From the NCBI RefSeq assembly GCF_001194135.2, contig NC_068991.1, positions 44,465,317 through 44,529,316 of the forward strand: a DNA stretch of 64,000 bases, read 5' to 3'. The first letter of the stretch is position 1. Every line of letters begins with the position of its first letter. A model generated the notes under the pieces. That model searched no databases and had not been told where the DNA came from. It saw nothing but the letters and a program-made list of their open reading frames with translations. The DNA comes from Octopus bimaculoides. Taxonomy: Eukaryota. Made by a program: the position numbers and the translations under genes. Below are positions 1-64,000 of this stretch, one piece after another.

Positions 1-70
1 CTCCCTAATTAGTTGAGCTATGACCCTCTCTGTAACTTTCATAACCTGATCTAACAGCTTGATGCCTCTG
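1..70 (-). mobile_element. 5'-truncated end of an RTE-clade LINE (RT motif RGIKLLDQVMKVTERVIAQLIRE)
   Basis: About 88% identical (8 differences in ~68 nt) to 22554-22620. Abuts the Helitron helicase. Confidence 0.8.
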
Positions 71-1178
71 CAATATTAACAACAGAGAATGAAGAAGTTG
101 ACAATCTAAATAACTACATAATCCAGAAATTTCTAGGTGAGACATATACTCTGAGGAGTATTGGTTCCGTTGCAGAAGATCAACAATCCACATGGCGAGC
201 TGGCAGAATTGTTAGCACGTCAGGCGAAATGCTTAGCGGTATTTCATCTGCCGCTACATTCTGAGTTCAAATTCCGTCGAGGTCGACTTAGCCTTTCATC
301 CTTTCAGGGTCGATTAAATAAGTACCAGTTATGCACTGGGGTCGATGTAATCGACTTAATCCCTTTCTCTGTCCTTGTTTGTCCCCTCTATGTTTAGCCC
401 CCTTGTGGGCAATAAAGAAATAAGAAGATCAACAATCTACACTCTATTGTCCTGAATTTCTGAATTCTCTTAATATAAGTGGCATGCCACCTCACATTAT
501 CAAATTAAAAACGGGTGTTCCTATAATGTTGCTAAGAAACTTAGATCAGAGGCACTGCAATGACACACGTTATAGTGTGTTATCGGTGTCAGATGATTTG
601 TTCATTGCAAGTAAAATAACTGGTGTTGATGCAGGATGCACACTTTTGATTCCCTGCATTATTCTGCAATCATCTGATACCGATTTGCCCTTTACTTTGA
701 AAAGACACCAATTTCGAGTGAGACCTGCTTTCGCGATATCTATAAGCAAAAGTCAAGGACAAAGCCTTTCTAAGTGTGGTATCTACGTGCCTGTGTCTGT
801 ATTTACTCATGGCCAGTTATATGTCGCTCTTAGTAGAGTTGGGGATCCAGTGAATCTTAAAATATTTGTTGATCAAAAAAAATTTACTAGATCAGGAACA
901 AGTAGATGTTATAATGAAGATGTAAGGAGACTTACATGTAATGTTGTCTACATGGAAATAGTGTAAATATTGATATGTTGCCTATGTAAAAAGTACAGAT
1001 TTGCTTGATATTTTCTTTGTTATTTTATTACTGATTTTGTAAAGTATTTGCATAAATAAATATATGTAAATATATTATCAAATATCTTTTGTGTATTTCT
1101 CAAACAATAGTTGAATTAAATTGAAATGTTATTCTAAACATAGCATTGTTTTTTCCTTATTGACGGGTCATGTACTAG
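70..1178 (+). mobile_element. Helitron 3' portion: Pif1-like helicase C-terminus (70-188 joined to 438-966) and candidate CTAG terminus
   Basis: AILTTENEEVDNLN...YCPEFLNSLNISGMPPHIIKLKTGVPIMLLRNL...FAISISKSQGQSL...FTHGQLYVALSRV are Pif1/RepHel motifs. Removing the SINE and one TSD copy restores a 215-aa open frame. gacgggtcatgtaCTAG at 1162-1178 resembles a Helitron 3' end. Confidence 0.88.
194..425 (+). mobile_element. Full-length tRNA-related SINE inserted in the Helitron helicase
   Basis: Pol III-like A/B boxes (ggcagaattgttag, gttcaaattc). 15-bp TSD AGAAGATCAACAATC at 174-188 and 423-437. Related copies at 14053 and 41120. Confidence 0.9.
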
Positions 1179-1189
1179 TAGTGATAATA

Positions 1190-1715
1190 AAGATGAGTTT
1201 TTCTAAAATTTTGAAGGATGTGCATAAGAAGGGGAAATGTCTGTGGTCCTACCACACATAGGTTTTTGTTGGGTTTTGAAACTGCGAAGATTTCATCTAA
1301 TTTCCATATTTTGGCAGTGTTGTTATGAGCAGATGTAGATGTTTGTATTTATTTTATATTTCTTGTCATTGTGCAGATTTTGGTGGCTGATTTTTAGAAA
1401 AAGAACAAAAGAACGTTTTGTTGGAGTGTATTAATGTTATCTGAAGTTGTCATTGTGGCATTTGATGTGGTCATTGTTAAGAGTTGTTTGTTGTTTGTGT
1501 TGCTAATTATTTTATGGTTTATATTGGATGTTAATACTTGCTAGTTTATTGTTTTCTTTTTGTTTCTTATTTAATTGCTGAGTTTATTTATGGTATGTAT
1601 GGTGTTCGAGGTTGTCTCTTCCTAGTAGAGTGATTGTACAATTGTGTTTGTGCCAGATTTAGAAACAGTTTCTTCCCTAAAGTTGCCATACAACTGAACT
1701 CTAATTTCTAGCATT
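1190..1715 (-). mobile_element. Degenerate non-LTR retrotransposon fragment (RT N-terminal region)
   Basis: Minus-strand KIWKLDEIFAVSKPNKNL / HRHFPFLCTSFKILEKLI (frameshifted) resembles the W..AKI..I.KP.K....YRPISLL...KILE.LI motif of LINE RTs. Confidence 0.5.
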
Positions 1716-1974
1716 GAGGGAGGTGTATAGACATATTGTTTTGCTTCTGTTTAGATATATTATTGAAGTCTTTCACTACTATATTGTGTATACTGTTGTG
1801 ATCCTGTTTCTAACCCATCTTTCACTGCAGCCTTGTACTTTCTATCTTCATTCACTTCTGTATCATTTCCTTTCACATTATATAAATTTCATAACTAACT
1901 CAAGTTTGCATGTTCTTAAGACTGAATAAAGCCATCAGTTGTTGCAATACTTTTTATTTAATCTTAAGAACATC

Positions 1975-2490
1975 TATGAATCCAGACATTTTCCAGAAAA
2001 CATTTATTGACAATCTGTCTGAAGAAAATTACAAATTACAGTTATTGGCAAAAAATGTTACATGTGTACATAGAGCAAACAAAGAAAGAGTGTATCTCAT
2101 TTCAGGAAGCCCTCAATCTCCTCGATAAAAAGTTTATCAAGGAAACATCTATTATGGCTAAACACAGACTACATAATCATACTCAAGCAGAAGACCAATC
2201 AATAGAAGGCTTTCTGATTGACATGAAAGCTTTTGCAAAGGAGTGTCATATACAGTCTCTAAATGCAGAACAATACTGTCACTTGCTAATTTGCAACAAT
2301 TTCATCTCAGGAATAAATTCATCAACAGTTACTTGAATTTACTGAAGACAACCTACAATCATTGGTAAAAATTGCTTTAATCATGGAATTAGCCAATGAG
2401 GAATCAAGGAACTTCTTAAAGATGAATCTTTCATGCCCTCCAGTCTGGGCAGCTTCAGGAAAACGATCCTGCTACTGGTGTGGTGGGCCT
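1975..2490 (+). mobile_element. Degenerate Gypsy-type LTR retrotransposon gag fragment
   Basis: LDKKFIKETSIMAKHRL...QAEDQSIEGFL...LAKEC...AEQY...FISGINS, then KIALIMELANEESRN and a CxxC knuckle remnant (CYWCGG). Broken by frameshifts and stops. Confidence 0.7.
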
Positions 2491-3566
2491 GTTCTTCCAA
2501 AACCAACATTTACAAATTTATTATTACTTTTATATATGTTTATATGTGTCATTGTAAGTTATATCTGATTTTTGTTATTTTGTATAATTGCTATATTTAT
2601 TATGTATTATCACTGTTTACTATTTCATTTAATGTCATATGTTGTATGTTGTTTAAATATTGCCTTAATATTGCAGCTTAACCTATTATAAAATGAAGTA
2701 ACTGAGTTGTTATTTCATCAGAACCTTGTGGGCATTTGTTTCAGCTCTCTGTTCTGAGTTCAAATCTTACAGATCAATTTTACTTTTCATCCTTTCAGAG
2801 TGAATACAAAAACGACCAATTCAGACTGGTGGATTGACAGAATTGTTAGAACATCAAACAAAATTTTTCCTTGTTCTATCCTGTCTGTGTTCTAAATCCC
2901 ACTCAGACCACCATTATAGTGAAGTAACTTCTGGGTGAAATAATAATTTGTAAATATTAAATAAAATCCATATGGCACTGAACTCAGAAAGAGTTTGCAT
3001 TCTTATTGAGTGCAGACAATCTAAGGCTCAGTAGATAAGTATGATGATGATGATGACAATACATCTTAGTATTTATTAAAGAAAATATTTTGTTACTGAG
3101 TTAGACATACTTCATTTAGTTAATTGTTGGATTTATTTTTATAAGCTTGATTGTTTCCACAGTGATGTAAGTGGAAACAAGTGAAACTATATTGAAGTGT
3201 TTTGCTATCTTATACAATTACGTGTGAAATTAACACATGTTGTCAGACATAAATTAGCTTTTGAAAGATTTAAATATATATGAATTTTTGCATTGTCCTC
3301 TATAGTATGAGTTAAATTTTTATTGTCCTTTTAATGCTAGTATATGTGCATACTTCCAGTGACCAACCAAACCAATTTGTGATATTCCGATAAAATTAGC
3401 AATACTAGAATGCAATACAAAAAATAACAAAGAACAACTGTAGATAGTAGCAGTTTATTCAATAGCATGAATTTTTTTAATAAAAGCTCAATGGCTGACT
3501 GGTTATGATGCTTTCAAGAAGATATGTAGCTTAAGCTGTAGGTAATTTGTTTAGAGCTGTCTAAGT

Positions 3567-3720
3567 CAGTGGTTCTCAACCATTTTTACCTATTGGACCC
3601 CTTAGATTAATATTTTACTCTCGTGGACCCCATAGCCATTCAATGTTTGAAAATTAGTCTTATAGATACTTTCAAAACCATATTTTGTTTTTCACACATT
3701 CACTTGTATAGGTTTGCAAT
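3567..3720. mobile_element. hAT-type MITE end fragment
   Basis: Begins CAGTGGTTCTCAACC, a typical hAT terminus. No partner TIR found. Confidence 0.45.
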
Positions 3721-5229
3721 TATACTCTCAAAGAGAACATGTTTCAGTGGACTGAAGTATATGCACAGTACATTCAGTAGCATAGCTGGTAAGTAAGTGG
3801 CCAGGGTTCAATTCCTTACCATCTTAATTTTGCTCTTGGCCTGATCACCTATTGATGTGATGTATCTAATTACAAAAGGTCAGATAACAGCCTTTATATA
3901 GCCACAATAACATAGAGTTAATGCGATTTTATGTGCATTTATTGTTGTCATTTTTGACAGTGAGTGTTCCAGTTGTTTGATCAACTGAACTACCTACTGA
4001 TTGCATTTTAGTCTAAGTGGCAGAGTATTCCACAGGCACCTATCCCTTTTATGGCAGAATCTGCTTGACACAGTGTGTGACCAGTCTGCTCTTTTGAATT
4101 ACAAGTACAGTCCATCTGACAAGGCCCCATATAGTTTCCCTCTCTCTAATTTTGCTCAAAAGTCAACCCAAGACTATGGTAAAATACTTGCACAAGAGGT
4201 CTTGGGTTTGATTCCATATAGTGGGATCAGACCCAAGACTTCATGATTGCAAAATAAACTTCTAAACCACTTAGTCATGCCTTTTATCATATGCTTGTAT
4301 TAAGCAAGTCAGAATTGTCAGCTTTTACCATTTCTTGATTTCTGCCCTTCATCAGCTACTCTTCGAAGCTTAAACTAAAATTTTGATTCATTCTGAATTG
4401 TTAGTAATCTAAAAACTATAATTTTTTTTTTTTTCAGGTAAAGAAAGGTATAATCATTGTAGTATATCCAAATGGCTCTCCTGCTGATGTGCACATAATG
4501 AATGAGAAATCATGCCAGCACTATTGGAAGAAATGGCAATCTCGACTATGTCAGTACTGGATTTCGCTTGGAGAGACTAAATAGATGATAAATTTGTCCT
4601 AACTATGAAGAAAGTGTGGTGAGAGTCAGGTTGCCAGTAAGCCTGGTTCAGAATTTTGTAAATAAATTCAATATCATATTTTGCAATTGTGTGATGATTT
4701 TATTTTTAAAAAATTTTCTCTCGTCATCCTTTCTAAAATTATACATTCATACTAGTAATCATAGAAAGATTTGCAAATTTGAACATTCCAGTCTGTTGAT
4801 GTTGGTTAGTCTTCGGTTAAGACAAGATTATGCAATATGACTGTGATCTGGTCACTTTGAGGTGATTATTCACAAACCCACTACAAATCATAAAAACTGT
4901 AAACAGTATGATTACCTTGAGTTTTTACACCTGATGTCCCTTACAGAAAAATGAAAGACCTCAAAATCAGTTATTTGTACATGTATTACAATATATCATT
5001 GCTTTTGATTTCACTCACACAATCCCTGAAGACACTCAGACATCAGTAGTTGCAAAGCTAACTAAATTTAATTACTCTCTAATTTAATTCAGGCAAAAAT
5101 AACAAATTATAACAGCTAAGCTAATTCTGGAGACTCAACTGGATATGTTTTTTTTTTTTTTGCTGACATTGAATTGATTTTTTTTTTTGCTACTTTTTTT
5201 CTGTGTGTGAGTGGNNNNNNNNNNGAGAC

Positions 5230-5261
<32 letters not shown>

Positions 5262-6066
5262 GGACACACACACACACACACACGCACACACACACACACA
5301 CACACAAGTAACTGGGGTATATTCAACAATAACAAGAAGAAAACCAGTATTGTGTCAGATTATCTAGCTCATTCTATCTCTTGACTTACAGTTTTAGTTC
5401 AGAAAGTAAATTTTTTTTATGGTTAATTCAACAGTTGTATTAATTGATTAACTTGCTGTTGTTTAGCTTGAAGTTGGTTCTGATCAAACACACTTATGAT
5501 CAAAGGCATTCCAGCTGTGGCCATTTTATTTCTTTTCAGGCATTGTGTGCTCCATACTTCATTATCTGTGTCCTTCCCTTTTTTAACATCAGATATAACT
5601 TCAGGGAGGTTATTACTAGCAAATCAAATAATTGGCTTGACCTATGTAATCTTTTCTACATTACTCTTATTATTCTGCTGCTCTCCCAGTCATATTTTCC
5701 ATCACCTACACCTTCACCCTTGTTCACCATTCACTACATTCATCTCACACTCCTACCACCATCTATAACCATCCCTCATTCTTCCCAATCTATCCCTACT
5801 CTCTATTCTATTCACCTTTTATACTGCTGGTTTTGATATCTTGTCACTACCATCTTCATAGCTCTTTGCAGCTCCACTTCAATTATGCCCACTTATTCTT
5901 ATGCAATGTGAAGTAATGTCTCTCCTCTACAGCAGGAAACCTGTTCCTGTCCTGTCTTTTATACTTTAACCTCTCACAACCTATCATAAAGCCACCTCCC
6001 TCTCTACCATATTTCCACTCAATCAAAAAGGCTCTTTAATCATGAAAGTTACATGGTAATTTCATT

Positions 6067-6730
6067 AGTGCTGGTGCCAGGAGAAAAGCACTCAGTACTC
6101 TAAAGTGGTTGGTGTTGGGAAGGGCATCCATCAGGTACAATCTATGTCAAAGTAGACACTGGAGCTTGATGCAGTCCACTAACTCATTGGATCCTGTTTG
6201 AATCATCTAATTCATGCAAATATAGAAGACAAGTGATAAATGAAAATAATGATGATATATATATATATATATAATATAGAGATGCCTATAATAAGACATC
6301 TAACCCGCTAGAAAGAGCAGCAAAAAACTCTATACCACAAAAATAGGGATAATTTCGAAAGAGAATGTCCTATTATAGGCATCTCTATATTTTAAATGAA
6401 TAATATATATGTAGTCTATTGACTAATTTTTTATTCTCGCTGGACCACTGGTGGTAAATTAAATTTCTAAAATTTCTTTTGCTGCCCTATGATTAATAAT
6501 GATATATATATATATATATATAGATAGATATATATGTGTGTGTATATATATATATATATATACACAAACATACACACATCATTATCATTTAATGTCCATC
6601 TTCCATGCTGGCATGGGTTGGACAGTTTGACAGGAGCTGGTAAACCAGGGGACTGTGCCAAGCTCCACTGTCAGTTTTGGCATGGTTTTTTTTCAACTAG
6701 ATGTCTTTCCTAAAGCCAACCACTTTACAA
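6067..6730. mobile_element. Two degenerate RTE-3'-end-like repeats in inverted orientation (6067-6257 +, 6582-6730 -)
   Basis: Share the gttggcgttaggaagggcatcc-like motif and the (cat/atg)n tail with the RTE 3' UTR at 20493-20820. Confidence 0.55.
6273..6391. repeat. Small palindromic element in TA-rich flanks, 27-bp inverted arms
   Basis: aatatagagatgcctataataagacat (6273-6299) vs atgtcctattataggcatctctatatt (6365-6391); 1 mismatch. Confidence 0.85.
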
Positions 6731-6935
6731 TGAACTTAGCTTTGGTGGTGCACTATGTTAACTTCTCAAACATCTCGCATTTATTTACTGAAACTCAATA
6801 GAAGGAGGTTTCCTATATTTTTGTATTGCTGGTTCCATTTATTGTAAATAAAAAGTAATCAAACCACTCACTATCCTGTAAGTCATTCAGTTTTTCAAAT
6901 AGAAAAGACATTTAATGTTGTCTTAGTCATTTGAT

Positions 6936-7285
6936 GAAGGCACATGACTTAGTGGTTAGAGCATCTGGCTCACAATCACGAAGTAATGAGTTTGATTTCC
7001 AGATTGAGCTGTGTGTTGTGTTCTTGAGCAAGACACTTATTTCATGTTGCTCCAGTTCACTCATCTGTAGAAATGAGTTGCAATGTCACTGGTGCCAAGC
7101 TTATCAGCCTTTGCTTTTCCTTTGAATAATATTGGTTGTGTGGAGAAGAGAGGCTGGTAAGCATTAGTGACTGCTGGTCTAACATAAACAGCCTTACCCG
7201 GACTTGTGCTTCGGAGGGTAACTTTCTAGGTACAATCTCATGGTCATTTATGACCAAAGGGGGTCTTTATGCTTTACCCTTTTTA
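6936..7285 (+). mobile_element. tRNA-headed SINE (second family)
   Basis: Head ggcacatgacttagtggttagagcatctggctcac...gagtttgatttcc, then core ttgtgttcttgagcaagacac. Related heads at 11349, 11500 and 61430-61620. Confidence 0.75.
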
Positions 7286-9139
7286 GTCATTTGGCATATT
7301 AACCATTAAAGAATTTTTTAACAAATTCTAAGATCATAGTTACTTAAAATTATGAATAAGCCACCATTTTGACATGAGTAAAAAAAACCCAAATTTTTCA
7401 TGCATTAGCATTAAAGTTAGAATGTTATTACCTCTGAAATATGACTTCCACCATTTTGGATAACTATTTTGAAGAATTATACATTAAGGAGTCAATCTCC
7501 AAGAAATAATGAAATGTTTCTTGGAGTCATTGATGTTGAGTAATGGTGATCATCAAAATTATAGTAGTCTGGGAAGTTTGTGTCTATTTTGATTGTTCTT
7601 ATAAGATCAAAAACTCTGAGGACCACTTTGCAGAAGAGTAAGGTTGTTGTTTAACCCTAGGTCAGACCTGATCAAGCAAACCTATGATCAAAGGTATTCC
7701 AGTGTTGATCATGTATTTTAATATTTGGCTGCTATTACTACTAGGTCAAGCAAGCAGGTATTGCATGAGGCAGAAGTTATTGTGCATAGATTCTCAGTAT
7801 GTTGTAGGGTATACTATGCCAACCACATTACAGATGATAATCACTTACCTCTTTGTTAGTATTTTGGCAAAAATAATAAACTGCCAAGTTTCAACAGTTA
7901 TGAGACAAATTGTTATGATGATTCCCTTGATCACATCCTTTCTTAGTAGTGCCACCACTCCCCAGGTCATAAAATAAAGAATTCCTCTGATCTGCTACCT
8001 GTAGACATATGCCAAAACAGCAGTGAACAAGTTTGGCTTATATGTATAAAGTTGGCAGAGAAGATCATTCAAACCAGATTATTTGCCTTTCACACATCCA
8101 CTTACCACCATCTATATATTTCAGCACTGTTGTTGGTTTTTCACAGCACTTTGTACCTTTCACCAAGAACCATGGTGAGCCATTTAGATAGGCACTAAAA
8201 TCCACTATCTCTAGTCCATTACACATTCTGAACAGTTGGGCAAAGTACCACTGGAAAGCTACAAATACATCTGTCTCTTCTACCCAGGCCAATCAAATAC
8301 CTTTCATTCTCTTGTGTCTAAGAGTACATGTCTGAGGTTTGACAATGTAACTCTTGTGACTCAGTTTTAAAGAAGTGCTTGGGGTCAATTCTCCCCACTA
8401 GATCATTGGGCAAAATGCCTTTCCTAATCACCTCCTTTTTTTTCAGTAGTTGCCCCCTCTAATTTATTTTTCTTTATCACTACTTGTTCATTAAATCCTA
8501 TCCTTCAGAGTACCCCACCACTGATTGTTGACAATTGTCCCAGTCAATTACCACTTAATTCACTAATCCAGATGCTTTTAACTCTGCAATGGGAATAATG
8601 TATTCATCTTCCAGTGGCTGGGTTCCTGTCTATGAGTCCTATTTATCTTGATCATGCAAGTCACATATTTTTCTGTATAGACAATTGAAAATGTAAATCC
8701 AACACTGTCTTTATTGGCTGATCTAACAAATTATCTAAATACAATATGGTGCTCTATGTTTACACTGGTACATTTAGGAGATCCAGTTGTCAGATAGTTG
8801 TAACTGAGCAGGTTTATGAGGCATTTACAGGCACAGGTCACATATTTTTGTAGGAAGATTATAATCAATTACATAGACCTCAGAACATTTATTAACTCTG
8901 GAAGGGTGAAAGCAAAGTTGACCTTGCAGGAACTGAACCCAGTACTTGGTGGGTATTTTACTGATCTCAGAAAGATGAAAGGCAAAATCAACTCCACTTT
9001 GAATTTAGATTATAAAGGTATATATTTAAATACTACAAAATATTTGTGACACTCTACAGATTCATCCGATAACAATGTCTGGCATAAATGCACAAATTTA
9101 GAGGGCAAGGCATAACCAATTAAATCAACCCACAATAGG

Positions 9140-11280
9140 ACTGTGATGGAATGTTACTACAAAAGTGAGCCTGCCAAAATATGATGCAGGAAAAGGATGT
9201 ATAAAATATGAATAGAAAAAGATGTTTCCTGTTCTAGAATAAAGATTTCTAGACAGAAAACTTTAATTATGAAAAGACAAGTGATTATCCAAGTTGGAGA
9301 TGAGGAAATCAAACAAGAAATAGTAAAGAAACCAACAAATCCTCAGGAAAGAAATCATAGCCAGCATGAAAACAAATTTTATTTAAGGGAGGAAAGGAGC
9401 TTACTACAACGGCTAAGTGAGATACAAACAAATGAAAGAAAGTGACTAGCAGATTTGAGAAGAATTGAAAGGGAAAATCATTGTAAAATAGCAAAGAAGC
9501 TGGACAAGCTGGTAATGAAAGTCTATGTTGAAAATATAACAGATCTAAACAGCCTCATATTTTGTGCAGCTTCTATTGCTGTAGAAATTCTTGGTGTTAC
9601 AGGTCAAGGAAGAGCAAAAGACAAAGACTCATGGGGAAAATGAAGACTTGAGCATCAAGTTGAATAACTCAATGGACATCCTGGAAGGATAAATGCAATG
9701 ACTGCAAAGAAAAAGGTGAAAGAAAGATGTAGAAATGGATGCCAAATAAAGTACAACATAAGACACAGAGGATAACTGGCAGTTAAGAGTTAAGGAAAAT
9801 TAAGGCAGTATCATGTACTGTAAAAAACTGCATGCCAACAAAGAATAAGCCAATAATCAGTAGAACAGGCTCTTCAGAAACATTGACAGGAAATTTCCCC
9901 AACAAATAACATCAGGAGAATGATGTGTCATATGCTGAAGCAGCAAGGAACTTTTGGCTAGATATTTGAAGCAAGGAGGTTCAACGTAACAGGGAAGTGG
10001 ACTGGTTGCAGAAATTTAAAAATGAAATGGATAATAGATCAAAATAAGAAAATATAATTATTATCAATGAGAAAGTGAAAAAGATATTTAAGAAATTGGT
10101 AAGTCCATGATCCAGATGATGTTTAAGGATTCTGGTTCTAAAATCTCTCAAGCATGTATAGCCCGAAACAACATTTCTTATAGACTATATAGAAAATGGA
10201 ACACCAACATAGATGACAAAAGGAAAGACAGTGTGAATTACAGGATAAAGATAAGGGAGGGGAAGTCGATAATTATAAGCCTATTACATGCTTACCATCA
10301 TTCTGGAAAATATTTACTAACCTTGTAGCTGATGAATTGTATACCTTTCTGGAGATAGAGAATTGATTACCAGAGAGGCAGAAAGAAGTCAAAGGGAACT
10401 GATGATCTGTTGTGTATTGATACCATGGCATTAAGGCATACATGTGAAAGAAAAACTTGGCTGTTGATTGGATAGACTACAAGGAAGTCTACAACAAGGT
10501 TCTATACTGTTCATTCTTGGAATACCTCAGAGAACACTGCAGTTTAGAGAAGCTGAAAGATTAAATCTACTGATATAAAATTACCACAAATTGATACCAT
10601 TAGGTTGCTGAGAAATAACGAGGGATACAGGTACCTGGGTGTTCTGCATGATGATAGAGTAATAGAAAGAGAAATGAGAGAGAATGTCTCCAAAGACTAT
10701 AAGAGGAGGTTTAGTAATGTGTGTGATACAAAACTAAACGAAGGGAATATTATCAAAATAAGAATACATGGGCCATGCCTGTATTAAGATACCATTTCAA
10801 GTTTACCTCAAGACCATACTGTTTCACCAAGCACCAGTACAAATGCAAACATTTGTTATCATGATGCCTTTTATGGTCTCTCTGTGTGAGCATTTTACAG
10901 ATACTTATATGATAGGGTAGAGTTTCTACATAGTCTGCATTTGTCTCAGGTAACCACAATATAGCTAACAAGGAGTATGAAAAAAAAACTGATAGATATT
11001 TGGAGTACCAAATGGAAATCTCAAGAATATGAAACATTCAAACTATAGTCATGCTACTAGTAGTTGGAGCTCTTGGCTCCATTCCTAATAAATTTGCAAC
11101 AAACATCAATGAGCTAATTATAATATCTAATGTTATTGCTTTACAAAAATTGACATTATTTGGAATTGGCAATATCCTGTAAAAAGTACTCTTTGTTTGA
11201 GGTCATATGGCTTGATTGAGAGTATCTAGTTGGTACCCAGCCAAAACCTGAAGTTGTACAAAAGGAATAATAACCTTTCT
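9140..11280 (+). mobile_element. Degenerate R4/Dong-type (RLE) LINE, RT to endonuclease
   Basis: ITDLNSLIFCAASIAVEILG, KNLAVDWIDYKEVY, YRYLGV and a VVGALG-like C-terminal motif. Many stops. Confidence 0.75.
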
Positions 11281-11348
11281 AACTGAGGCACATGGCCAGC
11301 AATTTTGACCATAATACTTCAACGATACTTTATTTTATTATAAATTGT

Positions 11349-11630
11349 GGAGGTACATGGCTTAGTGTTAGATTGTTGGACTCGTGATCATAAGATTGTA
11401 GTTTCGATTCCTGGACTGGGTGATGCATTGTATTCTTGAGCAAAACACTTCAATTCATGTTGCTCCAGTCCACTCAGCTGTAGAAATCAATACCACTAGT
11501 GGAGGCATGTTGCTTAGTGCTTAGGGTGTTGGATTGTGGCTTCGATCTCTGGACCAGGCAATTCATTGTGTCCTTGAGCAAAGGACTTCATTTCACATTG
11601 CTCCAGTATCCTCAGCTGTAAAAATGAGTT
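11349..11630 (+). mobile_element. Two tandem truncated tRNA-SINE heads (11349-11490, 11500-11629)
   Basis: Both are similar to the SINE at 6936 and end near ttgctccagt..ctcagctgtaga/aa. Confidence 0.7.
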
Positions 11631-12376
11631 TAGTCTGGGGAGGGATGGGCTCTGCAGTGCCCCAACGACCCCCAAAGGGTTAAGGGACTTGTCAACTTTA
11701 TTTTATTAATTCTAAGAGGATGAAAGTCAAAACTAACCTTGTCAGGATTTGAATTTAGAACATAAAGTGCAGAAACAAATCCCACAAGGCATTTTTCCAA
11801 TGCTATAAAGATTTGGTCAAACCATTGCACTTTTTCTAAGATAGGCACAAGATCAGAAATTCGATTGGAGGGAAACAATCAATTATAACATCCCTGGAAA
11901 GATGAAAGGCAAAGTTGACTTCAGTAGAATTTGAACTCATACTGCAAAGAACTGGAAAGAAATAGAAGACATCTATTGAATGCTTGAATGATTTTGCCAA
12001 ACCTCTTCTTGTATAAAACAAATAATTATTATCATTTCTAGCATAGAAACAAGGCCACAATTAGTGGAGAAGGTGGTTACTTGATGAAATCAATTCTAGC
12101 GCTTAACTAGTACTTTATTTTATTGATTCTGGAAGGATGACCAACAAATGTGACCTCTGTGAGATTTGAACATAAAATGTTGAGTTGAAACAAATGTTTC
12201 TAGATATTTGTTTGATAATCTAATGATTCTGCCCCCATTTTCTCTATCTTTGTAAATGAACAATCGGGTGCATTTATTTTAATGGCCTACCAATGTATAC
12301 AGTGCATTTCTCTGCCCTAGGTGTCAGGAAGACACTCGGCAAGAAATGGAAACAGAATTGAAAGATGATAAATAAC

Positions 12377-12378
12377 AA

Positions 12379-12451
<73 letters not shown>

Positions 12452-12480
12452 AATAATAATAATAATAATAATGATAATAA
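12377..12480. repeat. (TTA)n switching to (TAA)n microsatellite
   Basis: Direct reading. Gives the spurious poly-I/poly-L ORF. Confidence 0.95.
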
Positions 12481-13349
12481 GACCAAGCAATAACCCATCA
12501 GTGGCTGAGAAGTTCAGGATTGAAAGCAGAGACTGAAGGTTTCATATATTGGTGGCACAAGATCAAAGCTTGCTTTCCAAAAATTACCAGGCTAACATTC
12601 TTCAAAACAGTTCTGACCCTAAATGCAAATTCTGCAACTCATTTGATGAAACAAGAGACCATCTCATCTTGAGATGTCCTGTGCTGACACCAAACAAATG
12701 CAAAAATTGCAACGAAAGGGTAAAACAGTATTTACATTGGAAAATATGTAAACACTACAAAATCAGCACTCTTGCTCACTGGTATGAACATCATCTTGAG
12801 CCAGTCATTGAAGATAAAAAATGTTACTATCCTCTGGGATTTTCCAGTCAACACTGACAGAACGGTAGGGCTAACTGACCAGACATAATTATTAAAGACT
12901 GTGAAGAAAATACTTGTAGACTAAAAGATGTAGGTGTTCCCACTGATGAAAATATATCTGTAAAGAAATTTGACAAATTAAGTAAACATAAGGACCTGGA
13001 AATTGAAATACAAAGGATGTGGCATCATAAAACAAGAACTGTTCTTGTTATTGTAGGTGCCTTAGGTATGATAAAAAAGGGGTGTCAGAACTATCTAGAT
13101 AAGATCCCAGGAGAAGCATGTCTCAGAGAAATCCAAAGGATTGTGCTGACAAATACTGCCCACATCCTTTAAAAAAAACCTATCCATGTAAATGTTTGTG
13201 TCGTATTACATGAGATATTTTGCTACTGCCCCTGCTACTTGCCCTCCCCAAACTTTCAGTCATACTGTAACATCTCTTAACCTTCACTTGCCCTAGGATG
13301 CTGGGTATATCTTGGCAAGTGACTGTAACAAACATGCAGATTAATACCA

Positions 13350-13350
<1 letters not shown>
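12476..13350 (+). mobile_element. 5'-truncated R4/Dong-type LINE 3' fragment bounded by (TAA)n
   Basis: AQDQSLLSKNYQANIL...CKFC...DHLILRC (CCHC knuckle)...HWKICKHY, followed by RPDI-like and VPVIVGALG motifs and a (TAA)n tail. Confidence 0.85.
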
Positions 13351-13394
<44 letters not shown>

Positions 13395-13395
<1 letters not shown>

Positions 13396-13992
13396 TGATG
13401 CAGTACCAAGCAGTGGCTCTCATGGCTTTTGATCTTAACTGATTGGAAGTGTTATCATGTACATTGTTTTGTCTTGGTATAAAAGATGGGCTACAGCAAA
13501 TATTCTGCTCAATACCACAGATTTGCTTGTCAGTTGTTTGACCTTAACTAGTTGGGCATGTCCCATCCCTGATCATGAACATAAGTAGTGGGGGAGCATT
13601 ATAGCCATGTGTTGAGAGGAATTCTTTGGGGTTTGATGAAACAAGAGACCATCTCATCTTGGGATGTCCTGTGCTGCCACCAAATGAATGCAAAAATTGC
13701 CACATGGGTGTTTCATTCAACATCCTTAAACAACCCTTAATTAAGGACCTTTTGAGAAGGATGGGCTACTCAACCTGAAAAAAGTTCTAACTGGGCCCTA
13801 CCTGCAAGGTCATGTGCTGTTTATCTTGATATGAGATCACTATGTAGCTCACATATGGTTGTAATGCATATGTTTGGTGTACCCTTGTCAGACAGGTAGT
13901 CATGATGGGTATATTGGGTTTGTATAATTATACTCCATCAAAGTGCATGCTATTAAAGTGTCACTTTGATGGCATGCACTGCTCTTTCACTC
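13395..13992 (+). mobile_element. Non-coding TAA-flanked dispersed repeat, copy 1 (putative non-autonomous element)
   Basis: Aligns end to end with 16848-17388 and 18557-19131. Starts tgatgcagtacc, ends cactc+(AAT)n. Confidence 0.8.
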
Positions 13993-14005
13993 AATAATAA
14001 TAATA

Positions 14006-14565
<560 letters not shown>

Positions 14566-16794
14566 AAAAGAAGAAAAAGTAATCTGAAGGGATGCACTGA
14601 GGCATTGATATGCAGCATCCAGGAACAAGCTCTGAGAACTAACTACATCAAGTTCCAAATAGATAAGAGCAGTGAATAGCCCCCTTGTAGGATGTGTGAC
14701 AGCAGAAATAAAACAATCTTACATATTGTGAGTGAGTGTAGCAACCTGACTCGAAAGCACTACAAAAGGAAACACGATAATGTGGCTAAATTTATTCGCT
14801 GGAGTCTATGTAAATAGTACAGCTTGGACATTGCACAGAAATGGTACAAACATGAACCAGAAGTCACTGAGAACAAGGAATATAAGATACTGTAGGATTT
14901 TACAATCCAATGTGACTCCCTAATCAATGCTTGGAGACCAGATATTGTTGTGGTAGATAAAGGAGAAAAGCAAACCAAGATTAAAGATATTGCAATACCT
15001 GGGGATGTGCACACAAATGACAAAGAACTAGAAAAGATGGAAAAGTGCAGACTATTAAAATTACAAGTATGTGGACTATAAGGAGAGTGTCTGTCATTCC
15101 AGTAGTTGTAGGGGCAATTAGAGCATTAGCAACCAAGTTCAAGAAATATGTCAGAGAAATCAGAATTGACATGAGAGCAGAGCAAGCCCCAAAAAGTGTT
15201 CTGTTGGGGGAAGCTAGGATTTTGAGATTGGTACTTTGGTGTTGAATTTCTTCCGTGATAATTTACAACCAATTATCAAAGATTATAATGTGTGGAAAGA
15301 GACCCTGTGAGACCTCTGACAGTAGGCTGCTGTCTGCTCTCACAGAATCAACCTGAGCAAACAAGACTGAGTGCTCTGAGAAGTAAAACAACAACAGCAA
15401 CAACAATAGTAATAATGTGGAACAAAATCCTGAGCTTGGTTAGAAAAAGACTAATTAAAAAAGAAACAAATAGCCTTATTGTAATAGCCCATGATCAAGC
15501 GATAAAAACAAACAACTTGAGGCAAAATAGGGAGAATGTGTCAGAAAAATGTAGTCTGTAGAACTTGGAATGAGACAGTGACACACATTGTTGCAGAATG
15601 TCCCAAGTTGGCACAGGAAGTATATAAGAAATGGAGGTATGATCAAGAAGTTTTACCAGAAATGGGGATTTGAAGCTGGAGACATATGGTATGATCATTG
15701 GGTCAAAAGAGCACTGGAGTCAGAGAAATGTAAGATTTTGTAAGACTTTCCTATTCAAATGGACAAGAAGCTAGAAAATAATAGACCAGACATAGCAATA
15801 ATAGAGTGAAGTTGCTTACTAATTGATCCATCATGTCCATTTGATGAAAAAGAAAAGAAAAAAGACAGAAAAAAAAAACAATCCCTTAAGATTTGAAATT
15901 GCAAGAATTTGAAGTATGAAAGCTGTAATTGTACCTATAATAAATGGTACATTAGAACTGTAAAGATATAGACAAATGGTCAAAGGAGATTGGAAAAGAA
16001 TGTCCAGTAGAGCTTTCTACAGAAAGTTAGGGACAGGAAAGATTATCAGGAGGGTTCTAAGCACTTGAAAAACCATTGAAAACTTGTGGATACCAAAGGT
16101 TACAGTTAGTAATCTGCTACCGACATAAATCCTACCAGGAATAAGATGACACTTAAGTCAACTCAAAAATAATAGTAATAATGAGCAGAATTGACAACAC
16201 TACCGAAAGCAACAAATGCAGAATATATGGTGAGAGGAGTGAAACGGTATGGCACATTGTTAGCAAATGCCTGAATGTAATTACAAAAGGTGACATGACA
16301 ATGTGGCAAGAATGATCCATTGAGAGCTCTGTGGAAATCACAGCCTACAAAAAGCAAAGACGTGGTATGAACAAACCTCAGAAGGAGTCTCTGAGAATGA
16401 AGATTGCAAAATTCTGTGGGATGCTATGATTCAATGCGTTTACCTGACCAGACATCGGAAACTGGACATTGTTGTGATTAATAAAAAAGAAAGAACTTGC
16501 AGGATAATCAACATAACATGCCCTGGTTAGAACGGGATCAAAGAGAAAGAAGAAAACTGAACAACTATGATAATTTGAAATGGGAAATATGAAAGTTGTG
16601 GTCAATGAGGAGAGTAGACATGATACCAATAGTAACTGGTAGTATCAACACTCAACTACCAGCATGGCTCAAAAAGATGGTACAAATGTAAAGATAAAAC
16701 ACCTACAAAAATCAGCATTGCAGGGTTCTTGAAGCAAGTGTGAGCTTAGTCACTTTCCACCATACCCTGCAAAGTAAGCTGTGAGTTTTCATCA

Positions 16795-16795
<1 letters not shown>
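14566..16795 (+). mobile_element. Three consecutive R4/Dong-type LINE 3' fragments (~14566-15400, ~15415-16160, ~16165-16795)
   Basis: Each shows degenerate QEQAL/AHDQAI, C..C...E...HI..EC, W..YGL...WY.H.P, LWDF.IQ.D, RPDI and VPVVVGALG-like motifs. Confidence 0.75.
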
Positions 16796-16838
<43 letters not shown>

Positions 16839-16847
16839 TAATAATAA

Positions 16848-17388
16848 ATGCCAGGATGCAGTACCAGGCAGTGGCTCTCATGGCTTCTAATTTTAACTGA
16901 TTGGAAGTGTTATCATGTACATTGTTTTGTCTTGGTATAAAAATGGGCTACAGAAAATATTCTGCTCAATGACACAGATTTGCCTGTCAGTTGTTTGACC
17001 TTAACTAGTTGAGCATGTCCCATAGTGACTGACAATATGTGCATTTCTGATCATGAGCAGAAGTAGTGGAGGAGCATCATAGCCATGTGTTGAGAGGAAT
17101 TCTTTGGGATTTGAATAATTCACCTCTGGAAACATGGATGTTTTGTTCATCATCCTTAAACAAACCTTATTGAGGGACCTTTTGAGTGGGGTGGGCTTCT
17201 CAACCTGAAGAAAATTCTAACTGGGCCCCGCCTACAAGGTCATGTGTTGCTTATCTTGTCACACACATATGGTTGTGATGCATGTGCCTGGTGTGCTCTT
17301 ATCAGATGGGTAGTCAAGATGGGTATACTGGGCTTCGTATGATTGTACTCCAGTATCACTTTGATGGCATGCACCTGCTCTCTCACTC
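16848..17388 (+). mobile_element. Non-coding TAA-flanked dispersed repeat, copy 2
   Basis: Homologous to copy 1; (TAA)n on both sides. Confidence 0.8.
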
Positions 17389-17419
17389 AATAATAATAAT
17401 AATAATAATAATAATAATT

Positions 17420-18308
17420 TTGACTGATAAATGGCATGGAAAACCTCTCAATGGCAAATACCCAAAGAAAGCGAATAATGCAGATGTTGACAAAGCCCTT
17501 ACCCATCAATGGCTAATGGCCTCTGGCTTGAAATCAGAAACAGAGTGGTTTATCATAGCAGCACAAGATCAATGCTTACCTACAAGGAACTACCAGGCCA
17601 ACATATCAAAGAACAGCAGCTCCCCATTCTGTTGTATATGCCAACAACAAAATGAGACCATCGATCATGTTGTCTCCATGTGCAGTCTGCTTGCGTCTAC
17701 AGAGTATCTCAACAGGCATGATTGAGCTGCACAATATATTCACTGGGTAATATGCAAAAGCATGGACTTGCCCTATGATAAAAATTGGTGGGAACACAAA
17801 CCACCCCTGTATTTGAAAATGATCACATCGCACTGCTCTGGAACTTCACCATTCAAACTGACAGAAAGATAGACGAAAATAGGTCAGACATCATACTGAA
17901 AGACTTCAGACAAAAATCATGCCTCCTCATTGATATGACTGTCCAAATCGATATNNNNNNNNNNNNNNNNNNNNNNNNNNNNNNNNNNNNNNNNNNNNNN
18001 NNNNNNNNNNNNNNNNNNNNNNNNNNNNNNNNNNNNNNNNNNNNNNNNNNNNNNNNNNNNNNNNNNNNNNNNNNNNNNNNNNNNNNNNNNNNNCCTACGC
18101 AAAATACTTTCTATTTAATCTCAAATTTTAAAACAAATACATAATTTTCTTATGGTTTCTTAAACATTCTCTAAAACAACACTATGTACAAAACCAAATA
18201 TATGGCACCCTAGGCATAACACCAGCATGAACTTCTAACTTGTTGTCTCTTGAGGTCTCTGGGTGAGACTAGGAGCCAACTTGTACAAATGTAAAGCAAA
18301 AGTCAAAC

Positions 18309-18310
<2 letters not shown>
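17420..18310 (+). mobile_element. R4/Dong-type LINE 3' fragment (contains assembly gap)
   Basis: DKWHGKPLNGKYP...THQWLMASGLKSETEWFIIAAQDQCLPTRNYQA...CCICQQQNETIDHVVSMC...LLWNFTIQTDRKI; (TAA)n tail at 18308. Confidence 0.88.
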
Positions 18311-18348
<38 letters not shown>

Positions 18349-18556
18349 TAATAATAATAATGGTTTCAAATTTTGGCACAGAACCAGCAGTTTTTGAGGG
18401 GAGAGGGAAGTCGATTACATCAACTCTAGTACTTGACTAGTACTTATCTTTATTGAAAGTAAAGTTGATATCAGGAGTATTTGAACTCAGAACATAAATA
18501 TGGACACAATGCCACAAAGCATTTTGTCTGGCATGCAATAATAAAAATAAAAGACC

Positions 18557-19131
18557 TGATGCAATACAAAGTAATGGTTCTCATGGCTTCTGATCTTAAA
18601 CGATTGGAAGTGTTTACATGTATACATTTTTGTCTTGGTGTAAAAGATGGGCTACAGAAAATATTCTGCTCAATACCACAGATTTGCTTGACCTTAACCA
18701 GTAGAGTATATCCCTTAGTGGCTAATGGTATGTGCATCTCTGATCATGAGCAGGAGGCAAGGGGGAACATCACAGCCATGTGTTGAGAGGGATTCTCTGA
18801 GGTTTGAATAGTTCACCCTTGTAAAAATGTCTTTCATTCATTGTTTTTAAGCTTTGAGCTGAAACTATTAAAAAAAAAAACAAAAAACCCTTAATCAGGG
18901 ACCTTTTGAGCAGGATGGGCTACTCAGCCTGAAGAAAATTCTAACTGGACCCCACCTGCAAGGTCATGTGCTGTTTATTTTGATATGCTATTTATTTTGA
19001 TATCATGCACATATGGTTGTGTTGCATGTTCTTGGTGTACCTTTTTCAAATGAGTAGTCATGATGGGTATATTCAGCTTCCTATATTTGTATTCTCACAT
19101 CACTTTGATGCCATGTACTGCTCTCTCACTC
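18557..19131 (+). mobile_element. Non-coding TAA-flanked dispersed repeat, copy 3
   Basis: Homologous to copies 1 and 2 but more diverged. Confidence 0.75.
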
Positions 19132-20492
19132 AATAATAATAATAATAGATTTTGATTTAGGCTCAAAACCATTAATTGTAAATAGAGTGGGTAACTTGAT
19201 ATTATTGATCTCAGTACTTGACTAGAACTTTATTTTGTCAACACCAAAAGGAAGAAAGGTAAAGCTGATCTCAGCAGGAACTTAACTCAGAATAAAGAGC
19301 TGGAAGAAATGTCACAAGAAATGCTCTAATAATTCTTCTAGAAATATACTACGATGGAGATGAAACATGTAAAAAATCATAAAAAAGTGCTGGAATGAGT
19401 CTTCATGATGGTGAGAATAGCAAATCCTTAGATGTAGAAGCATACAAAGATCATGGAATGCTAGAAAGAATAGAAATGAAAGAAGTCATCAATAAAGAAT
19501 ATTTCTGAAAAATTAAGATTTAAAATCCAGATTGAATGCAATCAACTTGGAGATAGTATCACTTATAAAGTATGGCACAGAAATCATTGAGTGGAGAAAG
19601 GATGACTTAAAAGATATTGACAGAAAGGAGAAAAACTGGCTCACAATGGACTGAAGCATGTACCCCCACCCAATTGGATTTCAACCATTTACATTGGAAA
19701 GAAACAGACGAAGAAAGAAAGTTAATGTGTGTTAAAGAAGTTGTAGATTTATGGAGCATAAGTCTAAAATTCAATCTAGAAAAGAAAGAAGTTTGAGGTG
19801 GTAAGAAGAGGTTTCTTTACAGAGTTGGTAGAACCCAAATGATAAAATAGGAAAATGTGGGAGAAAAAAAATCAAATCTGAAAAAAGCTTACATCAGAGT
19901 TTTCACAAAAATAAAAGAGACAAGGGATAACATGGACTCCTGACTTGGTTAAAGAAAGAAGTGTTGAAGAAAAAGACTAATTTTAGCAGCTCAAGAATAG
20001 TCTGTAAGAGTAAATGGGATCATGAGAAAGATAGAAAGGGAAGACTTCACTCAAATGTTGAATATGTAATGAAACAGATGAGACTGAGGCTCACATTATA
20101 TGAAAATTGGCTCACAGCTCAGAATGAATATGAAAAATACAGACATAATAAAATTGTGGAAATAGTTCATTGGAAGTTTTGAATGTACAGAAAAGAATTA
20201 TGGTCACTTTGTGGGAATAGATATGAAAGACATTGAAAACAATGAGGTGAGGTTTGTTACAGAACTTTTCCATGCAAACCGAAAGGGAAATAGAGCACAG
20301 CAAGTTGGATGTTGTAGCTGTTGATAATAATAAGAAAATGTGCCTTGTAAGTGATGTGACATGCCCCTTTGATATCAGAGTTAATAATAAGTAGAATATT
20401 ATACTGGCTTGAAGTGTTAAATTCTCAAATGGTGGAATACAGAAACTGACAAAGTCATAACCTGGCCAGTTATTGTTGATGTTTTGGAAACT

Positions 20493-22620
20493 CATCATCA
20501 TCATCATCATCATCATCATTTAACGTCCACTTTCCATGCAAGCATGGGTTGGATGATTTGAGTGGGGACTGGTGAACCAGATGGCTACACCAGATGGCTA
20601 CACCAGATGGCTACACCAGATGGCTACACCAGATGGCTACACCAGATGGCTACACCAGATGGCTACACCAGACTCCAATCTGATCTGGCAGNNNNNNNNN
20701 NACCAGATGGCTACACCAGATGGCTACACCAGACTCCAATCTGATCTGGCAGAGTTTCTACAGCTGGATGCCCTTCCTAATGCCAACCATTCCGAGAGTG
20801 TAGTGGGTGCTTTTTATGTGCCACTGGCATGGGGACCAGTCCAGCAGTACTGGCAATGGCCACGCTCAAATGGTGTTTTTTACGTGTCACCTGCACAGGA
20901 GTGAGTCCAGTGTTTTGTTCACATGCCACTGGCACAATTGCCAGTAAGGCGAAGCTGGAAACGATCGTACTCAAATGGTGTTTTTTACGTGCCACTGGCA
21001 CGGAAGCAAGACCGCTGCTCTGGCAGTGATCCCACTCGGATGGTACTGTTAGTGCTCCACTGGCATGGGTGCCAGTCATCGAATTTGATTCAGTTTCGAT
21101 CGATCTCACTTGCTCCAACAGGTCTTTGCAAGCTGAGTTTAGTGTCCAAAGAAGGAAAGGTACGCATATGTGGGCTGGCTACACCCCTGATAAAGGCCAC
21201 GGATTATGGTCTCACTTGTCTTGCCGGGTTTTCTCACACACACCGTATTTCCAAAGGTCTCGGTCACTAGTCATTGCCTTGGTGAGGCCTAATGTTTGAA
21301 GGTCGTACTTCACCACCTCATCCCAGATCTTCCTGGGTCTATCTCTTCCGCAGGTACCCTCAACTGCTAGGCAGTGGCACTTTTTCACACAGCTATCCTC
21401 ATCCATTCTCACCATATGACCATATCAGCACAATCATCTCTCTTGCACACAACTGATGCTTCTTAGGTTCAACTTTTCTCTCAAGATACTTACACTCTGT
21501 CGAGTATGCACACTGACATTACACATCCATCGGAGCATACTGGCTTCATTCCTTGCAAGCTTACGCATGTCCTCAGCAGTCACGGCCCATGTTTCACTGC
21601 CATGTAGCATAGCTGTTTGTACACATGCATCATACAGTCTGCCTTTTACTCTGAATGAGAGGCTCTTTGGCACCAGCAGAGGTAAGAGCTCTCTGAACTT
21701 TGCCCAGGCTATTCTTATTCTAGCAACTACACTTTCTGCGCACCCTCCCCCACTACTAATTTGGTCACCTAGATAGCGGAAGCTATCAACTACTTCTAGT
21801 TTTTCTTCCTGGAATGTGACAGAAGTTGTTTTCTGCACATTTTCAGTGTTTATTGCTCCTGAGCATCTGCCACATACAAAAATTATCTTGCTAGTCAGCC
21901 TTCCTTTGATATTGCTGCACTTCTTATGTGTCCATAGCTTACACTGGGTACATCTTATAGAGTTTCTACCTATGCCTTTTCTACAGATCGAACAGGGCCA
22001 TCTACCTAAAGGGGTTTGTGTTTTGTATACATTTCTACTTATTAGGACTTTGGTTTTAGCTAGGTTGACTCTAAGGCCCTTCGATTCTAATCCTTGCTTC
22101 CACATCTGAAACTTCTCTAGTTCTGATAGTGACTCAGCAATTAGAACAAGGTCATCAGCATAGAGGAGCTCCCAGGGGCAACCTGTCTTGAATTCCTGTG
22201 TTATTGCCTGTAGGACTATGATGAATAAGAGGGGTCTGAGGACTGAACCTTGGTGGACCCTTCCTCTACCTGGAATTCTTCACTGTGCTCGTTGCCAACC
22301 CTCCTTACTGACAGCATCCCTGTACATGGCTCGCACAGCTCTCACTAACCATTTTATCCATAGTTTCCTCATTGACAACCAGATAAGAGAACGGGGGACC
22401 CTGTCAAAGGCTTTCTCCATGTCAACGAAAGCCAGGTACAGAGGTTTATCTTTGGCTAGGTATTTTTCCTGCAGCTGTCTTACCAGAAATATAGTATCAG
22501 TGATGCTTTTCCTTGACATAAACCCAAACTGCATCTCATCTAAGCTGACTCTCTCCCTAATTAGTTGGGCTATGACCCTCTCTGTGACCTTCATTACCTG
22601 GTCCAACAACTTGATACCTC
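20493..22620 (-). mobile_element. 5'-truncated RTE-clade LINE with (ATG)n tail
   Basis: LDQVMKVTERVIAQLIRERVSLDEMQFGFM...LYLAFVDMEKAFDRVPR, YADDL region, GLRVNLAKTKVL, FRYLGDQI, LHGSETW; ~700-bp 3' UTR; (CAT)n on + at 20493-20519. Confidence 0.93.
20577..20740. repeat. 13-bp tandem repeat CCAGATGGCTACA in the RTE 3' UTR
   Basis: 7 perfect units from 20577 to 20667, plus about 2 more after a 10-N gap. Confidence 0.92.
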
Positions 22621-23221
22621 ACTATAAGAAATAATTTGTGAGTAAACCTTAGGAAGCTTGATCTTAATACGAAAGCAGGAGCAGTGCAGAAAACTTCACT
22701 CACATCAGCAAAAATAATCCAAAATGTCCTTGATAGAAAGTAAGAACAGATGAGAACAGCAAGGAAGAATCGAAATAGGAGGGAAGGAACAAGAAAGATT
22801 CTGATCCTAGAGAATCTTTCTAACTCCTTCTTTTCTATTAACTATGGTTTGGTAAACATTTTCCAACATTAATACAGCAAAATAATAATGATACTAATTA
22901 TTTCTACTATAATAATATGAATATAATCAAAACAAAAACAATTTGAAGCATGAGTATTATATGTGTAAGAAATTTTATTTACAAAGCCAGCGCCCTAAAC
23001 AAAAACTAACGAATGAGATGTTAAGGGATAGGGAGAATGTAAAGGATTGGGTATATGAATAAAAGGGTGGAAGAAATCACTTAGAGTTGAAGGGAGAAGA
23101 TAAGGGAAATAGGGGGAAAGAATAGGAGAAAATATGTGGATAGAAAGGAAGAAATATGAAGGATGAAAATAAATAATTAATTATACAATTAGAATATTAA
23201 AAAAAATCAAAATAAAATTAC

Positions 23222-24218
23222 AAACAGAAGTGGGCAAGAGAAAGATCTCTTTCTTTCATAAATATCTAAAAATAAAACAAGAAAAACAAAACAGAAAACA
23301 AAAACACAAAAACAAATAAAAATGACTGTAAGTTGTAGTAATAGTAGTAGTAGTAGTCGTGGTGGTGGTAGTAGTAGTAGTTGTAGTAGTAGAAAAAATA
23401 GAAAGAAGCAAAAGAAAAATTTAGAATTTAAAAATAAAAACAAAAATAAAAAGATAAAAATTAAAATTAAAAAAATTGAAAAACAGCAACAACAACTGTT
23501 TCTTACATAGTTATTATGCCCGAGATTTTATAAAGAGGGAATGTTGGTGCACATGCCTTTCCAAAGGGCTTCAGCAATATAAGTGAACAATCTAACTGAC
23601 AATTAAAATCTGTTTGCGGACTCTTGTTACTGAGAAAAAAATAAATGAATAAAATAGCAACAAAATAAAAATGGATAAAAAAATAAAAACAAAATAAAAG
23701 TAGATAAAAAAACATCTTACCATAGCACTTAATGAAAGCTTAATGACTTAAGTGTGATTTGAATTAAAGTCATGGGGAAATAGCTAAATGCCACAAGATA
23801 TTTTAAATCTGGTACTGCTTGTAGCACTATTGTTTCTGACAGATTAAAAAATAAAATAACTTCTAATTTCAGAGACGGTTTAATTGGACTCAGTACTTGA
23901 CTAGTACTTGCTTTATTGATTCCCAAAGAATAAAAGGCAAAACTGACACCAGCAGGACTTGAACTTGTAATATACAAAGTATATAACAACATATTATAAG
24001 TGTAGTTAGGCCTTCGTACTTTGTCATTTTATGGTGTATCTTTAGACAACTGGGTTTTAGACAAGGTACAAAGAACTCACATTCTATGAAGAGTAAAATG
24101 GGAAGGATATCATTAATGAAGTGAATGGCTTCAAGTGGGGATGGAAACCACACTAGCTTTCCAAATGACACCAGTCACTATGAAATCTCACAAAAATGGT
24201 AATAAGGTTAACTATACA
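23222..24218 (-). ncRNA. Candidate spliced non-coding transcript (exons 24081-24218, 23721-23835, 23507-23629, 23222-23265)
   Basis: Predicted from splice signals only. Donors GTGAGT, GTAAGA, GTAAGA, GTAATT; pyrimidine-rich acceptors; U-rich introns; stops in all frames of the first two exons. Confidence 0.35.
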
Positions 24219-24264
24219 CTAAAACATGGGCAAACAAATTTAGTGTGATTAATAGGTATATTTT

Positions 24265-24440
24265 ACTTTAGTCTATTTGACTGCGGCCATGCTGGAGCAC
24301 CACCTTGAAATTTTAGTCAAATGTATCGACTTGTTTTTTTTTTAAAGTCTGAACCGCTAAGTTATGGGGATGTAAACACACCAGCACCCGTAGTAAAGCA
24401 GTGGTACAGGACAAACACAGACACAAAGACACACATACAC

Positions 24441-24450
<10 letters not shown>
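24265..24450 (-). mobile_element. SINE body/tail running into a (TA)n gap
   Basis: gactgcggccatgctggagcac...gaaccgctaagttatggggatgtaaacacaccagca...gacaaacacagacac is CpG-rich repeat-like sequence. The family call rests on recognition, not on a second copy in this window. Confidence 0.55.
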
Positions 24451-24499
<49 letters not shown>

Positions 24500-24903
24500 N
24501 NNNNNNNNNNNNNNNNNNNNNNNNNNNNNNNNNNNNNNNNNNNNNNNNNNNNNNNNNNNNNNNNNNNNNNNNNNNNNNNNNNNNNNNNNNNNNNNNNNNN
24601 NNNNNNNNNNNNNNNNNNNNNNNNNNNNNNNNNNNNNNNNNNNNNNNNNNNNNNNNNNNNNNNNNNNNNNNNNNNNNNNNNNNNNNNNNNNNNNNNNNNN
24701 NNNNNNNNNNNNNNNNNNNNNNNNNNNNNNNNNNNNNNNNNNNNNNNNNNNNNNNNNNNNNNNNNNNNNNNNNNNNNNNNNNNNNNNNNNNNNNNNNNNN
24801 NNNNNNNNNNNNNNNNNNNNNNNNNNNNNNNNNNNNNNNNNNNNNNNNNNNNNNNNNNNNNNNNNNNNNNNNNNNNNNNNNNNNNNNNNNNNNNNNNNNN
24901 NNN

Positions 24904-24943
<40 letters not shown>

Positions 24944-25039
24944 AGAAGAAAATGGAAGAAACATAACAGGAAGAAGTTGATTGCTTGTGCTAGTAAGCCA
25001 TTAATTTAATTAATTAATAAAGAAAAGTGGTAGTAATAG

Positions 25040-25095
25040 TACACTTATGATCATTTCTGTTTACCAGTTGTGTTGGTAGACATCATCAGAATGCA
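25040..25095 (-). ncRNA. Type I hammerhead ribozyme motif (left arm, decayed stem III)
   Basis: tgcatt-CTGATGA-tgtc tacca(acacaac)tggta aaca-GAAA-tgatca-TA-agtgta. Long stem II is intact; stem III carries two CpG-type transitions. Confidence 0.6.
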
Positions 25096-25438
25096 TCGTC
25101 ATATGTAGAGGTAAGAAGAGCGAAAGACATAGGGATCCATTGGTAATGGGAATAAAGACAAAGAATGGTGAGTCTTACATTATAGTAGATTTCATAGTTG
25201 ATAATGCTGCTGTCAAGTGGATGCAGGTGAAAAGTCTAGCCAGAATAAGCACGTGGAAAATATGCGCTTACTTAAACTTGGGACTACAGATCAAAATAAC
25301 CTCCATCCTGTATCTACTTTGAAACAAAATTATCAACTATGAAATGTACAATAATGTAAGACTCACCATTCTTTGTCTTTATTCCCATTACCAATGGATC
25401 CCTATGTCTTTCGCTCTTCTTAACTCTACATATGACTA

Positions 25439-25482
25439 TGCATTCTGATGATGTCTGGTAAACAGAAACAATCGTAAATGTA
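25439..25482 (+). ncRNA. Type I hammerhead ribozyme motif (right arm)
   Basis: tgcatt-CTGATGA-tgt(ctggtaa)aca-GAAAC-aatc-GTA-aatgta. Stem I is 6 bp (one GU), stem II 3 bp, stem III 2 bp; GUA cleavage triplet at 25474-25476. Confidence 0.7.
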
Positions 25483-26881
25483 CTATTATTACCACTTTTC
25501 TTTATTAATTAATTAAATTAATGGCTTACTAGTGCAAACGACCAACTTCTTTCTGTTATTTTTCCTCCATTTTCTTCTTGCATATAATTTAAACTACGGT
25601 TTACCTGCTGCTGCATACCTTTTACCAAGGACTGTACCTATGCAGCTAATCACTAGGAGCGCCTTTGGATTATATATATATNNNNNNNNNNNNNNNNNNN
25701 NNNNNNNNNNNNNNNNNNNNNNNNNNNNNNNNNNNNNNNNNNNNNNNNNNNNNNNNNNNNNNNNNNNNNNNNNNNNNNNNNNNNNNNNNNNNNNNNNNNN
25801 NNNNNNNNNNNNNNNNNNNNNNNNNNNNNNNNNNNNNNNNNNNNNNNNNNNNNNNNNNNNNNNNNNNNNNNNNNNNNNNNNNNNNNNNNNNNNNNNNNNN
25901 NNNNNNNNNNNNNNNNNNNNNNNNNNNNNNNNNNNNNNNNNNNNNNNNNNNNNNNNNNNNNNNNNNNNNNNNNNNNNNNNNNNNNNNNNNNNNNNNNNNN
26001 NNNNNNNNNNNNNNNNNNNNNNNNNNNNNNNNNNNNNNNNNNNNNNNNNNNNNNNNNNNNNNNNNNNNNNNNNNNNNNNNNNNNNNNNNNNNNNNNNNNN
26101 NNNNNNNNNNNNNNNNNNNNNNNNNNNNNNNNNNNNNNNNNNNNNNNNNNNNNNNNNNNNNNNNNNNNNNNNNNNNNNNNNNNNNNNNNNNNNNNNNNNN
26201 NNNNNNNNNNNNNNNNNNNNNNNNNNNNNNNNNNNNNNNNNNNNNNNNNNNNNNNNNNNNNNNNNNNNNNNNNNNNNNNNNNNNNNNNNNNNNNNNNNNN
26301 NNNNNNNNNNNNNNNNNNNNNNNNNNNNNNNNNNNNNNNNNNTTGGAATTAAAACAAGATAGGCATTTACTCATTCTGAACTTAGCATTACATTAAGTAA
26401 CTACTACTATAAAAATGGTTTATAACATAGGCATAGGCCCAAGATTTAAAAAGGAAAGGAATATGACAAGCTCATGGTATTTTACAAGAGCATTATTGTA
26501 ATGTAATATAAAGGAAATGAAATAATGTCAGGAAGAAACTTAATTTATCTATTTTTTATTTTTTATTTCATATTGTATTTAAATTAATTATAGTATCATT
26601 TCCAAATGGGGTAATCACTGATTTATTGGGCAAGAGTAACAATGATGTCTTAATGAATTGTCCACTAGTCCAATAGGGATTAAACTGTAGTGCATTTCTT
26701 TTTTCCTGAATACTGCATTATGTGTAACATTGGAACATTTCTTCATGTTTTCAAAATTAGTGCTTAAGCATTTATATATCAACATTTGAAATATACAAAA
26801 AGGAATCATTAATTAGTGTGTGATCATAGTAGGATTATGGCAGTGAGATTATGTGCACATGCAACTATATAAACACACACA

Positions 26882-26919
<38 letters not shown>

Positions 26920-26942
26920 AAATCCTACAGATTGTGCTAAAG

Positions 26943-27216
26943 CAGTGGTTCCCAAAGTGGGCGGTATTGCTCCCCAGGGGTGGTGGAAAGTTCCAATGGG
27001 GCATTGAAGAAAAGTGGGGCGATAATGGGGTAGCAATTCGTGTAAAAACAACAAAATAATGGGTTCATTTGGTCAAGTTTTATTTGTGAAATACAGTTGC
27101 TTTGAATTTGCTTCAGAAAGAGGTCTATGTTTGTGATGGTTAATTGGGATGGAGGCACTAGGAATGTAGCCTGGGTGTTATGGGGGTTGCAACCTGCAAA
27201 AGTTTGGGAACCACTG
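26943..27216. mobile_element. hAT (Charlie-like) MITE, 274 bp
   Basis: TIR CAGTGGTTCCCAAA / TTTGGGAACCACTG; perfect 8-bp TSD TGCTAAAG (26935-26942, 27217-27224). Confidence 0.93.
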
Positions 27217-28060
27217 TGCTAAAGGGTTATGAAAAATTAATTTCTATTGTGGATATTGCTATAATTGTGCTATAAAGAGTTGGCTGTAAAACAAAGACCT
27301 GATTAGCCTTTGTTTATAATTTTTCATTTTTTAAATTAAATATTTGCAGTTATAAGATTGTATGATCAAGCACTTATATTAAAGCTATTCATCCAATTAC
27401 TTTCATGTGAGAATTAATCATCAAATGACACAATTTAACCTTACATGTACCAACATGTTAGTATATTCTCACCATGGCTTTACAGTTTCAAACATACCAC
27501 TGCAGGCTTTCAACCATCTCATCATAGCCAACCATTCCATCATCCCTTCAATTACTTTTAAATGCCTTTCGCTAAGACTAAGCTGCTTACATTACTCTTC
27601 TACTTGTTATAGAGATGGAGCAAAGTGAAGTCAATACTTTGTCTAAAACACAATTTTAAAACTTTTTAAAACTTTTAAACTTAATTTAACAGAGGTATAA
27701 TGCTTATTTTCTTAGCTATTGCAACTCCTACTGATAACAAAAAAGCTATGTATAATACTTTCTCTTTATCCACACTCATGTAAGTAGAATAAATATATAT
27801 CATTGTCTTCAATACAGCTTTAATCTACATTAGACATAGAAAAAAGATATTTAAAAGAAAGCAACCACTTAACAACTCGGTTTCTCCCAACAATAAATAG
27901 ATATCAACACTTATAGGCAAAGCAATCCATACTAAAATAAAAGAATACTTGAAAAAAAAATTTATTAAAATAATCCTAAAATAAATATTTTCCTTGAAAA
28001 AAGTGATCAAGATAATGAATTAAAAAGAAATTAACTTGTCATTTGCAAAATCATCATAGT

Positions 28061-28120
28061 GAAAAATGAAGTGCTGAAAAATGAAGTGCTGAAAAGTGAA
28101 ACACTGAAAAGTGGAGTGCT
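28061..28120. repeat. 15-bp tandem repeat x4 (GAAAAATGAAGTGCT and variants)
   Basis: Direct reading. Confidence 0.85.
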
Positions 28121-29889
28121 TATAGCATTTGTGGGAGGTGTGAAGAGAAATCAGACAAGGAAAAAGAAGTGCAAGAAAGAGAATTTCAATTGAACACATT
28201 AAGAGCTGGGAAAACAAGTTTATTCATTTCGTTACATGGATAGTGTAAGAGAATGTAGAATGTTTGGTAGAGCAGACTGAAAATTAATTCACTTTTTTTT
28301 TGCATTTGGAATTTTCTTTCTTTTTTTTTTTGTAATTTTTGCATTTTGTTGTTTTAGCTTTTATAATTTTTAAAATTTTTCATTTAATTAATTTTTTTGA
28401 GACTATTCTTCAATAGAGATTTTTTTGTCCCATCTTTTTATTTTTCTCTTCCCAAGAACTACTATATTTTTTAAAATCTCCATATACCCTTTTTAATTTC
28501 TAGAAAAATCTTAAAACACATGTTTAAGAGAATGAATGTATGGTGTGTGTGTTAGGATGGCTGGTGGTGGGGACAGATTTTGCTTGTTTGTTTGCTTTTG
28601 ATTTCTTTTTCTATATTTTGTTATGTAATTTTGTTTGTTTGGCAGAGAAGAGTAATATATTAAATAACTTAACTGTATCTTGAGAAAGAGTTTTTGTTGA
28701 CACTCATTACAAGAACAATTCAAGTTTTTATTAGTAAAAGAAAATGGAGTAAATAAAAGGTATATATATATATATTATATATATATATTAATCTTTTGCT
28801 GAAAATGTACAGGTAGTCATAAGCTGTAGTAATGCATGCATTTCTCAGTATGTTTTTTTGAAAAAAGACAGATAGAGATAGATAGAGAGAGAGACAGATA
28901 GATAGATAGATTGAGAGAGAGAGAGAAAGAAGGAGAGAGAGAGAGAGGGAGAGAGAGAGTTTTGTGCTGTCCCAAGCATAATGGTAGGAATAATAGTGCA
29001 GATAAACATTTAATATAACCGTTTCTACATTATTTATAGAATTCCACTCCAGTCAGTTTGGGCAATTGATATAAATGGCTAACTATGAAAAGAGAGTCAG
29101 TGTTAAAAAAATACAGACCGTATTCTTGGATGGTTTTATTTTTCTTAATTGTCTTTATAGTTTATTCCCACTTTTTTTTTCTCTTTGGCCATTAGCTTCC
29201 CTTTTTGTTATTTTGCTTTTTTAAAAATTTTGACGAATCAGTCGGTAGGTTGGATAAATACTGGCAGATTGAAAAAAAATGTTATCTAGCTAAAAACATG
29301 TCCTTGACATGTGATAAATTTGAACTCACCATTTTATTAAAAAGGGAATCTTGCATTGACCAAAATAAAGAAAAAAATACCAAAGTGAAAATTTTCAGTG
29401 AAAAATGTTCATCAGGCATTCAGTTGTCTGAAAGGGTCCATTTGTATTTCATGAGATTTTTTTTCTTACGAAATCTTCTCCTTTGATTACAGGAAAAGAA
29501 GAAAAAAAAAATTACAAAAAAATAAAAACGGTACAATATTTTTTCAAATACTTCTCTTTTTTTCATGAGATTAGCTAAGAATATATATATATATACCAAA
29601 CTTTCAACATCGTTTCGAACCTTAGCAAATGCAAAGTATATTTCTTTCCCTTATTTTTATGTAGATATATAAACATAAGCTCTCACACATTGATCAAACT
29701 GAGCGATAACCTCAATAACATAATATATAGCAACTGGCTAACAAAACTATCACGGGCCATATGCTATAATCATGTTTGTAGTTTAGAGTGTTTTGTTTGT
29801 TTGTATATGAACAAGTAGTCAAATTTCAACTTTTAGCTAGACATTAGTGAGCAATCAAGTGAACTTGAATAAGAGAGGGAGAGAGAGAA

Positions 29890-29950
<61 letters not shown>

Positions 29951-32900
29951 AACAACAACCATTCATTCAGAACAAATGCAATTCATATATATATATACAT
30001 TATATTCACCAGACATTATTGCATTAAAGCTGAAAAAGATGAAGAAATTTTTTGGGAAAAAACACTCCCACCCCAAAAAATCGCCTTTTTAATTTTTAAA
30101 AAGAATATAAATGAGAAAAATATTTGTACAAAGAATATTAAAAAACAAATCAACAAAAACACATGTTATAACAATTGATATAATGTTATTTTTGATTTAT
30201 AGTTGGTACTTAGTAGTAGTTATAATGTGTTGGTTCTAAATATTTAGTAGTGCCAGTCTGCATGTTAGTAAAAGCCACAAGACAAAACCCTCAAAAGAAT
30301 TCCTGAGTTATCTAAAGAATTTCATTAGGATTTGTATTTTCAAGCTCACATCATTTTAAGGAGACTAAAATCTGAAGAAAGATTCAAGTTTTACCCAATT
30401 TAAAATTATTCCAGTTGACCGTTTATGACCATGCTGGCCTATATGAATTTCTTTCTGGCCAATTGAAAAGAGGGCAACTAACTTCTTTGAAGAAGAGTTG
30501 AAGAGTTTGATACAAAAATGATATCCTTATCTTCCCCTTTGTAAAATCCATAATACAACCTTAAATATAATATTAGTACTTATGACAAAATTTGAACAAC
30601 TTTTAGGCTATTTTTTTAAATAGTAAAGTGTAAACATAAAAAGTTACAAGGGTAAAAGTTATTTTCTTTTCTTCGGCTCTTGGCATCAGAATTCTTTCCA
30701 AAGGGAAATATGTTATTCTTTTATGTTAACTTCCTCAAAGGAAGTTCAGTTTACAGTAAAAAAGAGAAAAAAAAAGAAAAGAAAAACTTAAATGTGAGAC
30801 AAGATCAAGAAAGAAAGAAGATTCTGTTAAGACTCATTTGTACTTTCAAAGTAATAACTTACAGTGAGGTACAACTGGTTAATTAAGTGTACTAGGAAAT
30901 TTTGCTGAGAAACCTAAACCCACTGTTCTTGTCTTCTTGGCTTTTACTTCATAGCAGTTGGCAGTGTAATAAAATGAAAGAAGAATATGATACTGTAGAT
31001 TGAAAGCCATATATAGTATTTATATAATAAGATAAAGTTAAAACGAATATTTATAGTTTTTTGCTTGTTTGTTTTTTGTTTGTGTCAAATTGTTTAGAAA
31101 GTTACCAAAGTTTTAGAGTTCTGTTAGCTTAGGTTTTCTTCTAAACTCCAATGTCTTGAATGGCAAGAACATAAATTTAACCAGCTGACCATTCTATTTA
31201 TATGTGCGTTCATTAGCTTCTTCATTCAAATGGTCATATACATCAGCTGCTTCAGTGGTGGTTTTCAAAAAAAACATTGGACTCATATTTCTACTGCTGT
31301 CATATCTGATTTAGATTGAATGGCACCAAGATTTTCATAGAATAAAGGTAGGTATTAGGTGGATAAAAAGGAAATCTAAAGCAAATTAGGACAAAACCAT
31401 TTTAGTAATCCAGAAATAAAACTTTCTATCCATACACTTTTGAGTATTACATTGCATAACTGATATATCTTACAAACTTACTTAAAGTAAAAAGACTTCA
31501 GATAATTTGAAAAGAAATCAACAGCATATTAAAAAAAAATTGAACGAAGTCTATATAATATTTTAAAAGAATATGTCTTTTTCTGTACAGATACAGAACA
31601 TCAAATAAAATATTCTGGAACTGCACAGAATTCAAGGGTCACATTATCTGTCACATGGGCTAAAATATTAAAAAAGTGTTGTTAAACAGTTTTTTATTAG
31701 TAATAAATATGCATTAAATGCAGCAAAAGGTATGGCTAAACAAGCAATAGCATAAGCTAGAGATTTCTAAGCAAAGATTTTGCTGACATCATTTAGTTAA
31801 TGTTGATCTTGAGTAGAGTTGTTCTTTTGCAACTAATTTATATTAAATTTACTTTATTATTGAAATAGATAATAATCTAAAAGGTTCAAGTTTATCTACA
31901 CAATATATATATATATATATATATATANNNNNNNNNNNNNNNNNNNNNNNNNNNNNNNNNNNNNNNNNNNNNNNNNNNNNNNNNNNNNNNNNNNNNNNNN
32001 NNNNNNNNNNNNNNNNNNNNNNNNNNNNNNNNNNNNNNNNNNNNNNNNNNNNNNNNNNNNNNNNNNNNNNNNNNNNNNNNNNNNNNNNNNNNNNNNNNNN
32101 NNNNNNNNNTATACACACACACACATACATACACTATATTTTATTCTTAAATATCTAATAACAGTTCATAGTTAAATTTGAATAAATGCTTCTTTTTTTT
32201 AAACTGTATAAATAAGTTGTCTTCTAGCACTGTTATTTTGAATTCAGATTTGCAGTTCTTTATGCAAAAGTATTTGGTAAACGATACATTTAGACACTTT
32301 TAGATTGAGTAATGAATAATATCATAGGGATATCTATTTTCCAATAAGTATTTTCCTAACTTTAAGACAAAATACCTGCATTCATCATCAATTATACGTC
32401 AGGTACTGACAATATATACTACTTAAATATATATGAATTTATGTTAGTGTATGTATTGTATATATATATATGTATGCATATATATATATATGTATATATT
32501 TTATACACACACACACATGCACACATCCATATAAACACAAATTTGTATTATCTATACATGTGTTTTATTGACTATGCAATTTCAGAAATATATTTCTTTT
32601 ACACACATCATACTAAGTAGATGTTACAAGTGCTTGCTCCTCCATTCTCTTGAAAATATACTGTGATCAGTCCTTTACTATTTTATGCCCTTTCATCATT
32701 AAATTTTTTTACTAAATACATTACAATTGATACATTCAAAACATGAGATATCAATTTTATTTTGGTATGAAACCAATACTTATTTTATTGACAGTATAGA
32801 CAGAATGTACAGTTCATCTTAGGAGATGAGCTAAGGTATATTAGCTATCAAGCCACATTCTGTGAAAATTCTAGCCTGATTTTCTATTGTTTGCATCAAC

Positions 32901-33572
32901 AATAATACTAATAAAAATGGTTTTGTAACTTAGACACAAAACCAGACATGTTTTTGGAAAGTGTACTCAATTAGATTGATCCCAAAACTTGACTGGCTTA
33001 ACTTTATTCACCCTGGAATAACAAACTTTAAAGTTGAGATTTAAGCTTAGAACATGAACTAAACACCGCATGACATTTTGTTCATCAGCCTAGCAATAGT
33101 AAGTTATATTATCATCTAATTATCTAGTATAATAAATAAACACATTAGTCCATAATAAACAAAATTTACTTGTTATTTTAGAAGTCATTTGATAAATATG
33201 TTCCACTCACACACACATATATATATTATTCATTTATAATAAAACATGTTATAATTTGGTTTGTATAAAGAACTGCAAAAGTATGTTGAAAATTCTACTG
33301 AAGAAAGAAACAGGTGCCATGTTATCAGATATGTCTCAGATAGGCAAGAATACGCATATCATCTTAAGCAATGTTTTGTTTTTATTTAGAGTAGACGAAT
33401 CCTATCTGGCTATTTCAGAATGTATACTTTACATATTATGGGACATACTTTATTGCAGCGTTATTCTAAAATATAACACTGGTTAGAAATAAACAAAGAA
33501 CTTAAATAATGGTAGAAAACAAAGTGTTTGAAATATCATTATTATTATCATCATCATTACTATTATTATTGC

Positions 33573-33639
<67 letters not shown>

Positions 33640-35597
33640 ACTGTTATGATTTACTGTAATATATATCCAAAAGAATTAATAATATTCAGTCATGTCATTT
33701 CATATTTCACATTATTTGCAGTATATATGGATAAAAGATTATTACAAAATATAATAATCTATCTNNNNNNNNNNNNNNNNNNNNNNNNNNNNNNNNNNNN
33801 NNNNNNNNNNNNNNNNNNNNNNNNNNNNNNNNNNNNNNNNNNNNNNNNNNNNNNNNNNNNNNNNNNNNNNNNNNNNNNNNNNNNNNNNNNNNNNNNNNNN
33901 NNNNNNNNNNNNNNNNNNNNNNNNNNNNNNNNNNNNNNNNNNNNNNNNNNNNNNNNNNNNNNNNNNNNNNNNNNNNNNNNNNNNNNNNNNNNNNNNNNNN
34001 NNNNNNNNNNNNNNNNNNNNNNNNNNNNNNNNNNNNNNNNNNNNNNNNNNNNNNNNNNNNNNNNNNNNNNNNNNNNNNNNNNNNNNNNNNNNNNNNNNNN
34101 NNNNNNNNNNNNNNNNNNNNNNNNNNNNNNNNNNNNNNNNNNNNNNNNNNNNNNNNNNNNNNNNNNNNNNNNNNNNNNNNNNNNNNNNNNNNNNNNNNNN
34201 NNNNNNNNNNNNNNNNNNNNNNNNNNNNNNNNNNNNNNNNNNNNNNNNNNNNNNNNNNNNNNNNNNNNNNNNNNNNNNNNNNNNNNNNNNNNNNNNNNNN
34301 NNNNNNNNNNNNNNNNNNNNNNNNNNNNNNNNNNNNNNNNNNNNNNNNNNNNNNNNNNNNNNNNNNNNNNNNNNNNNNNNNNNNNNNNNNNNNNNNNNNN
34401 NNNNNNNNNNNNNNNNNNNNNNNNNNNNNNNNNNNNNNATATATATATATATATATATATACATACATATATACACATACATATATATGCATAATTGTAT
34501 GGTTATGTATAGACATAAAATCACAAATTTGCACTTTTATATATCTTTACACATATATGCATTTATATACACAGATATGTATGCTAAATACAGCAAGATA
34601 TATCATATATATGTGTGTGTATAGATATACATGTATATATGCATATACATGCATATATATACACATACACTTATGCATGTGTGTGTATGCAGGTATGTGT
34701 GCATGTATATATACACATACAAATGTATAATACATTTACAATTTGTAATATTCAAATGAGCAGATATCATACATTGGTACCATAAGACACAGAGTGAATC
34801 CTAAAGTCTTAGTACTCCAGACAAAATCATATCTAATATGGTAATAATCTCTGAAGCAGCTCTAATTGTTCATTTATCAAATTCTAAATATAGTGTTATC
34901 CAAGCTATTCAATTACTTATGACTTGACAAGTAAATTTAAGTATTTGTATAATCAATGGCCTTAGTTATCTTAGGCAATCAAATGTCTAATTAGAAAAAA
35001 ATTATATGAGACCAGTATAAGCACCAATCTGAGGCAGAAAGGAGCAACAGGTTCATTAATGGGAATCAATCCATATTTCTTAAACTTGAAATTTTACAAC
35101 AGAATGCCTGCCAATCCATTTCCTCAAATAAGACACCAAAACTTTCATGCTAATTCATTTCAACAAGCTAACTTGTCAGCAATGAAATGCTAACAGGACA
35201 GACTAACATTTGTGGCCAATTCCCAACAAGAAATAGTAATAACTGTATATTGTATGATAGTAAAACTAGATAAAGATTTATTTAACTCCTAATAGTAGTA
35301 ATTTTGTAGTTTGAATTTACAATAATTTACTTCAGGTTAATTGTTGTAGCCTATTAATCTAAGTAGATTCAGAGAAAAAGTATTTAGTTTAAAAGAGTTA
35401 GTCCATGTTAGTTGATTTAAGTTAAGCAGCAAGAATCTTTAGAGATAGTTATTTAATGAAATACACTTACTTTTTGTTTGTCAAGGAGGACGTGTGTGTA
35501 CTTTATTACTTTATTTTATGTTGATTAATTTATTTTTGATGAATTTTTTTACAATTATTTGGAATATGGAAAATATGTTTCAGATATAAAAAAAAAG

Positions 35598-35726
<129 letters not shown>

Positions 35727-36599
35727 AATAACTCAAACTGTTAAAATAGATAATAATTTTCTTTTGAGAGGAATATTTTCATTAGACTAGCTGCTCCACT
35801 AAAATTTTCTACCTAAGACTTGGGTCAACATTGATGATATCAGTTGTATGTTTCCATACATTCATTTTTTTGCAAAGGAAAGATTAAATTTGTACCAATG
35901 ACAATAGATATGTTAAATTACATATTACATGAAAAGTGAAGGAAGGAGTATTCTGAAATGAAATGATACTTTCTGATTACCTGAGCAGATGATAGAAGTT
36001 AGTGGTGGTGGTGTTTGTGGATTGTGGTGGAGAAAGATTAATAGAGAAAAATGCATAGCTTTTATACAGCAGGTTGGTGAGCTGCACTTTTGAATCTGAA
36101 TTCAACAAGTGACAGTTGATTTATGAATGTGAAGCTAAAACTAACTGTTTAAGTGTTCTCACAAACTTTCAAGATTATTGAACATTAAAATATGCAATCA
36201 TTTAAACTGCAAGATACCTGTGTATGTGCATGCATGTGTATGTGTAAGTCTATAGGTGGATGGTGGAAGTATGTATGAGAAGCTGTGGGTATGTGTGCAT
36301 GAGCATGTACAGACACATACACAAACTTTCATCAACACATACATACAGACAAACATTATATGCAAACAAAAACACATATTCATATATACATATATATATG
36401 TATGCATGCTATGTGTGTGTGTGTGTATGAATATATATATATTATGTATATATATAATTGCGTGTTTGTACATATATATATATATATATATATATACATA
36501 CAGACACACACATATATACACACATTTATGTATAACATAATATATATACATTTGTATCTATCTATCTATATGTATATATACATGTATATATGAATATAC

Positions 36600-36643
<44 letters not shown>

Positions 36644-36883
36644 TTAATAATGATAAGAAGAACAGAGAACATTGTGGTTAGCCGGCATATGAAACCGATT
36701 GAAGATGAAATACGGTAACCACCAGGATTATATAGCCCTTTAAATGCATATATATATNNNNNNNNNNNNNNNNNNNNNNNNNNNNNNNNNNNNNNNNNNN
36801 NNNNNNNNNNNNNNNNNNNNNNNNNNNNNNNNNNNNNNNNNNNNNNNNNNNNNNNNNNNNNNNNNNNNNNNNNNNNNNNNNNN

Positions 36884-36936
<53 letters not shown>

Positions 36937-37484
36937 TTATAGATATACATTGTGTGCACACACGTGTACATATATATATATGTACGTATATGTATTTATA
37001 TATAATTATATATATGTGTGTGTGTGTGTATACAGAGAGAAAGAAAGAGAGAGAGAGAGAGTTGTATTGTTGTATTTAAACCAACAACAATTTATGGCTA
37101 GCATAACTGGTAATATTCCTTGCAATAAACATTGCTCTATATTAATTATCTATCTTAATTACATAATAATAGAATTAATCATGTTTATTTCATATGAAAC
37201 AGGATTTAAAAGTAATTTAACTATGATCTATCTCTCAGTGAAATTTATGGTTTTCTACTTTATATTCTAAGAAAACATTGCCCTTGAGGATTATTTTAGC
37301 TGATGATGTATGTACTTGAAGCTTTTTCAACTGGAATTATGTGTATTATTGATAACATTATTATATTAATGCATTTAAATATATGCGTATACATATAAAT
37401 ATAGTTATGTATATGTAGCCATGTATAAGTGTATTGATATATATGTAGCCTGTATAAATATTATTTATACATACATACATACAT

Positions 37485-37549
<65 letters not shown>

Positions 37550-38626
37550 NNNNNNNNNNNNNNNNNNNNNNNNNNNNNNNNNNNNNNNNNNNNNNNNNNN
37601 NNNNNNNNNNNNNNNNNNNNNNNNNNNNNNNNNNNNNNNNNNNNNNNNNNNNNNNNNNNNNNNNNNNNNNNNNNNNNNNNNNNNNNNNNNNNNNNNNNNN
37701 NNNNNNNNNNNNNNNNNNNNNNNNNNNNNNNNNNNNNNNNNNNNNNNNNNNNNNNNNNNNNNNNNNNNNNNNNNNNNNNNNNNNNNNNNNNNNNNNNNNN
37801 NNNNNNNNNNNNNNNNNNNNNNNNNNNNNNNNNNNNNNNNNNNNNNNNNNNNNNNNNNNNNNNNNNNNNNNNNNNNNNNNNNNNNNNNNNNNNNNNNNNN
37901 NNNNNNNNNNNNNNNNNNNNNNNNNNNNNNNNNNNNNNNNNNNNNNNNNNNNNNNNNNNNNNNNNNNNNNNNNNNNNNNNNNNNNNNNNNNNNNNNNNNN
38001 NNNNNNNNNNNNNNNNNNNNNNNNNNNNNNNNNNNNNNNNNNNNNNNNNNNNNNNNNNNNNNNNNNNNNNNNNNNNNNNNNNNNNNNNNNNNNNNNNNNN
38101 NNNNNNNNNNNNNNNNNNNNNNNNNNNNNNNNNNNNNNNNNNNNNNNNNNNNNNNNNNNNNNNNNNNNNNNNNNNNNNNNNNNNNNNNNNNNNNNNNNNN
38201 NNNNNNNNNNNNNNNNNNNNNNNNNNNNNNNNNNNNNNNNNNNNNNNNNNNNNNNATATGTATATACATATACATATACATATTATATATATACATATAT
38301 GTATGTGTATATATATACACACACACACACAAATGCATATGTATATACATATACATATACATATTATATATATACATATATGTATGTGTATATATATACA
38401 CACACACACACACATATGCATATGAACATATGTATACATATATATAATTTTTTAATAATTTCAATAAAGTTTTTAATGAAATATATAACAAAAATTAAGA
38501 ATATTAGCTATGTTTGTTGCAGATGGCTAAATCCAAATCTCCTTTCAGCAACTCTGTATGTAAAATATTTCCTATATTTTCAGGGATATTCAGCAATACT
38601 TTTTTGTAAACCACCAGTGTTAGCAG

Positions 38627-38652
38627 TGATAGATAGATAGACAGAAAGTTAG

Positions 38653-38729
<77 letters not shown>

Positions 38730-38748
38730 GATAGACAGATAGATAGAT
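38627..38748. repeat. (GATA)n microsatellite
   Basis: Direct reading. Confidence 0.95.
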
Positions 38749-40224
38749 AATGATATTAATATTTAGTTAAATAGAGAAAGTTGGAAAAATGCTGCAATTA
38801 CAATGTTTTTTAACGATTTGTCTTGAATACTTGTTCTGGGTATTTGTGTATGTTTATGAACACACACGCACACACACACATCTGTAATATCTGTGCATAT
38901 GTGTTTTTGTGTGTAGTTCAAGCAAAGAAAAGAAAACTAAAAACAGTCATTGTCAACACAGCTGCCTTTGTCTAACCTTTTCCCAACATATATGAAGGTT
39001 ATTTATTTCTTTGGCAGCAATATCAATAATAAAAATAACATTTAAAAACAATTAAAAAAACAAAGAAGCAAACAAACAGTAATTAGGCACGCATAAACAT
39101 ACACCACTTATTGTTTTAAAATCATTTAAAAAATAACTAGCAGAAAGTTGATGAACAATTAAATATGGAAAGATAATGAGAAAGGGAGGGATAGAGAAAA
39201 CACATGTCAGGTATTAAATTGATTGCAAGTTTAAGTTTAAAAATAGGTAACTGTTTCCTAGAGATATCTTTTACTGCAAGTAGCATGCACTGTGATCATC
39301 ATTGCTGTCATTATCAGTTTCATGTGGTGTTTGTACATTGCTGATATTAGTATGTAGCAGACATGTATACAATGGTTTACATAGTAAACCATTTAATTGT
39401 ATTTTTTAATAATCTTTTATGTACAATTATTTAATGCAGGCATGAATTTTATTTAATATAATCAAATACCTAAACATATACATGCACACAAGTATATGAA
39501 TGCACACAGACACACACAAAATCATGTATTTATAGTGACACACACAAATTTGTAGGAAAAGACTTAGTATTTGTTTCATATAAACCCATGTATGTTTGTA
39601 CATGAGAGTGTGTACCCAGACACACAAACACACACATACACACGCAAACACACAGAGATATTGATGCACATATTCGTGTATATGTACTGAGGCATACGCG
39701 TAGCTTTGAATAAATGCTGGGGTGCATAGGTTAATTTTCTTTTGCTCTCTTTCTCCCTCCACACACACTTTTTACACACATATAATTATACAAATACAAT
39801 TATATATGTGTGTGTGTATATATATATCATTATATATATATAAATGCATATATACACATAGATATACATAATTGTACATATATAATATAAGTATATATAT
39901 GTATGTATATATGTAGACACATACTTATTCATACACACATACATATATATACATATAGTACATGTGTGTTGTGGTTAATGTGCATAAACATTAAATTACT
40001 CAATACAATATATGGAAAAATGTGTAGAATTTGTTAAATCTGCTTATGTAGATAACAGGATTCAAATTCTAACCCCCCACACACACATATATGCAAAGGC
40101 ACACACACATGTATGCATACATCTACATTCATATAAGCATATAAGCAACATGTATATATAATATATATGCATACATATCTATAGACACACACACATACAC
40201 ACAGATATATATATACTCATACAC

Positions 40225-40289
<65 letters not shown>

Positions 40290-40816
40290 AATATACACAT
40301 ACATATATATATGCTTATATGCAAATATATACACGTGTGTGTATATACATATATATGGATGGATGTATGTACATCCTATATATATATATGATCACACTCA
40401 TATGCATGCATATATACTTTTGAAATGTATGTATCTATACACAAACATTAGTCCCAGAAGTGAATGAAGTGCTGTAGGTATTTCTTTTTTTAACATAAAG
40501 AAATATGCACAAGAAAACAAAACCACTGAAAAACACAGCAGTGTGTTTGTGTGCTGATACAAAGATATAGTAGAATACTTAGTTATGTCATTTATCCTTC
40601 CTCTCTTAGATCTATATTTTGGAATTTGTGTGTGTAAAAGTAACATTGCCATCAGAACAACAGCATCAATTAACTGCAGAACATCTTACAGGTTATTTCA
40701 CTACTTTGGATAAACATCCAATAACATGTTTATTTCTTCTTTATGCTTATCTTTTTCTCTACATTCCAATGTATCTTATAATTGTCATAATTTTTACATA
40801 TAATAATAATAATAAC

Positions 40817-40872
<56 letters not shown>

Positions 40873-41119
40873 TTCCTATTATAGGTACAAGACCTCAATT
40901 TTTTTTTTTTTGAGGTGATATAAATTATATCAATCCTACAATTTGAATGGTACAAATTTGACATCACCCAACAGGGATGAATGGGAACATTGACTTTGGC
41001 AGGATTTGAGCTCAAAACCTAAAGAAACACAGCTAAATGCTGCTGGGCATTTTGTTTGACCAATTCTACCTTCTACTGCAATAACAATAATAATAAAAAA
41101 TTAAAAAATCTCTCTAATT

Positions 41120-41300
41120 TTTCACAATGCCAGCAATTTTGAGGGGAGGGGGCAAGTTGATTACATTGACCCCAGTACTTGACTGGTACTTTATTTTATC
41201 GACCCCGTAAGGATGAAAGGCAAAGTTCACCTTGGTGGGATTTGAACTCAGAACATGAGTCAGAAGAGATGTCACTAAGCAGTATGTCCAATATGCTAAC
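41120..41300 (-). mobile_element. Degenerate SINE copy between (TAA)n/(TTA)n tracts
   Basis: attgaccccagtacttgactggtactttattttatcgacccc...gatgaaaggcaaagt...tttgaactcagaac matches the 14053 SINE. Confidence 0.8.
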
Positions 41301-41321
41301 AACTATTGTTGTTGTTATTAC

Positions 41322-41388
<67 letters not shown>

Positions 41389-41525
41389 GTTATTATTATT
41401 ATTATCATCTTCATCATCATTATCATCCTATTTTTGTAAAGTTAAATTGCAAGCAATCTTAATACTCTGTCAAGCTGTTGAAGTCACTGAAAGATTTTTT
41501 TTTTAATATATTGGACAATGGGAGT

Positions 41526-41595
<70 letters not shown>

Positions 41596-43084
41596 TACTG
41601 TAATATAAAATATAGTAATTTTTTCTTCTCTTTCATCTATAGAATTAACTCACTTGTCTAATTAACCCATTTACAAACTCATACACTCTCAGTACATAAA
41701 GTTAAAACAATTTTAAAATTATATAAACAAAAAGAAATGGTCTGAACAGAAACGAACATGTTAGTCTGAAACATAAAAGCAACAAACATGTTCATTCATT
41801 AGGAGTAAATAAATTATTTTGGAGAACTATTTAAAAAAAAAAGAGACAATTTGAAAGAAAAATATTAAAAAAGAAGAATGACGATTAGCAAAAAGTTTGC
41901 AATAGAATATTAATTGTTTGAAATACAAATGTAATCAGGTCACAAGTTTACAGATCTGCCAAGTAATTTTATTGACATTTATTTTATGACATGAAACTAA
42001 GATTTCAGAGAAAGTACTATTTCCTCATATCTGAATCTTTATAAATAAATATTTCACTGTATGTTAAGTTTTACCGTCTGTAACAATGTATGTGTGCGTG
42101 TGTGTGCTTGTAGCTTGATTAATGTTAGTATACAATAAGTTGCGCATGTATGACTCAGAAAGTACATAACTTATGAAAATGTATGCATAAATAAATATAT
42201 TAGAATTTCTGGAATGATACTAAAAAGAATATGCTGAATTTAGATGAAAACATACTAGAAAATGAAAGATACCTTTATAGTTTGCAAGTAGAATGAAAAT
42301 ACTTATTAAAACCAAGTAAAACACAAAAATGGCTTATAAGATACTGTGTTGTAAAAGAAAATTAAAGCAAATAATAAATAAAATTAAATATTAAAACAAT
42401 CTTGCTCAGATATAATATCTAGGCTAATTTCTCATCAAGATTTTAAAGAGAATTCTGATATCTTAAGCTGAGAACAAAAATAGTGTGTTTAGAATCTTTT
42501 TGATTATTTTCAATTTTGCAATTGAAAGTTGGACTTTGAAATAAAAAAAAAATCATACTTAAAACTCCATCTTTATTCTCTAAATGACTAAATCATTTAA
42601 GTCTTTCTATTAAAATAAACAATTTTCTTAATAAAGCCCTGTTACCTGTTATCTCCAAAGGATTAATCCTCATTGCAAATATTAATCCTTAATAAGAATT
42701 AAGAAATATTTCTTCTTTATCAGATATACTTTCTCCTAAAGTGTATTTATAGAATAATATAAAAGTTTTTAATTATATACCATCTGTTTTGTGAAGCTAT
42801 AAATAGACATCTTGACATTGACTGAATTTTAATAAATATAACTGACTTGTGACTATGACAATAGTCAAGAAACAATATAATAGACATTAAAAAGAAAAAA
42901 GACACATGATATGATAAATGACAATAGCACTTCATAAATAATTATAATTTCAATCCTTATACAAACTTACACTGAGATAAGTCAAATCCTGAATTTAGCA
43001 AGCTTAAATTAAGGGCTTGTAGAATACATAGTGAAACAGCTATTTAATAACTTTTTAAGCAGTATATATATATCTATATATATC

Positions 43085-43163
<79 letters not shown>

Positions 43164-46100
43164 ACACACACACATATATATAATGGCTTAAACCCTCACC
43201 AATAAAACAAGTTACTTGAAGCTGAAGTGTTATTATTAAAGGGGTTGAGATTATATATATGTATATTTGTGTCCGTATGCATGTATACAGTATAGACTTC
43301 AAAAAGAGTGCAGCAAAGTGGAAATATAGTGATGCTGTGCAAAAACATACACAAACTGGTGAAACAGCAAGACTGAAGAAAATAATCAGTCTTAAAGTTG
43401 GGAAAACATGTAGGCACACAGTTATGTGCTTTGGAGACACGTGAAATTTTCACCACTGCTCCATGAGTGAAAAGTGAGTGGGTAGCAAATGTTAGAGAAA
43501 AGAGCATTAGATGAGGAAGTCATTGATTGCCTCTATTTTCTAGAGATGATGGTTTAAACTCTACGGCAGTTCAGGCAAGTTAATTAGATTTAAGATTATG
43601 TAGTTCTACGTTTAGCCTTCAAAGTTCAAGTTGCCAGATGATTTAAAAGCCTGTCATATACTACCACCTAACTAGAGTCAACCAATAACTGAACCAATTA
43701 CTAGTGCTATGCCAAAACTTCTTATCTTAAATTTTTTCAAGTGTAACAATGAATATCAAGATCAACAACATATAATATGAGAAAATGCAACCTTAGTTAC
43801 AACCTTTTGTTATGTCCATTCAGATGATGTACACAATAATTTAATGTGGTAATTACAACAATTATATATTTTAAAAATTCTGTGATTGAAAGTGAAAAAA
43901 GAACTAGAATCATATCATTACTCTTTGAAAATTATCCTGTTATTCCTCTCTCATAAACTTGCACTGTTTTTTGTTTTAAACATTTAAAAAAAATTGGAAT
44001 ATATATGCATATATATATATATATATANNNNNNNNNNNNNNNNNNNNNNNNNNNNNNNNNNNNNNNNNNNNNNNNNNNNNNNNNNNNNNNNNNNNNNNNN
44101 NNNNNNNNNNNNNNNNNNNNNNNNNNNNNNNNNNNNNNNNNNNNNNNNNNNNNNNNNNNNNNNNNNNNNNNNNNNNNNNNNNNNNNNNNNNNNNNNNAAA
44201 TAGCCAACTGATATGAGAATATTCATTCAATTTAATCTTGGTGAATGCAAAATTATTAAGCTCCAATCAATAGTTACAACATACCTGAAGAATTTATAGT
44301 AGAGTAAAATGCAATCCACAACAGAGCAATGATTACAGACTTAATTGCAAATAGAAAGTAGAATCCAGCCTTTCTTTGACTAAAATAAAACAAAGCGTTC
44401 TGTATACCAGAAAGTAGAATAAATATATACTAGCATTTTATGAGTTTATCAAACATAAGTATATTGTTTAAATTTAGAACTTTTTTTTAAAGAATAAAAA
44501 AAAAAACTTTTTTGCATTTGGTTTAGTGCACAAATATGCAGGAAACTATGCGCATTTTATTCATCAAAATTAGGCAGAAAAATTAAAAAGCTAACTTAGA
44601 TATTTGAAACTATTTTATATTTTGATTTATGTCTTGAAACCCTTTCTAGGTTTGGATAAGGGGGAAAAACAAACAAAAAACTCAAACAAAACAAAAATAA
44701 TAGAAGCAGTAAGAGTAATCTCTACACCAGATTATTCTACTTAAACTGTAAAAGCATTGCAGGTAAATAGTAATATATTTACAATAGATTTTTTTATAAG
44801 TACATATAAAAAATCTTCTTTAAACACTATTATGTACATATGGTAAAAGCTGTAATTGTCTTACCTAAAACCAGAGAATTCCATAATTTCAAACTTATTT
44901 TATATACCAAAACAAAATAAAACAAGCTTTTTATAATTATTATGTCATTTCTATGTCTCTAAATGAGACATAGAAAAAATAAAAAGAGAATCCCAAGCTA
45001 TTGGAAATTAATAAATTCATTCTCAAATTTGAAATTTAAAAAGTTGTATATGAATGGTTATAAATTTTTCTCTTTATAAAAGCAATGAAGAATTTGATAT
45101 CATTGAGTAATTCTGGAAAAGATGTGATGAAGGTGAAGTGTAGATGTTAAAATAAGAAGTTTCATCTGTAAAAGATTCTACAATAAAAAAACAAACATTT
45201 GTGGAAAGTCTGTTCATATAGCAACATAAAGCAGGGAACCTCACTGCAAACAATGTGACCTGATGGTGTATTGTATGACAAACTTCTTTGTTACACAGAA
45301 TTGGTGTAATATCCTTCTCAGCTAATGAAGTATAGATTTATTTATATAGTTCAATGAATGAATATTATGAAAAAAAAAAAGAAAAAAGAAAAAAAACCTT
45401 TCGATGCCAATATTGTTTGAGTTTCTTTCATACAGTTTATATTCATTTAATTGACCTAGATCTCAAAAGGGATTAAAAATTGCAGTTTTGCATAGATTTT
45501 AGAAAGATGTAGCCATAGAAACAAAGGCAACAGTGAGTACTGGAAAATAGAGCCAGAAACTGCATACCACATGCTAAGCAGATGTGCCTGGATGATGTAG
45601 CCTTATCAAAATTTAAGCAAAAACATACACTTTGAAAGTTTGAGGTCATCTAGTTGTTGTTTTTAAGCAAAACCAACAGCTGAAATATCTTTTATATAGA
45701 TATTATTTAAAGGATATCATATATCTATTGTTTTCCTAAAATATGTTGTAATGATAACTTAAATATTTAATTTCAAGTGACTTAGATTATACTGTGATTC
45801 ATGATTTGACTAGTTGAGCTGAGAGCGAGATGTGTTGTGAAATTATAAACTAAGCAGGGAAAGAATAATTTTTTACTGTGTGACTGGTATTTGAAATGAT
45901 AAATTTTAAAATACTAACTAACATTCTTAATTGTTTGGAGGTTGGAGAATTAAAGAAAAATAAACACAGAATATTTTGCTGAATGTCAATTAAATTGAAC
46001 AGCCAAATAATATCATTTACCTTTTAGGATAGTTAATTCAATATCTAGTTGTAAAAAATGCATAGTTTATAATTTATTTTTCTCTTTGTAAATACTATAG

Positions 46101-49100
46101 CACAACCTCTCTATTTAAATAGACAGTGTGGTGCTGGAATTAGCTTAGCCAAAATTATAATAAATGACAACAAAATTATTAGCAAGTGCAGTTAGTTAAG
46201 ATTTTGGATTATTCCTTAAAAATAATAAATTAAGCAAAATGGGTAATGTCCAAGAGTCAATCACTTATTCACATGATGTCAGTTATATAATTAGTACTAT
46301 TATTATTCATTCATAGTGTCAGTAAAGAACAATTGGATATATTAGAAGTGAAGGAAGAGAGTCCCCTACATTGGTGACTTTGATGGTGTTAACAACAACA
46401 ATGTTGTTGGTGTTAACAACAACAATGGAATATGAACATTGAACAAAAACAAATTTGCTAACAGTCAACACTTTGACATGGCGTCTGGTAGACAAAACCT
46501 AATGTCAAATCTTTTGACAATGCAGATAGATACTTCTTTGGTACTTTACATCATTAGCTGTGTCATTACCAGACAGAGTAGTTGATGAAGTCGGCAGTAT
46601 AGCAGACATGTGGAAACTGATCAGCAGCTCTACAAACAGTGAAGCAATAGAGGGTGGGACGGAGGGTATAATATGGTTGTTAAGGCAAAGTGGTCAAATA
46701 ATGAAGGGTTTACAAGCTTTAATGATATTCAGTGTGGGCATTGCAATATCTCTACACACAACCTCTGCATATTATGTGCAAAGTTCTTAGGCACTAGATA
46801 ACAGTGATAAAATCACTTCCTTTTAAAAACAACAACAACAAAATACCAAGGAAACCTTAGGAATTACACAGTATGCTTGAAGGATAGTAGGGGAAGGCTA
46901 ACTATAAGCGAGAAGGACAAATACATAATAAAACGTTGAAATTTTAGTTAGATCTTGTTAAAATTAAATTTGTAAGCATTTAATCTATATCATTTAAAGA
47001 TAGATATAGCTCACCTCTATGTCTAATGTTTCAAATCACAAAACCTCCATTTTTCTGTGTAACTTAAAATTTAAGCAAAAACTTTTCATTATCTATATAA
47101 AAATAATTACATAATTGCAAGTATAAATTACAAATGAAAAAAGTAATTTTCTATTTGATGTCAAAGTGTATCATTAACAGTTAAAAACAATTAGAATTAA
47201 GAAATTAAATTCTTCATGTTGGCTAAATCAGCAATCTTAAAAACAATGAAAGTTTTCCCATATTTTTAATCAGGGAGTATGTCAGTTTCTGTGTGGGTAG
47301 GGTAAAATATAAGAAAAAGTTTGAAAAAAGTCTTTGACTGGATGTTGAATTCTAAAGTCCTCATGTAGGTAAATATAATAGCTTATATTTCTCCCTGTAT
47401 TTGTTCCATTCTATTCATTCTATTCTCATATTGTTAAGTGAAACTATACTAAGATCTGATACTGATAAATGATATTAACATATTAACATCATCTTTCTTA
47501 GCAAAAAACAATGAAATGAATAAAACTTAGTTTAAACCTTTATTAAATAATAATGGGTTAATTTTATTTTAATGTTTTATTAGCTACTTAAAAGACAGTA
47601 GCTAAAACTTCTTTAATTCCTTTATTTCACTTAGTTAATCTTTAAAATTGTTCAGGATGTATCTTTTAAACTTTGCAATGCCAGATTCTGAGCTTTTCAA
47701 ATCTTTTATGATGTTAAGAGGATGTAAGGACAAAAATATGAACAAATAAATTCCAAAATATATAGAATTATGAAGATGCTTTGCACTTGTCATATAATGA
47801 ATAAGTTTTTCTTTCTCCTATTTCCTCTCCATTTAATTAATGCTATTTTTCCTTTTCTCATTTTTTTAAAGGTAAATGTTAATAATGACAGGGAATAAAT
47901 TGCTTTCCCAAACTATTAGAAAAAAAACATTTAAAAAATTGAAATGGAATGACTCAAAACACCATGATACATCTGAATTGGAACCATATTTTTGGACTAT
48001 TTAAAATCAATGAGAATAGAGAACATTAGTAAATATCTAGTAGAAAGAGTATGCATACATGTATAGTAGTAGTAATAAAACTGATAACAATGAAGGATAT
48101 TACAAGTACAATTCTGTGTAAATAAAAGAGGAAAAATTTTGATGAACCAAAAAAAAAAAAATAACGGAAAAAGGATTTTAACCAAAAAGCAATTATTGTA
48201 AAAATATAACAACAGTACATTGGTAGTAGTAGTAGTAGTAGTAGTAGTAATAGTAGTAGTTGTGGTTGTTGTTGTTTCTGTAGTAATATTGGCAATATTC
48301 ACAAAGTTTAGGTGCTGTTACCAATTAAATAAGTTTCTTTGAAATTGACAAGATATAAATGATAAATATATCTTCACTGTAGTTTCAGAAGTTTGTGTAG
48401 AATAAAGTCATGTTGAATTCTTGCACAAAAGAGTCTAAACAAACAGCCAAACAAACAATAATGCAAATACAAGTATAAATTACCAAAATGGGAAAAAATT
48501 GAGTTAAACATTTAAGTCTTAGATAGAATTAAATAAAAATAAAAATTTCTCAAAAGATAATTCATGTAACATAAATTTACACACGCACACGCACACGCAC
48601 ACATGTGATTTCCATATATTCTTTTATTCAGTAATGCTATGAGAATTATTTCATTTCTATGCGAAGATATACAGCATGGCAACATTTGTGAAGCTGCAAA
48701 TGTATGAAACGCAGTGAAGAAACAAAACACTTAAAATTTAACATGTCATGACTGTTGTAAGACATAAGTTTTACAGATATTGTTGTTGCCTGTGGTTGAT
48801 CATACATATTTATGTAAGTGTGTATGTGTGTGTGTATATGTATACGCACACATTATATATATGTATATTTATGTATGTATAGTATATATGTATACTTTCA
48901 AATATATGTATATATACAAGTACATACATATATATGTGTATATATATGTATGTATATATATAATATATATATATATACATACATATACATACACACACTT
49001 ACATATATGCATATATTTGTGTTATTTTGTGTGAAAATGTATGAATGTGTGTATGTGTATATGTGGTGTCTGTACTAGGTTGACAAAGGCAAAAATGTTT

Positions 49101-52100
49101 TATGAGCTGTTATATTTCTCTTACCTATGTATATATGTTTGTGTGTATGTGTGTGTATATAAATATATATATATATATGTATAGACACACACACATATGT
49201 ATGTACTCATACAAATATTTATGCATATATGCATGTACATACAAAAGGAACAGGTAATGGATGTGAAAATTGTTGCTAGGAGCTGCATGAGAGGCTGTGT
49301 AAAACATAACAAAGAAAAGTTGCGCATTAATTAATTAGTATAATAACTGTTACTGTTGTCATTAACATTGTTGTTTGTACTATTATTATTATTGTTGTTG
49401 TTGTTTTGTAATAATTTATGTAGTTTAAGTAGAAGTATTAGTATTAGTATATCATGGTTGGAGGGTGGTATGGGTAGTTATGAGAGAGTTAGCATGGAAG
49501 GGACATGTGTTGGTTGTCAACCTCCTTTGCTCTCTCTCTCAGCTCACTCCCCATTTGTCTGCTCACTCTTACATTATAGATATTCTTCACGGGGTATTTT
49601 TTTACATCTAAATTATTTAGCTATCCTTCCATTTGTTTTGTTTTCTTTTTTGTTTTCAGCAATACTAGTAAGAAGCTTTATACATACCCTTGAATATGCC
49701 AGCAAAAATAAGAAAAATAATTATATATATATGTTGATATATATATATATATATTTTTGTTTTGAATGAAAGAAGTTAGAAAAAAATTGAGATAGACAGA
49801 AAGGAAAAAAAATGACTCATGGCAAAATAGTAGCTTAATGCAGGGTCAGTCTACTCAAAAAGTAAATAATAGCCAAAGGCACGGCAGCAAAGAACCTAGG
49901 AAGAAGCAGCACGCATGGCTAAGGACATTGTTTTGAGTAGTACTGAGGGATTGCTCAAGGTTAGTTATGTTTTAAGACATTAACTGGTAATTTCAATGAA
50001 AGATAGTGGCATTGTAACTATGAACCCAGTGCAAGATCAACACTATATTTGTTGTATTAAGTAATCATAAATCTGTTAAAATTCTTGCATAACTGTACAA
50101 TAAATTATTTGATTACAGTTTCATAGATATAGATTTTGTTTTACTCTCTCTCCAATATGAAGTTGTATGGAATATTTAAAGCGTTCTGTTTTTTACTTTC
50201 ATATGATCTCTACCAACACACTCATACATTCTCCCTATCTCTTTATTCTTGTTGGTTATTATTCAAAATTTCTTACCAATATTGAGATTTAGGTACTGTT
50301 CTATATTATTTCACTTGCTTTTAGACCAGTGTGGTGTGATCATATAGTAACTGTCATATTCCTGAGTCATTTATCATATAGTAACCATTATTGCAATGGT
50401 CTGTGGTATATATAGTCACCATCTATCTGAAGGCATCTATTACATTGTAATTGTCATAGCCGTGGGATACTTAGTATATCAGTCAAGTCATTAGTTGGCA
50501 ATTAGTGTCATGTTTATCATAATCATTTAAGAAATTAACATTTTTAAAAAAGAGTTTTAATTCTATCAGTCACTCACTGATTGTGTCTTCTGCTTTTCAA
50601 AGTATTCACTTATCTCGATTTCGCGGAGCTATTCCCGCTTGCCATTTTCTTTTCAGTATATATTTCTTTCATAGTTTTGGGCTGCCCTTTGATTTTGGTT
50701 GGATAACATTTCATACATTTTGAATACATCTTTTTAAGCTCTTTTATCAACTTTCTTACTTCTAAAGCCTCTAAAAGATATAAATCATAGACATACACCA
50801 TTACTAATATGTTGCATTCTCTTTTACAGTAGGTTCGTTAATGGTTGAACTATTAAGGTGAAATATTCCATTTTGTTTGTTTTCTATATTTTATACTTTT
50901 TATTGATTTGATTTGATTTTGTATCTCATGAAGAGGAAATTCTCCATCTTTATTTTTGTATTTTGGTGTTTCCTCAACTTTGGACAGTTGGAAACATTTA
51001 GCAAAGAAATATGCTCAAATATTAATTGGTCATAAATAATAACAAGAATTCATCTCTGTTCAATGTAAAGTTGAACAGCTCATGTTGATCATTAACTTTT
51101 AGAAGATTTTTTGCTTCCTTTATTTAAGAACATTTACAATACCACTATGTCACAGAATCACCAGACTAATGCCTCAATTTCATATAAATATTTTGCAATA
51201 TGTGACACAACAACCAATGAAAGGAGATTGTATTGAGCTATTTCAGCATGAGGACAAAAAGCAGGGTTTTGGAATTTTTGGCGAATCATACACAGTGCAT
51301 GGAATTTGGCTACCCCAATACGGACTACTTATAATGTAGCAATTAAATATATAATTATTCTGAGTATGTGATATAAATTCAAATGTAATATCCATGAAAT
51401 TCGATTCACTTTTATGAAATGTAAAACGAATTTGCATTATATGAACGTGTCAACTGAAATGAATATATTTCATGGGATTCTTTGAATAAATAGCAGATAA
51501 TTTTTTAAATTTGGCATTTAAAAAATTCAAATTTACTTTTCTACAATAAACAATTTCCGCAGATTCTAAAACGAGATCTTAATTAGTATGTAAAGTAATT
51601 ACATCATTTAAAATTAAAGGAAAATATATTACATATAAAGCAACACGCATGTACACACAGCAATACACACAAAACTAGGTTTTTCTTATAATTTTGATGT
51701 ATTTTAGAATAATTTTAATGTGAGCAAATATAAATCTTTATTCTTTTGCTCATTAAATATTCATAATTAATACTTCTTCCAAGTTAACTCTCAAGAAATT
51801 CTTTGGGATTTTGGGAAAATCTTGTGAACAAAACATTGAAATAATATTACTTAAATGCATGTACACACACACACACGCACACATGCTCACACACACACAG
51901 AGAAACACACATACACAAACACATACACATAAATATATATACACACACACATATTTACATACATAGATGTAAATATATGAGACAGTGATATACATATATC
52001 CATATGTATATGTAGATATATATATCTATATATAAATATATGTAGATATATATCTATATATAGATTATATATTCCATATATATATATGTTTATTCTACGG

Positions 52101-53250
52101 AAATATTTTTAGTAGTTTTGTATTGTTTCAAGATCTGTAACTCAGTTTTAGAAATTTCAACTAAGTTTAAGATCTTGCATTAATTATATTTCTAAATTAG
52201 TTACATGTTTTAGGTACTAATATCTCATACTCGCAGGGCAGACTGATTGGCCGATCAGAAGTACCAACCAGTGATGAGGTAGCCAAACCCCACCAAGCTT
52301 TATCTAGGGAGGAATTCACTCAGGTAAAACCTAAGTTATAACAGGGTCTTCAAATGTAGGTGAACGACATGGGTCTTGAGATGCAGGCAGCAATTGGGTC
52401 TTCATATACAAGCAATAAGTTATTAAAGTAGCAAGCAAATACTTTTCATTGATAACATACAAAATTGACTTAAGTAGAATACAAATAAGTGGAAGACAGA
52501 AAGCTAAATACCAACAAATACTAAAATAAAAATTGCAAGATAAATATAGGCCTTATAGGAATGGCATCTTATAATTTTTTTTGCATGTGTATTTCACAGG
52601 ATTAACTCTGGCTAGTTAGTTATAAAAACCATACAAGCAAGCAGACTCATTTTTTTTTTAACCTTTTTCATTATTAATTTGTTAAAATTCCCTACCTGAG
52701 AAGTGATTATTTTACTATTATTATTTTCCTTGAAGTGCAAACTGGCAGTTAAAAATTTTGAGAAGAATACTTTTGATGTAAAAAAAAAAGTCTAGTAGTT
52801 ATGTAGAATAACTGCCAATATGTTATTGGCTAATTGACTATGCATAAGTATGCAGACATATATACACATTTACATGACTGTATGCATGATATATAAATGC
52901 ATACTCAACATTATGCGTGTAGACATGTATATTTTTCTTTTTTTTTTTTACAGTAGCAGTTAATTTGGCAGGGATTTTTTAATATTCAAGATGAATGTAA
53001 AATCTGGACATTGTCAAAGATATAATGAAAATGTATATGCTACAATATAGAAAATATTTAGGAAATGTTTGCTGATATAAAAAAAAAAACTTTTTAACTT
53101 TAGTTAAGTAGAGTTATTTTAAAATATTTTTTTTTACCAAGCCAGAGCAGATTAAGAAATAAAAAAAACAACTTTTTCATGCGGTATAAGCAAAGATTGT
53201 ACAAATAAACTTAGTTTTAATTATTAGGAATTAGAGAAATTATGTATATG

Positions 53251-53300
<50 letters not shown>

Positions 53301-54020
53301 NNNNNNNNNNNNNNNNNNNNNNNNNNNNNNNNNNNNNNNNNNNNNNNNNNNNNNNNNNNNNNNNNNNNNNNNNNNNNNNNNNNNNNNNNNNNNNNNNNNN
53401 NNNNNNNNNNNNNNNNNNNNNNNNNNNNNNNNNNNNNNNNNNNNNNNNNNNNNNNNNNNNNNNNNNNNNNNNNNNNNNNNNNNNNNNNNNNNNNNNNNNN
53501 NNNNNNNNNNNNNNNNNNNNNNNNNNNNNNNNNNNNNNNNNNNNNNNNNNNNNNNNNNNNNNNNNNNNNNNNNNNNNNNNNNNNNNNNNNNNNNNNNNNN
53601 NNNNNNNNNNNNNNNNNNNNNNNNNNNNNNNNNNNNNNNNNNNNNNNNNNNNNNNNNNNNNNNNNNNNNNNNNNNNNNNNNNNNNNNNNNNNNNNNNNNN
53701 NNNNNNNNNNNNNNNNNNNNNNNNNNNNNNNNNNNNNNNNNNNNNNNNNNNNNNNNNNNNNNNNNNNNNNNNNNNNNNNNNNNNNNNNNNNNNNNNNNNN
53801 NNNNNNNNNNNNNNNNNNNNNNNNNNNNNNNNNNNNNNNNNNNNNNNNNNNNNNNNNNNNNNNNNNNNNNNNNNNNNNNNNNNNNNNNNNNNNNNNNNNN
53901 NNNNNNTTGGAGAAATTTTCTTTTTGTTCCATTTTTCTGCTGCTGTTCAATTGCAGAAATGGAATTAGGTAGAAAGAAACTGAGCAGGTGCTTGGAGTTT
54001 TTATATATATATATATATAT

Positions 54021-54051
<31 letters not shown>

Positions 54052-54270
54052 CATATATATTTATATACATATATATATATATATATGTATATACACACAC
54101 ACGTGTGTGTGTGTGTGCATGTGTCTGTGTGTTTGAGTGTGTGTGTGTATGTATTTATACATACACATGCACGCACATGTATACGCAAATATGTATATAT
54201 GCAAATATCAATGTGTATGTATATATATATATGTATTGTATATATATTATATCATATATATATATTATAT

Positions 54271-54319
<49 letters not shown>

Positions 54320-54365
54320 CTTACGAAGTCTGCAAGCTGTTGTTATAAATATCAAAAGCACTGCT

Positions 54366-55459
54366 TCAAGCAACAACTCCACTCTCTGGATAGAGTTCGA
54401 CAGTTTTCACTTCAGTTTGTATTTCTGTTCCTGATCCACTGGGAGAATCATCAGGAGATTCTTGTGTAATTTCGTCTTGTTTTTTACAACTCTCTTCATA
54501 TGATGGTGGTGGTGGCAAGGCTGACTGAGGCCTTGGTGGTCGATTTGCACTGAATTGTCTCCATGCTCTCTGTATGATTCTTGCTGCAAAGTGTTCTTTT
54601 TGTCTACGTAACGTTGAAGTAATAGGGTTATAATCCACTTTCTCCGCTGCTGGTTCTTCAGCAGCTGATTCATCTGCGGTTCCCAAATAATTCTTTGTCA
54701 AAGCTTGTAAAATATCTACACAGTGTACTTTTTCACCTTCACATATAGGAATGTCAAGTTTAACAAGCATAAAATGATTTGGTTTGGGTAACTGAAGAGG
54801 TTCTTCCAGGAAGTCTACAAAGTCTGACAGTTCACTGAGTGCAATATATTGGGTTGCTTTAGGATCGAATTTTTCCCACTTTTCATAATACATATCAAAG
54901 TCATCTGGAGTGAGACCTTGCTGCACATCTTCAGTGGCTTGGCTAAAGTTCTCGAGTATTACTGCAATGTACATGTTTATTACCACGAGAAAGCTTATAA
55001 CTAAATAAGTCACAAGGAACAGAACTGCCATACCATAACTTCCACAATTTCCGTTTGCATTTTTGTTTCCAAATATTTCCTTATTAGGATCACATTCTGG
55101 AGGTTCTCGCATAATTGCTGCTAAAACACCATCCCAACCTGCAGAAGTGGACATTTGGAATAGAAGAATCATACTCTGAATCAAAGTCTGGAAATTGAAA
55201 ACATCATCTATACCATTGAAAGCACCGACATCCATAAAGAAGGACATCCCAAACATAGAGTAGATGAACATGACCAAAAATAGAAGCAATCCAATATTGA
55301 AGAGAGCTGGTAAAGACACTGCTAAGGAGAATAGCAATGTACGGATACCTTTTGCTGATTTCACAAGACGAAGTACACGGCCAACACGGAAAACACGAAC
55401 AACACGCAATAATGTTGGCGATACGAAATATTGCTTAATAATATCAGATAAAGCAATAC
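54366..55459 (-). CDS. Nav1: Voltage-gated sodium channel alpha subunit, terminal coding exon (DIV S3-S6, pore loop, C-terminal domain)
   Basis: Acceptor ttcag at 55462-55460. Translation [44 protein letters not shown] (S4), [10 protein letters not shown] (DIV pore), [13 protein letters not shown] (S6), EF-hand-like region, IQ motif [16 protein letters not shown], ending SGVVA-stop. 1094 bp, in phase with the upstream exon. Confidence 0.98.
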
Positions 55460-56507
55460 CTGAAATTGAGAAAAGAAAAGAAATAGTTTACAATTCATGT
55501 ATTTTACGACTTTCAAATAAATCAAAGTAACAAAATGTAACATATGTATGTGTGTATATGTGTATATATGTAAGTTTGTGTGTATATATATGATGTGCAT
55601 TTGTACATGAAATAATGACTATTTCACAATCACAATAAAAATATATTTTCATGCAAAGTTTACTAAGAGGTCAATAGATTTGAACATATATATGAGAAGG
55701 GAATTCCAGAGAATTGACCTTCTGGAGAGGACTAGGCATAGTGGTTAGTGTGGGGCATGGAGTGGGTGGGTGGACACACTATGGATGAATAGAGAGACAA
55801 GTGAGTTGGTTGAGCCTGGAGGTGGCATGAAATCAATGAGTTCTGACGAGGAGAGGCCACTGCAGTAGTAGCAGAAGAAGAAAAATGAGTTTAATTAGAA
55901 AAAAAGGAAATAGTAGATTGAGTAAAGATTGGCATGGATGACATATACTTTATGAAGATGATTGTAAAGATTTAAATGGGTAACCTTAATACTTTTATTA
56001 ATTGTGTTATTACTGATGCAAGATTTTGTTGTATCTTTGACCTAAATCTAAATGTGTAAGAAAACATGAGCACAAAAATTTTGCAAAGGGGCCACTCATT
56101 ATTTTGCGTTTCATGTGTTGAAGAAAAAGTATCGCATGTAGGTTTTTTTTCAAATGTTACATTCAAGTTTGAATTCCTTAACTTAGGTGAAGTAGAGTGT
56201 TATGTTGTGGATTCTCTACAAGAACTGTAGAGAGAACGAGCTATTTAAGATTTAAGCAACAACTGTATGAAAGTACCTATTTTATGATAGAAGAGAATGT
56301 GTTCATTTTGCCTGTTCTGCTTCAGTAATATAGTGTGTGTGTGTGTATTTGGAAGTATGTTTTGATGCAATACACTTTACCAGAAGTTTTCAACTGAGTG
56401 TCCAGTTCAATAATTCACTCCTATATCCTTGCAGTATTGCAATCATACCATCTGAGCAAAGATAGACTAGATTGTTATGAGAATGAGTCATGTAATACTG
56501 GAATAAT

Positions 56508-56649
56508 CACAAAATAAAAATGTTGATATTTTGAATGTATTTAATACATGCGTTTTTTTAAATGTTGAGGGCAGTATAGCATAATGGTTATCTTAAGTAA
56601 ATACTCAAAACCATTAAATGTATTCAAAATATCAACAGTTGATTTTGTG
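56508..56649. repeat. ~35-bp imperfect inverted repeat in the last Nav intron
   Basis: cacaaaataaaaatgttgatattttgaatgtattta vs taaatgtattcaaaatatcaacagttgattttgtg. Confidence 0.8.
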
Positions 56650-59316
56650 CTGAATCCAGTATATAAAGAGAGAGACAGAGAAAGGTAAGGAGAGATAGAG
56701 TAGGTGAAGTAATAGAGAGGGAGAAATGGGATTTGTATAAAGGAAGGATTATGTGTATTTAAAGTAAGGGGCTATAAATAACCAAACACCTATTATATAT
56801 ATAGTCAAATATTTTGAATTTATACATAATAATCAAAATCTATAGGTCATATTAACTTCCCCCTGTGCAAAAGCACTTACTTCACTGAAAAACTTTTATT
56901 TAACTTAAGGACTTGATTGGATGTTTAAGCCAAAAATCTTGTTCATCAAAATACAGTTTAGGGAAAATTTTATTCATGATAATTGAAACAATTCAATAAG
57001 TTCATACTGATACCAAAAATAATTTTGATAACTAAACACAAACATTGGCAACAATGAAAATCATTGATTGATGCTTTAATGTAGCACCCCGGTGTTATTG
57101 GATATATTACTACAATTAGTGATTATATTATGATTGATTAACAAGTTGCTTTGATAGTTAATGTTTTGTTAGTTAATCTGTGAAAGTGTTACAGATTAGT
57201 TGCCATATTTTTGTTATCTGCTATATTACTGCAATTAGTTATTGAATTACCATACTTGTGTTTTCTCAGTAATATATAGGATGTATTACCTGGATATATT
57301 ATTGTGATTTAGTATGTGCGTTGATCTAGTTCACTGATGTAATATTCTGTAGTATTAGTATGGCTACAGAAAATATAAATTTCTTTATTCACTGTATCAA
57401 TATAGTTAGCTGGTGTGTTATGCTAAGTGTTTGAAATCAGTGCATTATGTTATCCAAGCTTAAAACATGGAGTTTTGAATTGACATCCTCTGTAGGAAGT
57501 TAGTGACCATTTGCTTGATATACAGGTTTGTAAGTTAGCATTTTTCTATACACATCTTATTCACTATTTAGAATTAGTATAAGCCATTGCCTGTAGTGAA
57601 CATAACTGTTGCTATTAGAAGTGAGTATGGTTGCTGCTAACAATTGTTTTACTTGAGTTAACTGATGGGTAAGCAAAATTGTTGTTTATTATATTATTGA
57701 TGTTAGCCAACATAACAGTTAAGTAAACGTTAACATAAATCATCAATTTCATATATTACTGTTGCTGTATGCCTGCAAACGCCACAACAGCTTGGAATGT
57801 TGTTGATCTTTTTAATTTGAAGTACTTTTTCCTGTACACAACACCATCATTGGGGGAGGGGGAACTGTCATGTTACTGTGATACCTAGAAAAAGAAGGAA
57901 TGCTGCACATCCTGTAAATACAACACTTTTAATATCATTCTGAATTGCAAACTGTACACAACTTGTTCATTAAGATATAACTCATTACAAAGAAAAAATG
58001 CTTTTGATCTAGCAGATTCAGTTCTTATTGATGAAAAATCCTAGTGAACTTTACTCAAATAAGCTTGTTAGTAATTAATCAAACAGTGAACTGAATATTT
58101 AATCCACCACAATTTATATGTCATTTTTCATTTGATTGCAGTAGTAAGAGTGTCTTGCATCTGTCAATGGTTAGGATTCTTAAGATGTAGATTATTATGG
58201 CTATTTCATGTCTAAATGAAGTCTTCCCAATTTTTTTAATGCAATCTTGTACACTTTTTGTGTTATTTCTTAATTCATCTGAGCAAGAAGAATCTAGTAA
58301 TAAACAAACCAACATTTGATACATATGGAATACCATGAGGCAGAAATCAGTTTGCTTATTTCTTATAGCAATATTTGCTAATATGTAGCATGGGAAACCT
58401 TTCATTAATACTTTTGTTTGTAGAGTGCAATCATTATAAACCATTTCAAAAGTATACTTTAGATGACATATTTGAGAAGTTCGTCAAAATGTACATCAAA
58501 TAGGTGATTTTTAGATATACTCAAAAGTTTTTTAAAGGTACAATTTCACCATTGCCTCCAAATAGGTAAATGCAAAGTTGCCTCATGAATAATACATTTT
58601 CTTTTTCAAATCTCCAATTTGAATTAAGAGATGCTATATCTGTGAGCTTCCTCCCCACACTCTCCCAATTATATACACACAAATGAAATACAATAATTAC
58701 TTCTATTGGTAAAGATAATTAAGGATACATCACTTTATCATGTGAATTTTGTGAAAACAAATATTTTTATCAGCAAATAGGAATCCTTCTTTTTTATAAG
58801 GTTCCTCTTTCATTAGATTATAAACTCTGTTATATTGCAACATCATGAAGAACAGTGTTTTATGACAAGGCATCTACTTCATCTACCAAGTTAGATACCA
58901 AAAACCCTGATTGTATTTCAGAGTCTAACTTCAAAGTATTTAATACAGCTAACATTTTTTAAAACTTACCATCCTAATTATTCAATCTTGTGTTTTGCAC
59001 TACAATCTTTTTTTTAAGATTTTAGTTATATAGCTATGCCAGCTTGATGCCCTTCCTAGTATGAAATTGGAGTAGCAAATATTTTCATTGAGGTAGTAAA
59101 GACAAATAGAAATATTTCTTGACAAGGCGTAAAATATATGAATTTGCAGTCTTGTTTTCTATAGCTCAATATCTACATATAATAGCCAGTATGATTGCTA
59201 TTCTGTCGAATAATATGAAATAAGTTTCAAAATAGTAATTAAACAACAGTGAAAGAATGGACACCCAGCCATAAAAAAATAAATAAAAACAATAATGGCA
59301 ATAAAACCCAACTTAC

Positions 59317-59587
59317 CCAAAATAGAAAGGACTACAACTACAAAATCAAATATATTCCAAGGTTCTTTGAAGTAATAAAAACGAAGACCCATAAGCTTCA
59401 TAACACATTCGCCTGTAAAAATTCCAATAAAAACTATATTTATGTATTTCAGGAAGTCCTGAAATGTTTGGCTCATATCATAATGTTCCATGGCCATGGT
59501 AATCATATTGAGCAGAATGATCATCATAATGGCAATATCAAATTTTTGACTTGTTGTCAAATGGAACATCCATTCAGCAACTTTGAA
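59317..59587 (-). CDS. Nav1: Nav alpha subunit exon, DIV S1-S3 (271 bp)
   Basis: Bounded by ttttgcag and G|gtaagt. Encodes FKVAEWMFHLTTSQKFDIAIMMIILLNMITMAMEHY...FKEPWNIFDFVVVVLSIL(G). Confidence 0.97.
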
Positions 59588-60052
59588 CTGCAAAAGAAGA
59601 AAAGAAAAGTTTTATAATAAATGAATATATATATTTATATATATATATATATATATNNNNNNNNNNNNNNNNNATATAAGCAAGTAAAATAATATGTCAC
59701 AGATTTAGAAATTACCTTTTGAGCTGCAAATTAACAATATGGAGATTTTACAGTAAAGAAGTTGAAGGATGATAAGTAAAATCCTAGCTGCTTTTATATT
59801 TTTCACAAGTAAACTAAATAAATAATATGGATTTCATTAACTTGGACAGTAAAACAGAAGCTGAAAATAGAAAAGGAGGTTGATCTGGATTAGTCATGGG
59901 TAACCTGCAGCCCATGAGATTTTCTGCATGACACACCTAACAAAAGATTCCCTTGAATTTTTTAGTAGTGCAGCCTGCCCAATGATGAGTCATGTCTCAT
60001 GTATCCCACTTCTTGATAAAGATGACTTATGTCTGATCTAGATCCTTTAGAG

Positions 60053-60366
60053 CAGTGGTTCCCAAACATTTTTAGGTTACCACTGCCTTGACCCCTAGGC
60101 CACATTCCTAGTGCCCCCACCCCAACTAACCATCACAAACAAAGACCTCTTTCTGAAGCAAATTCAAAGCAACTGTATTTCACAAATAAAACTTAACCTA
60201 ATGAACCTATTATTTTGTTGTTTTTACATGAATTTCCACCCCATTATTGCCCCAATTTTTACATGAATCACTACCCCATTATCGCCTCACTTTTCTTCAA
60301 TGCCCCCTTGGAAATTTCCACCGCCCCCCCCCCAGGGGTCAATACTGCCCACTTTGGGAACGACTG
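60053..60366. mobile_element. hAT MITE, same family as 26943, opposite orientation, intronic
   Basis: TIR CAGTGGTTCCCAAA / TTTGGGAACGACTG; perfect 8-bp TSD CTTTAGAG; internal ~35-bp duplication. Confidence 0.93.
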
Positions 60367-61257
60367 CTTTAGAGTATCCTTATTATCATTAACTGCTGGG
60401 GTTAGCAGCAACTACTTGGTTCTTTTGACTCAATTCTCAAAGTGTATGTAAATCAAGTTTGCAAACCAATACTGATTCTAACCTGGAAACACTTATGTTC
60501 CTATTTTATTTTGCAAAGCAATGAATATTCAAATTTTCCATATTACTTCTTCTGTAACAGTGAGGCTTCATATCTATATATTTTAGCATTTTATGTTTAT
60601 TATTTGTGGTTGAAAATGCAAGCAAGTATGGATATATCAAAATGAAACTCATTTCTAACCCTGAAAAAAGAAAATTTAGATTTAGTTTTAGAAATTTATG
60701 CTTGCAAGGTCAATATGTCCAACATACTTCACATCATAGATGGGTAAATATTACATTAATTTGGTTAAGGGACATTTAATCTATGAAAAGTTAATTCTCT
60801 CTTTCTGTTTCATGATAAATCTGTGATATTTGTCAATGAAATGCTAAATCCATTTTATTTGACAGACTACTTTGTAAGTAGCTTATCTAATTTAACTCCC
60901 ATAGCTATTGTTGCTGATAAATAGTTCTTGTTAGATTAATCAAGTATAAGTAAAGATAATCAGATACTTAATAGTAACTGATCATTTAAATCATATAAGA
61001 TAAAGTACTTTATTCGTAAAAGGATGGAGCATATACAGAGTTACAGTTCCTCATTAATTATCAAAATCAACCAAAAAACACTGATTACTAGTTCATAATA
61101 CCACATAATACCAATGGAGGAAGACATGTTGAAGACTGACATATATATCAGGTGACTGATTCTAGAATCTTATTTCAAACATAATGACGATCAATACAAG
61201 AACATGGAAGTTGTAGAAGATATAAAGGTAGCCTCAAGTGAATTTCTTGTGAAGTAA

Positions 61258-61292
<35 letters not shown>

Positions 61293-61429
61293 TGTGGACA
61301 TGTGCTGTAACAGTGTGTCACATCCACAAATGACACCTTTGCACCACTCAGGCAACAACCCTCCAAGCCATGTATTTGTTTGGGTAATCATTGGTGAAGG
61401 TTTTACAAGGTTGAAGTGCAAGTACTACC

Positions 61430-61620
61430 TTAACCCCTTATAGTCACCTTTTACACAGGGGAAATGTTGGGTCTATTCTTTGATATGCTGATCCTCACAC
61501 AGCACTGAAGCAGCATGAAATGAAGTGTTTTGCTCAAGAACACAACATGCCACCCAGTCCAAGAATTGAACCCATGATCTGGCAATCATGTGTGCAACAC
61601 CCTAACCACTAGGCCAACAT
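61430..61620 (-). mobile_element. tRNA-headed SINE fragment in a Nav intron
   Basis: gaagtgttttgctcaagaacacaac...gaattgaacccatgatc...ccctaaccactaggcc is the reverse complement of the 6936/11349 head. Confidence 0.75.
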
Positions 61621-61783
61621 AAACTTAAGGTGATATCTAATTTCTGTCATATGAACTAGAAAGTACAAAGAGCTGCAGTAAAGTGGGAATAAATAGCCAT
61701 CCTTGGCAAGCTATGTGCTTAGAACTTTAAGGTGCTGAACAGATTGGTAACTTTTTTGAAAATGTACAATTTTGATTCATTAC

Positions 61784-61891
61784 CTTAGGAAGTGGTATAC
61801 CCTTCGTGGGTTTTTTAGATTGGAGGTTCTTCATGGCTTTGTAATATTTTTTCTGGTCGTCTGTCATAAACATTTCCAAAGATCCACCGGC
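61784..61891 (-). CDS. Nav1: Nav alpha subunit exon, DIII-DIV inactivation linker (108 bp)
   Basis: Bounded by tactcag and AAG|gtaatg. Encodes [36 protein letters not shown]; MFM is the equivalent of the vertebrate IFM motif. Not in the ORF track because it is short. Confidence 0.96.
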
Positions 61892-61996
61892 CTGAGTACA
61901 AAAAAAAAGGAAAAGTTAATATGTTCAGATATGCTTTGGTAGCTTTCAAAATTTACTTGAACAAACAAATGACTTTCATTACAGTTTGAATATTAC

Positions 61997-62134
61997 CTTC
62001 TTTTTTTGTTGATTAAAGTTATCAATGATGACACCAATGAAAAGGTTCAACGTGAAGAATGATCCAAAAATGATAAATAACACGAAGTATAGGTACATGT
62101 AAATACTGTATTCTTTAATCGGCTGCTCTTCTAT
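61997..62134 (-). CDS. Nav1: Nav alpha subunit exon, DIII extracellular loop and S6 (138 bp)
   Basis: Bounded by ttttgtag and AAG|gtaata. Encodes [46 protein letters not shown]. Upstream exons appear to lie beyond base 64000. Confidence 0.96.
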
Positions 62135-62232
62135 CTACAAAAGAAAAAAAAGTAAATCTTTCTTAAGGGTATAATTTAGTTTGATTAATCATAAGATCAG
62201 GTTAAATGCTATAGGGGTGATATGGATATATA

Positions 62233-62284
<52 letters not shown>

Positions 62285-63335
62285 GTATGTATTATATATA
62301 TCAAGTGTATCATCATGTCGTATTTTCAAGCAAATGGTCTGACATCACACCATGAATAGTTATGAGCCAAAAATAGATATCCTTGCAATCAACCAATCAA
62401 CATAGAGTTAATGAGAAAATGTTAATGTGGACTTGTGCTGTGTATGTATATGTTTTATAGCCTATGGAAGACAAGGAGTTTAGTGAACTGCTTATTTAGG
62501 ATTGCTTACTTTATGAATTTCATAAGAGCAGCAATGCAACACATGCAAAGGAAAACATATGTATTATATATCCTGATGGTGTGAGTGTTTGAAAATGCTA
62601 AAAGTGGCTTAACAAATTCAAGAACAATGATTTTGATCATTTGGATGGGTATTGATGAGGAAGACCAACTTTTCTCAGTAATGACACAATAAAAACAGTA
62701 ACTGAAGAGGATCTGTGTCAAAGTAGTAGGGGATTATCCCAGAGTCTTAATAAACTATAGTCCACTGTGCAAGGTTATCTCAAGCAAAACGGAAAAGTGT
62801 TTACAGAAGGGTAAGGGTTTACCTCTTCTTGCAACATGATAATGCAAAGCCACATTCAATAAGGGTAATCTAAGAAAAGATAGTCTGGGAAACTTTACCT
62901 CACTCCACCTACTCACCAAACTTAGCACTATCAGATTTTCACCTATTCAAGCCACTTGAACATTTACCAGTGGAAAAACATATAGAAGCAGGGATGTTGT
63001 TGAAATGACACTCCAAACATTTTTCACTTCTAAAGAACCTGATTTATTTTGGTTTTGAGGTGGGAAAATGTTATTGTTAATGAAAGCAATTATGTTTTCA
63101 ATGAGTAAATATTTTGATTATATGATTTATGCTAATTTGAACTCATTATTTGAAATGTGATATTACTTTTTGGTACCTCTAATACATATATATAGTTTGT
63201 TGAATTAGATATTTTTCCAGTTAAGTACAGCTTTCTAAATTAACTTTTCAACTAAAATATTTGATTACAATGCTATGCAACTAGGATAGTTGAAATAGTA
63301 TTCTAAATATATGTATTATGCATGTGCTTGTATAT

Positions 63336-63450
<115 letters not shown>

Positions 63451-64000
63451 TGTCTATGTGTGAATGTCATACCATTATTTTTTATTTTGGGATTTCTTTT
63501 CCTAATATTTAACATACTACTATTAAGTGACATTGATACTTACTACTTACTTTAAAAAATAAATAGGAAATACAAGTGGAAAAGCAACTTTAATAATTCA
63601 TTGACATCGGTAGGCATTGCCCACCTAACACAATAACCAAAACTTACCAGATCTATTGAGGTAAAAGATAGGTTTATAAGATATCAAGGAATAGAATATA
63701 TGCAGAAAGGTTGAACAGCCCAGTTATAAAAGTTTCTTTATGATGGACTTAGTACTCTGTATGAGATCTAGTGATGAAGTAGAAAGTGGCACAGAAACAA
63801 TATAGTTTATGTGTGAAAGAATGCTGAGTCCAATGGTGTATTTAATTTATATTTCAAAAAGGATTACTTAGAATATCTGAGTGCTAATTATCTTGATCCA
63901 ATAACATTAGTTCTACAAACATTGTTAAGGACTAATCTGTCAAAATGACATGAATTTGGCATAAGCCTCATTCCTTATTCAATCTATGCTTTCACCTCTA

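Follow-up and report, generated by a model that had tools for sequence, protein, structure and literature searches.

The window and the foldback

The window, by which we mean the whole 64-kb stretch of DNA that was analysed, is animal DNA, rich in AT and interrupted by many assembly gaps. At 54366-55409 (-) and 59198-59593 (-) it contains the terminal exons of a gene for a voltage-gated sodium channel, recognised by Ion_trans and an SCN5A-type IQ motif. The larger exon was closest, with 88% identity, to a cluster with Sepia pharaonis SCN2A and a Doryteuthis opalescens sodium channel; the other matches, from annelids, gastropods and arthropods, were at most 70% identical, and no match of at least 90% identity was present in the protein collection. 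These matches mark the window as DNA of a coleoid cephalopod. An open reading frame (ORF) at 484-966 (+), in which a Pif1 2B domain and the C-terminal part of a helicase were matched, is probably a fragment of a Helitron helicase. Another ORF, at 17282-17725 (+), follows a run of isoleucine codons and matched zf-RVT with 27.2 bits, just below the Pfam cut-off of 27.5; it is probably another retroelement fragment. Parts of tRNAs or SINEs were not detected in the window.

The feature of interest is a foldback of about 650 bases at 24936-25586, an inverted repeat whose arms of about 290 nt are 91% identical and carry one hammerhead ribozyme motif each. The initial annotation had assigned this element the span 25040-25482, which proved correct as the coordinates of the motifs but too small for the full inverted repeat. 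The left arm (24936-25227) has its hammerhead sense on the minus strand, with its 3' end outermost, on the left of the foldback; the right arm (25307-25586) has its hammerhead sense on the plus strand, with its 3' end outermost, on the right. The two sense strands diverge, facing outward, and the arms meet at their 5' ends, where a unique central loop of 79 nt (25228-25306) joins the two 5'-truncated arms. When the arms were compared, 25 mismatches (17 of them transitions) were counted in 280 aligned positions, together with one 12-nt indel, and the Jukes-Cantor distance between the arms was 0.095. The best-conserved part of the stem is a perfectly complementary block of 72 bp, in which 25112-25183 pairs with 25351-25422. 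The mismatches were also spread unevenly, with 13 of them within the outer 130 nt of each arm and the perfect block in the inner half of the stem. CpG content, gene conversion or chance could each account for this unevenness.

At its left end the foldback is directly abutted by a (TA)n tract (24904-24940) which, together with a TA run at 24450-24499 and the intervening gap (24500-24903), forms an unresolved TA microsatellite of about 490 bp. On the right side, the next (TA)n tract and a gap follow after 84 nt of unique, GC-richer sequence (25587-25670 (+), 44% GC). This segment may belong to the insertion, as a "tail" on one side only, or to the flanking host DNA. It holds an 8-bp inverted repeat, GCTGCATA ... 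TATGCAGC. Both ends of the foldback are flanked by TA or TATA, which as a target-site duplication is indistinguishable from the microsatellite. Across the window, 34 (TA)n tracts of at least 12 nt were counted, about one per 1.8 kb, and TA repeats lie alongside 9 of the 12 N gaps, so most of the gaps are unresolved TA microsatellites. Because TA tracts recur at such short intervals here, the (TA)n context of the foldback is weak evidence.

The foldback sits on an assembled island of 758 bp between gaps of 404 and 661 N. Such a position would suit an assembly chimera, in which two diverged copies of a dispersed hammerhead-bearing repeat had been joined in inverted orientation on a small contig, and a divergence of 9% between the arms is typical of dispersed copies. 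We nevertheless regard a chimera as very unlikely: the loop that joins the arms is unique sequence, both arms stop at the same position, and artefactual palindromes normally have identical arms.

The paired hammerhead motifs

Each arm was found to contain the core of a type I hammerhead, comprising C3-A9, G12-A14, A15.1-U16.1 and H17=A (CUGAUGA ... GAAA ... U-A), and the two motifs point outward, the left one on the minus strand and the right one on the plus strand, in agreement with the initial annotation. The cores are 356 bp apart. The left motif, which is the better-preserved copy, occupies 25040-25095 (-), with cleavage predicted 3' of A25046. Read along the minus strand, it consists of the 5' strand of stem I (25095-25090, TGCATT), the core CTGATGA (25089-25083), stem II (25082-25058), GAA (25057-25055), helix III (25054-25047), H17 (A25046) and the 3' strand of stem I (25045-25040, AGTGTA). 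Stem II of this copy, TGTCTACCA/TGGTAAACA, has 8 pairs with one C.A mismatch and closes on the 7-nt loop ACACAAC, which bears out the claim that a long stem II had been kept here; helix III is the perfect palindrome ATGATCAT.

The right motif, a degraded copy with an intact core, occupies 25439-25482 (+), and its cleavage is predicted 3' of A25476. Its parts are the 5' strand of stem I (25439-25444 (+), TGCATT), the core CTGATGA (25445-25451 (+)), stem II (25452-25464 (+), TGT/ACA with the loop CTGGTAA), GAA (25465-25467 (+)), helix III (25468-25475 (+), ACAATCGT), H17 (A25476 (+)) and the 3' strand of stem I (25477-25482 (+), AATGTA). Alignment of the arms confirmed a 12-nt deletion in stem II of this copy, which has brought helix II down to 3 bp. 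With helix I open, the three helices around the core measure 6 bp, 8 bp (with the one mismatch) and 2 bp plus a GAUC loop in the left copy, and 6, 3 and 2 bp in the right copy. The sole helix I difference between the arms, U.G versus U-A, is compatible with pairing, as a single instance (n = 1). In both arms, the distance from the predicted cleavage site to the outer end of the repeat is exactly 110 nt.

Minimal hammerheads of Penelope-like elements (PLEs) have been described by four features: their families covary, A9 is followed by an extra nucleotide, the G10.1-C11.1 pair is conserved, and helix III is palindromic (PMC4209133). The last of these is present at the locus, where helix III of the left copy is the 8-nt palindrome AUGAUCAU; in helix III of the right copy, ACAAUCGU, the palindrome has been lost. 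An unpaired nucleotide after A9 is absent, as the U that follows A9 can pair with the A before G12. The G10.1-C11.1 pair is likewise absent: both copies have a U10.1-A11.1 pair, as had been pointed out initially, and a G-C pair is located one step further in, at 10.2-11.2. G10.1 contributes to the A9/G10.1 metal site, and a U at this position should lower activity. A search with Infernal and the Rfam hammerhead models, which had been put forward as a check on the motif, did not recover any hammerhead family at any threshold; neither copy was matched at the gathering score or at E<=10 in stretches of 759, 81 and 66 nt.

The chance expectation was estimated by using a generic descriptor of the same kind as published RNAmotif descriptors (CUGANGA, helix II of at least 3 bp, GAAA, helix III of at least 2 bp, U, H, and helix I of at least 5 bp). 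When both strands of the 64 kb were searched, only the two foldback sites were matched, even when the helices were relaxed to 4/2/1 bp. In 300 dinucleotide shuffles of the window, the mean was 0.003 matches per window. Moreover, 60 Mb of first-order Markov sequence yielded 2 matches; in neither was helix I 6 bp or longer, helix III palindromic or helix II extended. Because the two motifs lie in the arms of one inverted repeat, they are not independent and count as a single event. The left copy beats the loose descriptor three times independently, by its 6-bp helix I, its 8-nt palindromic helix III and five extra pairs in helix II. The hammerhead architecture is real, and chance falls far short of explaining it at the scale of the window.

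At the scale of a genome, it might be argued that an unrelated inverted repeat, for instance a MITE or a foldback DNA transposon, contains by chance a hammerhead-like sequence that was never a ribozyme. The termini of the inverted repeat do adjoin TA, the pair at 10.1-11.1 is U-A and not G-C, no Rfam hammerhead model matched, and a rate of about 0.002 per 60 kb would bring the loose descriptor to the order of 100 chance matches in a genome assumed to be a few Gb in size. We consider this reading decidedly unlikely, given that the three extra features of the left copy were unseen in the 60-Mb simulation, and that the orientation of the motifs, their distance to the ends and their divergent arrangement fit PLE insertions. 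With its extra features, the left copy is unlikely to be a chance match even at genome scale.

Decay of the arms and predicted folds

CpG is very strongly depleted in the window, with an observed/expected ratio of 0.20, compared with 1.09 for GpC. Between the arms, helix III differs at three positions (TGATCA versus CAATCG), all of which are transitions at both CpGs of a putative CGATCG. CpG-type changes account for 6 of the 25 differences between the arms, and a second TG-versus-CA double difference was found at columns 238-239 of the aligned arms. Given so low a CpG ratio, TG/CA doubles are the expected signature of independent deamination of an ancestral CpG in the two arms. The ratio, the CpG-type differences and the second double make it plausible, as had been proposed, that both helix III sequences arose by CpG decay from GAAA-CGATCG-TA, which is a plausible ancestor as the parsimonious reconstruction; copies of the arm's family would then be expected to have the consensus GAAACGATCGTA. 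Selection on the ribozyme since duplication was considered as well; the 13 core positions are unchanged, but the probability of this at 9% divergence is about 0.3, and it is hence uninformative. In octopus, a Jukes-Cantor distance of 0.09 between a copy and its consensus has been calibrated to about 25 My. By extrapolation from this calibration, half of the arm-to-arm distance would put the insertion very roughly at 10-15 My.

Folding predictions were made for the present-day motifs, for a restored RNA and for the whole element. In both present-day monomers, pairing of the core nucleotides U4-U7 with the 3' half of helix III keeps the hammerhead from being the minimum-energy fold. For an RNA with restored CpGs (helix III ACGAUCGU) and an intact helix II, the predicted minimum of the homodimer was a double hammerhead in which helices I and II were formed, the cores were open and helix III comprised 8 bp. 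The predicted energy of this homodimer was -26.8 kcal/mol, compared with 2 x -10.6 kcal/mol for two monomers. These predictions are consistent with the suggestion that the restored ancestor could have worked as a dimer, and the predicted fold corresponds to the behaviour described for dimer-dependent hammerheads. The stability of a single arm was not unusual. The transcript of the whole element was predicted to fold into one hairpin (-408 kcal/mol, z = -47) with both arms buried, and a read-through RNA would, as anticipated in the initial annotation, enclose the motif in a predicted hairpin of about 290 bp.

A hairpin of such stability, with a perfect stem of 72 bp, might also be taken for a hairpin-RNA gene (a miRNA or siRNA precursor) in which the hammerhead is incidental, and a sub-threshold match to MIR2118 (RF01911) was obtained at 25107-25427 (+) with 42.5 bits and E 8.7e-7. 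A gene of this kind is highly improbable: MIR2118 is a plant family whose gathering score is 85, the locus lies in a cephalopod genome, and a 290-bp stem is unlike an animal pre-miRNA. The MIR2118 identity was itself rejected as a long-hairpin artefact, at half the gathering score of a plant family. That covariance models of simple hairpins match inverted repeats was a warning already given in the giant squid genome paper (PMC6962438), and the locus carries the same caution, in that inverted repeats yield false miRNA-family matches.

Origin of the foldback and comparison with known systems

No sense-strand ORF was found in the arms, and the AUGs within the core or beside it do not open one. 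An ORF with reverse transcriptase (RT) and GIY-YIG domains was found neither in the element nor, by Pfam scans of the flank ORFs, in about 5 kb of assembled flank. The only RT nearby, at 21215-22618 (-), is LINE-type (RVT_1 with a PHD/C1-like zinc finger), 5'-truncated and interrupted by one stop; having no GIY-YIG domain, it was rejected as a Penelope-type protein. Exact protein look-ups with the 34-aa and 60-aa ORFs and with the neighbouring 223-aa RT ORF found nothing on record. An antisense reading frame is open in both arms, over 80 codons at 25080-25319 (+) and 64 codons at 25508-25317 (-), with 44 shared residues. These frames of 80 and 64 residues had no homologue among 5.8 billion proteins, and the sharing of the frame is probably fortuitous.

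An element without an ORF, with symmetrical termini and with TA or TATA on both sides that could be a target-site duplication, might represent a dedicated non-autonomous foldback family with a hammerhead in each arm, that is, a retrozyme-like or MITE-like derivative of Penelope. Non-LTR retrozymes have indeed been reported to derive from the pLTRs of PLEs (bioRxiv 10.64898/2026.07.22.740005). Such a family is, in our judgement, unlikely. Apart from (TA)n matches, no further copy of an arm was found in the 64-kb window, where the hammerhead-bearing unit occurs as the inverted pair only and not as a direct repeat; the protein searches gave no second copy either, and metagenome DNA-pattern scans with the hammerhead and with a conserved segment of the arm came back empty. 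Known animal retrozymes are direct tandem repeats and not inverted ones (PMC7229834). Moreover, with the arms 9% apart and one of the two ribozymes disrupted, the motif shows no sign of having been under selection since duplication. The structure is accounted for no less well by a twin 5'-truncated insertion that happened once than by a dedicated family without an ORF. It is also quite improbable that the locus belongs to an undescribed ORF-less inverted-repeat family of cephalopods in which the U10.1-A11.1 hammerhead of each arm is still active as a dimer. If this were true, the element would be a mobile "foldback retrozyme" whose ribozyme is turned off by hairpin formation, and would present a tolerated natural variant at a position that is held nearly invariant.

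The explanation that we prefer, and to which we attach moderate probability, is that one retrotransposition in the genome of a coleoid cephalopod, either of a PLE itself or of an RNA mobilised by one, left the locus as its decayed relic. Coleoid genomes are rich in Penelope elements. The background on PLEs that had been cited for the locus was found to be correct, both for the minimal type I hammerheads, whose helix III is palindromic (PMC4209133), and for inverted 5'-truncated copies, which are common (PMC8557442). Insertions of PLEs are heavily 5'-truncated and often have an inverted truncated copy beside them; their hammerhead is located towards the 3' end, and they occur preferentially in microsatellites or AT-rich DNA (PMC8557442). 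The locus has this layout too: its copies are truncated and inverted, the hammerhead of each lies close to the 3' end, and the target is a microsatellite or AT-rich DNA, the TA context weighing little. In Schistosoma, dual min-HHRs that lie 100-700 bp apart on opposite strands have been attributed to truncated PLEs (PMC4209133); the spacing of 356 bp between the cores at the locus falls within this range. For the Anolis PLE PAc, it was reported that the enzyme cleaves and extends both DNA strands, with one internal RT start shared by the two, and that its targets are AT-rich; the RT start lies 111-118 nt into the ORF and the hammerhead cut at +26, which places the end of the insertion about 85-92 nt after the cut (PMC11167929).

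By analogy with these systems, a PLE enzyme would have cut an AT-rich target, and reverse transcription would have been primed by both DNA ends at one internal position, close to the 3' end of the element RNA. Both cDNAs would have run inward and stopped early, leaving two 5'-truncated copies head-to-head with their 3' ends outward, and in each copy the hammerhead of the element would be retained 110 nt before the 3' end. If both ends primed at one position of the RNA, the outcome would be exactly the arms that were observed, with identical 3' ends and joined, truncated 5' ends. In the source element, a short palindromic helix III, ancestrally ACGAUCGU, may have allowed two copies within tandem transcripts to pair as a double hammerhead. 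The motifs would now be fossils: the arms have drifted 9% apart, presumably in large part by CpG decay, most of the right helix II is lost, the right palindrome is broken, and read-through RNA would form the hairpin of about 290 bp. The ribozymes of the locus are probably inactive.

The head-to-head arrangement of truncated PLEs is already in the literature, and the locus adds no new system. As a fossil, it opens no new question alone, and its value lies in repeat annotation. It would add a cephalopod example to the known link between hammerheads and Penelope-like retroelements, and its symmetry, with arms that end 110 nt after the cut, fits the two-end priming at the same RNA site that was seen for a PLE enzyme in vitro. 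Moreover, it can be used as a seed for cephalopod PLE hammerheads that are missed by the Rfam models.

When compared with known systems, the locus shares with MITEs and foldback DNA transposons the long inverted arms, the small size, the lack of an ORF and the TA beside both ends; neither a transposase family nor a clear-cut target-site duplication came to light for it, and the window had no further copies. To our knowledge, hammerheads are not a feature of MITEs. Newt satellite 2 and its kin are tandemly repeated satellites in which a G10.1-C11.1 pair is present and the loops are conserved. With newt satellite 2 and other dimer-dependent hammerheads, the locus has in common a weak helix III and a palindromic tetraloop, and activity would be expected only as a dimer. 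Animal non-LTR retrozymes (PMC7229834) resemble the locus in being ORF-less, AT-rich units of about 300 nt with one type I hammerhead each, and a helix III of 2 bp with a tetraloop is found in invertebrate examples as it is here. These retrozymes, however, are direct tandem repeats with canonical loop-loop contacts that match the Rfam model Hammerhead_1, whereas the locus is an inverted pair without an Rfam match.

From the minimal hammerheads of PLEs (PMC4209133) the locus differs in its U10.1-A11.1 pair, with G-C at 10.2-11.2, in having no unpaired nucleotide after A9, and in the absence of an associated RT/GIY-YIG ORF. It differs from PLE insertions in that it consists of two truncated arms only, with no full-length copy, and its mechanism is one that we infer. 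A possible likeness to these insertions is a one-sided extension, of 84 nt at the locus, where it is maybe host DNA, compared with 30-40 nt. In other respects the likeness is plain. As in the minimal hammerheads of PLEs (PMC4209133), the motifs are of type I, with an open, short helix I and no tertiary motif between loops 1 and 2; helix II is long (8 bp in the left copy), the very short palindromic helix III would allow a double hammerhead, and two motifs lie a few hundred bp apart on opposite strands. As in the inverted copies of PLEs (PMC8557442) and in PAc (PMC11167929), the copies stand head-to-head with their 3' ends outward in an AT-rich or (TA)n target, and the distance from the hammerhead to the end, 110 nt at the locus, is similar to the approximately 85-92 nt of PAc.
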